From Klebsormidium nitens (taxonomy: Eukaryota > Plantae > Klebsormidiophyceae): a DNA stretch of 64,000 bases. Both the position numbers and the translations under genes were made by a program. A model generated the notes under the pieces. The model did not search any database. It was not told the origin of the DNA and saw only the letters and a list, made by a program, of their open reading frames with translations. Where the stretch lies: contig DF237102.1 of the NCBI GenBank assembly GCA_000708835.1, positions 62,001 to 126,000 on the forward strand, given 5' to 3'. Positions within the stretch are counted from its first letter, which is position 1. Each line of letters opens with the position of its first letter. Below are positions 1 to 64,000 of the stretch, piece after piece.

Positions 1-1099
1 GATATTAGTTTTGACAGGGTGCTGTTGCCAGTTTGTAACATTTAATTGCTTCAGGTTGTCAGTATGCTTCCTTCATGAGCTGAAACAACAGCATTCCTGT
101 AACACCTGTTATAGTCACGCAGTGCTGTATTTCTTTGCACCATTGTTCAAGGGCCAGCAAATCCTGTGTCACACCATAAAAATGATCGTTGCCTTGCTGG
201 AACGCTATGCCTCCCCATGAAGTGCTGACCCAAAGATTTCAGTTTCAGGATGTGATTGATCCAATAACAAAGAGTTCCTTGGGGGGAAGAAGTCTTGACT
301 GGTCTTTTGGAGGCCAGCTCAATCTGGGAGCTAGCGGTCAGAAGGGCCTGGACCCATAAACCCTGCCAATCTGCCAAGATGAACAGAGTCTGTGTCCTTT
401 GGCCGCACAAGAGCGTGCCTTGCACTGGGGATGCTTCCTGGCGCTTAGTTGGTGCGTCTCACAGGTCTTTTAATCGGTGAATCAGGAGCTCCCTTATGAA
501 TAAACAGTGGGCAGAATCTGGGGGGGTTCAGAAAGCTGCTTTCAGAGACGACTCGTGCGCAGTCAACGAGACAATGAGGACTTTTTTCCCTTTAATTCTG
601 TAGCATTTCTTGCCTCCTACAGCTGTTGAGGAGTTCCAAGCATTCACAATAATCTGCAGAGCTTCTTTTTCCCTTCTTGGTCGAGTTTTGAAGGTGTCGC
701 AAGCAGTACCGCAAAATGCATGCAGGAGTAATCAGGGCCATGTCACATCTCAATGGTCTACAAAGAGTGTACGAGCAGCTTCCTCCCTTTGAATAGACTG
801 CTCTTACTACTAGTCTCATGCAAATCACCTGGATTCATGCTTGTCCAGTAGGGTTTGAACCAGACCCCCGAGCTCAACCTGAGATCAGTCTCAAGCTTTT
901 GGCCTTCCTCGATACATCCAGCAGAACCCGACTGATTCACCACTTTGGGCACCATGTTTTCAAAAATGCTGGCTCTGTAAAAGATCACGAACCGCAGTAA
1001 TTCCAATCTGCCCTTTCTCTACGCGTTGGCTGGCTTTGAAAGGCATGACCCCTCAACTGTATCACAAAACTTCTTTTGCAGGCAGCCATTCCGGCGACC

Positions 1100-1825
1100 A
1101 TGGCGACCCAGCTCCAGTTTGCCCAGGTCGCCACGCACAAGCTCGTTCTCGGGTTCCACCAACAGGGCGCGGGCGATCGGTGCGCGATCGCCAGGTTTGA
1201 CAACCGGTACTCTCTGGTGCAGTCCTTCACGGGTTCCGAGGAGAGAGTCCACGCGTCGCTGGCAACCCTAGACGCCAACGGCGGCACGCGCTTCCGCGAC
1301 TCGATCTGCGACTTCGTGGACTACTTCCGGACGTCCGGGCGGCGCGACCGCCCGTGGCTCATCATCGTCATCACGGACGGGGACGACAACGGGAGCACGC
1401 GGTCCGTTTTCAACGCCGGGCAGTACCTCTTGTCCCGCTTCAACCACGAGCAGAATAATTTTATGTTTACCATCGGGGTCGGTGATGACGTGGATAACCG
1501 GGCGCTTGAGGCGCTGGCAAAGCAGGGCGGGTACAACCACGTCGGGCTCGAGTCGTTCGAGCTGTTGGAGGCGCTGTTCCAAATCATCGCGGCGCAGGTG
1601 GTGCAGTCAATCACGGGGGTGGTGGGGCAAATTGACGGGAAGACGTTCAGTCTGGTTGGAGCAGAGGAGACGCTAGTCCGGCAGGGCATCGACTACGGCT
1701 TCCTCATTGACTGCTCTGGTTCGATGGGTTCGATCGTGGGTCGCTCTAGACAGTCAGTGCGGCCACAGCCGCTGCTGATGGCCCCGCCGCCAGCTCAGCA
1801 GCCAGCCTGCTGTTCAATCCTGTAG
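1100..1825 (+). CDS. Intronless von Willebrand factor A (vWA) domain protein with permuted motif order and a C-terminal CaaX motif
   Basis: ATG at 1100 within ORF 1076..1825. vWA elements are present: DRCAIARFD (beta2), GGTRFRDSI (MIDAS Thr), LIIVITDGDDN (MIDAS Asp) and MFTIGVG. The DxSxS strand YGFLIDCSGSM is near the C-terminus, and the protein ends ACCSIL*. A strong acceptor (ttcttttgcag, 1081) lies just upstream, so a 5' exon (UTR or coding) exists. Confidence 0.85.
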   Translation: MATQLQFAQVATHKLVLGFHQQGAGDRCAIARFDNRYSLVQSFTGSEERVHASLATLDANGGTRFRDSICDFVDYFRTSGRRDRPWLIIVITDGDDNGSTRSVFNAGQYLLSRFNHEQNNFMFTIGVGDDVDNRALEALAKQGGYNHVGLESFELLEALFQIIAAQVVQSITGVVGQIDGKTFSLVGAEETLVRQGIDYGFLIDCSGSMGSIVGRSRQSVRPQPLLMAPPPAQQPACCSIL

Positions 1826-3537
1826 TAAGAGCCTCGTGAAGAGCAAAGCCTTTGTGACGCTTAAGTCTGCAGTGCTGCAATATAAGGAGATATCGACATA
1901 AATTCTGGTCAGTCTTTTGAGTTGGGAGGCAGCGTCCACGCAAACATGTATATGTAACTTGTTTAGAATCAAGCCAGGTTGATCGGCCTGTGGTCTACAT
2001 TGGAAAGTCTACAGGGGCGATTGCTTGCATCCTAAATTTAGGCTTCTAAGGACCTAGGACGGGTGCGGCCGACTTCGGTTGCTTCCATTGCTGAACGGGC
2101 ACTGTTCGAGAGTGATTTCGGACGCGTGCTTTCATTGTATACTGTCTGAATCAACCTGATAATATCCACAATCTTTGAATCCATTCCCAGAATATGCGCT
2201 CTACCATACGATGGGAAAGAACAGGCAGCGCGGCGGCTTTAGTAAATGATGCACATGTTCTCACCAGTCCGAGCTGAGTCCTATACTCGAACAGTGTTCG
2301 TCGAGTGACGACGGTCTAGATACGACTGGGAAGCACACCACTTATCCAAGCTTCAGCTTATAATATTGCTCAATCAAGTGAGGAGGATGACGCATCCGAC
2401 GCCGTGTGCATCCTTTGGCTTGATGCGGTTGTTGATGAGCTCAGGGCATACATTTGGTCACAAGGGACTACGTTCTCGACGCGCTCAGCCGAATAGTGTT
2501 ACATGTACAGAAGGTGGAGCTGCGCAGTGCTTCGAGGGTATACAACGCAAGTAAACGGTTGGAAATCACCTCGAAGGGTCACTTCGTGCGTGTCTCAAGA
2601 TCGTTCGAACACCGTTGTTGCAACTGATGCAGCTTGGACGGTTGCCAGACTGCAGGCTCAACTAAAATACAATTCGCGGTGAAGCTGTGCCAGTACGTAA
2701 TGGAGCGCTGCGGCCCACCTCTTCACGGCTCATGGCGATCGTTGATGCGTGAATCGTCACCAACATTGAACGAACTCCGTCATTCAAATTATTGTAGTTG
2801 CGGTAGTTCGCAGCCTACCGTGGTATGTTAGAAACTTTGGTAGAACATTTGAGTCGTCAACTTTGGCATGGTCGCAACAACCATGATCCTATCTTGGCAA
2901 TGCACATGTAGGAATCGGAGCATAGATTGATGGCGCGCTCATATATCGGATCGAGCTCCAATGCACGGCAGATCGAACGCATCAGCGCATGTATTTGACC
3001 AATGATCAGCTTGCTAGATCTTCTCGGCCGCGGCCTTCGTCTGAAATCATGTGCAGGACTACCCATGTTTTACAAGCGTGGCGCAGCGTCGTCCTCGATC
3101 TTTTGAAGAGACGATGGTGAATAAAACCGACTTAGAACCTTGGCAAATTTAGCCTAAACTGTCGATAATGAGACTATTCAAAGAAAATAGTCTTTAACAT
3201 GCATGATAAACAATATGGGCAGGCTAAGTGCACTGTAGATCTTCGTCCTCTGGATTTCAACAAAAAGTTGACACTGCGACTTCCACGTTCGGCCGAGTCT
3301 TAGCTGCAGAAAGTCGGACTCGCTTATATGATGCGCGGGCTAAGTTGGACTCAGGGTGGGGCCCTCTGTTCTGCACGAAACGTTACCCAGTTCTAAGTTT
3401 TCTCGTCCGCTTGCTGACCCCTTCGAGTATGTACGGATAGGCCTGGAACTTTCACAAACAAACTGCTACGCTCAGATTGAGGTATAATGATTGAATCAAA
3501 CCCGCTACGCTTATATAGCTGTCATCTCACTATGTAC

Positions 3538-5995
3538 TCATTGCTGTTGAAGAGCGCGGGCTCTCCTTCCTGCGTCGTTTGCTTCTTTGGAAGTCCGCCT
3601 TGTGCACTCAAGGATGGTCTTCTCAGACACAACAAAGTATGCACCCACCATGCCTACAACAAGCAAGACAAATGCTTCGCACTCATTTCGGCCTTTATAA
3701 GAATCTCTGATCGTCAATCTTCCATTCGGTTTGGACCAGCTTTTCAAACTTTCTCTCAAGCAGTCGAGCATACAATGATGAGGGAAAGTCACCACAAGCG
3801 CAATCCTCCGACGGTATTTGAACTGCCGCACCATCGCAAATCGTGCTTCAAAATTATTCCACACAGAGAATATTGCCAGCGAACGCCTCTGGGAGCCAGG
3901 CCTTCAAATCGAGAAAGAAAACCAACATCGAAATGCACTAAGCAAGCGGAGCCAAGGACGCAACGCGAATAGTATCCTGCACTTTTCGTCAAACCTGTCT
4001 GGGCTGAAGAGTCGGAATCTGGCGCGAGTCACGAGAACTCCGAAGTTTTTGATGCACGGATCTGGTCGGTGAGAATTGGAGACTTCAATATGGTACACAC
4101 TACTACTTGGGGTTTGACCCGGCCAAATTAGTACCCAACATCGATTTGGAAATTGTGTCACACCCAATCTTCCGAATGCCGACCGACAGGTTCAGAGAAG
4201 TCCACCACCTCTTCAACGAGAGTGGAGGATATTGTGGAAGGGCCCCTTGTGACTGAGTTTTCTTGCTCACTTCCGAAGCAGCTCTGCAATCGAGTGGATT
4301 GAAGCCAACATAGCCAACACAACAAGATCGAAAAACGCTTTGATGATTCGCTGACACATTTGGCTCCCTCTGGCTCCCTCTACTGGTGAAAGAACATTGC
4401 CCAGACTCAATGAGTATGTATCATAGGCCAGAGAAGGGTTGATGCGCTGCGCACCATCATGAGAAGGTTTCGGAGCGCTGATCCACTCGAACGGTTAGAT
4501 TAGCTCCAAGTACTTTGAACATGATCGTTGTATCAAAAGGTGCGTAACTATCGCTGTTTCGAGCAAGAACACCAAGTATTGAACAAGCTCCTGAGAAACG
4601 CATGCTGAGGCTGGGAAGCAGTCACACTCCCGTACACACCATTGTTCCCATCATATCTTGACAAACACGAATTGGAGAAAGTCGGACGATTGGCCCTGCC
4701 TTTATTGAGCTTCTGTAACCGTGACATACAACCTCTTCCGAACATATTTCAAACACCGAGGTTGAGGTTATCATATCGCTGTGTCAGAGCCAGCATGGAC
4801 ACCATACTTGGCCATCGAAGTCCAAGCATTATGATGCTTCGACAGTTTGGTACTCAGATGGAAGTTTCCGTTCAGGCATTCTTCCCTTTGTTTCAGGAGT
4901 TTGTCCCGGCGATTAAACATTCAATTGATTGCTAGCGGAAGAGCAGTCTCAAGATTTGTTACAGAATGACCTTAGTCTAGCCCCATCATCCAGAGAGTAA
5001 ACAAAGCTGCTGAAGCTAAGCTGAGAAGCTCAGCAACTCAATGGTATCTTACCTGCACAGGGGATAAGAGCTCTGCCGGTGTAGTTGAAGTTATGTGCGA
5101 ACCAGGGGGAGAAGCGGACCGCTGCCAACGTGCCTGCTAGGGCCAAGCCCCCCCAAAGTGCTGCAGCTTCCAGACCCTTGTAGACGCCAGCTGCAGCAGT
5201 CGACAAGAAGGTTGGAACGAGAGAGTTGTCTGCAGATTCTTTTGCAGGAAGTAGTAAGGGATTGTGTCAAATAGAATGCTGCTGGATCCTGTCCAGTAGC
5301 AATGTCTTGCTGATCCAGAGGAAGACGTGGCTGAGAGACCAGATGAGGGGTCTTGTGGTATACTCGGGCGTTAGCCCCCTTTTTCAGGGATTTGACGACC
5401 AACATTTCCATAGGGAAACTGATGTGCATTCCTTTTCTGATACAAATAACGCACAATTGAGAGTGAGACGAGACAATCCGTCTCAAATTACTGTAGACGA
5501 CCCCACACGGGTGGATTGCCTTGCATGAATCTGGCAATTGACTCTCGATAAGCATGAACCTGGCGGCAACGCAATGCTGCCGGTGGCTGCATTTGCAATC
5601 TGATAGCAGGCACTCTAGACAGCCCCTTCAAGACATGAGTACTAGGGTACAGGACAGCCAACCTTCTGTTGAAGTAATTGCAGCCCCAGCGACCAATTTC
5701 TGCATGCATCTCATGCAAGCCACCTTTGCAGACGTCTTCTGAACATATACTTTGAGGCAGACAACAACAAGCACGCGAATAATCTGAATAATTGCATTCA
5801 GAAACACTCTGGCTGGGCTGGACCCTCACCATCTGTACACTGCTTCACCCTCTGCTTCTTCTCCTCCGCCTCGGACAATCCATTCCTCTCCACAACCTGA
5901 GGAATGAACTGCCCCGATCGCTGCAAAGTTGCTGCATGCGTGCCAGCAGACCGCGCTGCCTCTTGGCGTTCTAAGAATTCCGACCAAAGCCCCAT
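3538..5995 (-). CDS. ENOD93: Early nodulin-93 (ENOD93)-like small membrane protein, 3 exons, ~139 aa
   Basis: Exons 5995-5830, 5190-5053 and 3653-3538 join in phase with GT-AG ends. Product: ...EEKKQRVKQCTDAGVYKGLEAAALWGGLALAGTLAAVRFSPWFAHNFNYTGRALIPCAGMVGAYFVVSEKTILECTRRT.... This matches the recalled ENOD93 pattern (EGxxAGxKAA; TLAxVRxxPWAxxNLNxTxxALI; AYFIVADKTIL). The start codon is less certain. Confidence 0.85.
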
Positions 5996-6595
5996 GCTGT
6001 CTCCCAGGAATGTGGTGCCCTATGCCAGTAAGTTACAGAATGCTGCTGTGAGCACCTTGCGAAGCGTGAACCAGCGCCTTTCACCTCGAAAATCAGCTTC
6101 TAGCATCGCTTGCATGCAGCTTCTTCTTCTCAGCTAAGGGAGTTGATCCCCGGGGCCACGTTTAACCGAACGGCTGTACCCGCGGAACCGTTTCTCGACT
6201 CCGGCGATCAACCAGTCATGATAGCAATCCTGAGGCTCGAGCAAGCAAGTTGAACCGTCTGACGAGGTGTGAACCGGCACTAAGGACTGATCGGTACAAG
6301 TAGAGTTGCAGAGAAACTTTGCAGTTCACAAGACAGCGCATTTTGCCATTGGCGCGCAGCTAGCTAGCAGCTCGCACTTGGCGCCACTCCAAATGGGGCT
6401 AGCAGTGGCACTGCTTGATCACAATCTGCTCAAGCATTTTACTTTATTTTGAAAGTTGTGCTGGAACGGCAAAACGCAACAAGAGGAGCTCCTGCTTTGA
6501 GTGCGGGTATTACACGTTTCGTCGACAGCCTAGAGAAGCTGAAAATTCCGAGCTACAGGCAGTGCCATGGTAGGGCGGGTCTTTGAGCAATTGAA

Positions 6596-9500
6596 ATGCG
6601 GTCCAATCTGCTGAAGCGGGTGGTGGCGCTGCAACCAAGCCCCAAAATGCTGCAAAGCACTCTCAAAAGTTTTCAAAACGATTGCATTCATGTAATTCCC
6701 CCAGCCGATGCAGTACCCTCCTTGTCCTATGCTCAACCTCTTCTCGCTGGCTGTACTGAAAAATTACATTCCGTTTCCTGTAAGAGCTTCCCTGTTGATC
6801 TGCAACAACACAAGCCAGCTCATAGGGCACAATGCGCAGGTGCAGGTCCTCTTACAACTTTTCAAGCTTGTGTCACTGAGCGGACAGCTTTTGCCCAGAG
6901 CAATGTGGGGCCCGGAAGCTGGCAGAGAAATCATAAGCAGTGGTTAAATGTATCACCACGAAGATTGAATCACTTCTGTCGAAGCTTCACTCGTTTTCCA
7001 GCAGCTACAAAACGTGGGAGCTTATTGGAGGCTCTTGAGGCAGAGAGCAATCTTTCTGACCAGTTCAAAATTCTGACAGTTGCTAGGGGAGGTGAAGCAT
7101 GGTCAGATCCATCTGAAGATAGTGGAGCACAAACACTGCGAGCTGGCAGCTGGAAGGCATTGACCCTTGGCGCCTGGGAGGAGCATTTGTTGTACTATCG
7201 CTCTTTCTATGATCTTTTTGTCCAGCATGCTGCTCGAGCCTCAGAGTCTTTGTGGGGGCGTGGAGAAGGGCCCTTCTCGGATCTAGAGGTGAGATAGATT
7301 GGTCACTTTAAGCTTAGATGGAGAAGACGATATCGCTGCAAAGCAGCTCTGACGGGATCCAGTTGCGATGAAGAGAGGACTGCCAAAGCTAAGCCCAGCT
7401 TGACCTTGCAGATTGAGCAAACCTTAGAGCATTCAAGCATAGGGCTTAGCTGCTCTGAAGGAGCCCAATGAAAGCACCTGAGATTTGTGTAACAAGTGCC
7501 TCTCATGCCAATACTTTTGGAGAACTTCTTGAATCGACGAGTTAGAGTAGTAGGCAATCTATCCACGTGTCTCTGCGCGTTTCATCAGATATGAGGTTAC
7601 ACTCAACCAGCTTTCGGTAGCACTGGTTGCTGGTCTGAGGATCCTAATTGTCAACCATACAAGTAGATGTTATCCAGTCTTTATCAACAGAAACGCACTG
7701 TCACCAACTCAATTGGCAGCTGATGTCACCCTGCGAATCAACAGTCATGATCTCCTCCTCTCCTCTGCAGGGAGGTCTTTCCTGGTTGTCTCCTGACCTT
7801 GGCACCCGTGCCCAGACGCTTCGTCAGAGCCGCGGCGGGACAAAACTCTTTGGATTCATGATGTGCTTTCCGGACTCTCCGGACTCATTTAAAGCAGTGT
7901 CAGATCTGATGCTGTCCGTGTTTCTGGTGGACGACTGGATCGAGCAGCAAGGCCCCGACGAAGCGGAGCAACTGGCTGAATGGTGGAGGACGATAGCTAT
8001 CCAGAGGTGCGACTCATTCCGGACTGAGCCCAAGCCTCTTTATGGTCTTCAGAATCCCTTGTCGATTGTAGCACCTTTCGAACTTTGCGACATAAGTTTT
8101 CAAGATCTGACTTCGATCTGACGTTCCTCAAAAGTCGCTTCCGGTTCCTCTCTTTCGTTTCCTCCTTTGGATCAATATCATACGCGCTCAGTGCTTTGTC
8201 TCAAGGTAGATTCGCCCGTTCGGTTCTGAAGTTCTGAGAATCGAGATGAGAAATATCACGTACATTCCGAAGCGGGAGACCTTTGTAGAAATGTGGCTGA
8301 AAAGTCGTTCTAAGATGGCGCTCACGGCTAGGGAGTCGCCAAGAATGTCGGCTTACAATCTCCAGCACCAGAGCTGTAGGAAACAAATGAAGGTTAAGCG
8401 AGGCGATCCTGACATTCACTGCCTCCGCAAAAGGCGTCACTCGACGATCGTGCGGAGCGCCTTCTCGAAGAGCTTTATCTCCGAAAAGGCTGGCCCCTTC
8501 CGCAAGTGAAAAAGTATCCACAAACTTCACAAAATGCTTCTCGACTTCGACCTGCAGTGTAACGTCCGCGTTTTTGCTTGCAACAAAGTTTACGATGCCA
8601 TGCATACTGCGAACGGGCTTTTCGCCTCTGCACGAATCTTTCCATCGGCCAAATTTCGATGGCGGAAAACATATGCAGACTCACTTCTTCACCGAAAGCA
8701 CTAAACACCTTTCCCTTCCGCTATTCTCAAACCGCTTCTTGCAAAAGTTGCCACGCAAACCCTCGAAGGCAGAGCTTTCCATCCGATTTGTCCGCTGGCC
8801 TGCCCTCAAAGGGCTCTAACTTACTCGCGCTCAGTAAAGATCCCTCTGGTCTTCAACCAGCTTACGATCAGAATAACGACTCCCTGGGTTCCCAAGACTG
8901 GCAGCCTTCAATCGTCTTTCACAAAGCGCGCCTCCCAGTGACACGTGGCAGCTCTTCATTTGCAGCGACGCCGGCGTGGCTTTTGACGCCCAGCGGGCGT
9001 TCGAAGCTCTGCCTCCGTCTCTACTTGCTGACGCCAGCATGCGAAAAGCGGGCGAGCTGTGCTGCTCTGCGCTGACGTACTTTCTCGCGCGTGCTGCGCG
9101 AGTGGACCCCGCATGGTTCGGGCGGTTTGCATGGGCCATTCACGAGTACGCTAAGGTGAGACGTCTCGCTCCCTTCCCGTTCTTCCGTCCCTTTCCCTCT
9201 GCCTCCGTCCTTCCTTTTTCTCTCGCTGTTATTGTTCCTTTCCAAAGTTAACGTTCTTCGTTGCGTCAATCCCTAATGTTCGCTTTTCTGACAATTGCTC
9301 GTTGCTTTACTTTCGATGGTGCTCTTGAAGTCTTTGTCTCCAATATCCACACTCGAGTGTCGGTGTCCACTTAGCCACAGAGCCGTGGTGATTGGCGGGA
9401 ATGTAGACGGCCTCACTCCGAGGCATACCTAGTCCAGTTCCACAAATGAACCACGGTATTCTGCCAGAGCGCTTGCACCATGCCTGTTGATGTTCTTTTC

Positions 9501-12122
9501 TGCTGCCTCAGAATCTCGTAGTGTCTCTAAGCGTGATTCGTAGGCAGTCCCTGGGAGCAGGAATCGACAAGGAAATCTTTGAACCGACCATCCACGCACT
9601 CCGCACACCTGCCCACCCTAAGTCTTCTGCCGAATCCCATCCGTTCCACGAGCCATAACCCAATGCTAGCTAGCTTTATTATGCTACCTAAGCCTAACCC
9701 AAACCTTAACCGACCCAAACCAAATCTAAACCTATTTGCCTCAGGCCGTCGCTTCCGAGATCACGGCGGCGCGCTCTTTCCTGGAGACGGGAACCCACCC
9801 CGCCGTCGTGGAGTACTTCGCCTACCGCTGCTTCAGCAGTGCCTTCATCCAGCTGGCAGTCCTGGCGGCCCTGCAGCAAGGCCTCCGGTGAGCACATGAC
9901 GTCACCTTTCCACCTTTCCTCATATCCGCTGACGTCCTTGCATCGTTCGCGTCCTAAGCGCAACGACTTTCTCTCCGCTGGCACTCTTTTACGGTCCTGT
10001 ACTAGGCCTCCGGAGAGCGCATCGTGACGTCACTCTGCTGCCGATTTCCAACGTGAAAGTGGCGCTGACGTCAGGTGGTACAGAGCACTGCCGGCGCCTG
10101 GCCGCAGCCCTCCCGGCAAGGCCTTTCTGTGGCCACCCGTCAATCAGTCCGCCAAAAGCGAATGCTGGCGTCAGGCTGACATCGTCCGGCTGAAGTATGG
10201 AGGCTTTTCAAGCTTTCCGGTTCTCTTTACAATCTTGGAGACTTCGTTATAGGAGCTTACCGGATGCTTTTTAAAATCGAGGCGGCTTGTCGGGCCCCTG
10301 TGACTTGCGCAGTTGTGCCACATGTTGACACGAGCTTGACTACCAGTGTTTCGCCCACACCCCAACCTGCGATTTTCGATAACGCGTGAATGAAGCCTTT
10401 CTATCATATTTCTGGGATTCTCGTGTAATCTTCGGCAAGCCCTCACGCTCTGATGGCGTCTCTTCGTCACTTTCCCTTTTGCGAATGGACGTCACTCTGC
10501 CGAATACACCTTTGAGCTTGGAGTTCGAGTTCCGGAACGTAGAAACTTTGGTGACAATCTAGTCCCATTCTGCCCAAACATCTGTAATGACTTAAACTGT
10601 TGAGCAGGTTGAGCGACGCGCTTGGCCGCTGGTGTGCGCGCGCACCTACTCGCGCGCTGCTGCAAAACTGCATGACAAAACGTTCCGAACTAAGCCGCAG
10701 GTTTCGGAGGGAGCTAGCTATAACTTTCATTCGCCATCACAGTGGATCCCACTCCTGGGGTCTCTCGCGCTTCATTGAACAACGAACTCACAGCTTGATT
10801 GGGTCGAGGTATGCGCGCGCAGGTTGAGCGACGCGCGCTTTGCCGGGGCGCGGCCGCTGCTGGTGTGCGCGAGCCTGCTCGCGTGCTGCTTCAACGACGC
10901 GTTCGTGGCGGCCAAGGACGCGGCCGCGGGGCAGACCAATCTCACGAAAGCCGTGGGGACGAGGTGCGCCGTCGACATGCATAACGCGCTGGTTGACTGC
11001 CTCTGCGAGGAGTCCGAACGTTGGTTGGAAGACGCTACGGAGGTGAGATGCCTTTTTACAGTGACCTCTATTCCTCAGCATCAAATCAAACCTCTTCACC
11101 TAGTTAAGGCTTTTACCTTGAGTTTGAAGGGAAGTGTGAAACTCAAGTGGCAGAGGCTGCGGCCACGATAGGAACATGTTTTGTCTATGTACAATCTGTA
11201 GCCCTCGATGCCACGTCATCCATGGACTCTCTCCGCACAAACCGCGTAACGACAACTCAATGTGAGGAACTAGTACTTAGATTCTTAGGCAGTTAACTTT
11301 GCAGGAGCTGCGGTTTGGGATCGTCGCACGTTGGCTGCATATTTCCTTGCAAAATAGCCGCAGCTCTGCTTCAGGAGTTCCGGAAGAGCAGAACCATGTG
11401 GCATGCATGTGCCTTTTTGGGCTCGCTTTTTCGGCTCCCTTCTCTAGCGATCAAGGAGGGGCGTCTGGGAACCTGTTTTGCACGGACCAGAACTGTAACG
11501 CTCAGCACGAAACGTGTCTCCATTCGTCCTTCAACAAAAGTGGTCAAATCCTGATTCTAGGGCGGGAGATCAAGCCCCCGCGCGTGTGACGAGAAACAAG
11601 TGTCTGAATCCGCCAGTAGCGTAGTTTGTACGTGACAAGCACGGGTTCAATGTTCTACGGAGGCGCTGAAAGTTCCCTTGTTCCTGTGAACAGTCTTACA
11701 CAAACTTCACCGGTTGTATAGCTCCGAGTATTGGGACAGCGTCCTGTAGAGTTCCGGGGTCAGAATCCGAGATCCTGTGCCGACCGTGACAATCCGTCTC
11801 AGTCACTTCAAGAGCTCCCGACTTGATTGCCAAACGCGTAAATATCTCTTCGACGCAGGGCGACGACTCGCAGCGCTTCGTCGACTTATTGAAGGCGAGC
11901 ACTTTCGGGTGCAACCTGTGGCACAACATCTGCCCTCGGTACCGCAAGTATTTGGAGGTGACGTGTCAACCGTTCGGCGTTATTGACGGCCCTAACGGTC
12001 TGCTGAGCGCTGGGAATGGAGCACTCAAGCAAGAAATGCGGGAGCTTGTGCACACACTGGCATCTAGTGAATCCAGTGCTCCCAGATTTTCAAATGCATG
12101 TGAGGGGATACACTTGACATAA
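6596..12122 (+). CDS. Microbial-type class I terpene synthase-like protein (MTPSL-like), 6 exons, ~581 aa, long N-terminal extension
   Basis: Exons 6596-7288, 7771-8006, 8966-9155, 9745-9887, 10823-11042 and 11859-12122 are phase-consistent (1746 nt). Motifs occur in the expected order: FPDSPDSFKAVSDLMLSVFLVDDWIE (DDxxD/E), VEYFAYRCFSS (pyrophosphate-sensor Arg), NDAFVAAKD (NSE/DTE-like), QTNL...AVDMHNAL, and GCNLWHNICPRY (WxxxxxRY). The 5' start is uncertain, and the last exon might be spliced at 11957 instead of reading on to 12122. Confidence 0.8.
9595..9732 (+). repeat. Degenerate copy of the C-rich dispersed repeat, in terpene synthase-like intron 3
   Basis: ccgcacacctgcccaccctaag...cccatccgttcc followed by cctaacccaaaccttaac. 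It resembles the core at 51960-52010. Confidence 0.5.
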
Positions 12123-12427
12123 GTTTCTGTGTCCATCTTTTCATTGTTACTTATTGTCATCAGGCACGTTGTGAAGGATGCTTACAGCGGTGAGGTATAG
12201 TAGTGAGAAGGTTCCACTGAGCACGCCTTATTTTGGATTGATGATTGGTCAAGTAGCTGGATCTGCTCGAGCTTGTTTGGAAGAATGAAGGCGTGGGATA
12301 AGGTGTCGTGCTGCCGGCAAGGTGTCTAAGAGAGTATCAATACTTATGGTCTGCTGAGGACTTCAGAACGCGTCTTTGCAATAAAACTCAGGAAAAATAT
12401 AGTAAAGCCGAGATAATAATATGGTGA

Positions 12428-12520
12428 CCGCACTGGGACGGGTAGGGTTAGTTTGGTGGTTAGACTGGGTACGGGTGCGGAGCGGGTGTATTTTTGGGTT
12501 AGGATTTTTAGTGTTAGTCG
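12428..12520 (-). repeat. C-rich dispersed repeat, intergenic copy
   Basis: The reverse complement, ctaacactaaaaatcctaacccaaaaatacacccgctccgcacccgtacccagtctaaccaccaaactaaccctacccgtcccag, aligns by eye over ~90 bp with 51926-52011. Confidence 0.8.
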
Positions 12521-14522
12521 GATAGCATTATTATCTTGGCTTACTATTATCTTGCTTGAGTCTAATATGTCTTTGCATCCAGTTGCGTGCTTAACTGGTC
12601 GATATCGACCTCAAAATTGGCTGATCATGCAATCATATAAAGCCAATGTATGCACGGCTTGGTATACATAGGGTGGTGTGCCCGAATAGCTTGCAAGTTG
12701 TGGTACATCGACTAGCATGTGCTAGCATGTGTAGGCCGCCGTTTTTCAAGTAAACATCAATCTGCACTCTGACGAATGCAAAAAATATGCAAGGGCCAGG
12801 TTAGCTAAGCCAGAACTATGTTGTATGACAAAGTATTCTGCCTCCTTGCACCATCCTTGGGGCTTCCTCACATTGAATTGACACGGATCTCCGTGGGTGG
12901 TTGACACAATTGGCTGCTAGCAAATTTTACTAGCAGGCCGGCGGCGGGAGCTTCTATAACGTCAGATTGTTCGATAATAACATATATGAAAGTTACCCAA
13001 ATCGTGGTGATGCAAAAGTACAAACTAGCTAAAGTTTGGACTTAACTGAATTTCCTTCTGGTCGGATCGAGCATGTGGTGAATGTGGTGTACTGGCCATG
13101 ATGAGCTAATCCCCCTGATACACCGAGGTGCTTCGTTGGAGTCTGGAATCGTAATGGCCCTGCATGCGATGGGCCCCATCTTCAGATGAAATACTTTAGT
13201 ATCCGATATATATCTTCAGGATGCGTTGGTAGAAATATGGATTGATTTGAAGGCACTTTGAGATTTTGACTGCCCCGAGTTAGACTCAGAATCGTCAGGG
13301 CAATCTGGGGGTACAATTGACCGTCCATATCCAGAATCGCAGCTTGAGAAATTAGCCGTCGATGATTATCCGTGCCCCCGAGTGGACGGTTTATAGCAGG
13401 TTGGAATATTGTGCGCGCGTGGCGAACGGCCGGCTGAGGCCTTCAGCCGAAGGTTCACGAGATCCGAGGCCGATCCAAGTCACAGCTCCATGTGTGCTTC
13501 ATGTACCGTATTATAGTGCTGCACAGGCGGTGCACTACCGTATCTTAAGGTACATGGTTATGCACTTCTCAGCTCAGATGGACAGCCGATGGCAGCGCTC
13601 TACTGACTCTACTGGTACTCGGATGGGATCTCGTCCAACTGAGCATCTATTAGTAATACTAAAGGCGTCTTAAACTGAGGACGGTGTCACTAGCCTGAGC
13701 TTTGGCGTGCAAGGTCCTTGACGTCGGGTACTCTCGCAGAAGCTTGCATGCGGATCCGAACTTCATGAGCCCCAGCTTTCAGTGAACGTAGTCAACCAGA
13801 TGAACCCTAAAGACTGTTGTTGCAGTGTTACATGATCATCACCAAAAGGACGCCGGTCGACAAGCCAGATGCCGTCCGTATATGCATGCTCTTACCAATC
13901 AAGGTCCGACCAAAATCTTAAGCCAGATTGCAAACGGTATCAGGCTCACCCAGACAGGGCCTTTGAATGACGGTCGTATCTGGCAAAGTTACAGTGCGGG
14001 CGGTCGAATATTTGTGATACTTACAAGCAAGGATGCTAGCTATGAACCGTCTCAGCTGGTCACCTACATGAGAGTGACACGGCCATGAGGCGCTTGACCT
14101 ACTCTATCTGCAGTTAGCAGATAAAAGATGATGGAGATAGGATCAGCAGTGATCTGATTGCCACCAGAGCATCAGATCGGTTCCGTTCGACCAGCAGTGT
14201 CAGCCCGCTTCGACCAAGCTATGTCACTCTGAAGAATATGAAATGGTAGTCACAGATGGACTGAAATCCATGGATAGCATTTTCGCAGACCCCGCCATGC
14301 ATGGATGAAGGCTGTCACGGGAACACAGCCTTGACAGACAACTCAACACTTCATCCAGGCTCCGGACGAAGGCCTTTAGCAAGGCAACCGATCTTCTGCG
14401 GCTTAGAGATCCTTTCACAGTCAATGGCGATGGAAAAGCACGAGGGCTAGGACGAGATTACCAAGGGCTTAATGCTAGGACAATGCTCTGAAAAGAGAAT
14501 TCTTTAGCAGGCAACTTTGGCA

Positions 14523-17500
14523 ATGGCGCCCCTGACGGTGGCCATCCCGGGTGGGGACAGCAATGCCGCTGGCGAAACTGCAGCATACAACGTCAGGATC
14601 TCGCGCAATGGGAAGCCCTACGTGGTTTGGTCCAAAAGTGCGTCAGCAACACCGGCTTCCAGCACACAAAGCAGCAGGGCGGAAACACCTGCTGGCAGCA
14701 CACGGGCCTTTCCTTTGACCACCAATGCCAGCATTGGTTATGTGCCCCCTAGTTGGGTGCAAAGGGGGCAATCGGTAAATAGTGCTAGGAGTACGGGCAC
14801 GTTTGACCTGCCAGGGAACGTGCTGTCTGCAACGGCGAAAAGTGTGTCTCGGCAAAGCCAAGAGGATGCTCTGAGGCTCATCGGACTGTCCTCGGGCAAT
14901 GCTGAGGTGTCCGCGCAGAAGACTTTGAGTTCTACCATAGAGAGGGAGCAGAATCTGCAACAAAGGGAGGAGTATGGCACTAGAACGGCAGCAGCACTCA
15001 GCCAAGACGTGGACAAGCCTTTTGTTCTTGGAAAACTACCAGTTTTTGCCAAGATGAATCGACACGAGACTGGCACGAGGCTGTCGGACTCTGCCCCTGC
15101 TTCTCAGATAGCGATGGATAGGCAGGCTTACCGCTCAGAGGCTTTGTCAGTGGGACAGGAGAAGGCGGTAAGAGGTGCAGATGCTTTCTTCCAGTCTGGG
15201 GCCATTGAAGCTGCTTCGGAAAGGAATGAGAGGAGTTCAGAGGGGCAAAATGGGGCGACGGACCTCGTCTGTGACGTCTGCATCAACAAACATATGGTTG
15301 AGTCCAAGCAGGAGCAGCAAAGGCGTGAGAGGGAAGAGCAGCACAGACAGGCGGCTGAAGCGAGCTTCAGAGCGCAAAGGGCTACGGTTGAGTGGGAGGC
15401 GAGGATGGTGGAGGAAAGAGTGAAAGCCGTTGAGCAGGCAAAGGCGGTGAGTTCTTGTCTCCTTCAACCTTAGCTTTTGATCAGACCTGCAAAGAGTGTA
15501 AGTTGCACTCGCTCCGAAAGAACAGGTAAATTTTGCAGACCTCTGGACACTGAGTCCCCTTTTGACACTTGAAAAATACCCTACCGGTCTTGACCAGTTT
15601 CTCGTGACCAGGGACTCTTTGCGGATGTTGAAGTCAAGATCCTTAGACGCGGTTGCTGCAGCTGAACTCCATCAGGACGATGAACCCAGGATAGTACTTT
15701 GCGTTTATTAGTTCTCTGCGTCTACATCAAAAGTTCTAGGAGTCTGTCTTCGAATTACTCCTTTCTGTGACCAAGATACTAACGCACGGCATGGTCCGTG
15801 CCTCGTTGCTTGCAGGAACGTGATCAGTACATGGTGCAGAAAGAGCAGGCACGCCAAGAGTACGTGGCCAGTCCACGTTATGAGCCAGAAGGGCCAGCAG
15901 GCATGGTGTTCAAGGGTAGCACTCCCAGAACAGCAGCTGAAGAGCAACACGCTCGATACAAAGAAGAGCTTGACCGGCAGGTCAGGACATGTCCTTCCCT
16001 CGTGGATATTGAAAGTGTTCGATTCCACATCAGTTGCGTACCTTGTTTCACTTCAATTTCAGAAAGGCCTTGGTTCCTGAGATGCTGCTCACGGGGAGCA
16101 CATATTCGCAACCCTTAATCATACGTTCTTGAAAGCAGCTCGAGGTCGCCTCTGTTCAACTGAAAGATGCGCCCTCAATCCGCTTCAGATTCCAATATGT
16201 AGCAGCACCCGCTTCTTTGAGAAGAGGACCCGTACAGCTCAGTTTCTTTTGGAGGATTTTCCGGTTCGACATGCCACCTGATGGTGTCCCTTGCTTCTTA
16301 CCAGGTGGCGTTCAAAAGTAGATTAGCGGCTGAAGAGGCTGCAAAAGAGCACCCACTAGGGAACATCCCCGTACCTCTGCAGACCAGTCGGCTGGAACTG
16401 GATGCTTATGTCGAAGCTCAACACGAGAGCTACTCCGACGCTCTGGCGAAGCAGGTGGGCCTGTCCTGTCAAGATTATTTATCGGCAGCTCCTCATGGAA
16501 AAGTAATGAGAGTTGACGAGTCTTTCTGACGAGCACTTTCAAATCAACCGCGACAAATCCCAAGGATGTGAAACATTTTTCAAACACTTGCATAGACAGG
16601 TTAGACAGATTCAAAGCAAGTCTGGAGCCAACCACGGCAAATCAAGGTTCGGGAGACCGCACTGCTTTAAGTGAATCCCAGATCTCATTTCCTCTTCTTG
16701 CGCAGGTGCTTGAAAAGCAGGCCATGCGGGCTGCAGAGAAAAGTGCTCCTCATCCTTTGGGCCGATCTAACATGGTAGTCGTGACAAACACCCCGACTCG
16801 TCAAGCTGAGCTGAGCAATCAGGCGGCTTTTCGAGGTGCACTTGCGCAGCAGGTACGCGGAAGAGGAATGATTAGTTTGCAGTAGTGTCGCGTAGGCATC
16901 AATCAACAAGGCCAAGTGGATAATGAATAGCATCATCAGCATCTTGTGACGACGAGATACTTCGATCCTGGCTCTCCCTTTGCTGTGTAATTAGCTCATT
17001 CTAGTTGAACAGCTGAGAGAATTGCAGCGTCCTGCTAATACAAGTGGACATACCGCGTACTTACAGAGTCCCCTCTCTCTGCAGCTCAAGGAAAAGGAGG
17101 TGCTCGAGCAGCAGAACGGTGAAAGGTCTCACCCTCTCGGAGACGTCCCGACAAGCCCGAGGTTCACTGTTGTTGACTTTGACAAGGCCAAACTCGACCA
17201 CCAAATGGCCCTACGAGCCGAGCTGGACTGCCAGGCAAGTGGCCAATTGACACTAAGTCTTTCAAATTCAACGGATATACCACTGAAGTAAAAGTTACAT
17301 CTTCCAAGGAAGAAGAGGCTAATAGCTTCTTCTCGTTCTAGAAGACTTTCGACTGCATGCAATCGCCAAGAGGTTCTGCTAGCAGCCGGTGGCAGCAGTC
17401 TCGGCCAGAGGTTGGAAATGAGTTCGCAGCGACATTTCCCTGAGCATGGGAGCTTGGACATATATATGTCTCCTTATTTTCAGATCTCTTGGATCCAGGT

Positions 17501-20094
17501 ATCAGAGAAAAAGATGCGCAAGGAGATGGAGAAGACTGCCGCTCATCCACTCGGTCAGACGCTGCTGAGGAGTGAAGGGGAGCCTTTCGGATCAGAGAAT
17601 CTGCTTTTGCAACGGAAGGCAGAGTACAGAATGCTTCTTGATGAGCAGGTAACGACTACAGAGCTTGACTTACACTGCACATCAAATTGACCAAGAGGGA
17701 GCGCAGACTCCGTACCGGGAACTGTCTGTTACTACAGAGCGATCTGAGAAGTGCAGTAGCCAAAACGCTTGTTTAAAGAAGCGCAGACTTCAGCGCAATC
17801 AATCAGCAAAATTGACACCGTGACTCTGGAAGAAGCAGGTGCTTTTGACAGTAATCGTGCCTCTTTCAATCCACGTTCGTGACGGAGACAGCTAAGGTAC
17901 TCTCACCTGAATCGAGCGATCCTCTCCTTTCACTTCAAGCATCAATTCTTAATTAGAGTAAGCTGGCCCTGACAATTTCAATCTTCTTTTTCAGGTAGCG
18001 CAGAGAGAGGCCTGGAAGCGCTTGACAGAGAGTGGGGCCCATCCATTGGGGGACGAGCCCGTCTGGGGCCGTGTCGACAGGGATCAGACTGCCAGAGAGC
18101 ACGATAAATTTGTGCATGAGAAGACCAAGAGCTACCAGGAGGTCTTGGCAGCTCAGATCGCGGAGAGAGAGAGGGAGAAACAGGCGCGATTCATGCAGGA
18201 GCAGGCGGCAAGAGAGGAGCAGATTGCCAAGGACCGGCGAGAGGCGCAGATAGCCAAGCAGGAGGAGATGACAAAGACGTGAGTCGATGTAAAAGGTTGA
18301 TGAGAGGTTCTGGTGCACATTCAAAGGATGTCCTTCACTTGCTTAGGCTGATCCGGCTGCATCCGCTTCGATCATGCCGTTTCTCTGGCTGCTGTCGGAG
18401 ACAATGAACGGTGGTCAGCTGTGCTTGGTAGTGTAACGGAGAGGCTCCATGAGCAACTAAGAGTCGATTACATTCATCCTTTTGCAGGTATGCTCAGAAG
18501 ATGGCGTTGCGTGAGGCCTGGCTCAAGGAGGTATAACTCAATCAGAGCCTCGCATCTGAGTTGAAATGATACATCGCTTGATTCGACTTTGCATTTCATG
18601 CCTCACAAGGCAGCAAAGCCGGCATCTGCGGTTGGAAATGATTGCGAAGAATCAACTATGCTGCTGTGGCTTGCATTACAACCATGTCTGGTTTCCTGTC
18701 TGACATAGGGTTTCATTCTTCATCCTTTGCAGGTTCAGGCAAAAGACGAAAAGAAGAAGCAGGAGCGCCTTGCCAAACCAGAGCTTGCGACTCAAACTCG
18801 TGAAATGGCAGCGGCAAGGTGAGGAAAATGCTCCGTCTTACCCGACCTGTCCTCTGCGTTAGGAACACTCACTGTAACTTCCCACGCCTATGATTTCTAA
18901 GCCCTTTTGGCACGCTTCAAGTCAGATTCTAGTTCAAAAGAAGAGATTCAGTACGGAATCTCTAATGTTTAACGCGTTCCGGTACTGTCCAGAGCTTTCC
19001 GGTACTGACTGTCATCCTTCCTGCAGGATAAATTTCAGCGGACCTCCTTACGACAGCGTCAAAAAGGAGGCCCTGGTGAGAGACTAGTCACACCAGTTTT
19101 CCCCGCCACTTTCTATGCAAGCGCCGAGGATCTCGCGCCTTCCGACAATTTGTTTTCGTATCCTAATGCGTGGATCGCTACTCCCTGAATCTGACGCGTT
19201 GTCAGTCAGCGAGATGTCTCTGAATGCGAAAGACGAAACTTTTAGACGCGTTCGAAGGCTTTCAACTGCTGAAGAGTAACACCACACGACTGAGTTCTCA
19301 TTGATACGAAACAATGGACGCAAAATACCTACTTCGCATTGAACGGACCCAACAACCTGACTTCAATTTATCTTTACAGAAACATGCTCTGGAGAGCCAG
19401 ATCGCCGAGAAGAAGAACCAGAAGCGGCTCGAGAGGCAGGAGAGCCGGTCTCACTATCAGGAGTGGTGCGGCGACGTTTGTGATCAGAGCGTTGCAGGGA
19501 CAATTCGGGCCATTGCCAAGGGAGCGTCCTCTGGTGAGTAAACAGTAAACACTGCGGTTTGACGGAATTTGATGATCAATGCTCTATTGAGATGCTTATG
19601 TGCCCTCTTGAATGCACTGCATACAAGTCGAACACGTTGGCCTTGTTGCGATCACGAGTTTCACCAACCTTTCTGTGCCCCACTGTATCAAGAGAAAGGG
19701 GGAGACTTTCCAACTTTCGGCTCGAGTCGCTCGATTGTCTTGATTTGATAACGGAAAATGGTGGACGGATTGCACCACCTGCCTAGCATTCAGGAGACGT
19801 TTCTATACCATTCTGCTGCAAACTTAAACAGATACTGAGAATGTCTATTTGGCGGAGTCGGCCAATAGTCTGTACCTGTAAAACGGGTAGTCTATTTGAT
19901 TTTAGTAGGGGACGGGTCCTACTAAGTCTATTCTCAGTATGCAAAGCCTTGTGCCCTGTTGCTTCGCAGGATTGACGGGCGGAAAGAGCGGGTACCTCGA
20001 CAACTACCTCAAGTGTGTGGAGTGCAAGAGGACTGTCCCAGCTAAAAGTCTGGCTCCCTGGAAAGGTTCGAGAACCTCTATAGTTGCCAACTGA
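14523..20094 (+). CDS. Coiled-coil protein with five exon-encoded HPLG repeats and two CxxC motifs (possibly CCDC81-like or ciliary)
   Basis: Exons 14523-15446, 15816-15980, 16305-16454, 16706-16852, 17085-17234, 17499-17648 and 17995-18278, then exons starting near 18488, 18733, 19027, 19380 and 19969, with the stop at 20092-20094. Phases are consistent. The protein is E/Q/K/R-rich, with CDVC in exon 1 and CVEC in the last exon. Confidence 0.75.
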
Positions 20095-21284
20095 GCTCCG
20101 TTGTGTTCACCATTCCAATAGTAAAGATTTTTGCCATGACAGCGACAGATCAGCGGTCTCCGCGTTTTGCATTCCTGGAAGCGCCACGGTCATAGACTGT
20201 AGCATTTAGGTGGTAGAAAGAATCTTAGAGCTGGATAATCTGAGCTAGGTGATTTATTTACTTGAGCTCGGTGTATTCGTTAGATAGGAGATTGCTAAGC
20301 CAGTATCCGGTATGGGCCTAATTCAGACCTGATTAGCACTGCAAGACAATTTGAAGAGGCGTACTAGCTGGCCGAAATTGTGCTGAGGGAGATCATGACT
20401 GTGCGGTAGCGTGAGCGTACCGCCAGCTTGCTTAGGTATTGAAGCATCATTGGCGCTAGCTGGTTTCAATAAACAGGCAAACTTGAAAAAGCTATATATT
20501 CTAGAAGATGCGATCGGGTACATGCATATAACTTAGTGAACTAGTCAACCGCGCAGCCGCGAGATTTTGGCCAGCTAGGGAACAAGCACTCACTTCTGAG
20601 AGCTCAAAAAGCCATGCATGATCACAGAAGTGCATACGTACCGTATTGAATCTCAATAATGTCAGTTGGTGCAACGAGCGGTTCACATGGCCTGCACGGG
20701 GCGTGCGCAGACTGACTGCATGATAGTTGAGCTGATCTCTATGAGATTTTTCCGCACACGTGCAGGGGCTCGAACTAGAGATGACTAGGTGGTGCTGCAC
20801 CGTACCATGGCATGCACAGGCTTCGCCAATCATGCAGCACCGCATGTGCTATACGAGGCTCCAGCCCTGATGCACTCAACCTACTGCATGGAGCGATCAG
20901 AAACCAGGTCTGCGGGCCATGTACCGCTATATAGCCGCCTGATGTCAAAGCGTGACCTGGCAGCCAGCTAAGCGCGAAATGCAGTATTCAATGAATGAGC
21001 AGACACAACTTCGTCCTTTCAATTTCAGGTGTTTATATGATCCATCGAATTCTTGAAGCATCCGTTACAAGCTTCCTCTAATGTATATTATTATAGACAG
21101 TTCAAAGCGTGCTTCTACTTTGCAGCAATCAGGAACCGAGCTTCAGCTTAGCTAGTTCGCACAAAGTCTGTTTTGAGGAAAATAAGAGGCACAACTTGCG
21201 TGGCAGCATAGCTAGCCTCCTGTCCGGCTTCTCAACAATTGATGCTTGCCATTCAACAAAGAAATCGAACAAAGTATGGAGATA

Positions 21285-24200
21285 TTATAAGTCGCTGTGG
21301 GGCCTGAAACGCTGGACGACGTTTTCAAGCATAGACTGTGCAAGCAGGAAATCCTCTCGTAGGCGAACGTTGTAATCGTACAAATCCTGCATCCAGAAGC
21401 AGCTTTCCTTTCAGCAGATAATCAAGTTGAAGTGCTGGCGACCGGGATATGAGAAGTCAAACCAATCCAACTGTATAAGGTCATTCACTGTGAATCCAAA
21501 GGATAGGTAGAAGGGCGGCTGGTGCAGCAACTCGAGATCCTCCGCTGACCTTACAAGCAAAGCGAAGAAAGCGCCGTGGGTTTGACAATCCGTTGTTGCA
21601 GACCTAGCATACGCTCCGTAAGGGATAACGATAAGCGAGTGGAAAGAAACTCAAGAGATATCAACAAGTGTTGGCTCCTGCAACCCTTCTTCGTCATCGG
21701 CTCCAAGCAAAAGACAAGGCTCCCTTGCAGGCGCTCATGCATTGCAAACACGGTGGGCTCGTTCAACCAGAGCAAAACAGTCGTCGCGCTGTCGGCCCTA
21801 AACAAAGCCTGCCTTTGCTTCTGACGAGTTGCAGTTCCTTGTAAGGAGCAAGGATGAGCTCTCACTTGCAGGTGATTATACATCGCAAAAACGTCAGGCT
21901 CGATCTCATCGGACCCATTCACATCGTCCTCTTGCCCCTCGGGAGCGTTCGGAACGGGCGGAAGGGGGCAGCTGTGTCCCAGCCACGACGGCCGCTTCAG
22001 ACGCCGGACGACTAGGCCCTGCAAGAGATAGCGTATGGCAGCAAATGAGGGCGGATAGGAACGTACGAAGGCGTTTGGGGTGGCGAAGCGTACGGAACCG
22101 TGTCAGGGTTGCAACGACTGGGTCAGCTAAGAGCTCTAAAGGCTACACTTTGCGGGTGCTGTTGTTTGCCCATTCCTTGCGCCAGCTCGCCTGCCTTCAC
22201 TTCTGTTGAAAACTTAGAGACGTCCTTCAGCACCTTTTGTTTAGGTACCCTCCGGGCCATCGACATCAGAAAAGACGCGACTATGCCCCAGCAACTCGTA
22301 AAAAATTTCAGGAGCGAGACGGAGGGTCGGACACGAATCGAAACTCCACGAGCGATGATCCGTCGCAAGCAACCAGCAAAGGCAACTGGCCGAAGAAGCT
22401 TCGGACCTCGAGACTGCTTTGCGACCGTGCTTTACAAAGCGCGGACGAGGATCAAAAGCTAAGAACGCATACCGTATGTTGCACCATCCCGCGATACCGC
22501 AGCTTTTTCCGCTTCTTCCGCATCATACGCTCGTGCACTTCCTCTTCGGACGGCTTCTGGCTGTCCGATGGACCGAACCCAGGAATGTGCAAGTGCGTGA
22601 GGTTCCTGAGAGGAGAGGGAAGAAAGATATGGGATGGCCTTGGCTGTCGAAGTACGAGCAGGGGCGGAAAAGCAGAACACGAACTTCGAGAAATTTATCC
22701 CTTCTGCCTAATTGGAAAGCCGGAGTGGCCGATGCCGATAATCTAGGGGTAGATTTGGTTCACCAAACGACACACGTCGAGAAGTAGTCCACTGCCGTTT
22801 GATAAGCAGAACAAGAACATGCAAATGTGTGGCGCTCCGAGGAAGCATCTCGAACCAACGTGTAAGAAAAGGACTTGGCCGAAGTATTGGAGATTGAACA
22901 AAGCAACCGATCTTCTGATGGCTTTTGATATATGTTGAGAACTGAACTTCCTTTCAGCGAGCCTTGTGGCCGTCCGATCCCAAGATCCGGAATGTTCAAG
23001 AATACATTCAGTACACTTGAGCACTAGACCATGAAAAAGAGTAAAGTGGTGTTCGAAAGAAAAGCTTGACTGTAAACCAAAGGGACTGGCGCATTGTGGA
23101 GGCCCGTTGGCAGTCAATTGCCTGTGGGACATGGAACTGTGGTTGGTGCTTCCACCACGCTCCGTGCAGGATTCTATGCCTCTCAGGTAAGTATCAAAAA
23201 TATGGAGCGGGCCCGATGATGAGCAGAAAATTAAAACACCGACGAGCAGAAAATCAAAACCCTGAAAACGGAGGCTCGCTTGGATTCTGCTCACCCTGGG
23301 ATGACTTTACTCAGGCCCCGCCCAATGTTCGACAGCATCTCTGAGGCGCGCCGGTGATCAACAGAAAACCCTGTATATGGTAAAAATAGCAAAACGAGGT
23401 GCTCGCTAGCGTTCTGCTCACCCTGGGATGACTTTACTCAGGCCCCGCCCAATGTTTGCGAGGAGCGCTACGCCCGAGCCGCTCGAGCTGCGGCGGTGAT
23501 GCCCGGGCTCGCTGGGGGGGGTGGTGCTTGCGGAGGCCGGCTCGCTGCGTGCGAGCGACATCTCGCTGTCGTTGCGAATGACGTCGATGGGCTTTGGCCG
23601 CTGCAATAGTGCGTGATACTCGAAAAATAAGAATCCGCTTCAAACATATTAAGAGAGTTAAGAAAACGGATTTGAAGACAGACGCGTCGAACAGATGATT
23701 CTTGCAGAACCCAGCTCGCTGCATTGAATCGTTATTCGAATCTGGCCGAAAGACGATCTCGATGATGGACGGGGAGTTGACCTACTACGAATAAATCAAC
23801 GTTTAGAAAGCACCGCGTTTCACCAGTAGGAAGACACCATTCCATCAGATATCCCTGAACACATTTAAAATCCAGAAAGGCGATGACCATGACCTGAACT
23901 CCTATCCAACCCAGCGGAAACAATAACGAACTCTCTGGTGAGGACGAAATCGGCCGATTTGGAAGCACTCCTCGAAAAGAACTGGATGAGACTGCTGACG
24001 TCACCTTCTTGGATCGCCGCCTGCTGCTGATGTCAGCGCCCCCCCTGGGCGAATGCGGCGGCCGGGTGCTGCCCGGGGTCGGCGGCAGGGGCGGTGTAAG
24101 CGTCCTCGGAGGGGGCGACACGTGGATGCGTTTCGATGGGGGGGATCCCCCTGCCGGTGACGCCATATCCCGCCCCCTCCCGTTGAAAGAAACGCTTTCA

Positions 24201-27200
24201 CTGGCTGCTTGTTTCCACCCGTCCTCGCTGGCGCTTGTCTGCGCGCTCCCGAACCCGTTGAACAGGGGGCACGAATCCGAGCGGCAACCTACCCCCCCGC
24301 CGTGGGGAGACGCCAACTCGCCGGAGAAGGGGGCCCGATAGAGCGGCGACGACCCCCCCCGGAGGCGGGAACTTTCTTGGGGGTCGGAGTTTTCACCGCT
24401 TCCGGGGGGACTGTCGGGGGGTGAAGGCGCACCCCCCCGGAGGCGGGCAGGTGGGCGAAAAGGTTCGGTGGGGTCTCCTGTGAGGGTATCATCTCGCAGG
24501 TTGCTGCGGGACTCAAGGAGATAGTCGTGGGGCCGGCCGTTCCTTCCGCTCTGGGTTCCAACGGTCGTTCCGTGGGGCGGAATGTGTTGAGCGAGGGAGA
24601 AGTCCGGCAGAGGCCCCGTGGCTGTATGGAAGCAACGTGAAGAAGATGAGGGAAGGGAAATAAACCTAGGGTTCTCGATTGCGACATTCAGGAGTTCTGC
24701 GGATTTTTGAGCTAGAAGGACCAGCAAAGGCGACGTGGATGAAGGCGCAAAATGAGAGGAGGAATAAGTGAGGCAAAGCTTCGATCAGCACCCTAGAGGT
24801 TCAGGGTTTGAGTATTTGTAAGGTACAAACTTCAATCCGAAGTCTTGAGTATGCGTGCCTGGGACAAGACAAGCAGATGCGCTGTCGCTGCACGGAAAAA
24901 CCCGAAACGAAAAGGCGCTTACTGACGCTCGATTGAGCAGCAGTCAAAATGTTGCCTGAATATATCGAAGAAACGCCTTTAGCTCAATCCAATTCTTTTG
25001 AGTTAGTTGCGAAGGTTTTCAATCCTAGAAACTGTTGTGCCAGTTCGAGTGACGTCATGCTCGGCAAATGCAGAGTGTCCTCGGTTACCGGCTGACAAGC
25101 TGTCAATACGAGCAGGGTTTGCATTCTGCCCTAATACTCGACCTTCCAACTTAAAAGAGCAATCCTTGGACCAAACACAACAATAAAAGCGGCAAACTTA
25201 ACAACAGGGCTTCACAGTCCGCAATCATCTATTGTGACCGTTCTTTGTGAAGTTTACTCACTTCTTTGTCGACGTATGCTGCCCCCCGGAAGACTGGCAG
25301 CCCGCATCAGCATCGGTGGCCCTTCCCCGGCTTCTCCGTTGGCACGGAAGTCGGTAAAAATTCCCGGGAATGGTGCGCGAGAGGGGTTGAGGTTGCGCGA
25401 CCCGGGGTGTGGATTGACGACGCCGTCGCTGAGAAAGTTGTCGTTTTCGGCGATGTCCTTTATCCGCTCTTCGTCCGTTTTCTGCGAAGAAGGTGGCTGA
25501 AAATGAAATCCGGCTGGACATTACCTGCGGCTGATTAACTAGTATTGCAGGTCTTCTTGGACCGGGCTGTTTGAACAACTTGTTTGTTTATACATTTTGA
25601 GCGCGAAGCGCTGTCAACGGTGTAAGCCGACCTAAACGCAAGCAGTGCATTGTCATAGATACCAGGACTGGTACAGGTTTGACATTCAAAGAGGCAGCCA
25701 ACTTCGACAAGATAAGCAGTGACTGGAGAACCAGAGGTACAAGGCATCTGATAGCACGCGATGAACCACGCAAATATGGCTCCAAATCAGAGAACTTTTG
25801 CGAGCAATCATGCCAGCTTTCGTTTCAAGGCAGTGAGTACTCCAATTTCCAACCATTACTCCGAACTTGCCTCTGACGACAGATGGATGTTGACAGCGTC
25901 GGAATAGGTACACGAGAAGGAGGGGGCGCTTAACACGCTTCGAGGCCCTTTTGCACACGTGGTACTACTGCATTTGGTGCAGATCGACGGCTGTTGATCT
26001 TCTGTTGATCCTTCGTATGTCAAAACGTGCTCAAGACCCTGTAGGACCCAGCTGATTCTTCCCACTTACCACGTCAGCAAGCTTGGACAGCGTCTGCTTC
26101 AGCTTCTCCCCAAAACCTGACCCGTCCGAGGCGCCACGTGGCGCCTCCCCGGCGCCGCCACGTGGTGACGCGTCGTCTCCCAGATCCAAGACAACCTCGC
26201 CGGGCCGCCGCCCGGGTTTTCGGCGCGTACCGAAGCGTGAGTACTTGACGAACAAGCGGACCTTGTCCCACCGGAGGCGCGCGATGCGGGTGCACTCGAG
26301 GCTGTTGAGCCGCTTGTCGTCGTAGCGCAGCCGCTTGATGCGCTTCTCGAACTGCCAGCGCGAGACTAAGGGTGTGAGGGAATAAGGGTGGAGAGGCTGG
26401 GGCTAGAGTCATTGACAGCCGGAAAATGAGGCGTGAGGGCTTTGGTTAGTCCAGGCGGGTTCGGATTGATACGTGTGTTGGAAAGAGACGGCGACGATTG
26501 AACCGCTTTATCACATTTTGAGCCCCCTTATACGACGGAACGAGATTACGAAAGGGAACCACTGTCTTCCAAGATAGGAAAGGTCCAGGAAAGGATCGAT
26601 GTAGCCCCCACGATCGATGTCCTTTTCGCATACCGTATGTGAAGCCGAGTGGGGACGCTTTAGAGGACAGGATGAGTAAACCCGCCTATATTGCCCAACT
26701 CTCAGTGAAAGCTCAGAAAGCATACCCACGTTTTGGTCGATAGCCAGAAAGGAATCATCCTGCCGCCTAGCTTGTTTGTATTCAATTGGTTTTTCTGTGG
26801 TACATACCTGGATTGCGTTCAAAACCTGGGTCGAAAACAAGTGCCGGGTGAGGCGTCACTCACTTGCATTAGAATGAAGTAGAACAGCCAATAGCTGATA
26901 GTGTACAGGCCGCCAGCCTTGGCAAGGAATGTCACTGCAGAAGCAAACGAACGGGACTGTTATCGTCAAATATGCTGGCATGTATGTGGAGAGAAGAAAC
27001 TTTAAACGCCAATTAAAGCTCGACGACCTGGTAATCATGAAGAGGGCCGCCGATGCAACTAGACCGTCAGCAATGCGTCAGCAAGAGATCGGGACTGCCC
27101 ATGCGCAGAGAGCGTCAAGAAGTGCCCGCCTCTGCGTTCCTAACCTTAGTGTCGTTCCGCACTTCCAAAGCACAAAAATTTGCATCGATGAAAATGTCGT

Positions 27201-30200
27201 TCCGCGTTTTCAAAGCACAAAATCTGCACCGTTGAGAACGACACTTCGAAAATAATACTCAAAAGACTTGCACCTTCAGTAATGCACCTTCAAAATTCAG
27301 GAGTTGGCAGTTCATCAAACGGCCGTCTGTACTGGATTGGTGCTCCCATATGCCCTCGAGCGGAGCCGTGGTGCTTCCTCACGCCCTTGATACTTCAAAG
27401 CCGGTGAATAGGGTGAACGGACATCGGCCACATTCCAAGAGGCAACCAACACTCGAATTGTGCCTGAAGATGCTGGGACCAGTCATCCTATAGAAAGACC
27501 TGATGCATTTCCAGAAGCTATTGATGCTTGACCTCTCTGACACCACAACGAAGGACCTGGCCATTCCCGGCAGCAGCGGGCTTGGTAACTCTATTCTGAG
27601 GTTCCTCCAAATAATGCAAAATCGCGGCCCCGCTCCGCAGATGCTCTCCAGACATAATCTCGTGGACCGAGAAGTCTCTCCAAACAGATTACTTTCAAAC
27701 TTACATACGCCGTTTGTGCTCTGCGTCTCGGTTATCAACACGAACGACCCCGCGAGCTCCAGCAGCAACGCGACGCGCACGCCCGTCGGAGCGGCCAGCA
27801 GGGGCTGCAACGTGGCGTTGTCGGTCGCGAAAGTGCCTGCCGTGTACTGGCGGAACTGGGTGTCGAGGAGCAGCAACTCGGGATCGAACTGCAGATTGTG
27901 AAAGTCTAAGAGGTTTGGGAAAATGTTCAATGGAGGCATGTAGGAGGTGAAGAGACGGCAAAAAACACACCATTGCCCGGTCGCGGAAGTGTCCGCCGTG
28001 TACTGGCGGAACTGGGTGTCGAAGAGCAGCAACTCGGGATCGAACTGCATTTGTACAAGTCTTATCTTAGAGACTTCAACGACGCATAAGGAAAGAGTTC
28101 AAAAAGTAAAAGTATGCCGTTGTCCGTGGCGAAAGTCTCGCCCTGTACTGGCAGAACTGGGTCTTGAGAAACAGGGGTTTCGAGAGACTCCGAGAAGTAG
28201 GGGGTTGAAGCCCTGAGAAATAGGGGTTTGAAAGCAGGTGGTTGAGGAAAGCTTGTACCGACCAGTAAGAAGAAAACAGATACCGTAATCCGTGGTGAAA
28301 GTTCCCGGCGTGCGGTGGCGGAACTAGTGTCGAAAAGTAGCACCTCGGGTTCGAACTGCAAGGGTCAATTAACGAAAGACAAACCAGGATTATGGAAAGC
28401 TTCTACCGGTTGAAAAGTAGGTAAAACAAGAAAAGAAGCGTTGTCCGCGGCGAGCAGTCCTGCGGTCACACGGACGTGGGTGTCAAGGAGCAGGCACTGG
28501 CAACTCAGGCTCAAACGTGTGCAGTAAACAAAATTCTGAGGTACATCGCCGTTCAGGGTTACTATATTCTTTGAAAGTGAGCGCTAAGCACGTGCTCATT
28601 TCAGTTTGGACGGAAGAAAGAAAATGGGCCCAGTACCTCGGCAACGTCAACGACCGGTTGCTGCTCTTAGCAGATGTTTTTCACGTACTACCTGTACTGC
28701 CTCTTGAAAATTGTCACAAGACGTACCAACAGCGCCAACCGAACCATTACACGAAAAGCAGCGTCTTGAAACCGAACGGACAAATAGAGAACAATGGCAT
28801 GACTTATGATGCTTCCTGGGAAGTCAAAAAATTGTCCCCTTGCAGAAGTTGTCGAATTTGCCTTGCAAGATCCCATTTTTCCCTTTGTTTTCTTGGGCGC
28901 CCTCTTGGATCGCCGTCAGCCTTGACTGCCGAGTCTCCTGGGAGAGCGGAATGCCTACGGATTAAGTCAAGCCATTGAAAAGATACCTTTCGTGAGGAGC
29001 ATTCGAGCTCTCTCTCGTCCCGCCCCTTAAAACGAGAATGAAATGCAAGGGTCAAGCACGATCAAGCGTTACCTGTCGGAAGATCCTCGGATAGAAGCTG
29101 AACGACAGCACGGTGGGCAGCTCCCCCCGCAACGTCGCCATCGGCGCGTATGTTCCGTTCGACGCGCCCGCGATTTTTCCGCTTACGCAACTCTTGTACT
29201 CGCGCGACTTGTGGACCGCACACGCGTCGTATGCCCAGCCGAGCGCGTACGCCTGGGTACCGTTCTGCAGAACATGAGGTAGATCGGTGACGTCATAAGT
29301 TCAGAACTACGTCATTTTGGTAATACTCAAGAATTAGGGGCGATTTGGATTCGAAAAGCTCTCGTTTCATTCTAGTGGATGTGTGAATGCTGGTACGTGA
29401 TCCAGGTTTCGACGTTAAAATGGAAGATCGAGAGGTCCACTCGAGCACAGCAGACCCAAAGGACTGGCTTGCGTTCATGCTATTTCGTCGGTGTTTGTTA
29501 TCCCTTCTCAACATTGACGAATCCTGTAAAAGCTGCTGAAGCAGCCAAACTTTGTCAGACACTACTAAGAAACAAGCCACATGTGCTGGGTGCAGGATAC
29601 GTTCATCAGTCACGTCGTTCGCTTGAACCGGTCGAGAAGGCCTTTCTGGTTTTGAACCGATGCGGCCTAGGGCAAATGAAAGGCAGCCGCGACCAGAGAG
29701 AGCGCATCTGGAAGCCAGCTTACGATGTCCGCAAACTCCGACTGAATGAGGTAGTTTTCCCGTCCGGCTGTGCAGTTCGGACACGTCACCCGGAGAGTGA
29801 CGCCGTCCGGATTGTTGACACAGGTATACGCTGCAGAAAGAAAGCTCGAATCGGTATCAATTTCTCGGCGACAAATTCTGTGCACGCATTACAGAGACAA
29901 ACGACAGCGACCAGAATTTCACAAGTGCCTCGTAACAGGAGACAGTGTACCATAAGACCGGTGGAGACCTTTGGTCCTCAAACTTTGAGCCGACAAATGT
30001 AACAAAAGCATGCGAACGACGGAGGAAATCCGACTCATTTTAGCACTGGTCAGACGAAACGGCTGTCATAGGTTCTAGCAGATTGCTGCACACTTCTAAC
30101 ATTTCATATTGTTGGGTTCTCCGCTGTGACATCATATCTCCAGGGGCCGGAGCACTAACTCGGAATCCCGTTGCATGTTCAGGACCGAGTAAGAGATTGG

Positions 30201-32269
30201 TTATTTGAACATCAGATATGCGCTGGCCCTGTTCGGTGGGTACGAAACATGGTAGAAGAAAATTCCGACTTCGAAGCTGCAGATGAAACGTCAAAAACGA
30301 GTCTTTGAGAGCTCACAGTCGCCCGCCGCAATCGCCGACACGGTGCGCACCTCCTCCTGGATCTCCCCGGTCGTGACGGTCGGTTGTTGCAGCATCTCGC
30401 ACCGTAGGCTGCCGTAGCCAGTCAGGTTAAAGAGCAGGTCGTTCTCGAAACCCTGGATAACCTGGTGGGAGGCGATCATGACGCTCTCCACGGTATACTG
30501 CTTTTGGGTCTCCAGGTCCCAAATCAACCTGGAAACAGCACGTCCCTTAAGTAAGTATCTATGTTGATTTACGGCTACGTAGAGTTGGGCCAGTGCCTGG
30601 AAGACGGGTGGGGTTGGTTCGAGGGCTTAAGGAGGGTACACGTGCGGAGCTAAGGAGGGTACACCTGCGGAGTATATTAAGGAGGGTACACCGGCGGAGT
30701 ATGTTAACTCTGCCTCTTAGTTATCAAATTGTGTGGGGTACTGATGTGAGATCTGGACATAGGCCAAAGCTTAGTCAAAACTATTGGTCCGTCAGATTCG
30801 ACGCAAGCAGGTGTTTAACTGGGTGTTACCCCTCTGTTCAGGGCCCTGGTTGCTACCGACCGTCACGCGTGAGCGCAATTCACTTCCGCTTCCGGATCGC
30901 TGTACAACATGGAACTGCAAGGTCAGATTCGAGGATCCATCTTGTTGGCAAAGCCTGTGGAAGGTGCCGACGGTCAATGTAACGAGGTCATCCTGGGGTT
31001 AGTGTAGTGAGGGAAACGATGAAATGGAGGGGTCGATTGCAAAACTGCTGGCAAGTCGACCGAAACTTTCAGATTCTTCGATTGAACCGCCACAGCAGAC
31101 GTTCGCGAGCCAGCCAAGATGAGAGACAATAAGAAGAATGTGCGACCCTGAGGCTCTTAGGTAAGACCTTGCTAGATGATGCTTTCATAGCAGTGGCTTC
31201 TTACCCAACGATTGCGCCAAGAAAGAAGAGAAGGCTGGCCAAGGATAAAGCCCCTCCCATTTCGGTCCTCCTCTTGACCTGCAAGACAGCCATGAGAAGC
31301 AACTGACAAATTGCGGACATGAAAAAGGATGAGCATCGGCCTGGTTTGATACACACAGCGCAGACAAATGACGATCCCAAAAGACAAATAATGGAAAGTG
31401 GTGGCGGCCATGGAATGGTGTGATCTATCCATACCGTTTCAAGTCCGTTCCTGTTGTTGATCAAGATACTTAGTCTTTGTATACGCATCTTCATTTGTAT
31501 ATAGCGTGAACATTCTTGCCAAGCGGTAGCATTTCGAATGTACTGCCATCTCATGTTCCCTAGAATCTAGTAATGATCTCTAGACAGGAGCAAGAGCGAA
31601 ATCGGAGACCTTACCAATACTTTCTGCTCGTCGAACCAGTGCTGCTTCGAGAAGATGACATCACACCGGCTGATCTTGTAGCGGAGGCGGAACCAGTTCC
31701 CTTCCAAGGGGGCAAAGCGCAGGCCCAGGCAGAAGAGGAACCACACCCCCACGAGGATGATGGTAATCTCAAAGGAGATGAGCTGCAGCAGGAGTAAAAG
31801 ATTAGATCCAAGGTCAAACGCAAGCCTTTGAGACTGTCACATCTGCAGGGGACCCGTGCACCCTTACCTATAGTTGGTCCTCTTGTTCAGCAACGTTGGC
31901 TCTACTCTCTAGAATTGGCAAGGCTGCAGTTCATCCTGACAATTGATTGCATTATCAAGCCTTTGAAGTGCAGAAACGCAGGTTCAAGTGAAGTGTAAAG
32001 CACAGCCAGAGAGATAGAGACACGGCCAGGAAAGAGACGAAGCCCAAACAAGTGACACAACATCGGTTCACCTGAGCATGGTTGTTAGTCCAGGATGCTG
32101 CAGTTGGCAGAGGGGGAATGAAGTCAGCCTGACTAATCTCTGGTCTTTGAGTTGGCCCGTCCATGTAAGCTCGGCAGGAAGCGTTTACTAGATACTGCCC
32201 CACCGGACAGGCACAGGTGCCGGCTGTGCTGACGAAAGCACCAGCGTTGACAGGACAAAGCGAGGCCAT
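21285..32269 (-). CDS. Plant-type uncharacterised multi-pass membrane protein (resembles the family of Arabidopsis AT5G16520, from memory), 15 exons, ~966 aa
   Basis: Exons 32269-32072, 31782-31621, 31278-31205, 30528-30317, 29830-29724, 29264-29073, 27888-27705, 26934-26864, 26351-26070, 25496-25262, 24621-24005, 23600-23422, 22605-22473, 22018-21866 and 21386-21285 total 2901 nt, and all junctions are in phase. Recognised blocks: N-terminal CPxN...CACPxG, WFRLRYKISRCDVIFSKQHWFDEQKVKRRTEMGGALS, AGGLYTISYWLFYFILMQFEKRIKRLR...WDKVR, and C-terminal LYDYNVRLRE. Confidence 0.85.
23285..23456 (+). repeat. 45-bp exact direct repeat covering an exon 3' end and its donor site
   Basis: ttctgctcaccctgggatgactttactcaggccccgcccaatgtt occurs at 23285-23329 and 23412-23456, 127 bp apart. 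Confidence 0.95.
27150..27230 (+). repeat. Two-copy ~47-bp intronic tandem repeat
   Basis: tgtcgttccgcacttccaaagcacaaaaatttgca followed by tgtcgttccgcgttttcaaagcacaaaatctgca. Confidence 0.8.
27975..28515 (-). repeat. Degenerate upstream copies of the acceptor and 5' end of the exon at 27888
   Basis: tgcag|ttcgatcccgagttgctgct..cgacacccagttccgccagtacacggc recurs at 28044 (near-identical) and at 28355 (tgcag|ttcgaacccgaggtgctacttttcgacac). Weaker fragments lie near 28130-28165 and 28445-28515. Confidence 0.85.
30592..30700 (-). repeat. C-rich dispersed repeat copy with an internal triplication
   Basis: The minus strand reads ccgcacgtgtaccctccttaagccctcgaaccaaccccacccgtcttccagg. The plus strand has taaggagggtacac(g/c)(t/g)gcggag three times. 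Confidence 0.75.
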
Positions 32270-33131
32270 TCTACTTTGAGCAACTCAGCGCCTGACACTT
32301 TGTCTGTTGTGGAAAACCAACCCTTTTATACTCAAAAGATGAGTGCTGTACTCGAGCAAGCGTGCGGACAGAGAATCTATCAGAGAACTGCAACGATCAA
32401 GTGTAGTCTGGTCGGCCAGTTTTCTGATCGCTGCAAGTGCTTTCGCTCCTTTCTAGCTATGGTGGTGGTATGTCTGCTGAAAGAGTTCTACAAGCATCTT
32501 AATGTTCTGTGGCTTCGGTTTTAGGGGTCCATTGTTTATCACTAGCGTCGTTGCACCACATTGGAATGAGGACTGGTAGAAAGGATTTTGGGCCAATGCT
32601 GCAGACTCTCAGCATTCTAGGGCTTCAGTTGTAAACAAGCTTGGCTGATCCAAAGCCTTTCTTTCTGTAATCCGATCTGACCAACTCTTTCCGAGAAATC
32701 AATAATTGCACGGAACCGGGTTCTTGCCAGGCAAGATAGAGTCCTAATCCGGACTCATCACTCAAGAACGTGTGGCGGCTTTTCCTTAGCTGCATCATTT
32801 TGCTCTCAAGAAGGCACATCACGACTTCAAGCACCATCCACCTGCCTATACGAAGAAGCTTTTCTTCTCTTGCATGCGCCACCCCTAAGGCTAAGCCCAG
32901 GGCCCCAAATGATGAGGCGTCCTGAGGCTGTAGTGTTCCAAACAGTGCAAAGCTTTTGAGCTCACGTTTCATGTAGATTAGGTAAGGTGCTGTAGCCGAT
33001 GACGTGGCCCCATTTGTGCAATAGAGGCCGTTCGAGTTCTCAAGAAGCTCCACAGTACCGTCGATCTGTGTCGATCCCCCAGCAGACTCACGAGCCTATC
33101 ATCTTCATACTCGTGCTGCAGAAAGGCAGCA

Positions 33132-36100
33132 ATGGCTCTTGCCTTGGCCTGGTCATCAGGGCGCTTGCCTACTTTCTTGTGCTCCGTCAAAAGCTCTGCC
33201 ACTGGTGCACCTCGCAGCAGAAAGAGGATCCTTCCTTCTTCAAGGTTCGTCTCAAACATTGCTCGTGCGTCAGCCGCCATGAACGCTGAGCAGGGCAGCC
33301 GTTCTGCTGAAGCAGAAGACGTGAGTGCAGAACTCTCAAAAAGATGGAGTGAGCCTCAGAAAGTGCACAAAAGTGCGATCTGTATTGTGCCGCCTGAAGA
33401 GCTATGGGGCCCCATCCAGGACATCCGACGCGTACATGATAAGGCAAGTGGTTATGTACTTATCACCACCATTGTGGTCGTGGCAACAAGTACAGAACCG
33501 TCTGGGTCCTATGTCACTGGTGTGCAGCACGCGGCTGAATTGAGTCTATCTTCAACAAAACGAGCACCTTGCCCTGCTTTCTTTATCTCAAGTGAAACGC
33601 ATGCACTGCACCGCCCTTTTTGAAAGAAACCAGGTTTGCAAGCTAATATGAGTCACGTTGCGAGTTCATTCTCTTCTGTCCACAGCATTACAAACGATGG
33701 ATGCCACACATCAACCTCATCTATCCTTTCTGGGTTGACGAAGGCGACAACTTCCAAGTGGCGGCTGAAAGAGCGGTAGGGCAAGGTCGCATGGTCCGCT
33801 GAACTTTCACCTTTGCATGACATCTGAGGTGATGGAGTAAAGCACAGGCTCAAATTCCCTCCAGGCTTATGCGTACAGTCGTATCAAAGATCTTTCAGCT
33901 GGCATTGGAGGGAGGTGCTGTGAGTTTAGGTCGTCATCATGCTGATTCCTTGCTACAAGCACTGTACCTGGTCCCCTGGGGTTCGCCCTTCTCTAATCAT
34001 CAAGGGTTGAAGTCATGTGTGATTGTGTCTGTGTATGCGCTGTGAAGGTTGCAAAGTTCTGAGATGGGTCTATGTTTTCTACAAGCTTTCGGATAGGTCA
34101 TGCAGATGTTCTAGGTCTGTGGGGTGCCTCTTGACTTGTTGCACCTTTTCTTCATGTCCACCCAGCCTGCGACTTCTGATTTAGAGGTGTCATTGACAAA
34201 GTAGTTGTCTTCAGGGGGATCCAAGGTCTAATTTTTTCAGCAGACGAGTATCTCAGAACATAGCGCACTCCTACTCAGTTGACTCCTTTGTGGTCACAGG
34301 TGGCAAAGTTGAGCTCTATTCAGCCATTCCAGCTTTCTTTAAAAGCTTTTAACTACTTCCAACACAACAGGTAAGTGCACGTTTGGTCCAATAGCTCCCT
34401 TCGAAGGCTGCAATCATGAGCTTGGATTTTCTTCTGCTTGAGTCTTAACCTGCGATCTGCAAGAGATTTCCCTAGGGCTCGAGGCTGATTAGTTGGGGAT
34501 TTCGAGCATTGGGAGTCATTGAAAACAATTGTCCACGGTTTGCAAACTGCCCGATCCACTCGTATCATTTGAGAAAACAGTAGATCTTATCAAATTTGCG
34601 GACTGTAGTTAGCAGTGGCTCCCCTTACTCACGGTCAGTGCGCCAGCTTGAGACAAGGGCACTGCCGAAAGATAGCTTGAATCTTACTGGCTCTTCAACT
34701 TTCAACAGGAGCTGCACGATGTGGCTTGATCCGACGGACGCCACTGCCCAGCTGCAGACGCTCCAAGCGGCGTTGCAGGAGGCATTTCCGAAGTGCACTG
34801 AGCTGAGCACAATAAGCGACTCGTTCAAGCCCCACCTCTCGGTTGGCCAGGTGAGCGCTGCCCTCTTGCATCTGTCCTGTCTGCTCTTCCGTTAATTCTC
34901 AGTTGGAGAGCTGTCACAACGTTCTTGTGTCCAGGTGGGAGTTGTATTTTGCTGCCTCTTCTCGGTTCTTTTTCACTTTGGATTTGGAAATTCAGACCGT
35001 TGTAGGGCCTTGTATCGGTCACTTCAAATTGAGGGCGAAAGAAGAACTGTTGCATCTACTGTGCCTTCAAGGTCATGCGAGGATCCTAGACTTCCACATT
35101 ACCATGCCACAATGAAAGTGAACAAAGTGGTATTCTCATCAACCTCCCTTTCAAAGTGTTTGAAAATGCGAGATTGGTGTTGCACGAAGCGTTCTCAAGC
35201 CTTGCACCTCTTTGCTTCATCAACGTGATTTGGAGATTTGTGGAGCCATTTTTTCATGTGCCTTTGCCTGATAAAGAACTCTGTTCGTGGTGGGAGAACT
35301 AAAAGAGTGTCTTCGAAGCGTCAAAGTTCGTGTCTTTTGCAGTGGAGGAACAAGCGCGAGACAGAAGAAGGGATGCGTGCATTCGGAGACACGTGGCCGG
35401 GTCTAGAGTTCACCTTGAAAGAGGTGTTTCTGATCAGCAGGGCAGGTATGGTTACTCATAGCCCTTTGCCAGAAAGCGAGGCACTGGAGAAGTTTTTGAC
35501 GCAGAGCTTAAGTTCAAAATCGAAGAGCTTAAGCGTTAAAATCAGGTATGCCGTGCATGTCTGACCAGTCAAGTAAACCAAGAGCACGTGCTTGTTTTGG
35601 AACGAAGGAACACAATGCGCAACGAGAACCCAAAGAGAAAGCGAACTATCAGAGAGTTCTCGTCAACTATAGGACGCAAAGGCTCGCGTTGCGAAAAACT
35701 CCTTACTGCTTGCAGATTTCGACGACCCGTTTCATAAGCGATCTGCCATCCCCTTGGGTGCGGAGGTCGGGGCGTCGCCGAAGTTGCTCTGGACTCCAGC
35801 CACCTCAGCGAGCGGAACAGGAACGGATTCCACTAACAAAAGCAACGGAACCGGAACACGCAACGGAAGCGGACCTCGGAATGCGCATGGTGCAGAAGAC
35901 CCTACCAGCTCTCGTGAGCAGGTCGGTGAGTTGTTTTGGCACCTTCTAGGGAATAAAAGGATTTTCGATTCCTTTTGCTGAGGGTCACTCATTGTCGCTT
36001 TATCTGGGAGCCTTTTAGGTCAATTCGAATGGTATCCGGGAGCCTTTTAGGTCCATTCGTATTGAATCCTAGGACGTGGGATACTCCTCATCTTCTCGTG

Positions 36101-39100
36101 GATACTCTGGAGAGACCTTTCTGCTTTGTCCTTACAGTCAACGACTCAAACCCAGATTACGGCAAGTCACTTGCCTGGCGCTTCCTCTCGTGTACTCCAG
36201 AGGACGTGACCGTAGCCAGTGCTTCTGCAGGTTCCGAACCAAGCACAAGCGGGCAAGCGGACCTAGTGTGGAACTTCGCTTACGGGGCCAACGTAAACAA
36301 GTGAGCCAAATACTAGGTACTGACAGAGTTTTGGCATTGAAAGGAATACAAGGACATCGGACAGGAATGAAGTTCTGCTGCCTGCTGCGTTTGGCGCCGC
36401 ACTCAAAACCGATCTGCCGTTCTGCAACTACGAACGTACTTTCTGGAGGTCAAGAATGCACGCTCTGCTTCTGAAGTAAGTTGTTACCAGCACCGTTTCT
36501 CATGCTCGCTTCGAACTTTCACTCAAGTAAGCGGTTGAATTCTCCACTTGGACTTGACTGGAGTATTTCCTTGATTCGGCGGAAGCTTTCGTCGCTCAAG
36601 ACAGGACACAACTTCGAGAACGTGTCATTCTATGCAACCCGTACCCAGCGAAAAAGCTTACGCTCAACTGCACCGTCTACTTCTGAAAGTCTGACAAGGG
36701 CTTTGAAACTTGGTCTTGTCTTTTTCCAGAAGACGGTGCCAACTAAAGGTATTCCACTCTTACGACGGTGCCAACTAAAGGTGTTCCACCTGTATTAAAG
36801 TCCAGCAATGCTACTCACAATCATTCTCAGTCTTTTCAGTGACTAACCGGATGATTTATTTCCCGCTCCGTCCAGGCACAAGCTGGAGGTGGTCCGTCGA
36901 ATTACGCCGGTGGACTCTGTCCCGGGCCGGCTCGCGGGATACCGGCTGGCCTTCAATCACCGGTGGGTAATGGCAACGGAAGTGTTCACCGAACAGAGTT
37001 TTTACCCAGTTTCAGAAGCCCCGGGTACACAAACCAAAAACCCTAACCTATATATCGCACGCTCCGCACCCCTACCCACCCTACCCACCTAACCAACCCT
37101 ACCCGTCTTCCGGGTGCCTATGTGAGTGACCACTGCATTTAGTGAACACCTCCGTTGCCTTTATCACCGGTGAAGCCACCCTAAAACGATGCGCTTCAGA
37201 CACATGAACGATAATTGCTCGCCTTTGCAGTGCGAGTCCGTTTCAGTTGACCACAAGGATCGCCCTGGCTTCGAAAATCAATTTCATACGGCAGATACGG
37301 CATCTGAGTACTTGTGGGACCTGTTCCAAAGGGCGACCGAATGCCAAGAGTCTCACTGTCCCAGTCGCTTGTAAAAGCACGTGGTTGCAAATTGCAGCGA
37401 CACGCAGTCGATACCCGTTGTCTGTGTGTCCGCCGCAAGCCACGTGGGGCAGACGCCCTCTTTCACGCACGAAACTCTTGATTCAATGGCCGGAATGCAA
37501 CGTAAGCCTGACGTAAATTCTGTCCCCGTCAGAGGCGCTATGGGAAACGTCGTTGAGTCCCCGGGGGATGCCTGCCACGGGCTGCTCCATCAAGTGACCC
37601 GAGAGCAGTTCAACCGGTTGCGGGAGATGGAAAACGGGTACTCGGCGGTGGACGTCGATGTCGAGCCGTACGACGGCCGGTAAGCGTTTGGTTAGGCGGA
37701 TTGACAGTCACGCAATGGTCGCAAGGGTGCTCCCCATGCTCTCCTTGTTGCCCCCTGTAAGGGCTGCAAGCGGAACCTGTTTCTGACTAAGCTACGGGGA
37801 CACGTGTCACGTCGGAGCTGAACAGCGAATTCGTCTGGCAGCCACACCTTGCGGCTTCTATTAGATCGGAGTCGCCGGCCTGTACCTGGCAATTAAGGCA
37901 ACTGTTGGGTTGCTCGGCCTTGTTGGTCGAGCTTTCTCGCCCCCCTTGTTGTGGCCCAATTACTTTCAGGAGGTATGCTCTACGCATGTGCCTTGCCAGG
38001 TATTCCGTCGTTGAATCGTGTCGAGATTCTCCATATGAATGTTGCTTACTTTTTCGTCCCTTTGCTGAGGATCTTCTTTGTACTTTATGCAGAGGGAGCA
38101 TACGCGCAGTGGTCTTCTGCAGTCGACCAGAGGAGCTCATCCAAGACGGCCTGCCGCCGTCAACCCGTTACTTGAACCTCATCAAAAGTGGGGCCAAAGA
38201 GTGGGGGCTTCATCCAAGTAAGCTCTATCATGTCTCCACGCGGTCTGGTCGACTGTTTTGATTTGTGAATCATTCTCGATTGCTCGCTCTTATCAATCAA
38301 ACTTTCTTCCGCCCCTATCCCATGCGGCTGAGCTTGTTCTTGCTAGGGCGTCTATGTGAAGTTTCTAGGAAGGGCAGTTGCTCGTAATCGGCTAAGCGTT
38401 CCGCTGTTTGTTGAGACCATGTCGCGGTCTCGCTCCGCCCTCTTATCTTCTACTTCTATGTCTGTTAGTAAGGCTTTGGGATCGGCATCCCAGTCGCAGT
38501 TTCTCGAGCAACTCCGCTTAAATTTGAAACAACTTTTGGCTATATGTGGTTGACATACCCTATGTCTCGACGACCTGCAGACTATGTTGCTTGGCTGGAC
38601 AGCCTACCAGCGGTGGATGCGCAAGCCCGCGGGCCGGAGTACTGGCGGTCGCCGGCTGGTTTGAAGCTGCCACCGTCCCAATACAGGTACGTCCATGGTC
38701 GATTCAGTCTCACTTGTCACACCAGTAAACTCACCATGCTACAGTCTGGTGACTGGCAACTGCACACCGGCTCTTCTTCCTAATTGCTAGCAATTGATAG
38801 GCTCAGAAACAATAGTGTAACCATAGGCTGATTGAAAATAGTTTGTTTGTATACAGACAGATTCCAATATATCGCGGAGCACGCTCGTTCAGCTCGTTCA
38901 ACGAACGTCCTTGATGTGCCATAAGGGCAGGCTACGTCGATTCAAGGTTTGCCGGAGTCACGTGTCATCTGCACTCGTCCTGAAGGTGTTGCTACGAGCT
39001 TGTATTAAATATTATGGTCGATCTTCTGCGATTCGTGAACCGAAACGGAGGTTATACTAAGAGGAGACAATCTCGAGTCCTATCGTTGTACAGAGTGGGA

Positions 39101-39250
39101 CGCGTCGTTTATGCTTCTTGTTGTCTTGCTGGTTGCAGCCGTCGTGGCGGAAGAGGCCGTAGTCAACGGGGCCACCATCGAAATAGAGAAGCGTTTGTTA
39201 GAACTGGATCGGGACGGGTGTCCGCTCAACAAAGCACAGCATCGCAATGA
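33132..39250 (+). CDS. Fusion protein: putative organellar transit peptide + 2H phosphoesterase (LENG9/2'-5' RNA ligase-like) + gamma-glutamylcyclotransferase/AIG2-like domain + Arg/Gly-rich tail
   Basis: Exons 33132-33443 (GC donor), 33686-33775, 34300-34370, 34709-34850, 35343-35445, 35716-35925, 36138-36300, 36876-36962, 37533-37679, 38093-38217, 38581-38686 and 39139-39250 are all in phase. 2H motifs: HKSAICIVPP..WGPIQDIRRVHDKHYKRWMPHINLIYPF and FKPHLSVGQ. GGCT motifs: WNFAYGANVN, LAGYRLAFN, CHGLLHQVT..QFNRLREMENGY and PSTRYLNLIKSGAKEWGL. Confidence 0.85.
36006..36062 (+). repeat. Two-copy ~28-bp intronic tandem repeat
   Basis: gggagccttttaggtc(a/c)attcg occurs twice. Confidence 0.8.
36732..36792 (+). 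repeat. Two-copy ~32-bp intronic tandem repeat
   Basis: gacggtgccaactaaaggt(a/g)ttccac occurs twice. Confidence 0.85.
37030..37118 (+). repeat. C-rich dispersed repeat copy in a 2H-GGCT gene intron
   Basis: aaaaaccctaacc...gctccgcacccctacccaccctacccacctaaccaaccctacccgtcttccgggtgc. Confidence 0.8.
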
Positions 39251-40356
39251 TGTTGTGGTGGAATATTAAAGAGTTGCAGCTCGATACAGCAGCTGCTCGG
39301 TCCCGATATTTGATGAATACTCCATCTTTTGGTATGGTTTCCTGAGTTGATTACAGACCTGGTGAAAGAAGGTATGACTCGTTATCTACCATCTTACACA
39401 CTCACCTTATGGAGCTTAATGATACGGAATGTCTTTCAGAAAGGATGAGGCTTACATAGTGGTTGGCGGTATTTTACGTGATTGTCGTGGAGGACAGCTG
39501 TCTTTGGCAAGTATGTGCCTGGCTCGGATGACAATGTTTGGCTCTGCTAGACTAGCACCATGGCATGCCATTGATATCAGATCGTAGAGACGTGTATATT
39601 GGGCCCTGCCTAGCCCCAAGCAAAGACTTCAGATCGATGATGGCCTTCTGTCCGTTCTAAATGATCAGATTGCAATCAGACGATCAGATAAGCTCTAGTG
39701 TATGTATGTTCGATCCACAGAAGTGCGCGTGACAATCCATTGGTGCATCGGTCTTTTGGGAATTCATGGTTGATATCGAGCTCGGGTTTGACTCTAGTTT
39801 GTGCAAAGAACTTAGCCACCGTAGAGACCAAAGAAGTTAGCCACCATCGGAACCAGATCGTGTTTGTCACGTGCATTATCTGCGCACTTGTGCATGCTGA
39901 TGAGCAAGGAAATTACATGCAAGTTGAACGCTATGGAATGGTATATGGTCTCTGTCTACTCTAGTGTGCATTTCAGGGAAGCAACGATCTTCGTGTCCTC
40001 CAGGCTCCTGCCCGGCCTGACAGATCCGATATGTAGAGCCGGGAGAGCAGCTCCCGGGCCAGGAAAATCCTAGTGGTCCGCAGGCCTGGCTCGACTGAGA
40101 TTGTCACGGGGGTATCCGGGGTTTGACTCGGATCCACCGAGCGACCGTCGATCGACGCGACCGGTCACCGGAGTCACCGGACAATTGTCACAGAGCTGAA
40201 CCGCGAAACCCGGGCGCTCTACATGAGTAAATGGCATACCGGTACTTGGAAGTTAGTACCTAGTACGCTAGTAACTTACATAGCTTTCAATCTTCGATGT
40301 TCATTGTTCATGGAAAGGAGCGAGATGTGAATTGTGTAGAAATCAGCCTCGAAGCA

Positions 40357-43300
40357 TGGCGGAGGACGTGTGGAAAGAGGTGGTGGATGTGAACAGGGCA
40401 AAGTCGAGCTTGCTTCTGCTGGAAGGTCCAACACGCTGTGCAGGACGTTGGCCGGGATGGGAGAACGTCGACATATCAAATTGCCCAGGAAAGGGCGGCG
40501 ATGGGGGTGGTGTGGGCATTGCATGTATTCCGCCAGCATCGCAAATGAGGATCAGACCAGACTGGGGTACTCTGAGCTTCCACCGGCGGATACTGTTCCT
40601 CAACGTGAGAAGTGTCTATCGCTAGCAGTGTTTGATACATACTTTCAGCGGCGGTTTTCAAAATCTTTCTGCTCCTGCCAGCCCTTTGGCCAGAGTCTAT
40701 GCTTATGCTCAAGCTACAGAATCGATCACACTTCAGTTCGAAACCATAGCACCTGTGTTGAAACGTTCAGAGTCAGCAGAACCTGCTGCAAATGAAATTT
40801 TTCAAATTGCTCTTTGGTACTTTTTCTGAACCCAAGCTTTCCAATGGTTAAAATTAGTGATGATGGTTTCAGTTGATGATGGTTGCATTCCTTTAAGCGT
40901 TCTTATGCACCTTCTGATTGTTCTAGGGGGGCAGACTAGATTGGCGGCTGGTGGAGGGGCTTCAGCTGAAGGAAGTTGTCAATCTGGGGACACAGAGCAC
41001 AAGTAAGCCAGCAGCTTGTGAGCGCCTCACTTTGCCAAAGGAGCTGCTTCTACAAGTAGCAGTGTCCTTGATAAACTCCACAATAGGGCAGCAGAGAGAC
41101 AGCTCAGAGGAAATCTTTGCTTGAAGGATCGTACATAAGCACACATTTAAGACTTGCAACACATTTCAGGGGGTTCAGAGATCCTATCTGCAAAAATAAT
41201 CATTCCGCACCTCAAGTAAGATCATCCTATAAGGTGTGTAAGTCTTCTAATCCAACTGTGAAGCTGGAAAAATAAAGTCAGTAATTGACTCAGTCAATGG
41301 CCAACCACTCAACATGTTTTAGCCGGTAACACCATACCTCATCTTCTCACTTACAGATGTGACCAATATGATTAATGTAGCTTACCAAACCTTCGTCGTA
41401 TCCAAATGTTTACTGGCACGGTTGATGTCTGCAGTGCAGATTACATTACATGAGGGAAGAGGAGAGGTCAAGAAGTCGGTCGCTGTCTCGCTGCACTATC
41501 AGCCAACTGAAAGGAACAAAGCAAATGTCGCCTTCGCCAACCAACAGCAGAATGGTGAGAAAACTCTGTTTCTGCAGCCCCAGGATCCAGCGAAATGAGC
41601 AAATTTATTAAAATGCGCCTGAAATAATCGGTTGAGGCGTAATCTCGTCATTGTGCTCTTGCCAATCCAAGAGGATGTATGTCTGATCAATCGCATCAAG
41701 CTCCGACCTCCCGTAAAAAGAAGGAAAGAATCTTGTGGACAACTACTTTAGTACAAGCAACCGTCTTCCTCATTGATCATGGTCATCACAGTCAGGTACT
41801 CACCTCCTCCTTAACAAACTTTTTGCGATTTATCATCTCGCAGGTGAGTCCTTTACGGCAGGGGCCTCTTACGGTCTCTCGCCGACCCTCTCCCTTGGTG
41901 CCACGTGTCAGGCAGGGGGCCCCAAGCGGGAGCGGACTCTGGAGTTGCACCTTTCAAACAAGGGCAAGTTCAATTCTGGCACTGTGACAACAAAACTCAA
42001 GGGCAGAGAAAAGACCGTGAGGCTACAAACGCAGCACGGGTCGAACGGAGGGCCCGTCGTAAAGAGCAGTGTATCGACCACGTCAAAGTGAGCCGGCCTG
42101 ACCTTATCTTGGCTTGTTGGCGCGATTTTACTGTTCAGCTTACTCAAAATGCAGAGGACTACTTTGCACTGACAACTAGAAGGCTTGCACTTCGTCAGCC
42201 CCTGAGAAGCTCACATCTGAGCATGCGGCTCGCGCTTGGTTCCATGAAGCCATTGAGACCATTGGTTGAGCTTACAAGATCCTGCTCTTTGAGTAGACTT
42301 GCTTCAGGTCGGCCAGCAACTTGGTCATTCTTGTAGCTTTATATCAGCAAGGGGTTCCACAGAGCTCCGTAATACAGTGCGGAATTTGTGGAATCTGATT
42401 GTTGGGTTGAAGACGCTTATGCAGCGGCGCTGACTTGCTGCAGTAGTGTTTTCTGCAGAGTTTGCTCAAAGCTTGTGGTCTCATTGGATTTGCAGACTGA
42501 AGTCCGCATGACCTTTTCAGCTTCCTTTAGAGAATCGTTTTCCAAGTGTGAAGCGGTTTTGGGTATGACGAGTTTGACATCAGTCCTGTTCAGGTCTGTC
42601 GACATCCTCGACTCCCAAACCAGGTAACGTGCTCAGTGGCCCGTCTTCCTCGGGTTCTCGAGTTCGTCTGATGTCTGCGATGTTCGGATAAGCGATCTTA
42701 ACATCCCATTTGGCCGTCACTGACGCTACATTACGGTGTTTTTCCAGGCTAGCAACCCAGTGGGTGATTGACGCGCAACTGCCCATCACGGGGCGCACCA
42801 GCCTTGCACAGAAAGTCAGCACGGACTTGCGGTCGAAAGACCGCATCGAATGGAAGGCGTCGCACAAGCGGAGTGACGTCCTCCGTTTCGAAGCAGGGCT
42901 CGCAACGGACCTGAAACAGGAACGGAAGCTCAGGTGCGCTCACTAAGTCTTTTTGGAGACATGGAAGAAGGGGGAGATGAAAGTCAGAGGTTGGGAAGAC
43001 AACGAGAGTTTCGGAGAAGAGGTCAAGTGACGTCACCTTCGGACACAGGGACAGTTGGCTCTGCCTCGGACTGCATTACAACTTCTGCGGGAAGCTTTGT
43101 GGAGTCTTTATTTCTTTGTTTAGGAGACTCTCGATCTCGGTTTTCACCAATCGGCACGGACGGCAAGTGGTCACGACAGGGCGGAGCGAAGAGTTCTCAA
43201 TGCTCTTGTTTAGGCAGGAGCGGGAGCTTTTGTTCGAAACCTTTTGGGTGCTACCCACTTTCCCTACACAGTATAGACGAGATACAGGTTCTCCTACTAA

Positions 43301-43919
43301 TTAAGCTATTTCGCAACCTACGCTGGACATGCAATCCTTTGAATTTGGATCCGACCGCCGTCTTGCAGGAGCTTCCCTTGCTTTCCTTTCTTCAAGCCGC
43401 TGCTTGCTCTGGTCGCTTCAGTAGATGCCGGCTCTTCCGTTTATCAGCGCTAGATACTGCTTTAGCAAGGCTCAAGTTCAGCAACGCCGCTCCTAGCTGT
43501 CATCCGAGCAATGATGTTCTGTCGCCTTCAACTAGGCGAACGGAACAATAATGGCCGTTACAGAATTGACAATAATTCAAAGTGGACAAGACACTATCTC
43601 AGCTTGTTGTGCCAAGCCTAATCTTGCCTGTATGTGCAGTGCCGATCTGAAGCTCCCACTGGCCGCAAATGGCGAGCTACACTTCCGGCTTGTAGCTGAC
43701 GAGCACTGGAAGAGGAGGTACCATGTGCATGTGAAAGATCCCAGCAAAGGCGATAAGGCCACTAGATGGAGTTGCTCATACGGACATGATGCTAAGGAAG
43801 GAAGTTCGCTGTCCGCCGAGCTCGTGCATAAGCTGGACCCTTTCCAACTTTTGCACGTCAAAGCGTCCGTACAAGGACGAAGACCAAGGATGACAGTCGA
43901 GTTGCGCACGCCAGATTGA
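40357..43919 (+). CDS. Multi-exon gene for a beta-strand-rich protein of unknown function; 5' structure unresolved
   Basis: Four 3' exons join in phase: ~41411-41532, ~41915-42088, ~42749-42932 and ~43638-43919. They read VQITLHEG...RTLELHLSNKG...LATQWVIDAQLP...LRFEAGLATD...LSADLKLPL...LSAELVHKL...PRMTVELRTPD*. The ATG at ~40357 (MAEDVWKE) is only a candidate start, and I could not link it to the 3' exons with confidence. Confidence 0.5.
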
Positions 43920-45240
43920 CATATCAATTGATTGGTCGACTATGGGCTCCAGCAATCAGAAGTTCATACGGCAATCTGATGCTTAGAGCCCGTGCAGTGG
44001 AATATCGTGTTTCCAGAACCGGAGCTGCAATGTTTGGGGCACCTTTTGGCACATCTTTGCTCAGATTCTAAGCAGCTCCGGCAGGCAGAACTTGTGAAAT
44101 GGTCACCTGAGCGCATATGGTGTCTTGTCATCGTCCATCATTTTGAGGACTAGGCTCGTATATTGGTACTGTGCATCCACGTAGGTGATGTCTGGACGTC
44201 TTTTCTGGAATGCAAACTATCTTAAGTTTGGCGAGAGTACGCATTGCAAGGCAAAGATAATGCCGGTGAACCGCCACAAAGCGCTCGGGCCGCATAACGA
44301 CGAAGCGCAAACATTGCTTACAACAAAGGTCGGCCCGGCGGTCTGGTCGAATCTATACTGCAAAGTCTATAAGCTTCTATAATACCCATGTTTGCAATAC
44401 GAACCACATGTGCAACACAATCTCCGCGTTGAGCTGGCCTGATTGGTCTGCCAAGTACCATTTAATGAAGATCGACAGTCGGATGAGACCATCGTCGGAC
44501 CATCATCATTTGATAAGGCTAGTATATGCCGTTCATTGTACCTATGCAAGCCGGGCCAACTTACTACATCCAATAACGATTGAATCATGATTAAGGAGCC
44601 AAACAATACGATCGAAGTGCACCGGCCGCGCGCGCGCTTGCTAGCCTGATTACCGGTATATAAAAAGCTTCTGTTCTATCATATATCCGATATCGGCCAC
44701 ATCATGCAGCAGCTCTGATCTGGGCGCGCGACTCGGAGGGATGCGGCCGGCTCAGCGCCGCGGCCGCGCTCTGGCAGTGTCACATCCCAAACCCTGCTAC
44801 CAAAGGATTTTGGAGTTTCAACAGCTTTTAGGGTTTTGGCGCAAGCCGAGGCGTCTTTGGCGCCAAAATTTTCCAAAACATGTGAAGCAACTTGAACAAC
44901 AAGTTGAAGGAGTGGCGAAATCTCAAATCTGGAACTGTTTGCAGGCCTTTCTGCTTCTGTACGAACGTCAATGGTCATGCAGTCTGAAGAGCAGGCTGAA
45001 TATGTACGGTACCTACTAAGGTACCCAGTGGGATGGTTGCGGCTCGCATGCATCTACCTATGCGGTTGGACGTCTCAAAACATGGATCAACATACGTAGG
45101 CGTCAAGCGCCTTCCAGTCAGCTTCTGACCACTATGCAATGATCCAAAGAAGCTGCAGCCATTAAATCCTGAAAAGCTGGGCCCTGGTCACATTCTTGGC
45201 ATAGCACGCAAGTGCACTCGTCGTTTGAAAGGGATTTACG

Positions 45241-48200
45241 ATGACAGGAGGCGCCCGGAAATCCTCTGGCGCTTCCGGTGGTGTATCTCAGCGAAGTATT
45301 AACTCCTTCTTCGCTCCTAAGAAGCCGAAGAAAGCACCGGAGAATCAACCAATTGCAAAAAATCCTGGCGCCGCAGAAGAAGAGGCCATAGCACGGGTTT
45401 CCACTGAGCTGCCTGTGCTCACTGCCACTGCTAAGCATAATGCTGGAAAGGAGCAAGGTGCTCCGAGTCTGGCCCGTGACAACCAGACCACCCCAAAAAA
45501 GCAGAACGGGCTGCTGCAGACGGCTCCTGCTGCTGTGCGGAATGGTGATTCACTCAGGAGCTCCCCAAGGAATGTCAAGACCAAGGAAGGTTCAAACACT
45601 GCGACACCTTTAGGTGCCCGTCTTCTCAGCAAGAGGCTCGAAATCTTCTGGCCTGCAGACCAAGCTTGGTACTGGGGCGTAGTAGAAAAGTATGACTCAG
45701 CAACGGGCAAGCACACCGTATTGTATGATGATGAAACAGTGGAGGAATTGGTTCTGGCAGATGAGAAGCTTAGGTGGTCAGATGGTGGAGAAGTGGTTGA
45801 CCACGTGAACAGCGCGCTGGCGAAGAGTCCCCCGGTTGTTGGTCGGGGGCTGAAGAGGGGACGTAGAAGGGTGACTTACTTAAGCGAAGATGATGAAGAC
45901 GATGGATCTGACATCAAAGAACAGGAGAAGGACGCAGACTTTGTGGTCGAGTTGAATGATGCGACAGCTCAGGTGAGATCTGCGTCTCGTCCTTAGAAGG
46001 ACACCAATTCCTGTTCACCCTTTCGCACTTTGATGAGATTCTTCTGCTGAAGCATGATGAGATGCACGAGCTGCCAGCCGGAGTTACCTTGCTGAGAAAA
46101 CGATGTCTGACAGCACTGTGCTTCCTGCAGGCTGATATAGAGGAAGAGATGATGGACATGGACAATGACGAGGTCAGCGATGATGAAGGTGGTGGCAAGA
46201 AGAAGCAAAAGAAACAAGCTCAGAAGAGGAGAAAGACTGCGAAGACTCTCACTCCCAAGAAGGGTGCAGAACAGAAAAATTCTACAGATGCGTCGCCTGG
46301 GGTCGAGAACTTGCCGAGTACGTTTTCAATCGAACGTACACCGACCTTTTTGGCACGAAATTCTTCAGAAACACAAGCAAAGGGCAGGCTAGGCAGTCAG
46401 CTTCAAACTTTTGACGTTTCCATTGAGTGCGGTGGATTAGGTTACTGCGTAAGGTCTAATGCATCATTCTGAAGTCGTTCAAAGCTCGAGCAGTTCCATA
46501 CTCAGCACAGACTTCGCCTGCGGTGCCTGCGGTACTGGCCTTCTGAAGCTCTTGGTTCTAACAGCTTACAATCCAAGGCGTTTGAGTGCAGCATCAGCTT
46601 CTGCTCTTGCTCCACTTGCAGTTGGCAAGTCTTTCCTGCTTGACCTTCCATGCAGGTGCTGTCCCTGTGATACAGCCATACACGGACGGTCTGAACGCAT
46701 TGCAGACCCGGCGATCACCTGACGGGAGTATGCTTCGGGCAGCAATTGAAGCAGAAAAGCAAGAGCAGAAAGCAGCGCCGCCCGCCGCCGGAGTTGGAGT
46801 TCCTGAGCTGTATGGAGAAGCGAGTGCAAGATTTGGGACCCGAGTTGCTGAGATCTTCGACTTCCTTCTGCCGTGAGCACACTCTTATCACTCATGCCTC
46901 CTTATCTGATTGATTGGCCTGCTTCACTGTGAAAGTGTGATGTAAATTCAAGTTCAATGCTGTTCAATCTGGCGCAGCTTTCTGGTTGGCTTGCTCTCAG
47001 GCTACATTCTCAGTCCAAGTCTGCTTTGATCAATTCCTCTGCAGGAAAAAGCGAAGAGATGCCGATGGGAGGCGTCCTGGGGATGAAGGATACAATCCTC
47101 ACACTGTATCTTTGACCAAAGACTTTTTGAAGAAGCTATCTCCTGGTCAGGTCAGTTACTACCTGCTTCTAGATACTACAGTTCGTAGGATGATGTTGCA
47201 GTGTGATGCAGATCCTTGGCAAATGCCTAAATGGTGTCAATTTCTTCATTCCTTGGGCAGTAATAGATAAAATGGTATTCCGCTACTGCTACTTTGTGGC
47301 AAACGTCGTTTTGGAGACGGCCATGCCTGTCCATCCCTTACCGAAGTCGACCCAAAGACGAGAGTCTGATGCTTTCCATCATGTCGTGGTTGCAGCGGCA
47401 GTGGTGGGAGTTTAAGGCTCAACATCTGGACAAGGTCCTTCTTTTCAAAGTAAGCCAGTCAACCTGATGCTTTCTTATGATGCTTAGTACAGATTGAAGT
47501 ACTCACCACATCTTTCGAGGCAGAACATCTTTTGAAAACATGGTAGGAACGTGCACTTTGCTTCATTCAACAACAGAGTCAGCGGAGAGTCAAACAAAGC
47601 GGTTTGAAAGATTGTCCGCACTTTAGGTCTGCTTAGCTCTCCTTGGAAGGATGTTGCGTCATTTGATGCACGCTCCGTCTTTTGCAGATGGGAAAGTTTT
47701 ACGAAATGTTTGAAATGGATGCACATGTTGGCGTACAAGAGCTCAACTTGATTTACATGAAGGTAAGGTGATCTGCCAGGGCTTACTTTAAGGTTAGATT
47801 AGATGAAGTTCATCTGACTAGATTTCAGCCATTCCTGCTGCATGGAAAGGCCCACGATTTGCACTATCTGCGCTCCATTTGGACGACGTTCTATACGAAG
47901 TGACTGTCCACGTAAAATTTAGTTCGCAATCGTTGCCTGCCCTGAGGTCTTAGGTTGGGTATGCTGTCACCTAATGAAACCCTCGTTTTCGCTGGTTCTT
48001 TGGCGTAGCTTTTGCTTGGAGCATCACGTTGGTGTGCTTGTCAGCCTCACAACCCGGCATGCTCTGCTTTGCAGGGAGACCAGCCTCATTGCGGATTCCC
48101 AGAGAAGGGTTTCTCGCCCAACGCAGAGGCCCTGGCAAGGAAGGTAATTCACGAAGGTCTATGCTCTCATATGCATGATGGACAAAGCACAGATTCCTCT

Positions 48201-51200
48201 GTTAAGCTAGTTACAGAGCAAGGTGTCAAGCTTTGCGCCCTGTGCCCTGCAAGTCAGCAACGCAAGGAAAAGGTTCCGTGTTTCTCGAAGCTCCTGATAG
48301 AAGCGAAGACAACCATGCCTTCATTTAATTTTGTCCCTGAGTGGTTGCGTGGTCAAGATGCTCGAAAACCTCAAGGAGCTCGCTAATTGGTGATACAGGG
48401 ATACCGTGTCCTTGTGATCGAGCAAGTCGAGACGCCAGCTCAGATGGCGCAGCGCAACAAGGAGAAAGGCACTAGGGACTCGGTATGGCTCCTTCTTTCT
48501 CAAGTGTTCCTCCACTTCAGAGCGTAGTGGGTGACTGCAAAGGGCTGTGATAATATGGTGGCCGCCTGGCTGTCCCTTTCTCGAGACGGCTTTGATGTGG
48601 GGTTTGCCGCTTAAGCGCCCTGCCCTGCAACACACATTGTCGAGATGTCGGCCCAACGTTTCCCCTGCTTTGCACTTACTTTGGTGGCGGCTTGCCTGGA
48701 TGCGTGAAAAGTGGTTCTTCGTCAACCAGCTTTCCTTTGCATACCACGAATTGTTGCAAGATAGAGCCACCCACTGTCCCCTGCTCATACGTACCCTCTG
48801 CTGTTTGCAGGTTGTCAGGAGAGAAGTTGTGTCTGTCCTGACCAAGGGCACGCTTGTGGAGGCCGACATGCTGGCGTCACATCCTGAGGCGTCCTACATC
48901 CTGTCAGTGACGGAGCTTGCGCCGACGAGCGAGCGAGCATCGGACCTGGAGAACGGGTCGGCAGTGGTTGGAGTGTGTGCCGTTGACACTGCGACCAGTA
49001 CGTTCTTGGTTGGACAGGTACGTGAAATTGGTGTCATGATTCCTGACCGTACCACGACAGAGGTTTCTTTCTCCGATTACAGGTAAATGTCGTCTTTCGC
49101 AAAAATAGTGCTCCCTCTTTTGCTCAGCAACGTACTCGCCCTTTTGCGCTATAGAGGCATTGATTGCTCAACTGCCCGTCGAGGGTAGAACGGCTCAAGC
49201 TAAGTTTCCGTTCTCCTGAAAAGGATTGTCAACCCAACGCGGAAGGTGGCTACTAACGTCATACTGACGTCAACTGCAGTTTGTGGACGACGCTCACCGG
49301 GGGCGGCTGCGTTCGATCCTGGCCGAGCTGCGGCCCGTCGAACTGATCAAACCGCGGGGCGCCCTCGACCCGGCCACCGAGCGGGCGCTCAAGGACCACA
49401 CCCGCCAGCCACTCGTCAACGATCTTGCTCCCGAGGACGAGGTAGGACCCGCCAACTTTGCCAAGGCAGCGGCAGCTCTATTCTTCGTCTCCCAAACGAC
49501 TCACTGGAAGCCGGCAGAATGGCTTAGCCAATACCCGACGGCAAACGACGCTTTTCTGGAGCGGGTCGGTTTCAACAGAAAAGTCTCCTAAACAAACGTC
49601 ACGAAGGTGCTCACGAGATTGCTTTTCCTTTGTGGGAAGCATGGTCGTCTTCCAACTTGCGAGCTGTGCGACAGCCTGTCATTTGAGTGCTTTTTCCTGC
49701 CTGAAGGACGCATCATTTTTGATCTGCTACGTCTTTGGCAAAGTTCTGCCGAAGCCACATTTACTAGAACGTCCGAACGGCAGCGACGATGCGCACAAAG
49801 GCCAGACAATGGTCGTCTGCAGATATCCAAGCACGTAGGCCCTGACGGTTAAGGGATGCCATCTGGCACGTTTGAACGGTCTGGTAGAAGCAAAGCACGT
49901 GGCTTTGGCTTACAGCTGACGTAACTCGTTCTCCAACGTGTGTCTGTAATCTGCAAGTTGTGAACTTTGACCTTACGAGCATGGTCTGAAGCTGCTAGTT
50001 TGTTCTCGCGGTCCTCTGACAGCCCTCCGTGGGCTTTTGCCCCTGCAGTTTTGGACGGCCGACCGCACCAAGTCCGAGCTGACCACCTTCTTTGGCTCGC
50101 TCGAGTTGAGCACCGGCGAGTCCTCGTGGCCGCCCTACCTCCGTCGCCTCGCGCAGTCCGACGCCGACGGCGCGGCCGCCATCTCCGCGCTCGGGGGCGC
50201 CGTCTTCTACCTCCGGCAGGTAGATAAATCTCGACACCAGGAAGGACCTAATACCGTCAGTTCACATCGGGGGACGGGTGAGGTTGATATCGGGTTACGA
50301 GTTGTTCGGGTGCGGAGCGCGTCACCTTTTTCGGTTAGCCTTTTCGACTGAGCCATTGCATCCCTTACTATACTGGTGATTCTAGGTTGCTTTTATCAGG
50401 AAATTGTTTTACGTACATAAACCCAAACTTTCACGCGTTCCGCACCCCACCCACCCTAATCCCCAAAGTGACCCCACCCGTCCCCCGGGTGCTTATAGCT
50501 CAAAATCGGCCCTTAAACGATCGAAAGTTCCCGGAGTCTCGGTATTTGCGTATACTTTTATTGGATCTGTTCGAAACACTAACCGGGTATTCCGGCAGGC
50601 CCTGCTCGAGTCGGACGTCCTGGCGCTCGGGAGGATTGAGCCGCTGCCGGGCAGCGCGGACGCGTGCCTGGAGGCGCAGGCGCAGAAGGACGACGGGCGG
50701 GACGTGTACATGGTGCTGGACAGCGCTGCGCTGGAGAACCTGGAGGTGAGCTTCGTCTTGTTTTCAGTGATCCGGAAAAGAAATGGGGTGACAGGGGGAG
50801 GTCGGGAAACTTACTAGCGCTGGAGGATCCGGAGCTGAGCTTTATCGCTAGTATGGCCAAAAAACCACTAAGAAGAAAGAGAGGAAGAAGAAAGCCGGCT
50901 AGCGCCGCTCTGGGGAACCTAGAGGCCAGCAGGTGGATCCCGTGAATTGGCATCGCCAATGTACCACTGCGCGCCCCACGCTCCTGATAGGCATGGGCCT
51001 TGAGAGAAGTGTTATTTCTGCTGTGTTCGTGCACATTATAGCAGAGTAGCTGAGCATCTCGATCGGTGTGCTGCTGATGCAGAAGTGGCTTGCTCGCATG
51101 ATTCGAAAGGTCTTGTCACGTTCGCATGAGCATCGAGAGTCGAGGACGATTTGAGGGTCAGCCGCGAAATGTGTTACTGGACACTAAGTGAATGAAAGCT

Positions 51201-54200
51201 TCTGGGGTTTGCAGGCCTTCTAAAAGCTGCTGAAAAGTCACGGTACTTGTCCGCTGGCTTGCGCGCATAACTCTTGTGGCTCGTGCATTATAAGTTCTGG
51301 TCGCCTTGTACAAGTATCTTCGAACCGCCTGACTGGGAAAAGGCCGCTCAATACGGGCAGGTTTATAGACGTTGTTTACGGGCTTTTTCATGCAGATCCT
51401 CGAGAACAACAAGGATGGCGGCACCTCTGGTACGCTACTGGCAACTTTGGACCACTGCACGACAGCAATCGGGCGACGGATGCTCCGCGCCTGGCTCTGC
51501 CGGCCCCTCCAGAGCGTGAAGGCCATCACAGCCCGACAGGTAACCTCGCACGCAGTCTGCTCCTGAGAAACCCTGTCACAGCGGGATTGTACAAAGGAAG
51601 TATCAATGCAGCCAGATGCGGCGTTCCCTGATTTCCAACCCCTTCAAAGTCATCTGATGGTTCGCATTGGCCGTACCTTGGAATCGAGTCTGGTAGAAAT
51701 ATGACAACACCAAGAGGCGGGGTGCGCTGTTGTGCAGTCGTCGACCTCTGCACCGGTTGTTCATACAGCGCCAGATAGTGCATAGCTCTGCAATATGCCA
51801 CGGCTACGACAAAATCTCGATCAAAATACTGATATGGTACCAACCCCAAGCTCTGGTAACAAGCGGTTGTATATCCTCCTCTTTATTATAGGTTCAGTAA
51901 GCTTTGAACATTGTAAGCTTCTACCCTAACACTAAAAACCTAACCCTTAAAATCACCCTTATCCGCACCCGTACCCACCCTAAACCCCCAACCTAACCCC
52001 ACCCGTCCCAGGCTAGCTTACTATACCCGAAGCTAATTATATCTAAACAGAAGCTGTATGTTTAACTGTGCAGGAAGCGATTCTTGATCTCAAGCAGGGC
52101 CCCGGGGCCGATGCCATGGGCCGGGCGAAGAGGCTGCTCGCCGGGCTGCCGGACCTGGAGAGGCTCCTCGCGAGGTTGCACGCAGTCAGCAGCGGCAGCG
52201 GCCGTCATGCCGACAAGGTGGTCCTGTACGAGGTGAGCCGCGTGAAGCACGCACTCTTCTCACTGTTAGGGTTCAGGATCACCCTTAAAAAAGCCTCTCG
52301 TTGTTCCGACGTCAGCCCGGCTCTCAAAAGTGGGCTGTTGACAAGCCAGCCGACCTTCCACGTCTTTTCTACAAGAAAGACGAGAAATGGGATCTATTTT
52401 CACCATCAACATGCTTGCTGTCAGGGCGCAGACTTGACCCAGGGATGGAAATGACATTGCCAATCCCTTAGATCCCTCCCCCCGTGTGTGATGGCCTTCA
52501 AAACGCAACCCCTTCACGTCAATACTTGAGAATCTGCCCTTGAACACCCCGACTTTCTGACCCCAATACCGCCAGGAATGGAAGTACTTGGAACCTGAAG
52601 CCCTGAGTCTTCCCCCAGGACGAGGCCAAGAAGAAGTTGGGCGAGTTCATTTCCATCCTGCGCGGCTGCAAGGCGGTCGTCGACGCCGTCGAGGGCTTCC
52701 AGGCCTGCAAGGACAAGCTGACGTCACCCCTGCTGAGGCGCTTGGTGACGATTGGGGAGCTGTTCCCGCGGGAGGTGGTCCCCGCGCTCGAGCACTTCGA
52801 AGAGGCGTTTGACTGGGCTCAGGCCGAGAAGGAAGGCCGCATTGTGCCGACCGGCGCGGTGGACGACAAGCTGGACGCTGCGGCAGAGGTATGGCTCTGG
52901 AAGCTGCTGTTTAGGTGCTGATTAAGTGCTGGTTACGTGCTGGTTAAGTGGCGGTTAAGGTCCTGTCTACCAGAGGCAGTGAGACAATTCAGTGGAAGGT
53001 TTCGGTGGAAGAGTGCATTGAATCACATTGTGCCCATAGGGGCGTTCGACAACAAAATTGATGCCGCAGCGCAGATATTGCACTGGATTTCGGCAAGTAA
53101 GTGCCGGTCAGATGCCGCTCAACCGCAAATCAACGCGTTCCCTCCGAGACGCAGTGAAAGAGTTCAATGGAAGGTCTTAAGGAAGGAGCTGATTAGAAAG
53201 TCGTGTGCAGATTGTGATGGCCCAAGATCTGCCCTTAACTCCCACCGGTGGCATGGGCTCTTCTCAGCAAGCTTGACGTGGTCTCCTGCTTGCAGCGAAT
53301 CGCCGCGGTCGAGGGCCAGCTGGAGGAGTATCTCGAGGAGCAGAAGAAGAAGCTCAAGTGCCGGTCAATCACCTATGTCAACGTCAACAAGGACCGCTAC
53401 CTCCTCGAGATGCCCGAGACAACCAAGGTAATACCGCGATTTGTTTCTATTAGAGCTTTAGGGTTTAGGATAGAGGGTTTTCTTTTTTGTGGGTTATAAG
53501 TCCCTTGAGTTAGGGTTCAGTTCAAATGTCTTTATTGGCAGCTGTAATGTTCTTCGGCCGTGGAGTAGCTCTGGCAAATGCTTTCAACATCTTAAGCAAA
53601 GCTCTGGGCATTGTTGGGTCGAAGGCAGGCGTCCCAATGCTCGATGGGATTGTCAACACCTCTTTGCGGTTGGACGGGTGATGCCCGCAGCGAAAGCGAA
53701 ACGGAGCGGTTGAGAAACACGCGGGCGCCGGTGATTGTACAATAACCCGAAAGCGGCATGCTTTCTAAAAATGCCACGGGCCTTTGTCCGGGACAGTGGA
53801 CCTTCTGGCAGTGAATGTCTCTGCGCAGATTGTATTACATTGTTGACGTGTTGTCGTTACTTCCTTCCTTTTCTTCGTGTCCCCAAAGTGGCAAAGACCC
53901 ATCCTCCGCCCACCGCAATCTTGCTTGAGCTTTAGCCCGATTCGGCCTGGGCACGAACTAATCCGGCTCCCTTCGCGCAATTTCTGCTGGATTTTGAGCG
54001 CGAATTCAGAGAAGGGCGTGCTACGCTAGATTATGGCTTGGTCCACGCAGGTTGCCGCGAAAGTTCGAGGGCGGCACTAGAGTAAAGAGCGACCTCCCGC
54101 TCAAACCCGGTTCTGGAAACACAGAGTCCTCAAGTCCGGCTCCGTCCGCCTAGGTTCCGCTGGATTCAAGCTTGGTTTTGGAACATGGGGTCTGCACTTT

Positions 54201-57200
54201 TACGTCGCAGGTTCCGCTGAACTTTGAGCGCGGCTCCGGAAAGAAGGGCGTGCAACGGTACCGCCACCCAATCATCGAGGACCTGCTGGCTGAGCTGGCC
54301 GGTTTTGGAAACATGAAATACTTACTTTTCCCGCTTCTCCCACGCAGGTTCCACTGGACTTTGAGCGCGGCTCCGGGAAGAAGGGCGTGCTGCGTTACCA
54401 CACCCCAATCGTCAAGGACCTCTCGCGAAGCTGGTCGATTCTCGGAACACGAGGTATCCACTTTTTCGGTTCCGTCCCGGCAGGTTCCGCTGGAATCTGA
54501 GCGCGGCTCCGGAAAGAAGGGCGTGCTCGCGGTACAACACCCAAAACATCATGGCGGAGCTGGTCGATTCTGGGAACACGACGAATCCACTTTTCCGGTT
54601 CCGTCCCCGCAGGTTCCGCTGGACTTCGAGCGCGGCTCCGGGAAGAAGGGCGTGCTGCGCTACCACACCCCGGTCGTGAAGGACTTGCTGGCGGAGCTAG
54701 CGGAGGCGGAGGTGGAGAAGGAGGACGCGCTCAAGGGCATCTTTCGCAAGCTGCTGCAGCACTTTTGCAGGTGCGATCGCGCACTCTCATACGCTATGCC
54801 GAATAGGCGGGCTGCATAAGGGTCTGATTGACAGCGCCGCCCACTTTTCTGTGATTGGACAAACAGACAAGCTGCACATTGGGCTGACTGCAGGGTAGAG
54901 TCGAGGAGACTAGTCAATCTGGGTCTGATGCCGGGGACGATGTTGGAAGTGTTGACTTGGCGCGGTGTGGATTTGGAAGGGCTTTATCTATCAATGATTG
55001 GTAGAATGGACGTGAAATTGGCACTAAAAGTCGCCAAGTCATCACTGTCAGCAGCATCTCCGGTCTTGCTTACACAGACTGATTCCTTCTTGACGTCGCT
55101 GTGACACTTCAACGTCCAGATGCCTTCTAATGGTGCAATGTCGCCTCTCCGGGACAGAACTTGTTTGGGTCCTCGTGCGAAAAAAGATGTACTGACTGAC
55201 ATTTGAGAATACCAGGTGAAACGGGATAGGTTGAGGACCCTTAGTTATCCATCGGAAAGCTGGGCTCGGCTCGTTTTTAGATTAATGCGAGATGCGGTTT
55301 CCATCTGAGTTTTTGAGTTGAGCAAAATCCATTTGATCATTATGTTCCGTTAGGTTAGGAGAGCCCCTCTCATGCTGTTCTCAGCATTGAAGGTGCCGGT
55401 AAAACATGTCTTCTGAAGTCACCCCCCCTCTCCACACATCAACAGCGTGAATGTCCGGAATGGTCGTTTTGCTCATTTACACTCCCCTTATAACCTGCAG
55501 GGACCACTCCGCCTGGACCGCCGCCATCAAGGCCATCGCCCAGCTGGACGCTCTCAGCAGCCTGGCTGGGGCAAGCCTCTGCTCCGACACCCCCATGTGC
55601 CGCCCCACGTTCACACCCCCCTCCGAAGAATCTCTAGGCGTCCCGGCCAGCTTCGAAACCCCTAAAGCTTCCGAAGCCCCCCAGTGGCTGTACGCCAAGG
55701 GCCTGCGCCACCCGTGCCTCCACTCTGGGGCCACCATCGCTTCGGGGGGGTCGTTTGTGCCCAACGACACGTGTCTCGGGGAGCCTGCGGGAGCCCCCCC
55801 GTTCATGCTCCTGACGGGGCCCAACATGGGCGGGAAGTCAACCCTCCTGCGGCAGGTGGGCGCGAGTCCTTGCCATTTTGTGCTCTGCTTTTACGCTTGT
55901 TTTTTCAAGAGGCGTCTGCCACACGTCCCCCCTCGTCAGAGCCCGTCAGGCCCACGATGCCGACGGCTTCGTTTTGCCCAGTTCGACGCCTGCGGGAATT
56001 GCAATCAGAATTCTCTCACAAGTCTCGTGGCGACGAAGATACGCAGAATGCAGCAAAAGTGTCGTTGCGAAGTCGGGGCTCCGCAGACCCCTTCCAAGTC
56101 AAAGATCGCAAGGTAATCAGATCCGGCTGCACAGCGCTGCACTTGCATGAAAGCGGGGTTTGGTTTGTTTGAGTTAGGGACATCCATGCAACTCAACATG
56201 TAAGTATAACCAAGCCCAAATCCAGAAGGCTTTTCTGTGCAGGTCTGCCTGGCCGTCGTGCTAGCGCAAGTGGGCGCCGACGTTCCTGCGGAGGCCTTCA
56301 GCCTCTCCCCCGTCGACCGCATCTTTGTGCGCATGGGGGCGCGCGACCACATCATGTCCGGCCAGAGCACCTTCTTCGTGGAGCTGTCCGAGACGGCCGC
56401 AATGCTGAGGAGCGCCACCAGGTGAGGCGCCAGCGTGACGTCAGCGCATGAAACAAAACGCCACGGGCTGTCAGGGACGTTTAGTTTCCTTTGTAAATTC
56501 CAGGAATGGCGTCTGGGTTCACCTCAGGCAGGGCTTGGGAGTTTTCTTTCTGCCTAGGTTTTGTAAATCATCCGTAATGGAAAGAATAGGTGATCAAGTG
56601 TGAGCAAAAGCTTTTGGCTCCCCGAAGGACGTCCTCGTCTGACCACCCTCATCTGACATCGTCGTTCAAAACCCCTCGTTTCCTTAACCCCAACTCTTGA
56701 AGCCCTAACCTTCAGGCTCTCCATCTTTCAATGCCTCACCTCGTGAACGCCTTCATTTCCGAAGACCCAGGGTTCCTGACGAGGATGATGAAACCGTGAC
56801 TCCGCCTTTAGACCCCTGACAATGTTGACACCCTGACGCCGTCTCTAAAATCCTGACAATAAAATCGCCTCTCGGTCTCTAGAATCCTGACAATGGAATT
56901 GCCTCTAGATTCTGACAGTACTGACGTTACCCTTGCTGACGTCAGGAGCTCCCTGGTGACGCTGGACGAGTTGGGCCGCGGTACCGCCACCACCGACGGG
57001 GCCGCGATCGCGTATGCGGTTTTGGACCACCTGGCGCACTCGGTGGGCTGCCGGGGCATGTTCAGTACGCACTATCACCGCCTCGCGGACGAGCACGCGG
57101 ACAACCCGGCGATCCAGCTCCGCCACATGGCGTGCAAGGTGCGGATCAGCGATACGGCTCTTTTTCTCAAAGCGGTCTTCTGAAGAAGGCCTCTTTATCC

Positions 57201-57839
57201 TTCCTTCCAATCTTTCAAAGGCAGACTCAACAAGCACTGCCACCGCTTCGCAGACGAGCGCGCGGCCGACCCGGCGATTCAGCTGCGACACATTGCTTGC
57301 AAGGTGCGAAAAGGTTAAACTCCTGATTAAGCCAATTCGTTCCAGCAAGAACTTCATCCGGGTTATTTAGTCACAGCCTTAGTCGGTTTCCCGAAAAGGG
57401 TTCTCGTTTCGTCCAGGTCGGGGAGTCGCCGACCGCGGGCATCGAGGAAGTGACGTTCTTGTACCAGCTGGCGGCGGGCGCTTGCCCCAAGAGCTACGGC
57501 ACCAACGTCGCGAAACTCGCGGGAATGCCAGATGCCGTGCTCGCGCGCGCCGCGGTCAAGTCGGCCGAAGTCGAGAGCACGTCCGACGATCTGACGGCCG
57601 GCTCGGCAAAGAGGAAGGTGGGCGATGGAGATGAGCGGGAACCGCCGCTGGACCAACTAGAGCGAGAGCTGCTTGACAGAGTGACGGTGGCGTTGAAGGG
57701 CACTGGGCGGCCCGCTGCGAGTCGGGAGCTTGTTGAGGTTTGGCAAGAGGCGAAGAGAGCAAGCGTGGAGAGCCCGCAACTACTGAAGCGGCGGAGACTG
57801 GAAGAGGATGCGTTTGTTAGACCTGAGGGCGTAGTTTGA
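45241..57839 (+). CDS. MSH6: DNA mismatch repair protein MSH6 (MutS-alpha subunit) with an N-terminal Tudor domain, many exons
   Basis: PIP-like QRSINSFF and a Tudor domain ([20 protein letters not shown]...HTVLYDD). Mismatch-binding block: [30 protein letters not shown]. Further MutS blocks: [12 protein letters not shown], Walker [41 protein letters not shown], Walker [19 protein letters not shown], and [15 protein letters not shown]. Stop at 57839. Confidence 0.95.
50418..50495 (+). repeat. C-rich dispersed repeat copy in an MSH6 intron
   Basis: ttccgcaccccacccaccctaatccccaaagtgaccccacccgtcccccgggtgc. Confidence 0.75.
51922..52015 (+). repeat. C-rich dispersed repeat copy in an MSH6 intron
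   Basis: ctaacactaaaaacctaacccttaaaatcacccttatccgcacccgtacccaccctaaacccccaacctaaccccacccgtcccagg. Confidence 0.85.
52906..52962 (+). repeat. Short ~11-bp minisatellite after an MSH6 donor
   Basis: gtgctgattaa gtgctggttac gtgctggttaa gtggcggttaa. Confidence 0.7.
54040..54700 (+). repeat. Tandem ~130-137-bp array spanning an MSH6 intron-exon junction
   Basis: cag|gttcc(g/a)ctg(g/a)a..tgagcgcggctccgg(a/g)aagaagggcgtg starts at 54211, 54348, 54484 and 54613 (the true exon). More decayed copies lie near 54045 and 54150. Confidence 0.9.
56790..56935 (+). repeat. Degenerate short tandem repeat in an MSH6 intron
   Basis: Recurring (cct)ctagaatcctgacaat-like units: ctaaaatcctgacaat, ctagaatcctgacaat, ctagattctgacagt. 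Confidence 0.55.
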
Positions 57840-58895
57840 GAAGGCGTCTTTGAGACCTGGAATAAATTCATGCTTTGCTGTGTTTGGTCGCCATGAAGTA
57901 CCTGTTTGGTCAATCATCCGTTTTCCAGAGAATGGAGATCAGCAGTGATCTGCGGCACGATTCGGACCTAAAATGGGGGATGCTTTCTATCCAGAGATGT
58001 TCGCATGCAGCAGATAAAGTCATTCCTGAACCCATATAACCGCGATTTGATGTCCATCTGGATGTGGTGCAAGGCGATTGTTATGAAGCTTGCAAGTCAT
58101 TTTTCGTGTTATAGCCATCCGCATGTTGGCCATGTCGCATTGGTTTTGGGAACTCCCGTTGGTGAAGTCTTTCAATCTCCGCTCCATCATGCATGCGTCA
58201 GTGCAAACACAAAAATTCCGCAAGATCCAGGCTTGACAGGCGCGCAATCGACCATGAAGTGTGTGCGTCGTGAGTAAAACAACACGAATTATATGAACTC
58301 GATCCACAACTTTGATGTTGCCTGTGCATGTCTCTGCGCAATTTGGGTCGCGCCGAGGCGCCTATACGCTTGAGTCTTTAGAAAGAAGCGAACATGAGCC
58401 GTTATATATTCGTACAACCATGGGCGCCTGCATGCACATGCATGCACCAGACTTCAAAGCATGTCATGCATGTCCATGTGCCGGCAGATCGAGCCAATTC
58501 CTTTGGTAGCACGGGATTCGTAATTGCGCCCATTCAATTCGCGCATTCCTTCAGGAGAGTACCGTACGCAGACATATTGTGCATGACTTCTCATGACGTT
58601 AGGAAACTTGAAACTGCATGGTACAAGCCCCAAAACCGGTAGGCTTCAAATCAGGTTTTAGCGCCGGCCAGTGCATCAATCAGAGCGCGTGCAAGAGGCG
58701 GAAGCAGTAAATTAGATACAGATGATGGACGCGATTATGCAATGCGATCTGACGGCGGCTTAAGGGTCACAGTCCTAGGTTGGCGTTCGTAATCGAGGTG
58801 TCGATTAAATAAAGTTACTGCTCTTTGATGGATCTACGCCTTCTGTGTCAAGCATGTTGATGGACTTGGACTAAGCAACAAACTCGCGTACTACC

Positions 58896-58979
58896 TTTCA
58901 GTCAACTCAGAATGTCGGTCTAAACCAGGCGGATGCATTTCAGTCAACTCGGAATGTCGGGCTAATCTAGGCGGATGCA
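58896..58979 (+). repeat. Two-copy 42-bp tandem repeat between the convergent MSH6 and ROCO genes
   Basis: tttcagtcaactc(a/g)gaatgtcgg(t/g)ctaa(ac/tc)(c/t)aggcggatgca occurs twice. Confidence 0.9.
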
Positions 58980-59458
58980 GATTCCAACGAACCTACGAAA
59001 CGAAACCTTTTCTTGCCAGCCTCCGGTGTCAAACAACCAAACGCCTCGACCAGCGTCACCCTCCGGACGCTATCCAATCACCCCGCTCTTTCTCGACACG
59101 ATACACCTCCAGTCGCCATTCCTGAGCTCGGGATCAGCTGCACGACAGATTTGCAGGGAATTGTAAGATGAAAGTCATAGAGCAAATATTTGATCCTATG
59201 GGAACCAGCAAATTTTCTCAAAGGCTAACTTGGTGCTAGCTTCTCATCGTGAACTGAGCTCATAAACGGTTGCCCTTCCCCAGACTAGCGTGGTGTGTCA
59301 TCAGCAGCGAGATGTATTTGCAATTCAAAGATCGGGGAGTGAAGCAGGTGCAAGATAACAGAATACCTTGTGCGCGAATCCAATTTGTCCAAGATAGACG
59401 GCGTCAGACGCAAATCGCGACAAAAGTCTGCAAGAACGGAGTCACAGAAAAAGGCGCC

Positions 59459-62400
59459 TCACCCGCAACACCACATCCGCCTTCGACCCTGCCCAGCCGC
59501 CGGCGAGCCCCGTGCAGGGATCCCTTTGCCCCCGTCTAGGCACGCCTGGCACAGCCAGACGGAAGCGTTGCCGCTCCGCGGATCCAGCACGGCCGCCACC
59601 GACTTGTCGCCTGTCAGCGAGTCCACGGTTGGCGGAGCCGGACGGGCTTTGTCGAAGAACAGCTGTCCTTTCCAGGCCCCCTCCTTGTCGTGCTCCTGCA
59701 GGAAGCTCGTCAGCTCGAAAGCTTCGAGCCCCCGCCTGCTCACTTGCCGGATGCTCCTGGAGGCCGACAGGGCCCGCTGGACTTTGGCGGGGAGCGCTCC
59801 CTCCGCCTGCAAAGGAAAAGAAGTGCCAGCAGGATCAGAAGTGGAGATTGAACGTACTGGTCGCGCGCAAAGGCGTTCGGGTGGTGCGTTCGGGCAGGGC
59901 AAGGGCAGTCAGACTGGTGTCCCGGCCACCAGGTACTTGCATCAAAGGCTCATCACTCGGATCCGGGCGAGTCGAAGAAGAGAAGATCCATATGGGTGTA
60001 AAAAGCTGCCCTTGCCGTTTGAAATCTCAAAGTGATAGCTTCGTCTCCTGAGGACTCCGGAGGCCAGCATAACGGGGACGGTGCCTGCGAGCCGCCCTTA
60101 AGATCGCAAAGTGGAAGCAGTCGCTCTAAGGAAACAACGGTCCAGGACCTGGCAGAAATATTACTGAGCAATTGCTTTGTGAATAATGAGGCGTAGATGC
60201 AGATCTAGACACGGATTTAGACCTACGGCGAGAATGCCCGTGACACTATTTCAGAGTGACATTCAGCCTTTAATGGTTGACCGGCCATGTGCTCCAATGA
60301 ATCAGTTTGCCTTGTGAGCCGTTCGTCTCCAAAGTTTCGTTCCTGCTGATTTGTTTGCCAGCCTTGCAAGCTCGCTTACCGCGTCGAGCGGTCCCTTGGC
60401 CAACTCAACCGCCTTCACCAGCCCGTCCGCCAGCGATTCCGCTCCAAATGCAGGGGCGACAAGCCTGCTCAACTTGCCCAGCGCGAGCAGGACTCCGAGC
60501 GCTGAGGCGAGCCGATTGCCCCACTTCGACTTCCGCCGGATCGCGTAACCGCTCCCCTGCATAAGGACGTCGATTCGGGCCAACGTCAGGCGGTTTCTGG
60601 GCCACTTGTAAGACTGTAAAGCGCGCGGGACGGCAATCGCTGCCATCTTTGTGAAGAGCTAAACCGCAGATAGTGCAACAGAAAACAAACTTCGTAGAAA
60701 CTCCGAACGGTCGGTCTGATTGCAAATTTGTTCGACGGCTGATTCTTGAACCGTTGTCGCAGCTTAAGGGATATTCTTCTTCGAAGCAGTGATTTGCAAT
60801 CAGTTCTCAGCTTCTACCAGTACACATGGGCGACTGTCTGCGCTGCAATATCTTTGGGACGTAGTAGCTCAAATGGAAAAATTAAAAACGAGCAGACTGT
60901 CATCTCAGGCTTGACAAGCAGATTGTTAAGTTGCTGCCCTTTGGCCGCTAGATTTGTGACAGATGTGAATCCGGCCATCTAGAAACGGCAGACGCTTGTT
61001 ACGCATTGTGTCGAGAATCAGGGAGCCAAAAAATCAAAAGTTGATTCTGCTTACTTGCTTGCACCCGGTCCAGTATGCCCTAAGCTATTTGCAGCACAAA
61101 GGATTTGCAGGACTCTTTCCAAAGAAACGCCCGCACGAGACACCTCACCTGCGGCTCCCCGCACTCCTCACACACGAGGAACAGCCGCGCGTGGTCCTGG
61201 AAGAGGCCCCCCATGAGGCGGTTGTAGGCAACGGCGAGGAACTTCCGCGCCCCAACTTCGACCGCAGAGTCCGCGCTCGAGGCAGCCAAACCGGCATCCA
61301 CCGCCTCCTTGATCACCGCCCTCATGCCCTCGAGCGCGCGGGCTTTGTCTAGGCCCTCCCGATGGACGATGAACACCCGCGGCGCGACGTCCGTTTTCGC
61401 TGCAACGATCAACGCCCCCAGCGCATGCTGCGCCTGCTCGATCAGGAGCGGGAACCCCCGTTGCATCTGGTCAATGCGCCGCAACGCAGCTAGCACCTCC
61501 TCCTGGCGGAACGCCTCTCTCAGCCGCTCGGGGCTGGGGGCTATTTGCGCCCACGGGACGTCGTTGTGAGGGGATGTGCTCGGATTGCCCACACTTTGAC
61601 AGTCCCCCCGCAGCATGCCGGCATGCCTCCCTTGAACCAACTCGCCCAGAACCGACGGGGTAAGCCTGAGGAAGTGACCCGGTTGATGCAGAGGACAGAC
61701 CGCGAGGTACTCTATCCGATGGTCCCCGTGGAATGCCACTCTGTGGAGGGAGAAGGCGGAGAGCACGATCGAACTGAGCGGTCCCCAAAGGTCTTCGTCC
61801 CCACTTCCATCCTGGACCAGTTGAGCCGCTTCCTTCTGCCCCACCTTGGCCAGCATGTCGAGACACGACCCGCCGTCCGCATCCCGGCGACTCTCTACCA
61901 AGATCGAGACGCTTCGGGGCGCCTCGATAAGCACCCCTCCTTGCCACTGGTCGGAGGCTTTTGGCGGGAACGCAACGCAGATGCCAGACTGCACAAGGGC
62001 CGTCTCGAAGAAACCCGCCGGCAGGCGGCCCCGACTTGTCAGCCGCCAACCCCGTACCAGGTCCCCCGCTTGTGGAGCCCACTTGGCGGCAACAGCATCT
62101 GGCCTCCCCTCCGGCCATCTTCCTGGCAGGTAGTACGTTTGTCCCCCTCCGCCCAAACTCCCGCTCTCCGGTTTGGGGTATCCGAGCTTCAGAGGCGTGA
62201 GAAGACTAAGAAGGTGCCCACTGTTGACTGAACCCCCCCGTGCTCTCAGCTTGGGCAGCTTTGGGATGGTACTCTCCCGCAAGAGTCCTCGCTCGATGAG
62301 ATCTTCTAGATCGGAGTCTCCCTTTGCCTCTAGCGTATGACTGAAAAGGTCGCCTAGGATCCGCGCCACCCATGAGGGCTCCAGAAAAACGACGCCACGC

Positions 62401-64000
62401 AACCGCGAGTTTTCTGGGAACCTAAGAATGTAGCCAAGGGCACTCATGTAGCCTAACGCCTCACGAAACTCCCGCTCGTCCTGAAAACTGAGCCGCCCCT
62501 TAAATTGGAGCCAGAAGCCGTGTAGATCCACTTCTGAAAGGGCACCCGCCAAATCCTGTATCCCGCTTTGGGGGTCGGCCTTTTGTAGATCTTCTTGGAG
62601 GGCGCTTACAAGAGCGAATAGGTCGATCCAGGTTTGAGGCAATCTTCGGAGGAAGCTGCCCGGATCCCCTTCAACCAAACGCACCAGCTCTGTCTCAACC
62701 TCTAGCACGCCTAAATATGCAGACGAACTAACTGAGAACGTCTTGGCCCAAAGCTCAGGAGGCTGCCTCACATAAAGATCCAAGTCAATTTCCGCACGCT
62801 CTGCGATTCGAGATAGGTCTTCTGCCAGGGACTTCCGTAGATAGGCATGTACGGAAGATAACCTTTGCTCCGCTTCGCCTGGCCCCAACTTATCGCACTT
62901 CGTACCGACCAAAATATACTTTATCCAGGAGCAACGGCTTGTATGGAGTCAAGTCGCTCCTGCAAATAGAAACACGAATTTGAAACTGTAGGCAGAAGAA
63001 GCTGCATCAAAAAGATTATGGGAATGATGGTGCCAAGTGAGGCTGGCGATTCAACAACCAAACATAGGGAGGGCCAAGCTTGCTTTGAAATTCGGGCTGC
63101 AACACTTCGCACGCGAAGAAACTGGATAACGGAGTAGTTTGCTGAAGATATGGAGAAGTACATGTGGTCATGAGCCGGTCAGAGAATGTTTAACGACGTC
63201 ACTCCAAGAAAGTCGTGGTGCCTTACTAAGAGTTTGGGACTCTCTTGCCTCTCTCTTGATATAAAGACCGAGGAAAGTTGTGTAGGGGACGCAATGAAGT
63301 AGAAGCTCAACAGTGCAAAAAAAAGTTCAACAGTGATTGAAGATCTTTAAAAGTCTTTGGCTTTCCAAATCCCTTTCCCTTCAGGTTGCCTTCGAAGCAA
63401 TTCACAAACCCCAAATCAGGGCTTTGCATCGCCCCCCATCAAGCAGATTCACGCCCAGCATCAAGCAGATTCAGTCTGTAGATTCTGCATAGTCATTGAA
63501 ATACAGGAAAGCTTTGGAGATTGGTTGCAGAGTACGATGACAGGCAGATCCATAAGCTCACCTTGATGGTCGCCTTGGGAGCTCCTTCCTCACTAAGATC
63601 AACCACCAGAACGTAGATACAGTGGTCAGCAGTAAAGAAAAGCCGCTGCATGGCCCCGTACTGCTCCTGCCCAGCACAGTCAAAAACTCTAAATGTGATC
63701 GGCGTTTTCGAGACGTCCACTTCTGGTTTCCACTCCCAGAATCTGACGTCAATGCCAATTGTTGTCTCCGTTCCCTCTGGCACTGGTGCTTTTGTCTTCA
63801 AGGCTTTAAACAAGCTGGATTTTCCTACGCCTCCCGGCCCAACAAACATAAGCTTTGCCATCGCTCTTGTGTTGCTGTCTCTTGCAGCTTGTTTAAGGAA
63901 GCTAAGCACGGCAGCCGGTCCATTTGAGACCACCTCTGCTGGTGGAAAAAGCAAAGGGTTTCCATCAACAACAAGCTTTTCCAAAGCTTGGTATTGTCCA
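59459..64000 (-). pseudogene. ROCO-family (LRR-ROC-COR) protein, 3' part, with a frameshift/stop at ~62921 (pseudogene or assembly error); 5' end lies outside the window
   Basis: Last LRR: LEKLVVDGNPLLFPP. ROC motifs: KLMFVGPGGVGKS (G1), TIGID (G2), FDCAGQ (G3) and LVGTKCD (G4). COR-like block: ALGYILRF...VVFLEPSWVARILGDLF. Further exons near 60570-60390 and 59810-59459 end MWCCG*. The exon starting at 62959 reads ERLDSIQAVAPG-TAA, and KYILVGTKCD resumes in a shifted frame. Confidence 0.8.

What the first reader, a model, noticed from the sequence alone, without database searches (positions are those of the whole stretch)
1100..1825. Apparently circularly permuted vWA domain: the MIDAS DxSxS strand is at the C-terminus
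Seen: the ORF begins with a helix (QFAQVATHKLVLGF), then beta2 (DRCAIARFD), the MIDAS Thr loop (GGTRFRDSI), the MIDAS Asp strand (IIVITDGDD) and FTIGVG. Only after a ~30-aa linker does GIDYGFLIDCSGSMG appear. Known: in canonical vWA domains the hydrophobic strand ending in DxSxS is beta1, the first element. Inference: the domain was cut just after DxSxS and rejoined, so a complete metal site could still form. I know of no described vWA family with this order. Tandem duplication followed by truncation is a plausible origin.
Basis: partly seen in the sequence, partly recalled or inferred. Interest (0 to 1): 0.85.

Follow-up and report, generated by a model that had tools for sequence, protein, structure and literature searches.

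The report
Circularly permuted vWA domain family
This expressed Klebsormidium nitens gene encodes a metal-binding von Willebrand A (vWA) domain whose normally first strand, carrying the DxSxS metal motif, sits at the end of the chain; dozens of bacterial and eukaryotic relatives share this rearranged order, and I found no description of it in the literature.

Summary

- **The ORF.** Window 1100-1825 (+) is Klebsormidium nitens KFL_001530100. It matches the vWA profile only from position 26 on. The hydrophobic strand plus DCSGS lies 110 residues after the TDG strand.
- **Not a gene-model artefact.** RNA contigs from four studies cover 1079 to about 2170 with no splice after the motif. The upstream exons carry no DxSxS.
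- **A conserved family.** About 70 homologue clusters have the same order. They come from Chloroflexota, chytrid and glomeromycete fungi, Diphylleia, Paratrimastix and protists. Of 56 non-redundant members, 35 stop 4-5 residues after DxSxS. All five MIDAS residues are conserved.
- **Sequence test.** Moving the 16-residue C-terminal segment to the front restores a full-length match to a canonical vWA profile: +17.8 bits in 40 of 40 sequences, against +1.1 bits for a shuffled segment.
- **Structure.** AlphaFold2 models (pLDDT 87 and 94) give a six-stranded vWA fold with a confident C-terminal strand. VIA-align Z is 16-17.6, and model residue 1 aligns just after DxSxS of CD11b. I could not inspect coordinates, so the strand's neighbours are inferred.
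- **Lipid anchor.** The tail ends in CSIL, a validated plant geranylgeranylation box.
- **Novelty.** Four literature searches found no description of a permuted vWA domain. I rate it a new variant of a known kind.

Another first-stage note in this scan (s1-290992) flagged this same stretch.

The parts
1082..2170 (+). Last exon of KFL_001530100. The acceptor is at 1081. The exon holds 18 nt of leader (or in-frame extension), the CDS and about 345 nt of 3' UTR.
   Evidence: RNA contigs from 4 studies cover 1079 to 2155-2182 with no internal joint. The loose end before 1079 reads as the annotated exon 2.
1100..1825 (+). Coding sequence of the 241-aa permuted vWA protein, from the conserved Met to the stop at 1823-1825.
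   Evidence: The closest homologue, P0002 (54% identical), starts at the equivalent Met and ends CCTIL.
1109..1156 (+). Helix alpha1 (residues 4-19). It is the first element of the chain and corresponds to the helix that follows DxSxS in canonical vWA domains.
   Evidence: DSSP of the model. Model residue 1 aligns to CD11b residue 146 and vWF-A3 residue 940.
1286..1288 (+). MIDAS threonine, T63 (GGTRF loop).
   Evidence: Invariant in alignment A1.
1355..1378 (+). Strand beta4 (LIIVITD), ending in the MIDAS aspartate D93.
   Evidence: Strand 86-92. D93 is conserved in at least 90% of sequences.
1556..1615 (+). Helix alpha7 (residues 153-172), the last element of a canonical vWA domain.
   Evidence: The Pfam VWA match ends at residue 159, at profile position 171 of 174.
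1616..1690 (+). Linker of about 25 residues that returns the chain to the start of the central strand. It is a low-confidence hairpin here and a helix in the bacterial model.
   Evidence: pLDDT is 52-63. The bacterial model has helix 196-205 at pLDDT 81-88.
1691..1723 (+). Relocated strand beta1 (IDYGFLI) plus the MIDAS motif D204-C-S206-G-S208.
   Evidence: Strand 198-204 has pLDDT 87-97. S206, S208 and M209 are invariant and D204 is conserved in at least 90%. Un-permutation test.
1727..1810 (+). Disordered Pro/Gln-rich tail (residues 210-237) with a second Cys at 237.
   Evidence: pLDDT is 42-71. Most homologues lack this tail.
1811..1822 (+). CaaL box, C-S-I-L (residues 238-241), a predicted geranylgeranylation site.
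   Evidence: Translation. P0002 has CTIL. CSIL is geranylgeranylated by PGGT-I in plant ROPs (bioRxiv 10.1101/2023.09.04.554920).

Best explanation
The gene encodes a true, naturally occurring circular permutant of the vWA (integrin I-domain-like) fold. The chain starts at helix alpha1 and runs through beta2-beta3, the Thr loop, beta4 (TDG), beta5, beta6 and alpha7. A linker of about 25 residues then leads to the central strand beta1 and its DxSxS loop, which come last. The two halves of the metal-ion-dependent adhesion site (MIDAS) therefore come from opposite ends of the chain but assemble into one normal site. The cut lies in the beta1-alpha1 loop, 4-5 residues after DxSxS, so both chain termini sit on the MIDAS face instead of the opposite pole. 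The module is an autonomous domain of a family found in Chloroflexota and in scattered eukaryotes. In Klebsormidium it is a cytosolic protein with a disordered tail of about 30 residues ending in CSIL. I infer that it is geranylgeranylated and tethered to a membrane with the metal site facing the bilayer, where it recruits an acidic-residue ligand of a partner protein. Shown here: the element order, its conservation, expression of the gene, and the fold prediction. Inferred: pairing of the last strand with beta2 and beta4, metal binding, lipidation, and the adaptor role.
For: - Order of elements and truncated Pfam match. The VWA profile always starts at position 11-26.
- mRNA structure: one contig per run covers 1079 to about 2170 in 4 studies, with no joint after the motif. 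The upstream exon is spliced at 1081 and carries no DxSxS.
- Family: 92 hits at E<=1e-10. About 70 clusters have alpha1 first and the strand plus DxSxS last. Of 56 non-redundant members, 35 end 4-5 residues after DxSxS.
- Bacterial members are stand-alone ORFs of 216-226 aa in MAGs and one complete Ktedonobacterales chromosome.
- MIDAS residues are conserved across both ends of the chain.
- Un-permutation restores a match from HMM position 2: +17.8 bits in 40 of 40, against +1.1 bits for a shuffled control.
- The family profile wraps around the inter-domain junction of the tandem-vWA protein PTMP1: profile 199-212 aligns to its second DxSxS, then profile 11-164 follows.
- AlphaFold2: pLDDT 86.9 / pTM 0.84 for the alga and 93.8 / 0.91 for the bacterial protein P0014. 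Each has exactly six strands. The last strand has pLDDT 87-97 although its linker is weak. Each model shows single-residue beta-bridges at residue 2-3 and just after DxSxSM, which suggests (their partners cannot be read) that the two termini are adjacent.
- Foldseek and VIA-align: only vWA domains match, Z 16-17.6, rmsd 2.2-2.5 A. Target ranges begin right after their DxSxS.
- CSIL is a validated PGGT-I substrate motif. Lipid-anchor-like ends recur in eukaryotic members: 7 or more MG-start N-termini and Cys-rich C-termini.
Against: - An intermolecular (swapped) insertion cannot be excluded from monomer predictions.
- The linker is poorly predicted in the algal protein.
- The annotated gene model adds 104 N-terminal residues. 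Whether these are translated is unknown, although they carry no strand or DxSxS.
- Metal binding, prenylation and any ligand are untested.
- The literature library lacks most subscription journals, so an earlier description could exist.
Confidence: 0.85

Rival explanations
1. Strand exchange between molecules. The C-terminal strand with DxSxS does not close its own domain but inserts into the vacant central slot of a neighbouring subunit. That would give head-to-tail dimers or filaments, in the manner of donor-strand complementation.
For: The linker of about 25 residues is longer than the short alpha7-to-beta1 distance needs, and it has low confidence in the algal model (pLDDT 52-63). Many family members are fused to oligomerising or scaffold modules such as TPR and TRAF zinc fingers.
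Against: Both monomer models close intramolecularly with high confidence, and pTM is 0.91 for the bacterial protein. The linker is conserved and is helical in bacterial members.
Confidence: 0.09
2. Gene-model or assembly artefact. The ORF would be the middle of a tandem multi-vWA gene, with the first strand of this domain on a missed upstream exon and the C-terminal DxSxS being the start of a second domain continued on a downstream exon.
For: An acceptor at 1081 is really used, so there are upstream exons. Tandem vWA proteins contain the same local order across their junctions.
Against: RNA contigs from 4 studies run through the stop codon and 3' UTR without any joint. No other vWA-like exon exists in 64 kb. 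The upstream exon sequence has no DxSxS. The C-terminal CSIL/CTIL is conserved in P0002. Bacterial homologues are complete single ORFs.
Confidence: 0.02
3. A decaying or non-functional vWA remnant. The N-terminally truncated domain would no longer fold or bind metal, and the C-terminal motif would be a coincidental leftover.
For: The algal protein has a long disordered tail and an uncertain N-terminal extension.
Against: The gene is expressed in four studies. All five MIDAS residues and many core positions are invariant or nearly so across bacteria and eukaryotes at about 34% identity. Both models are confident.
Confidence: 0.03

Closest known systems
Canonical vWA / integrin I domains (Pfam PF00092, PF13519), e.g. 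CD11b I domain, vWF A3, ITIH, BatB
   Same: They share the alpha/beta fold: VIA-align Z 16-17.6, rmsd 2.2-2.5 A over about 160 residues. They share the five MIDAS residues DxSxS, T and D, and there is significant sequence homology.
   Different: The order of elements differs. Here beta1 and DxSxS come last instead of first. The termini lie on the MIDAS face rather than the opposite pole, and alpha7 is tied to beta1 by a linker.
Tandem vWA proteins such as mussel PTMP1 (PDB 4cn8), collagen VI and matrilin-like repeats
   Same: Across the junction of two tandem domains the local order (alpha1 to alpha7, then beta1 with DxSxS) is the same as in this family. The family profile wraps around that junction.
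   Different: Those proteins have complete domains on both sides. Here there is only one domain's worth of elements, and the chain usually stops 4-5 residues after DxSxS.
Copines / plant BONZAI (BON1): intracellular, membrane-associated vWA proteins
   Same: Both are cytosolic vWA domains brought to membranes (from general knowledge of the family; BON1 is mentioned in PMC12167975). Lipid-anchor-like termini recur in the eukaryotic members here.
   Different: Copines use two C2 domains and have a canonical-order vWA. No sequence relationship closer than the general vWA level was seen.
cpRAS (circularly permuted Ras-like GTPase, Elias and Novotny 2008, PMC2430557)
   Same: It is a precedent for a circularly permuted nucleotide- or metal-binding alpha/beta domain with a scattered distribution among eukaryotes. 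It is fused to vWA domains.
   Different: In cpRAS the GTPase is permuted, not the vWA. It is not homologous to this protein.
Type-I ROP GTPases with a C-terminal CSIL box
   Same: They carry the identical CaaL motif, CSIL, which PGGT-I geranylgeranylates.
   Different: The protein fold is unrelated. Only the lipidation signal is shared, and here it is only predicted.

Membership tests
vWA superfamily (PF00092 / PF13519) | Significant sequence match to the vWA profile | tested here: met
   PF00092 E 2.2e-8, 34.9 bits (cut-off 23.8). PF13519 29.4 bits (cut-off 27). 39 of 41 family members hit VWA_2.
vWA superfamily (PF00092 / PF13519) | Six-stranded Rossmann-like alpha/beta fold | tested here: met
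   AlphaFold2 models with six strands. All top PDB matches are vWA domains, Z 16-17.6.
vWA superfamily (PF00092 / PF13519) | Complete MIDAS: DxSxS, a Thr in the alpha2-alpha3 loop and an Asp after beta4 | tested here: met
   D204, S206, S208, T63 and D93 are present and invariant or at least 90% conserved. Metal binding itself was not tested.
vWA superfamily (PF00092 / PF13519) | Canonical element order, with beta1 and DxSxS as the first element | tested here: not met
   The profile match starts at position 26 of 174. DxSxS lies 111 residues after TDG. The full-length match is restored only after moving the C-terminal segment to the front.
Circular permutant of a known domain | The same set of elements, with N- and C-terminal parts exchanged, in a single chain, and conserved in homologues | tested here: met
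Circular permutant of a known domain | The relocated element occupies its original place in the 3D structure | tested here: inconclusive
   The strand is confident (pLDDT 87-97), the fold has six strands, and the canonical spacing of the remaining strands is kept. Coordinates and contacts could not be read.
CaaX/CaaL prenylated proteins (PGGT-I substrates) | Cys at position -4, small or aliphatic residues at -3 and -2, and Leu at the C-terminus of a cytosolic protein | tested here: met
   The protein ends in C-S-I-L with the stop at 1823, and the stop is present in mature mRNA. CSIL is a proven PGGT-I motif. The homologue P0002 ends CTIL.
CaaX/CaaL prenylated proteins (PGGT-I substrates) | Actual lipid modification and membrane association | not testable with these tools
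   This needs an in vitro prenylation assay and localisation of wild type against a C238S mutant.

The most novel reading that the evidence does not exclude
The permutation is functional, not neutral. Placing both chain ends at the MIDAS face and tying alpha7 to beta1 would create a new kind of intracellular MIDAS switch. In most members the chain ends 4-5 residues after DxSxS with an acidic residue at +3, so the free C-terminal tail could act as a built-in pseudo-ligand that caps the metal until a partner displaces it. In the lipid-anchored members the metal site would be held against the membrane. The family is fused to Ser/Thr kinases with TPR in Chloroflexota, and to TRAF zinc fingers, ZZ or TLDc domains in eukaryotes. 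It would then be an undescribed signalling or immunity adaptor shared by multicellular bacteria and eukaryotes.
Probability: 0.2. Interest if true: 0.8.

Novelty: new variant of a known kind. Interest (0 to 1): 0.62.

Why it matters
vWA/MIDAS domains are among the most studied adhesion and assembly modules, found in integrins, von Willebrand factor, complement, the proteasome subunit Rpn10, TFIIH and MoxR partners. Their allostery depends on the N- and C-termini lying together opposite the metal site, and on the alpha7 helix being free to slide.

A natural family cut inside the MIDAS loop tests how much of that wiring the fold needs. It also gives protein engineers a validated new set of termini next to the metal site.

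Profile searches truncate these proteins or annotate them loosely (some are named 'Mg-chelatase subunit ChlD'). The family's fusions to kinases, TRAF fingers, TLDc domains and lipid anchors point to an uncharacterised intracellular signalling role in Chloroflexota, early-diverging fungi, protists and a streptophyte alga.

Tried and rejected
- **Paralogous exons.** tblastn of the ORF against the whole 64-kb window, looking for exons of a tandem vWA gene, found nothing convincing.
- **C-terminal fragment alone.** Pfam scans of the 52-aa and 27-aa C-terminal fragments gave no hit because they are too short. The un-permutation HMM test replaced them.
- **Specific family models.** NCBIfam gave only weak sub-threshold hits to TIGR03436, and PADLOC gave none.
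- **Genome scan.** It was redone with a bacterial sub-alignment.
- **Literature.** Four searches for a permuted vWA or MIDAS domain found only the permuted Ras paper and unrelated uses of the words.
- **Recent transfer from Chloroflexota to the alga.** A quick, unfinished tree does not support it. The known bacterial sequences form a clade with 100% SH-aLRT support. Klebsormidium plus P0002 fall outside that bacterial clade, on the side of the tree that holds all but one of the labelled eukaryote sequences; that grouping has only 79% support.
- **Neighbours of the last strand.** Reading them off the model was not possible because no coordinates are exposed.

Full report
**What is at the site.** The window is eukaryotic-looking DNA with sparse ORFs. 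The ORF at 1076..1825 (+) stands out. Its ATG at 1100 sits in an accATGg context, 18 nt after a polypyrimidine tract and a cag acceptor at 1081. Pfam VWA matches residues 14-159 to profile positions 26-171 of 174 (E 2e-8). VWA_2 matches from profile position 29. So the domain lacks its first strand and DxSxS at the N-terminus. A hydrophobic strand followed by D-C-S-G-S-M lies at residues 198-209. The protein is identical to residues 105-345 of Klebsormidium nitens KFL_001530100 (GAQ83568.1), annotated only as a hypothetical VWFA protein.

**Is it a gene-model artefact?** No.
- tblastn of the ORF against the 64-kb window finds no further vWA-like exon.
- The annotated model adds 104 residues from the leading 18 nt of this exon (1082-1099) and two exons 1.2-2.6 kb upstream, outside the window. 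They contain no DxSxS and are not conserved.
- Contigs of runs from four studies were laid on window 1-4000. Their total contig sizes are transcriptome-like, and the tool's label 'RNA' is a guess. In each run one contig covers 1079 to 2155-2182 without any internal joint.
- The loose end before 1079 reads as the end of annotated exon 2 (...HAYSRS). So the 1081 acceptor is used, and the stop at 1823-1825 and a 3' UTR of about 345 nt are in the mature mRNA. Nothing is spliced on after DCSGSMG.
- Depth falls to near zero in the flanking intron and intergenic DNA, as expected for RNA.

**Is the order conserved?** Yes, widely.
- An exhaustive phmmer search of 1.84 billion representatives gave 655 hits at E<=1e-3 and 92 at E<=1e-10.
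- Reading the sequences and scoring them with a family HMM shows about 70 clusters. In each, the module begins with helix alpha1 (consensus KIDyAv.AA..F) and ends with phi-D-phi-x-phi-phi-phi-D-x-S-G-S-M.
- Of 56 non-redundant members, 35 stop exactly 4-5 residues after DxSxS.
- The module is an autonomous domain. It occurs alone at 216-245 aa. It occurs at the extreme C-terminus after Ser/Thr kinase plus TPR, TPR alone, seven TRAF zinc fingers, Sina-like fingers or ALK/LTK glycine-rich regions. It also occurs N-terminal to ZZ fingers, a TLDc domain or a GNAT domain.
- In every case Pfam's VWA match starts at profile position 11-20.

**Who has it.**
- Named eukaryote members are K. nitens, the chytrids Rhizophlyctis, Cladochytrium and Zopfochytrium, the glomeromycetes Diversispora and Rhizophagus, Diphylleia rotans, Paratrimastix pyriformis and an MMETSP protist.
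- Bacterial members are Chloroflexota: Anaerolineae, Ktedonobacterales (including the complete chromosome CP126532.1), Roseiflexaceae and Chloroflexia.
- The bacterial genes are ordinary single ORFs in compact gene arrays next to ABC transporters, CHAT-like proteases, Zincin_1 proteins and kinases. This excludes missing exons for the family as a whole.
- A quick, unfinished maximum-likelihood tree puts the known bacterial sequences in one clade with 100% SH-aLRT support. K. nitens plus P0002 (99% support) fall outside that clade, on the side of the tree that holds all but one of the labelled eukaryote sequences; that grouping has only 79% support. I take this only as no sign of a recent transfer from Chloroflexota.

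**Is the C-terminal segment really beta1 with the MIDAS loop?**
- In a 41-sequence alignment with 34% mean column identity, T63, S206, S208 and M209 are invariant. D93 and D204 are conserved in at least 90% (repeated). All five MIDAS ligands are therefore under selection although they sit at opposite ends of the chain.
- I built an HMM from 80 canonical-order vWA domains found among the hits. Native modules match it from HMM position 17 (mean 70.3 bits).
- Moving the 16-residue C-terminal segment to the front makes all 40 sequences match from position 2, with a mean gain of 17.8 bits (range 8.7-24.2). The same segment shuffled gains 1.1 bits. The junction is seamless, so the cut lies in the beta1-alpha1 loop.
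- A profile search of PDB sequences shows the same relation from the other side. In the tandem-vWA protein PTMP1, profile positions 199-212 align to the DxSxS strand of the second domain, and profile positions 11-164 follow immediately.
- No PDB sequence matches the profile in its own order.

**Structure.**
- AlphaFold2 on the alignment gives pLDDT 86.9 and pTM 0.84 for the algal protein. It gives 93.8 and 0.91 for the bacterial protein P0014.
- Apart from a low-confidence hairpin in the algal linker, each model has six strands: beta2, beta3, beta4, beta5, beta6 and the C-terminal strand. The C-terminal strand has pLDDT 87-97 even where the preceding linker is weak. That can only reflect confident packing against the core.
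- Both models show an isolated beta-bridge residue at position 2-3 and another just after DxSxSM, which suggests, though the bridge partners cannot be read, that the two chain ends are adjacent as expected for a cut loop.
- Foldseek returns only vWA domains.
- VIA-align gives Z 16-17.6 at rmsd 2.2-2.5 A over about 160 residues. Model residue 1 aligns to CD11b residue 146. From my knowledge of that domain, this is just after D140-x-S142-x-S144. It aligns to vWF-A3 residue 940. The targets' own beta1 thus has no counterpart in model residues 1-177, while the other strands keep their canonical spacing.
- Coordinates are not exposed. Placement of strand 198-204 between beta2 and beta4 is therefore a strong inference, not a reading.

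**Mechanism proposed.** The domain should bind Mg2+/Mn2+ at a normal MIDAS and use it to hold an acidic side chain of a partner, as vWA domains do (established knowledge of the family). What is changed is the wiring.
- Both termini now emerge beside the metal site.
- Helix alpha7, whose sliding drives the open/closed switch in integrin I domains, is tethered to beta1 by a conserved linker.
- Fused domains and lipid anchors therefore hang from the ligand-binding face.
- The algal protein has a disordered tail of about 30 residues ending in CCSIL, and its nearest relative ends CCTIL. CSIL is geranylgeranylated by plant PGGT-I in ROP GTPases (bioRxiv 10.1101/2023.09.04.554920).
- Other eukaryotic members carry Cys-rich C-termini or MG-start N-termini that resemble myristoylation signals.
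- I therefore propose a cytosolic, lipid-anchored MIDAS adaptor. Lipidation, metal binding and the partner are all inferred.

**Rivals.**
- Intermolecular strand exchange remains possible at about 9%, because only monomers were modelled and the linker is long.
- The missing-exon artefact and the decaying-remnant reading are contradicted by the RNA contigs, by conservation and by the bacterial ORFs.

**Novelty.** Four full-text searches were run: circularly permuted + vWA; circular permutation + von Willebrand factor; six phrase variants; and circular permutation + MIDAS. They found no description of a permuted vWA domain. The nearest item is cpRAS, where a Ras domain fused to a vWA is permuted. 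NCBIfam and PADLOC have no specific model, and one metagenomic member is named 'Mg-chelatase subunit ChlD'. The library lacks most subscription journals, so I rate this a new variant of a known kind rather than claim absolute priority. Another first-stage note in this scan flagged the same stretch as a permuted vWA with a prenylation signal. That is the same DNA, not independent support.

Noticed in passing
window 1-1081, and L008 10001-12621: The mRNA has a long 5' part: 416 to 966 nt of contig lie upstream of the 1081 junction. The annotated in-frame N-terminal extension of 104 aa is low-complexity and absent from all homologues. The closest relative (L001) has a cag acceptor about 20 nt before its ATG, but in a different phase. 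This suggests a 5'-UTR intron and a true start at 1100.
   Followed up: partly
window 3115-3655 and beyond (- strand): An expressed exon has a splice boundary at 3655, with loose ends in all four runs. It falls in the gene annotated with an ENOD93 domain (L008 15081-17538, which corresponds to window 3538-5995).
   Followed up: no
window about 6708-11825 (L008 18251-23368): The neighbouring gene carries a microbial-type terpene synthase domain (PF19086). Another first-stage note (s1-361068) also flagged it.
   Followed up: no
L015 5-1693; L016 3043-8620: In a Roseiflexaceae MAG, two permuted-vWA genes lie side by side (TPR plus module, then module alone), followed by a 778-aa protein whose C-terminus looks kinase-like by eye (not scanned against Pfam). 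In Anaerolineae CFX8, a TIR-like ORF (FISYRRDD motif) precedes a kinase-TPR-permuted-vWA gene and a 695-aa ORF whose C-terminus looks kinase-like by eye (not scanned). This looks like a signalling or conflict-system neighbourhood.
   Followed up: partly
family alignment A1/A3; window 1724-1735: Position +3 after DxSxS is Glu or Asp in 27 of 56 permuted members, against 10 of about 79 canonical domains. 35 of 56 chains end at +4 or +5. The free acidic tail next to the metal site could act as a built-in pseudo-ligand. The algal protein lacks this feature (it has GSIV).
   Followed up: partly
models md8895e537d54 and madbea22f29ec: The linker between alpha7 and the relocated strand is a weak hairpin in the algal model and a confident extra helix (residues 196-205) with a conserved Trp in the bacterial model. 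The linker itself seems to be a conserved structural element.
   Followed up: no

Follow-up and report, generated by a model that had tools for sequence, protein, structure and literature searches.

Terpene synthases (TPSs) of the typical plant architecture combine PF01397 and PF03936 in a beta-alpha or gamma-beta-alpha arrangement, while the microbial-type TPSs (MTPSLs) of plants are encoded by nuclear genes and consist of the alpha domain only, with no PF01397. Operationally, MTPSLs are defined by best matches to bacterial or fungal TPSs or to SmMTPSLs, together with grouping with them in a tree (PMC12513842). Their intron number is variable, from 0 to 7 in Selaginella, and they have been stated to be absent from green algae, land plants having acquired them after the split (PMC6779861), with one charophyte species mentioned as an exception (PMC6681836). 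For the genus Klebsormidium, a 2023 survey reports five genes with a PF03936 domain for K. nitens, without gene identifiers (PMC10600500), and the main survey on the origins of plant TPSs mentioned matches in K. flaccidum and dismissed them (PMC9169658). Regarding the catalytic centre, the NSE triad has ND(L,I,V)xSxxxE as its consensus, and functional bacterial cyclases are documented that carry DDxxE or an altered triad with Pro or Ala as its first residue (PMC5082573).

The gene described here lies in a window of 64,000 nucleotides, the whole stretch of K. nitens DNA that was analysed (contig DF237102.1, positions 62,001 to 126,000). It is a six-exon nuclear algal gene whose product of 581 aa seems to comprise a presequence of ~155 aa followed, at residues ~156-565, by a single alpha-domain class I (ionisation-dependent) TPS fold of the bacterial and fungal type (PF19086), a reading to which we assign a probability of roughly two in three. 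The initial annotation had described such genes as largely absent from green algae; reviews do state that MTPSLs are absent there, but the novelty was overstated, since K. nitens and K. flaccidum matches were already published (PMC10600500, PMC9169658).

A Spliced Nuclear Gene

The six-exon model proposed from the genomic letters is borne out by RNA. In each of four runs, belonging to four sequencing studies, one contig of 2.3-2.4 kb skips exactly the five GT..AG introns (phases 0, 2, 0, 2 and 0), and these RNA-derived contigs match all junctions with 0 mismatches. The joined coding sequence of 1746 nt translates into 581 aa and carries one terminal stop, a TAA at 12120-12122 on the + strand of the window (Table 1). 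As had been noticed earlier, the list of open reading frames gives exon-sized pieces of this gene only; an exact look-up of the exon 1 frame returned no match on record. Introns and spliced RNA contigs together support an intron-containing, transcribed nuclear gene. The 5' UTR holds an upstream frame of 15 codons, from an ATG at 6567 to a TGA at 6612-6614, whose translation runs across the main ATG in another frame. Intron 4 contains decayed echoes of the exon 4 donor (10004-10022) and of the exon 5 acceptor and start (10604-10643).

Table 1. Features of the candidate TPS gene in the window (positions counted from its first letter).
Feature	Positions	Strand	Description
5' UTR	6337..6595	+	start estimated from contig ends, which reach 37-63 nt upstream of 6400
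Exon 1 CDS	6596..7288	+	aa 1-231; spliced contigs
Intron 1	7289..7770	+	482 nt, GT..AG, phase 0; junction in 4 runs
Exon 2	7771..8006	+	aa 232-310, final codon split; Asp-rich DDWIE at 7930-7944
Intron 2	8007..8965	+	959 nt, GT..AG, phase 2; spliced contigs
Exon 3	8966..9155	+	aa 310-373; spliced contigs
Intron 3	9156..9744	+	589 nt, GT..AG, phase 0; spliced contigs
Exon 4	9745..9887	+	aa 374-421; G..P...EY..YR..S segment with putative pyrophosphate-sensor Arg401 (9826-9828)
Intron 4	9888..10822	+	935 nt, GT..AG, phase 2; spliced contigs
Exon 5	10823..11042	+	aa 421-494; modified NSE triad NDAFVAAKD (10893-10919) and conserved HN..VDC.CEE
Intron 5	11043..11858	+	816 nt, GT..AG, phase 0; spliced contigs
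Exon 6 CDS	11859..12122	+	aa 495-581 and stop; WHNICPRY (11919-11942), including the RY dimer
3' UTR	12123..12520	+	end estimated from contig ends (about 12456-12520) and record lengths beyond 12350

The N-terminal extension is shorter than the ~230 aa first claimed, as the last ~75 aa encoded by exon 1 are conserved in relatives and belong to the domain. Exon 1 thus divides into a non-conserved, acid-poor extension of ~155 aa (~aa 1-155) and the conserved start of the domain (~aa 156-231, HLLYYRSFYDLF...). The N-termini of all three full-length family members are acid-poor and rich in Ser, Thr and Ala, and are unrelated to one another in sequence. A targeting peptide, suggested as a possibility in the initial annotation, is compatible with this non-conserved, acid-poor N-terminus; judged by composition, the basic, Ser/Thr/Ala-rich presequence may be an organellar, probably plastid, transit peptide.

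A Small and Divergent Family

Homologues on two eukaryotic contigs, L001 and L004, agree with the K. nitens gene in the position and phase of all five introns, and family members are 39-45% identical over ~405 aa. One homologue-bearing eukaryotic contig measures 89 kb, and the window shows no synteny with L001 outside the gene itself. Exon 2, compared with its orthologue on a further contig (L005), gives a dN/dS of 0.155, while the introns are unalignable; judging from these coding sequences, the family, small and very divergent, is kept by purifying selection. A phmmer search of 1.84 billion representatives with exon 2 recovered no bacterial, fungal or plant TPS at E<1e-3, and its only relatives were four exon-sized fragments, with no full-length protein among them; the other four matches (P0001, P0003, P0006 and P0008) are repeat-protein artefacts. 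Two metagenome scans with exon 5 and exon 6 profiles found zero relatives, so that no cDNA-like or intron-less relative was obtained from them, and a tblastn search of plasmids with exon 5 gave no match.

Catalytic-Type Motifs and Proposed Fold

Most of the motifs named in the initial annotation are present as described (DDWIE, the sensor Arg and WHNICPRY), and the fourth, the NSE-like motif, is present in a non-canonical form with no Ser or Thr. The Asp-rich motif of class I TPSs, DDxx(D/E), expected on helix D, is represented by DDWIE at aa 285, which takes the form DDW[IL]E or DDCIE across five family sequences and aligns with DDHFLE of geosmin synthase. Arg401 is invariant in all three full-length members, lies 44 residues upstream of the triad, against an expected distance of about 46, and aligns with the first Arg of EYIEMRR in the geosmin-synthase C-domain. 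The NSE-type motif at aa 445 reads NDAFVAAKD, NDIFPATKD and NDIMAAAKD in these members, all of which keep N, D and K, carry V, P or A at the Ser position and replace Glu with Asp; the family thus departs from the consensus, and yet the motif remains in register with NDLFSYQRE in the alignment. WHNICPRY at aa 515 holds the R521-Y522 dimer and aligns with WHMRSSRY, the RYR being invariant. The three members agree without exception in DD..E, in the sensor Arg, in the N and the final acid of the triad, in the Lys that precedes this acid and in the RY dimer, and they share their spacing, with 44 residues from R to N, 76 from N to RY and 158-161 from DD to N. Exon 4 of K. nitens (GTHPAVVEYFAYRCFSS) is more diverged than the same exon of its relatives.

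Searches of families, databases and language-model neighbours were run with single exons, and the joined protein was used in local alignments. By these routes, the proposed identity as a microbial-type class I TPS is supported indirectly: the family matches PF19086 better than the plant PF03936, and the strongest evidence lies in single exons of the relatives, in a profile alignment made locally and in the neighbours given by a language model. Taken singly, the K. nitens exons had no relevant match in Pfam or NCBIfam and fell below every family threshold, and exons 2 and 5 retrieved nothing relevant from the PDB by phmmer. In the relatives, three exons matched PF19086 in colinear order out of a Pfam set of 24,736 families: L004 exon 4 (E 6.9e-5, 23.1 bits against a cut-off of 23.7, profile 89-121), L001 exon 4 (E 3.6e-3, 17.5 bits, profile 91-122) and L004 exon 5 (E 6.3e-3, 16.7 bits, profile 140-179). 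PF03936 reached at best E 0.14, with one relative's exon. Profile matches to TPSs of the PDB fall at the right positions for three of four exons and are weak, all above E 0.3.

In a local hhalign comparison, the family aligned with the geosmin-synthase C-domain over 306 columns with a score of 35.3 and with all four motifs superposed; 60 column shuffles scored 16.8 +/- 2.7, which places the real score at z 6.9, a value reached by 0 of the 60. The hhalign probabilities are low (24% and 1%), and the comparison with the geosmin N-domain is weak (z 2.3). The comparator, geosmin synthase, is itself a PF19086 enzyme; a search with a geosmin-synthase profile gave only partial geosmin synthases, and hmmsearch of the spliced proteins with narrow geosmin HMMs produced scores too low to be meaningful. 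In the ESM-Atlas, exon 5 alone had 60 of 100 neighbours in PF19086 clusters and 11 of 100 in TRI5, and exon 2 alone had as its top match the 'Delta(6)-protoilludene synthase family' (0.93), its neighbours being mostly TPS clusters. No plant beta domain was seen, exon 1 giving no match to PF01397 or to any other Pfam family. The typical plant TPS architecture does not apply to this gene, which has the organization described for plant MTPSLs: nuclear and with a predicted alpha domain only.

Alternative Interpretations

The rewritten NSE triad raises the question of whether a protein with a TPS fold may be no conventional cyclase, but could instead be a pseudo-enzyme or binding protein, or have a different chemistry or substrate. 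The centre of the triad varies among V, P and A and is thus no conserved ligand, and exon 4 of K. nitens no longer shows the G/R..P.L.EYLRYR consensus kept by its relatives. We nevertheless consider this unlikely, as the remaining ligand-type residues are invariant at fixed spacing, exon 2 is under purifying selection, and bacterial cyclases function with altered triads and DDxxE (PMC5082573).

A more radical possibility, that the gene encodes no TPS at all, but a helical protein with a chance resemblance to the motifs, or a prenyltransferase or other enzyme of the isoprenoid-synthase fold, draws on the lack of a significant family match for the K. nitens exons, on the E values of the PDB matches and on the low hhalign probabilities. 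It is very improbable in view of three independent and colinear exon matches to one Pfam family among 24,736, the z of 6.9 against shuffles, and Atlas neighbours dominated by TPSs for two non-overlapping exons, together with zero matches of the exons searched to the polyprenyl synthase or squalene/phytoene synthase families and a second motif of N-D type with an RY dimer where a second DDxxD would be expected. An isoprenyl diphosphate synthase (PF00348) in particular was rejected, as the protein has a single Asp-rich motif, as opposed to FARM plus SARM, and the exons searched gave no PF00348 match. As for contamination, or a recent insertion of bacterial or fungal DNA, the microbial family type (PF19086) might seem to favour it, but five spliceosomal introns that are absent from the RNA-derived contigs of four studies, a GC content resembling that of the flanking genome, and intron positions common to divergent homologues, one of them on the 89-kb eukaryotic contig, make it barely credible, and it was rejected on introns, RNA and conserved intron positions. 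The scarcity of close microbial proteins (none at E<1e-3 for exon 2) also makes a recent transfer unlikely, an argument that bears on recent transfer only; the two origins suggested in the initial annotation, early acquisition by streptophytes and an independent transfer, both stand as candidates.

Proposed Function and Significance

The preferred reading, an alpha-domain class I TPS, would imply the following mechanism. The gene, taken to be constitutively transcribed in a streptophyte alga, would yield a protein that coordinates the Mg2+ cluster through DDWIE together with both N and D of the stretch N445-x7-K-D453. Arg401 and the R521-Y522 pair would contact the diphosphate group of the substrate, a prenyl diphosphate, whose ionisation could start a carbocation cascade within the helical pocket. 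Since the triad has no Ser or Thr ligand, metal B binding may differ, or the chemistry may be unusual. No report of terpenes from Klebsormidium was found in the literature searched.

We put forward only tentatively that the gene is the founding member of a clade of catalytically active, alpha-only TPSs in the Klebsormidium lineage, targeted to plastids and with a Ser-less NSE triad. If this were true, microbial-type TPSs, and with them volatile or specialised terpene chemistry, would already have existed in streptophyte algae prior to the rise of land plants, which would contradict the view that MTPSLs were gained only once the split from green algae had taken place. An expressed, selected and intron-bearing TPS-like family in a charophyte offers a gene on which to ask whether specialised terpene metabolism predates land plants and, likewise, whether a Ser-less metal-B triad allows a class I synthase to function. 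Its value is tempered by the earlier count of TPS-domain genes in K. nitens (PMC10600500), and TPS activity is here predicted only.

Comparison with Described Terpene Synthases

Like the bacterial and fungal class I TPSs of PF19086, including both germacradienol/geosmin synthase domains, the K. nitens protein would have a single alpha-helical domain with DDxxE, a sensor Arg some 45 aa upstream of an N-D-x-x-x-x-x-(K)-(D/E) triad and W-H-x-x-x-x-R-Y near the C-terminus, and the profiles align colinearly across about 300 columns. Unlike them, it shares an identity of only about 20%, its exons fall under every family threshold, its family has V, P or A for the NSE Ser and Asp for Glu, and its gene carries five introns and a ~155-aa presequence; moreover, DD and N lie about 20 aa further apart in the K. 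nitens family than in bacterial cyclases. With the five PF03936-domain genes counted earlier, of which it may itself be one, it shares genome and superfamily as well as introns and transcription; its own exons miss both PF03936 and PF19086. It would resemble the MTPSLs of non-seed land plants (Selaginella, Marchantia, hornworts and ferns) and of red algae in being alpha-only, microbial-type and nuclear in a photosynthetic eukaryote. It is not a close relative of the annotated plant MTPSLs, as none was matched by exon 2 among the 1.84 billion representatives, and it differs from known MTPSLs in that its host is a charophyte.

Gene Structure and Transcription

The terpene synthase (TPS)-like gene of Klebsormidium nitens is transcribed and spliced as the initial annotation proposed, in six in-phase exons separated by five introns. 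Public sequencing runs were compared with window positions 6400-12350, and four runs from four studies each gave one contig of 2.3-2.4 kb that skips all five introns exactly, with 0 mismatches and 0 indels; this intron-less form must be RNA-derived. The intron phases read from the sequence are 0, 2, 0, 2, 0 with canonical GT..AG borders throughout, and the joined CDS of 1746 nt encodes 581 aa, its one stop being terminal. The ORF listing of the + strand at 6596-12122 holds exon-sized ORFs and nothing longer, in keeping with the fragments noted earlier. Judging by the contig ends, the transcript starts ~40-60 nt upstream of 6400 and ends ~110-170 nt beyond 12350.

Introns 3, 4, and 5 are partly covered by short contigs from the same runs, at depth 3-6 versus 22-47 for the mRNA contig, which could represent unspliced precursor RNA, retained introns or DNA carry-over. 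The transcribed 5' UTR contains a uORF of 15 codons (MVGRVFEQLKCGPIC); it begins 29 nt upstream of the main start codon, runs across that codon in another frame, and might serve to control translation. Moreover, intron 4 carries decayed copies of its own borders, and the related contig L005 has a copy of the exon 2 start (RWLSPDLGAHAQELQ, then a stop) ~300 nt ahead of exon 2 itself, thus exon-start echoes within introns may be a trait of this lineage.

Features of the TPS-like gene, its protein and its relatives (window coordinates unless a contig, protein or profile is named)
Feature	Position	Strand	Details
Exon 1 CDS	6596-7288	+	GT..AG joint, spliced contigs
Exon 2	7771-8006	+	GT..AG joints, spliced contigs
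Exon 3	8966-9155	+	GT..AG joints, spliced contigs
Exon 4	9745-9887	+	GT..AG joints, spliced contigs
Exon 5	10823-11042	+	GT..AG joints, spliced contigs
Exon 6 CDS	11859-12122	+	GT..AG joint, spliced contigs
uORF	6567-6614
Intron contigs	9509-9711, 9900-10785, 11059-11305
Intron 4 echo	10004-10022		~89% similar to exon 4 end + donor (9879-9897)
Intron 4 echo	10604-10643		10604-10621 = acceptor + exon 5 start (10819-10836), 18/18 identical; 10625-10643 ~89% similar to 10856-10874
Exon 2 start copy	L005:620-688
L001 neighbours	L001:3407-4279 and 17458-17853		zf-CCHC protein (retroelement-like) + Tra1_ring (TRRAP) fragment
DDWIE	aa 285		Asp-rich motif
Arg	aa 401		putative pyrophosphate-sensor position
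NDAFVAAKD	aa 445		NSE-like triad
WHNICPRY	aa 515		contains RY dimer
L004 exon 4 vs PF19086	profile 89-121		E 6.9e-5, 23.1 bits (cut-off 23.7)
L001 exon 4 vs PF19086	profile 91-122		E 3.6e-3, 17.5 bits
L004 exon 5 vs PF19086	profile 140-179		E 6.3e-3, 16.7 bits
Exon 2 profile vs PDB	residues 70-119		diterpene synthase and 10-epi-cubebol synthase, weak
Exon 4 profile vs PDB	residues 362-424		sesquisabinene synthases, weak
Exon 6 profile vs PDB	residues 292-317		a terpene synthase, weak

Relatives, Selection, and N-Terminal Extension

Databases were searched exon by exon, and the spliced protein was used for local alignments. With exon 2, phmmer against 1.84 billion cluster representatives gave four true matches, all exon-sized fragments (P0002, with 78% identity, P0004, P0005, and P0007); at E<1e-3 neither a complete protein nor any terpene synthase from bacteria, fungi or plants was retrieved. 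Four further matches were rejected as repeat-protein artefacts. Two metagenome scans found no relatives. The exon-sized fragments come from contigs of eukaryotic character: L001/L002 belong to a JGI metagenome contig of 89 kb, and L003, L004, L005, and L006 to Logan assemblies. On these contigs, tblastn of the spliced protein found the exons in order. Splice-aware modelling gave L001 and L004 six exons each, with the five intron positions, phases, and GT..AG borders of K. nitens, and the three family proteins are 39-45% identical across ~405 aligned residues. The genes neighbouring the L001 model fit a eukaryotic nuclear contig.

Of the relatives, L005 is the nearest; its alignment with the window is confined to exon 2 (78% nt identity), its introns being unalignable. 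Over 75 codons of this exon, dN/dS is 0.155 at a dS of ~1.0, which indicates purifying selection.

Family homology begins near K. nitens aa 156-175, thus the N-terminal extension, first put at ~230 aa and read as a possible targeting peptide, is shortened to ~155 aa. The N-termini of the three members (156, 107, and 72 aa) share no sequence similarity, but all have few acidic residues and abundant Ser/Thr/Ala, a composition compatible with an organellar transit peptide.

Family Assignment

Single K. nitens exons had no match up to E 10 in Pfam and NCBIfam, and no pertinent PDB entry was retrieved when exons 2 and 5 were run through phmmer. In the relatives, individual exons match one Pfam family colinearly, PF19086 (Terpene_syn_C_2, bacterial/fungal-type), whereas the plant model PF03936 reaches a best E of 0.14. 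Their exon 4 reads G(R/K).PTL.EYLRYR..SIG, a typical helix-G segment of PF19086-type enzymes; that of K. nitens is more diverged (GTHPAVVEYFAYRCFSS) and retains E-Y, Arg, and Ser.

As comparators, geosmin synthase genes were found by the published NDLFSYQRE motif, confirmed with PF19086, and their N- and C-domains aligned; a word search with the geosmin profile returned partial geosmin synthases and nothing else. Local hhalign of the three family members against the C-domain spans 306 columns with a score of 35.3, reached by 0/60 column shuffles (16.8 +/- 2.7; z 6.9), while the N-domain alignment is weak (score 22.2, z 2.3, reached by 2/60 shuffles). The alignment superposes DDWIE/DDHFLE, EY..YR/EYIEMRR, ND..V..KD/NDLFSYQRE, and WHN...RY/WHMRSSRY. 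The probabilities that hhalign itself assigns are low (24% and 1%); as both profiles are thin, weight was put on the shuffle control.

ESM-Atlas feature searches, which provide leads rather than tests, were run separately with the non-overlapping exons 2 and 5. For exon 5, PF19086 occurs in 60/100 nearest named clusters (best match 0.93, 192 shared features) and TRI5 in 11 more; for exon 2, a 'Delta(6)-protoilludene synthase family' cluster ranks first (0.93), followed by PF19086 clusters. Among the matches listed for exon-wise family profiles against PDB, all weak (E 0.3-2), terpene synthases appear at the expected positions for 3/4 exons. The Pfam, hhalign, ESM-Atlas, and PDB-profile lines agree in pointing, indirectly, to the terpene synthase family.

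Variant NSE-Like Triad and Alternative Readings

The four initially named motifs are all present in the K. nitens protein. The Asp-rich motif, the sensor Arg, and the RY dimer occur in all three family members, with closely kept spacing (Arg-Asn 44, Asn-RY 76, DD-Asn 158-161). The triad of the NSE-like motif is non-canonical in all of them: N, D, and Lys are invariant, whereas V, P or A replaces Ser and the triad ends in Asp. Therefore, the protein is filed as TPS-like with a variant metal-B site, a putative cyclase. Catalytic activity is on record for enzymes carrying DDRAE and for enzymes whose triads deviate (PMC5082573). A TPS fold retained for a different job is a less likely but real alternative. 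A prenyltransferase is unlikely, given the single Asp-rich motif, the N-D-type second site with RY, and the absence of a PF00348 signal. Contamination or recent transfer was ruled out by the introns, RNA, flank-like GC, and intron positions kept in divergent relatives.

Comparison with Known Systems

The literature searched holds no description of this gene, its family, confirmed structure or variant triad. The gene is real, expressed, and selected, and appears to encode a very divergent microbial-type TPS-like protein with a probable targeting presequence. The initial observation is confirmed and its interpretation partly supported: the intron-bearing gene, its expression, and the PF19086-type affinity of its family stand. 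Reviews describe microbial-type terpene synthase-like (MTPSL) genes as absent from green algae (PMC6779861), yet one charophyte species has been reported with an MTPSL (PMC6681836). K. flaccidum gave significant hits judged to be without TPS features (PMC9169658), and five PF03936-domain genes were counted in K. nitens, gene identifiers not being given (PMC10600500), thus TPS-like genes in K. nitens were already known to some degree.
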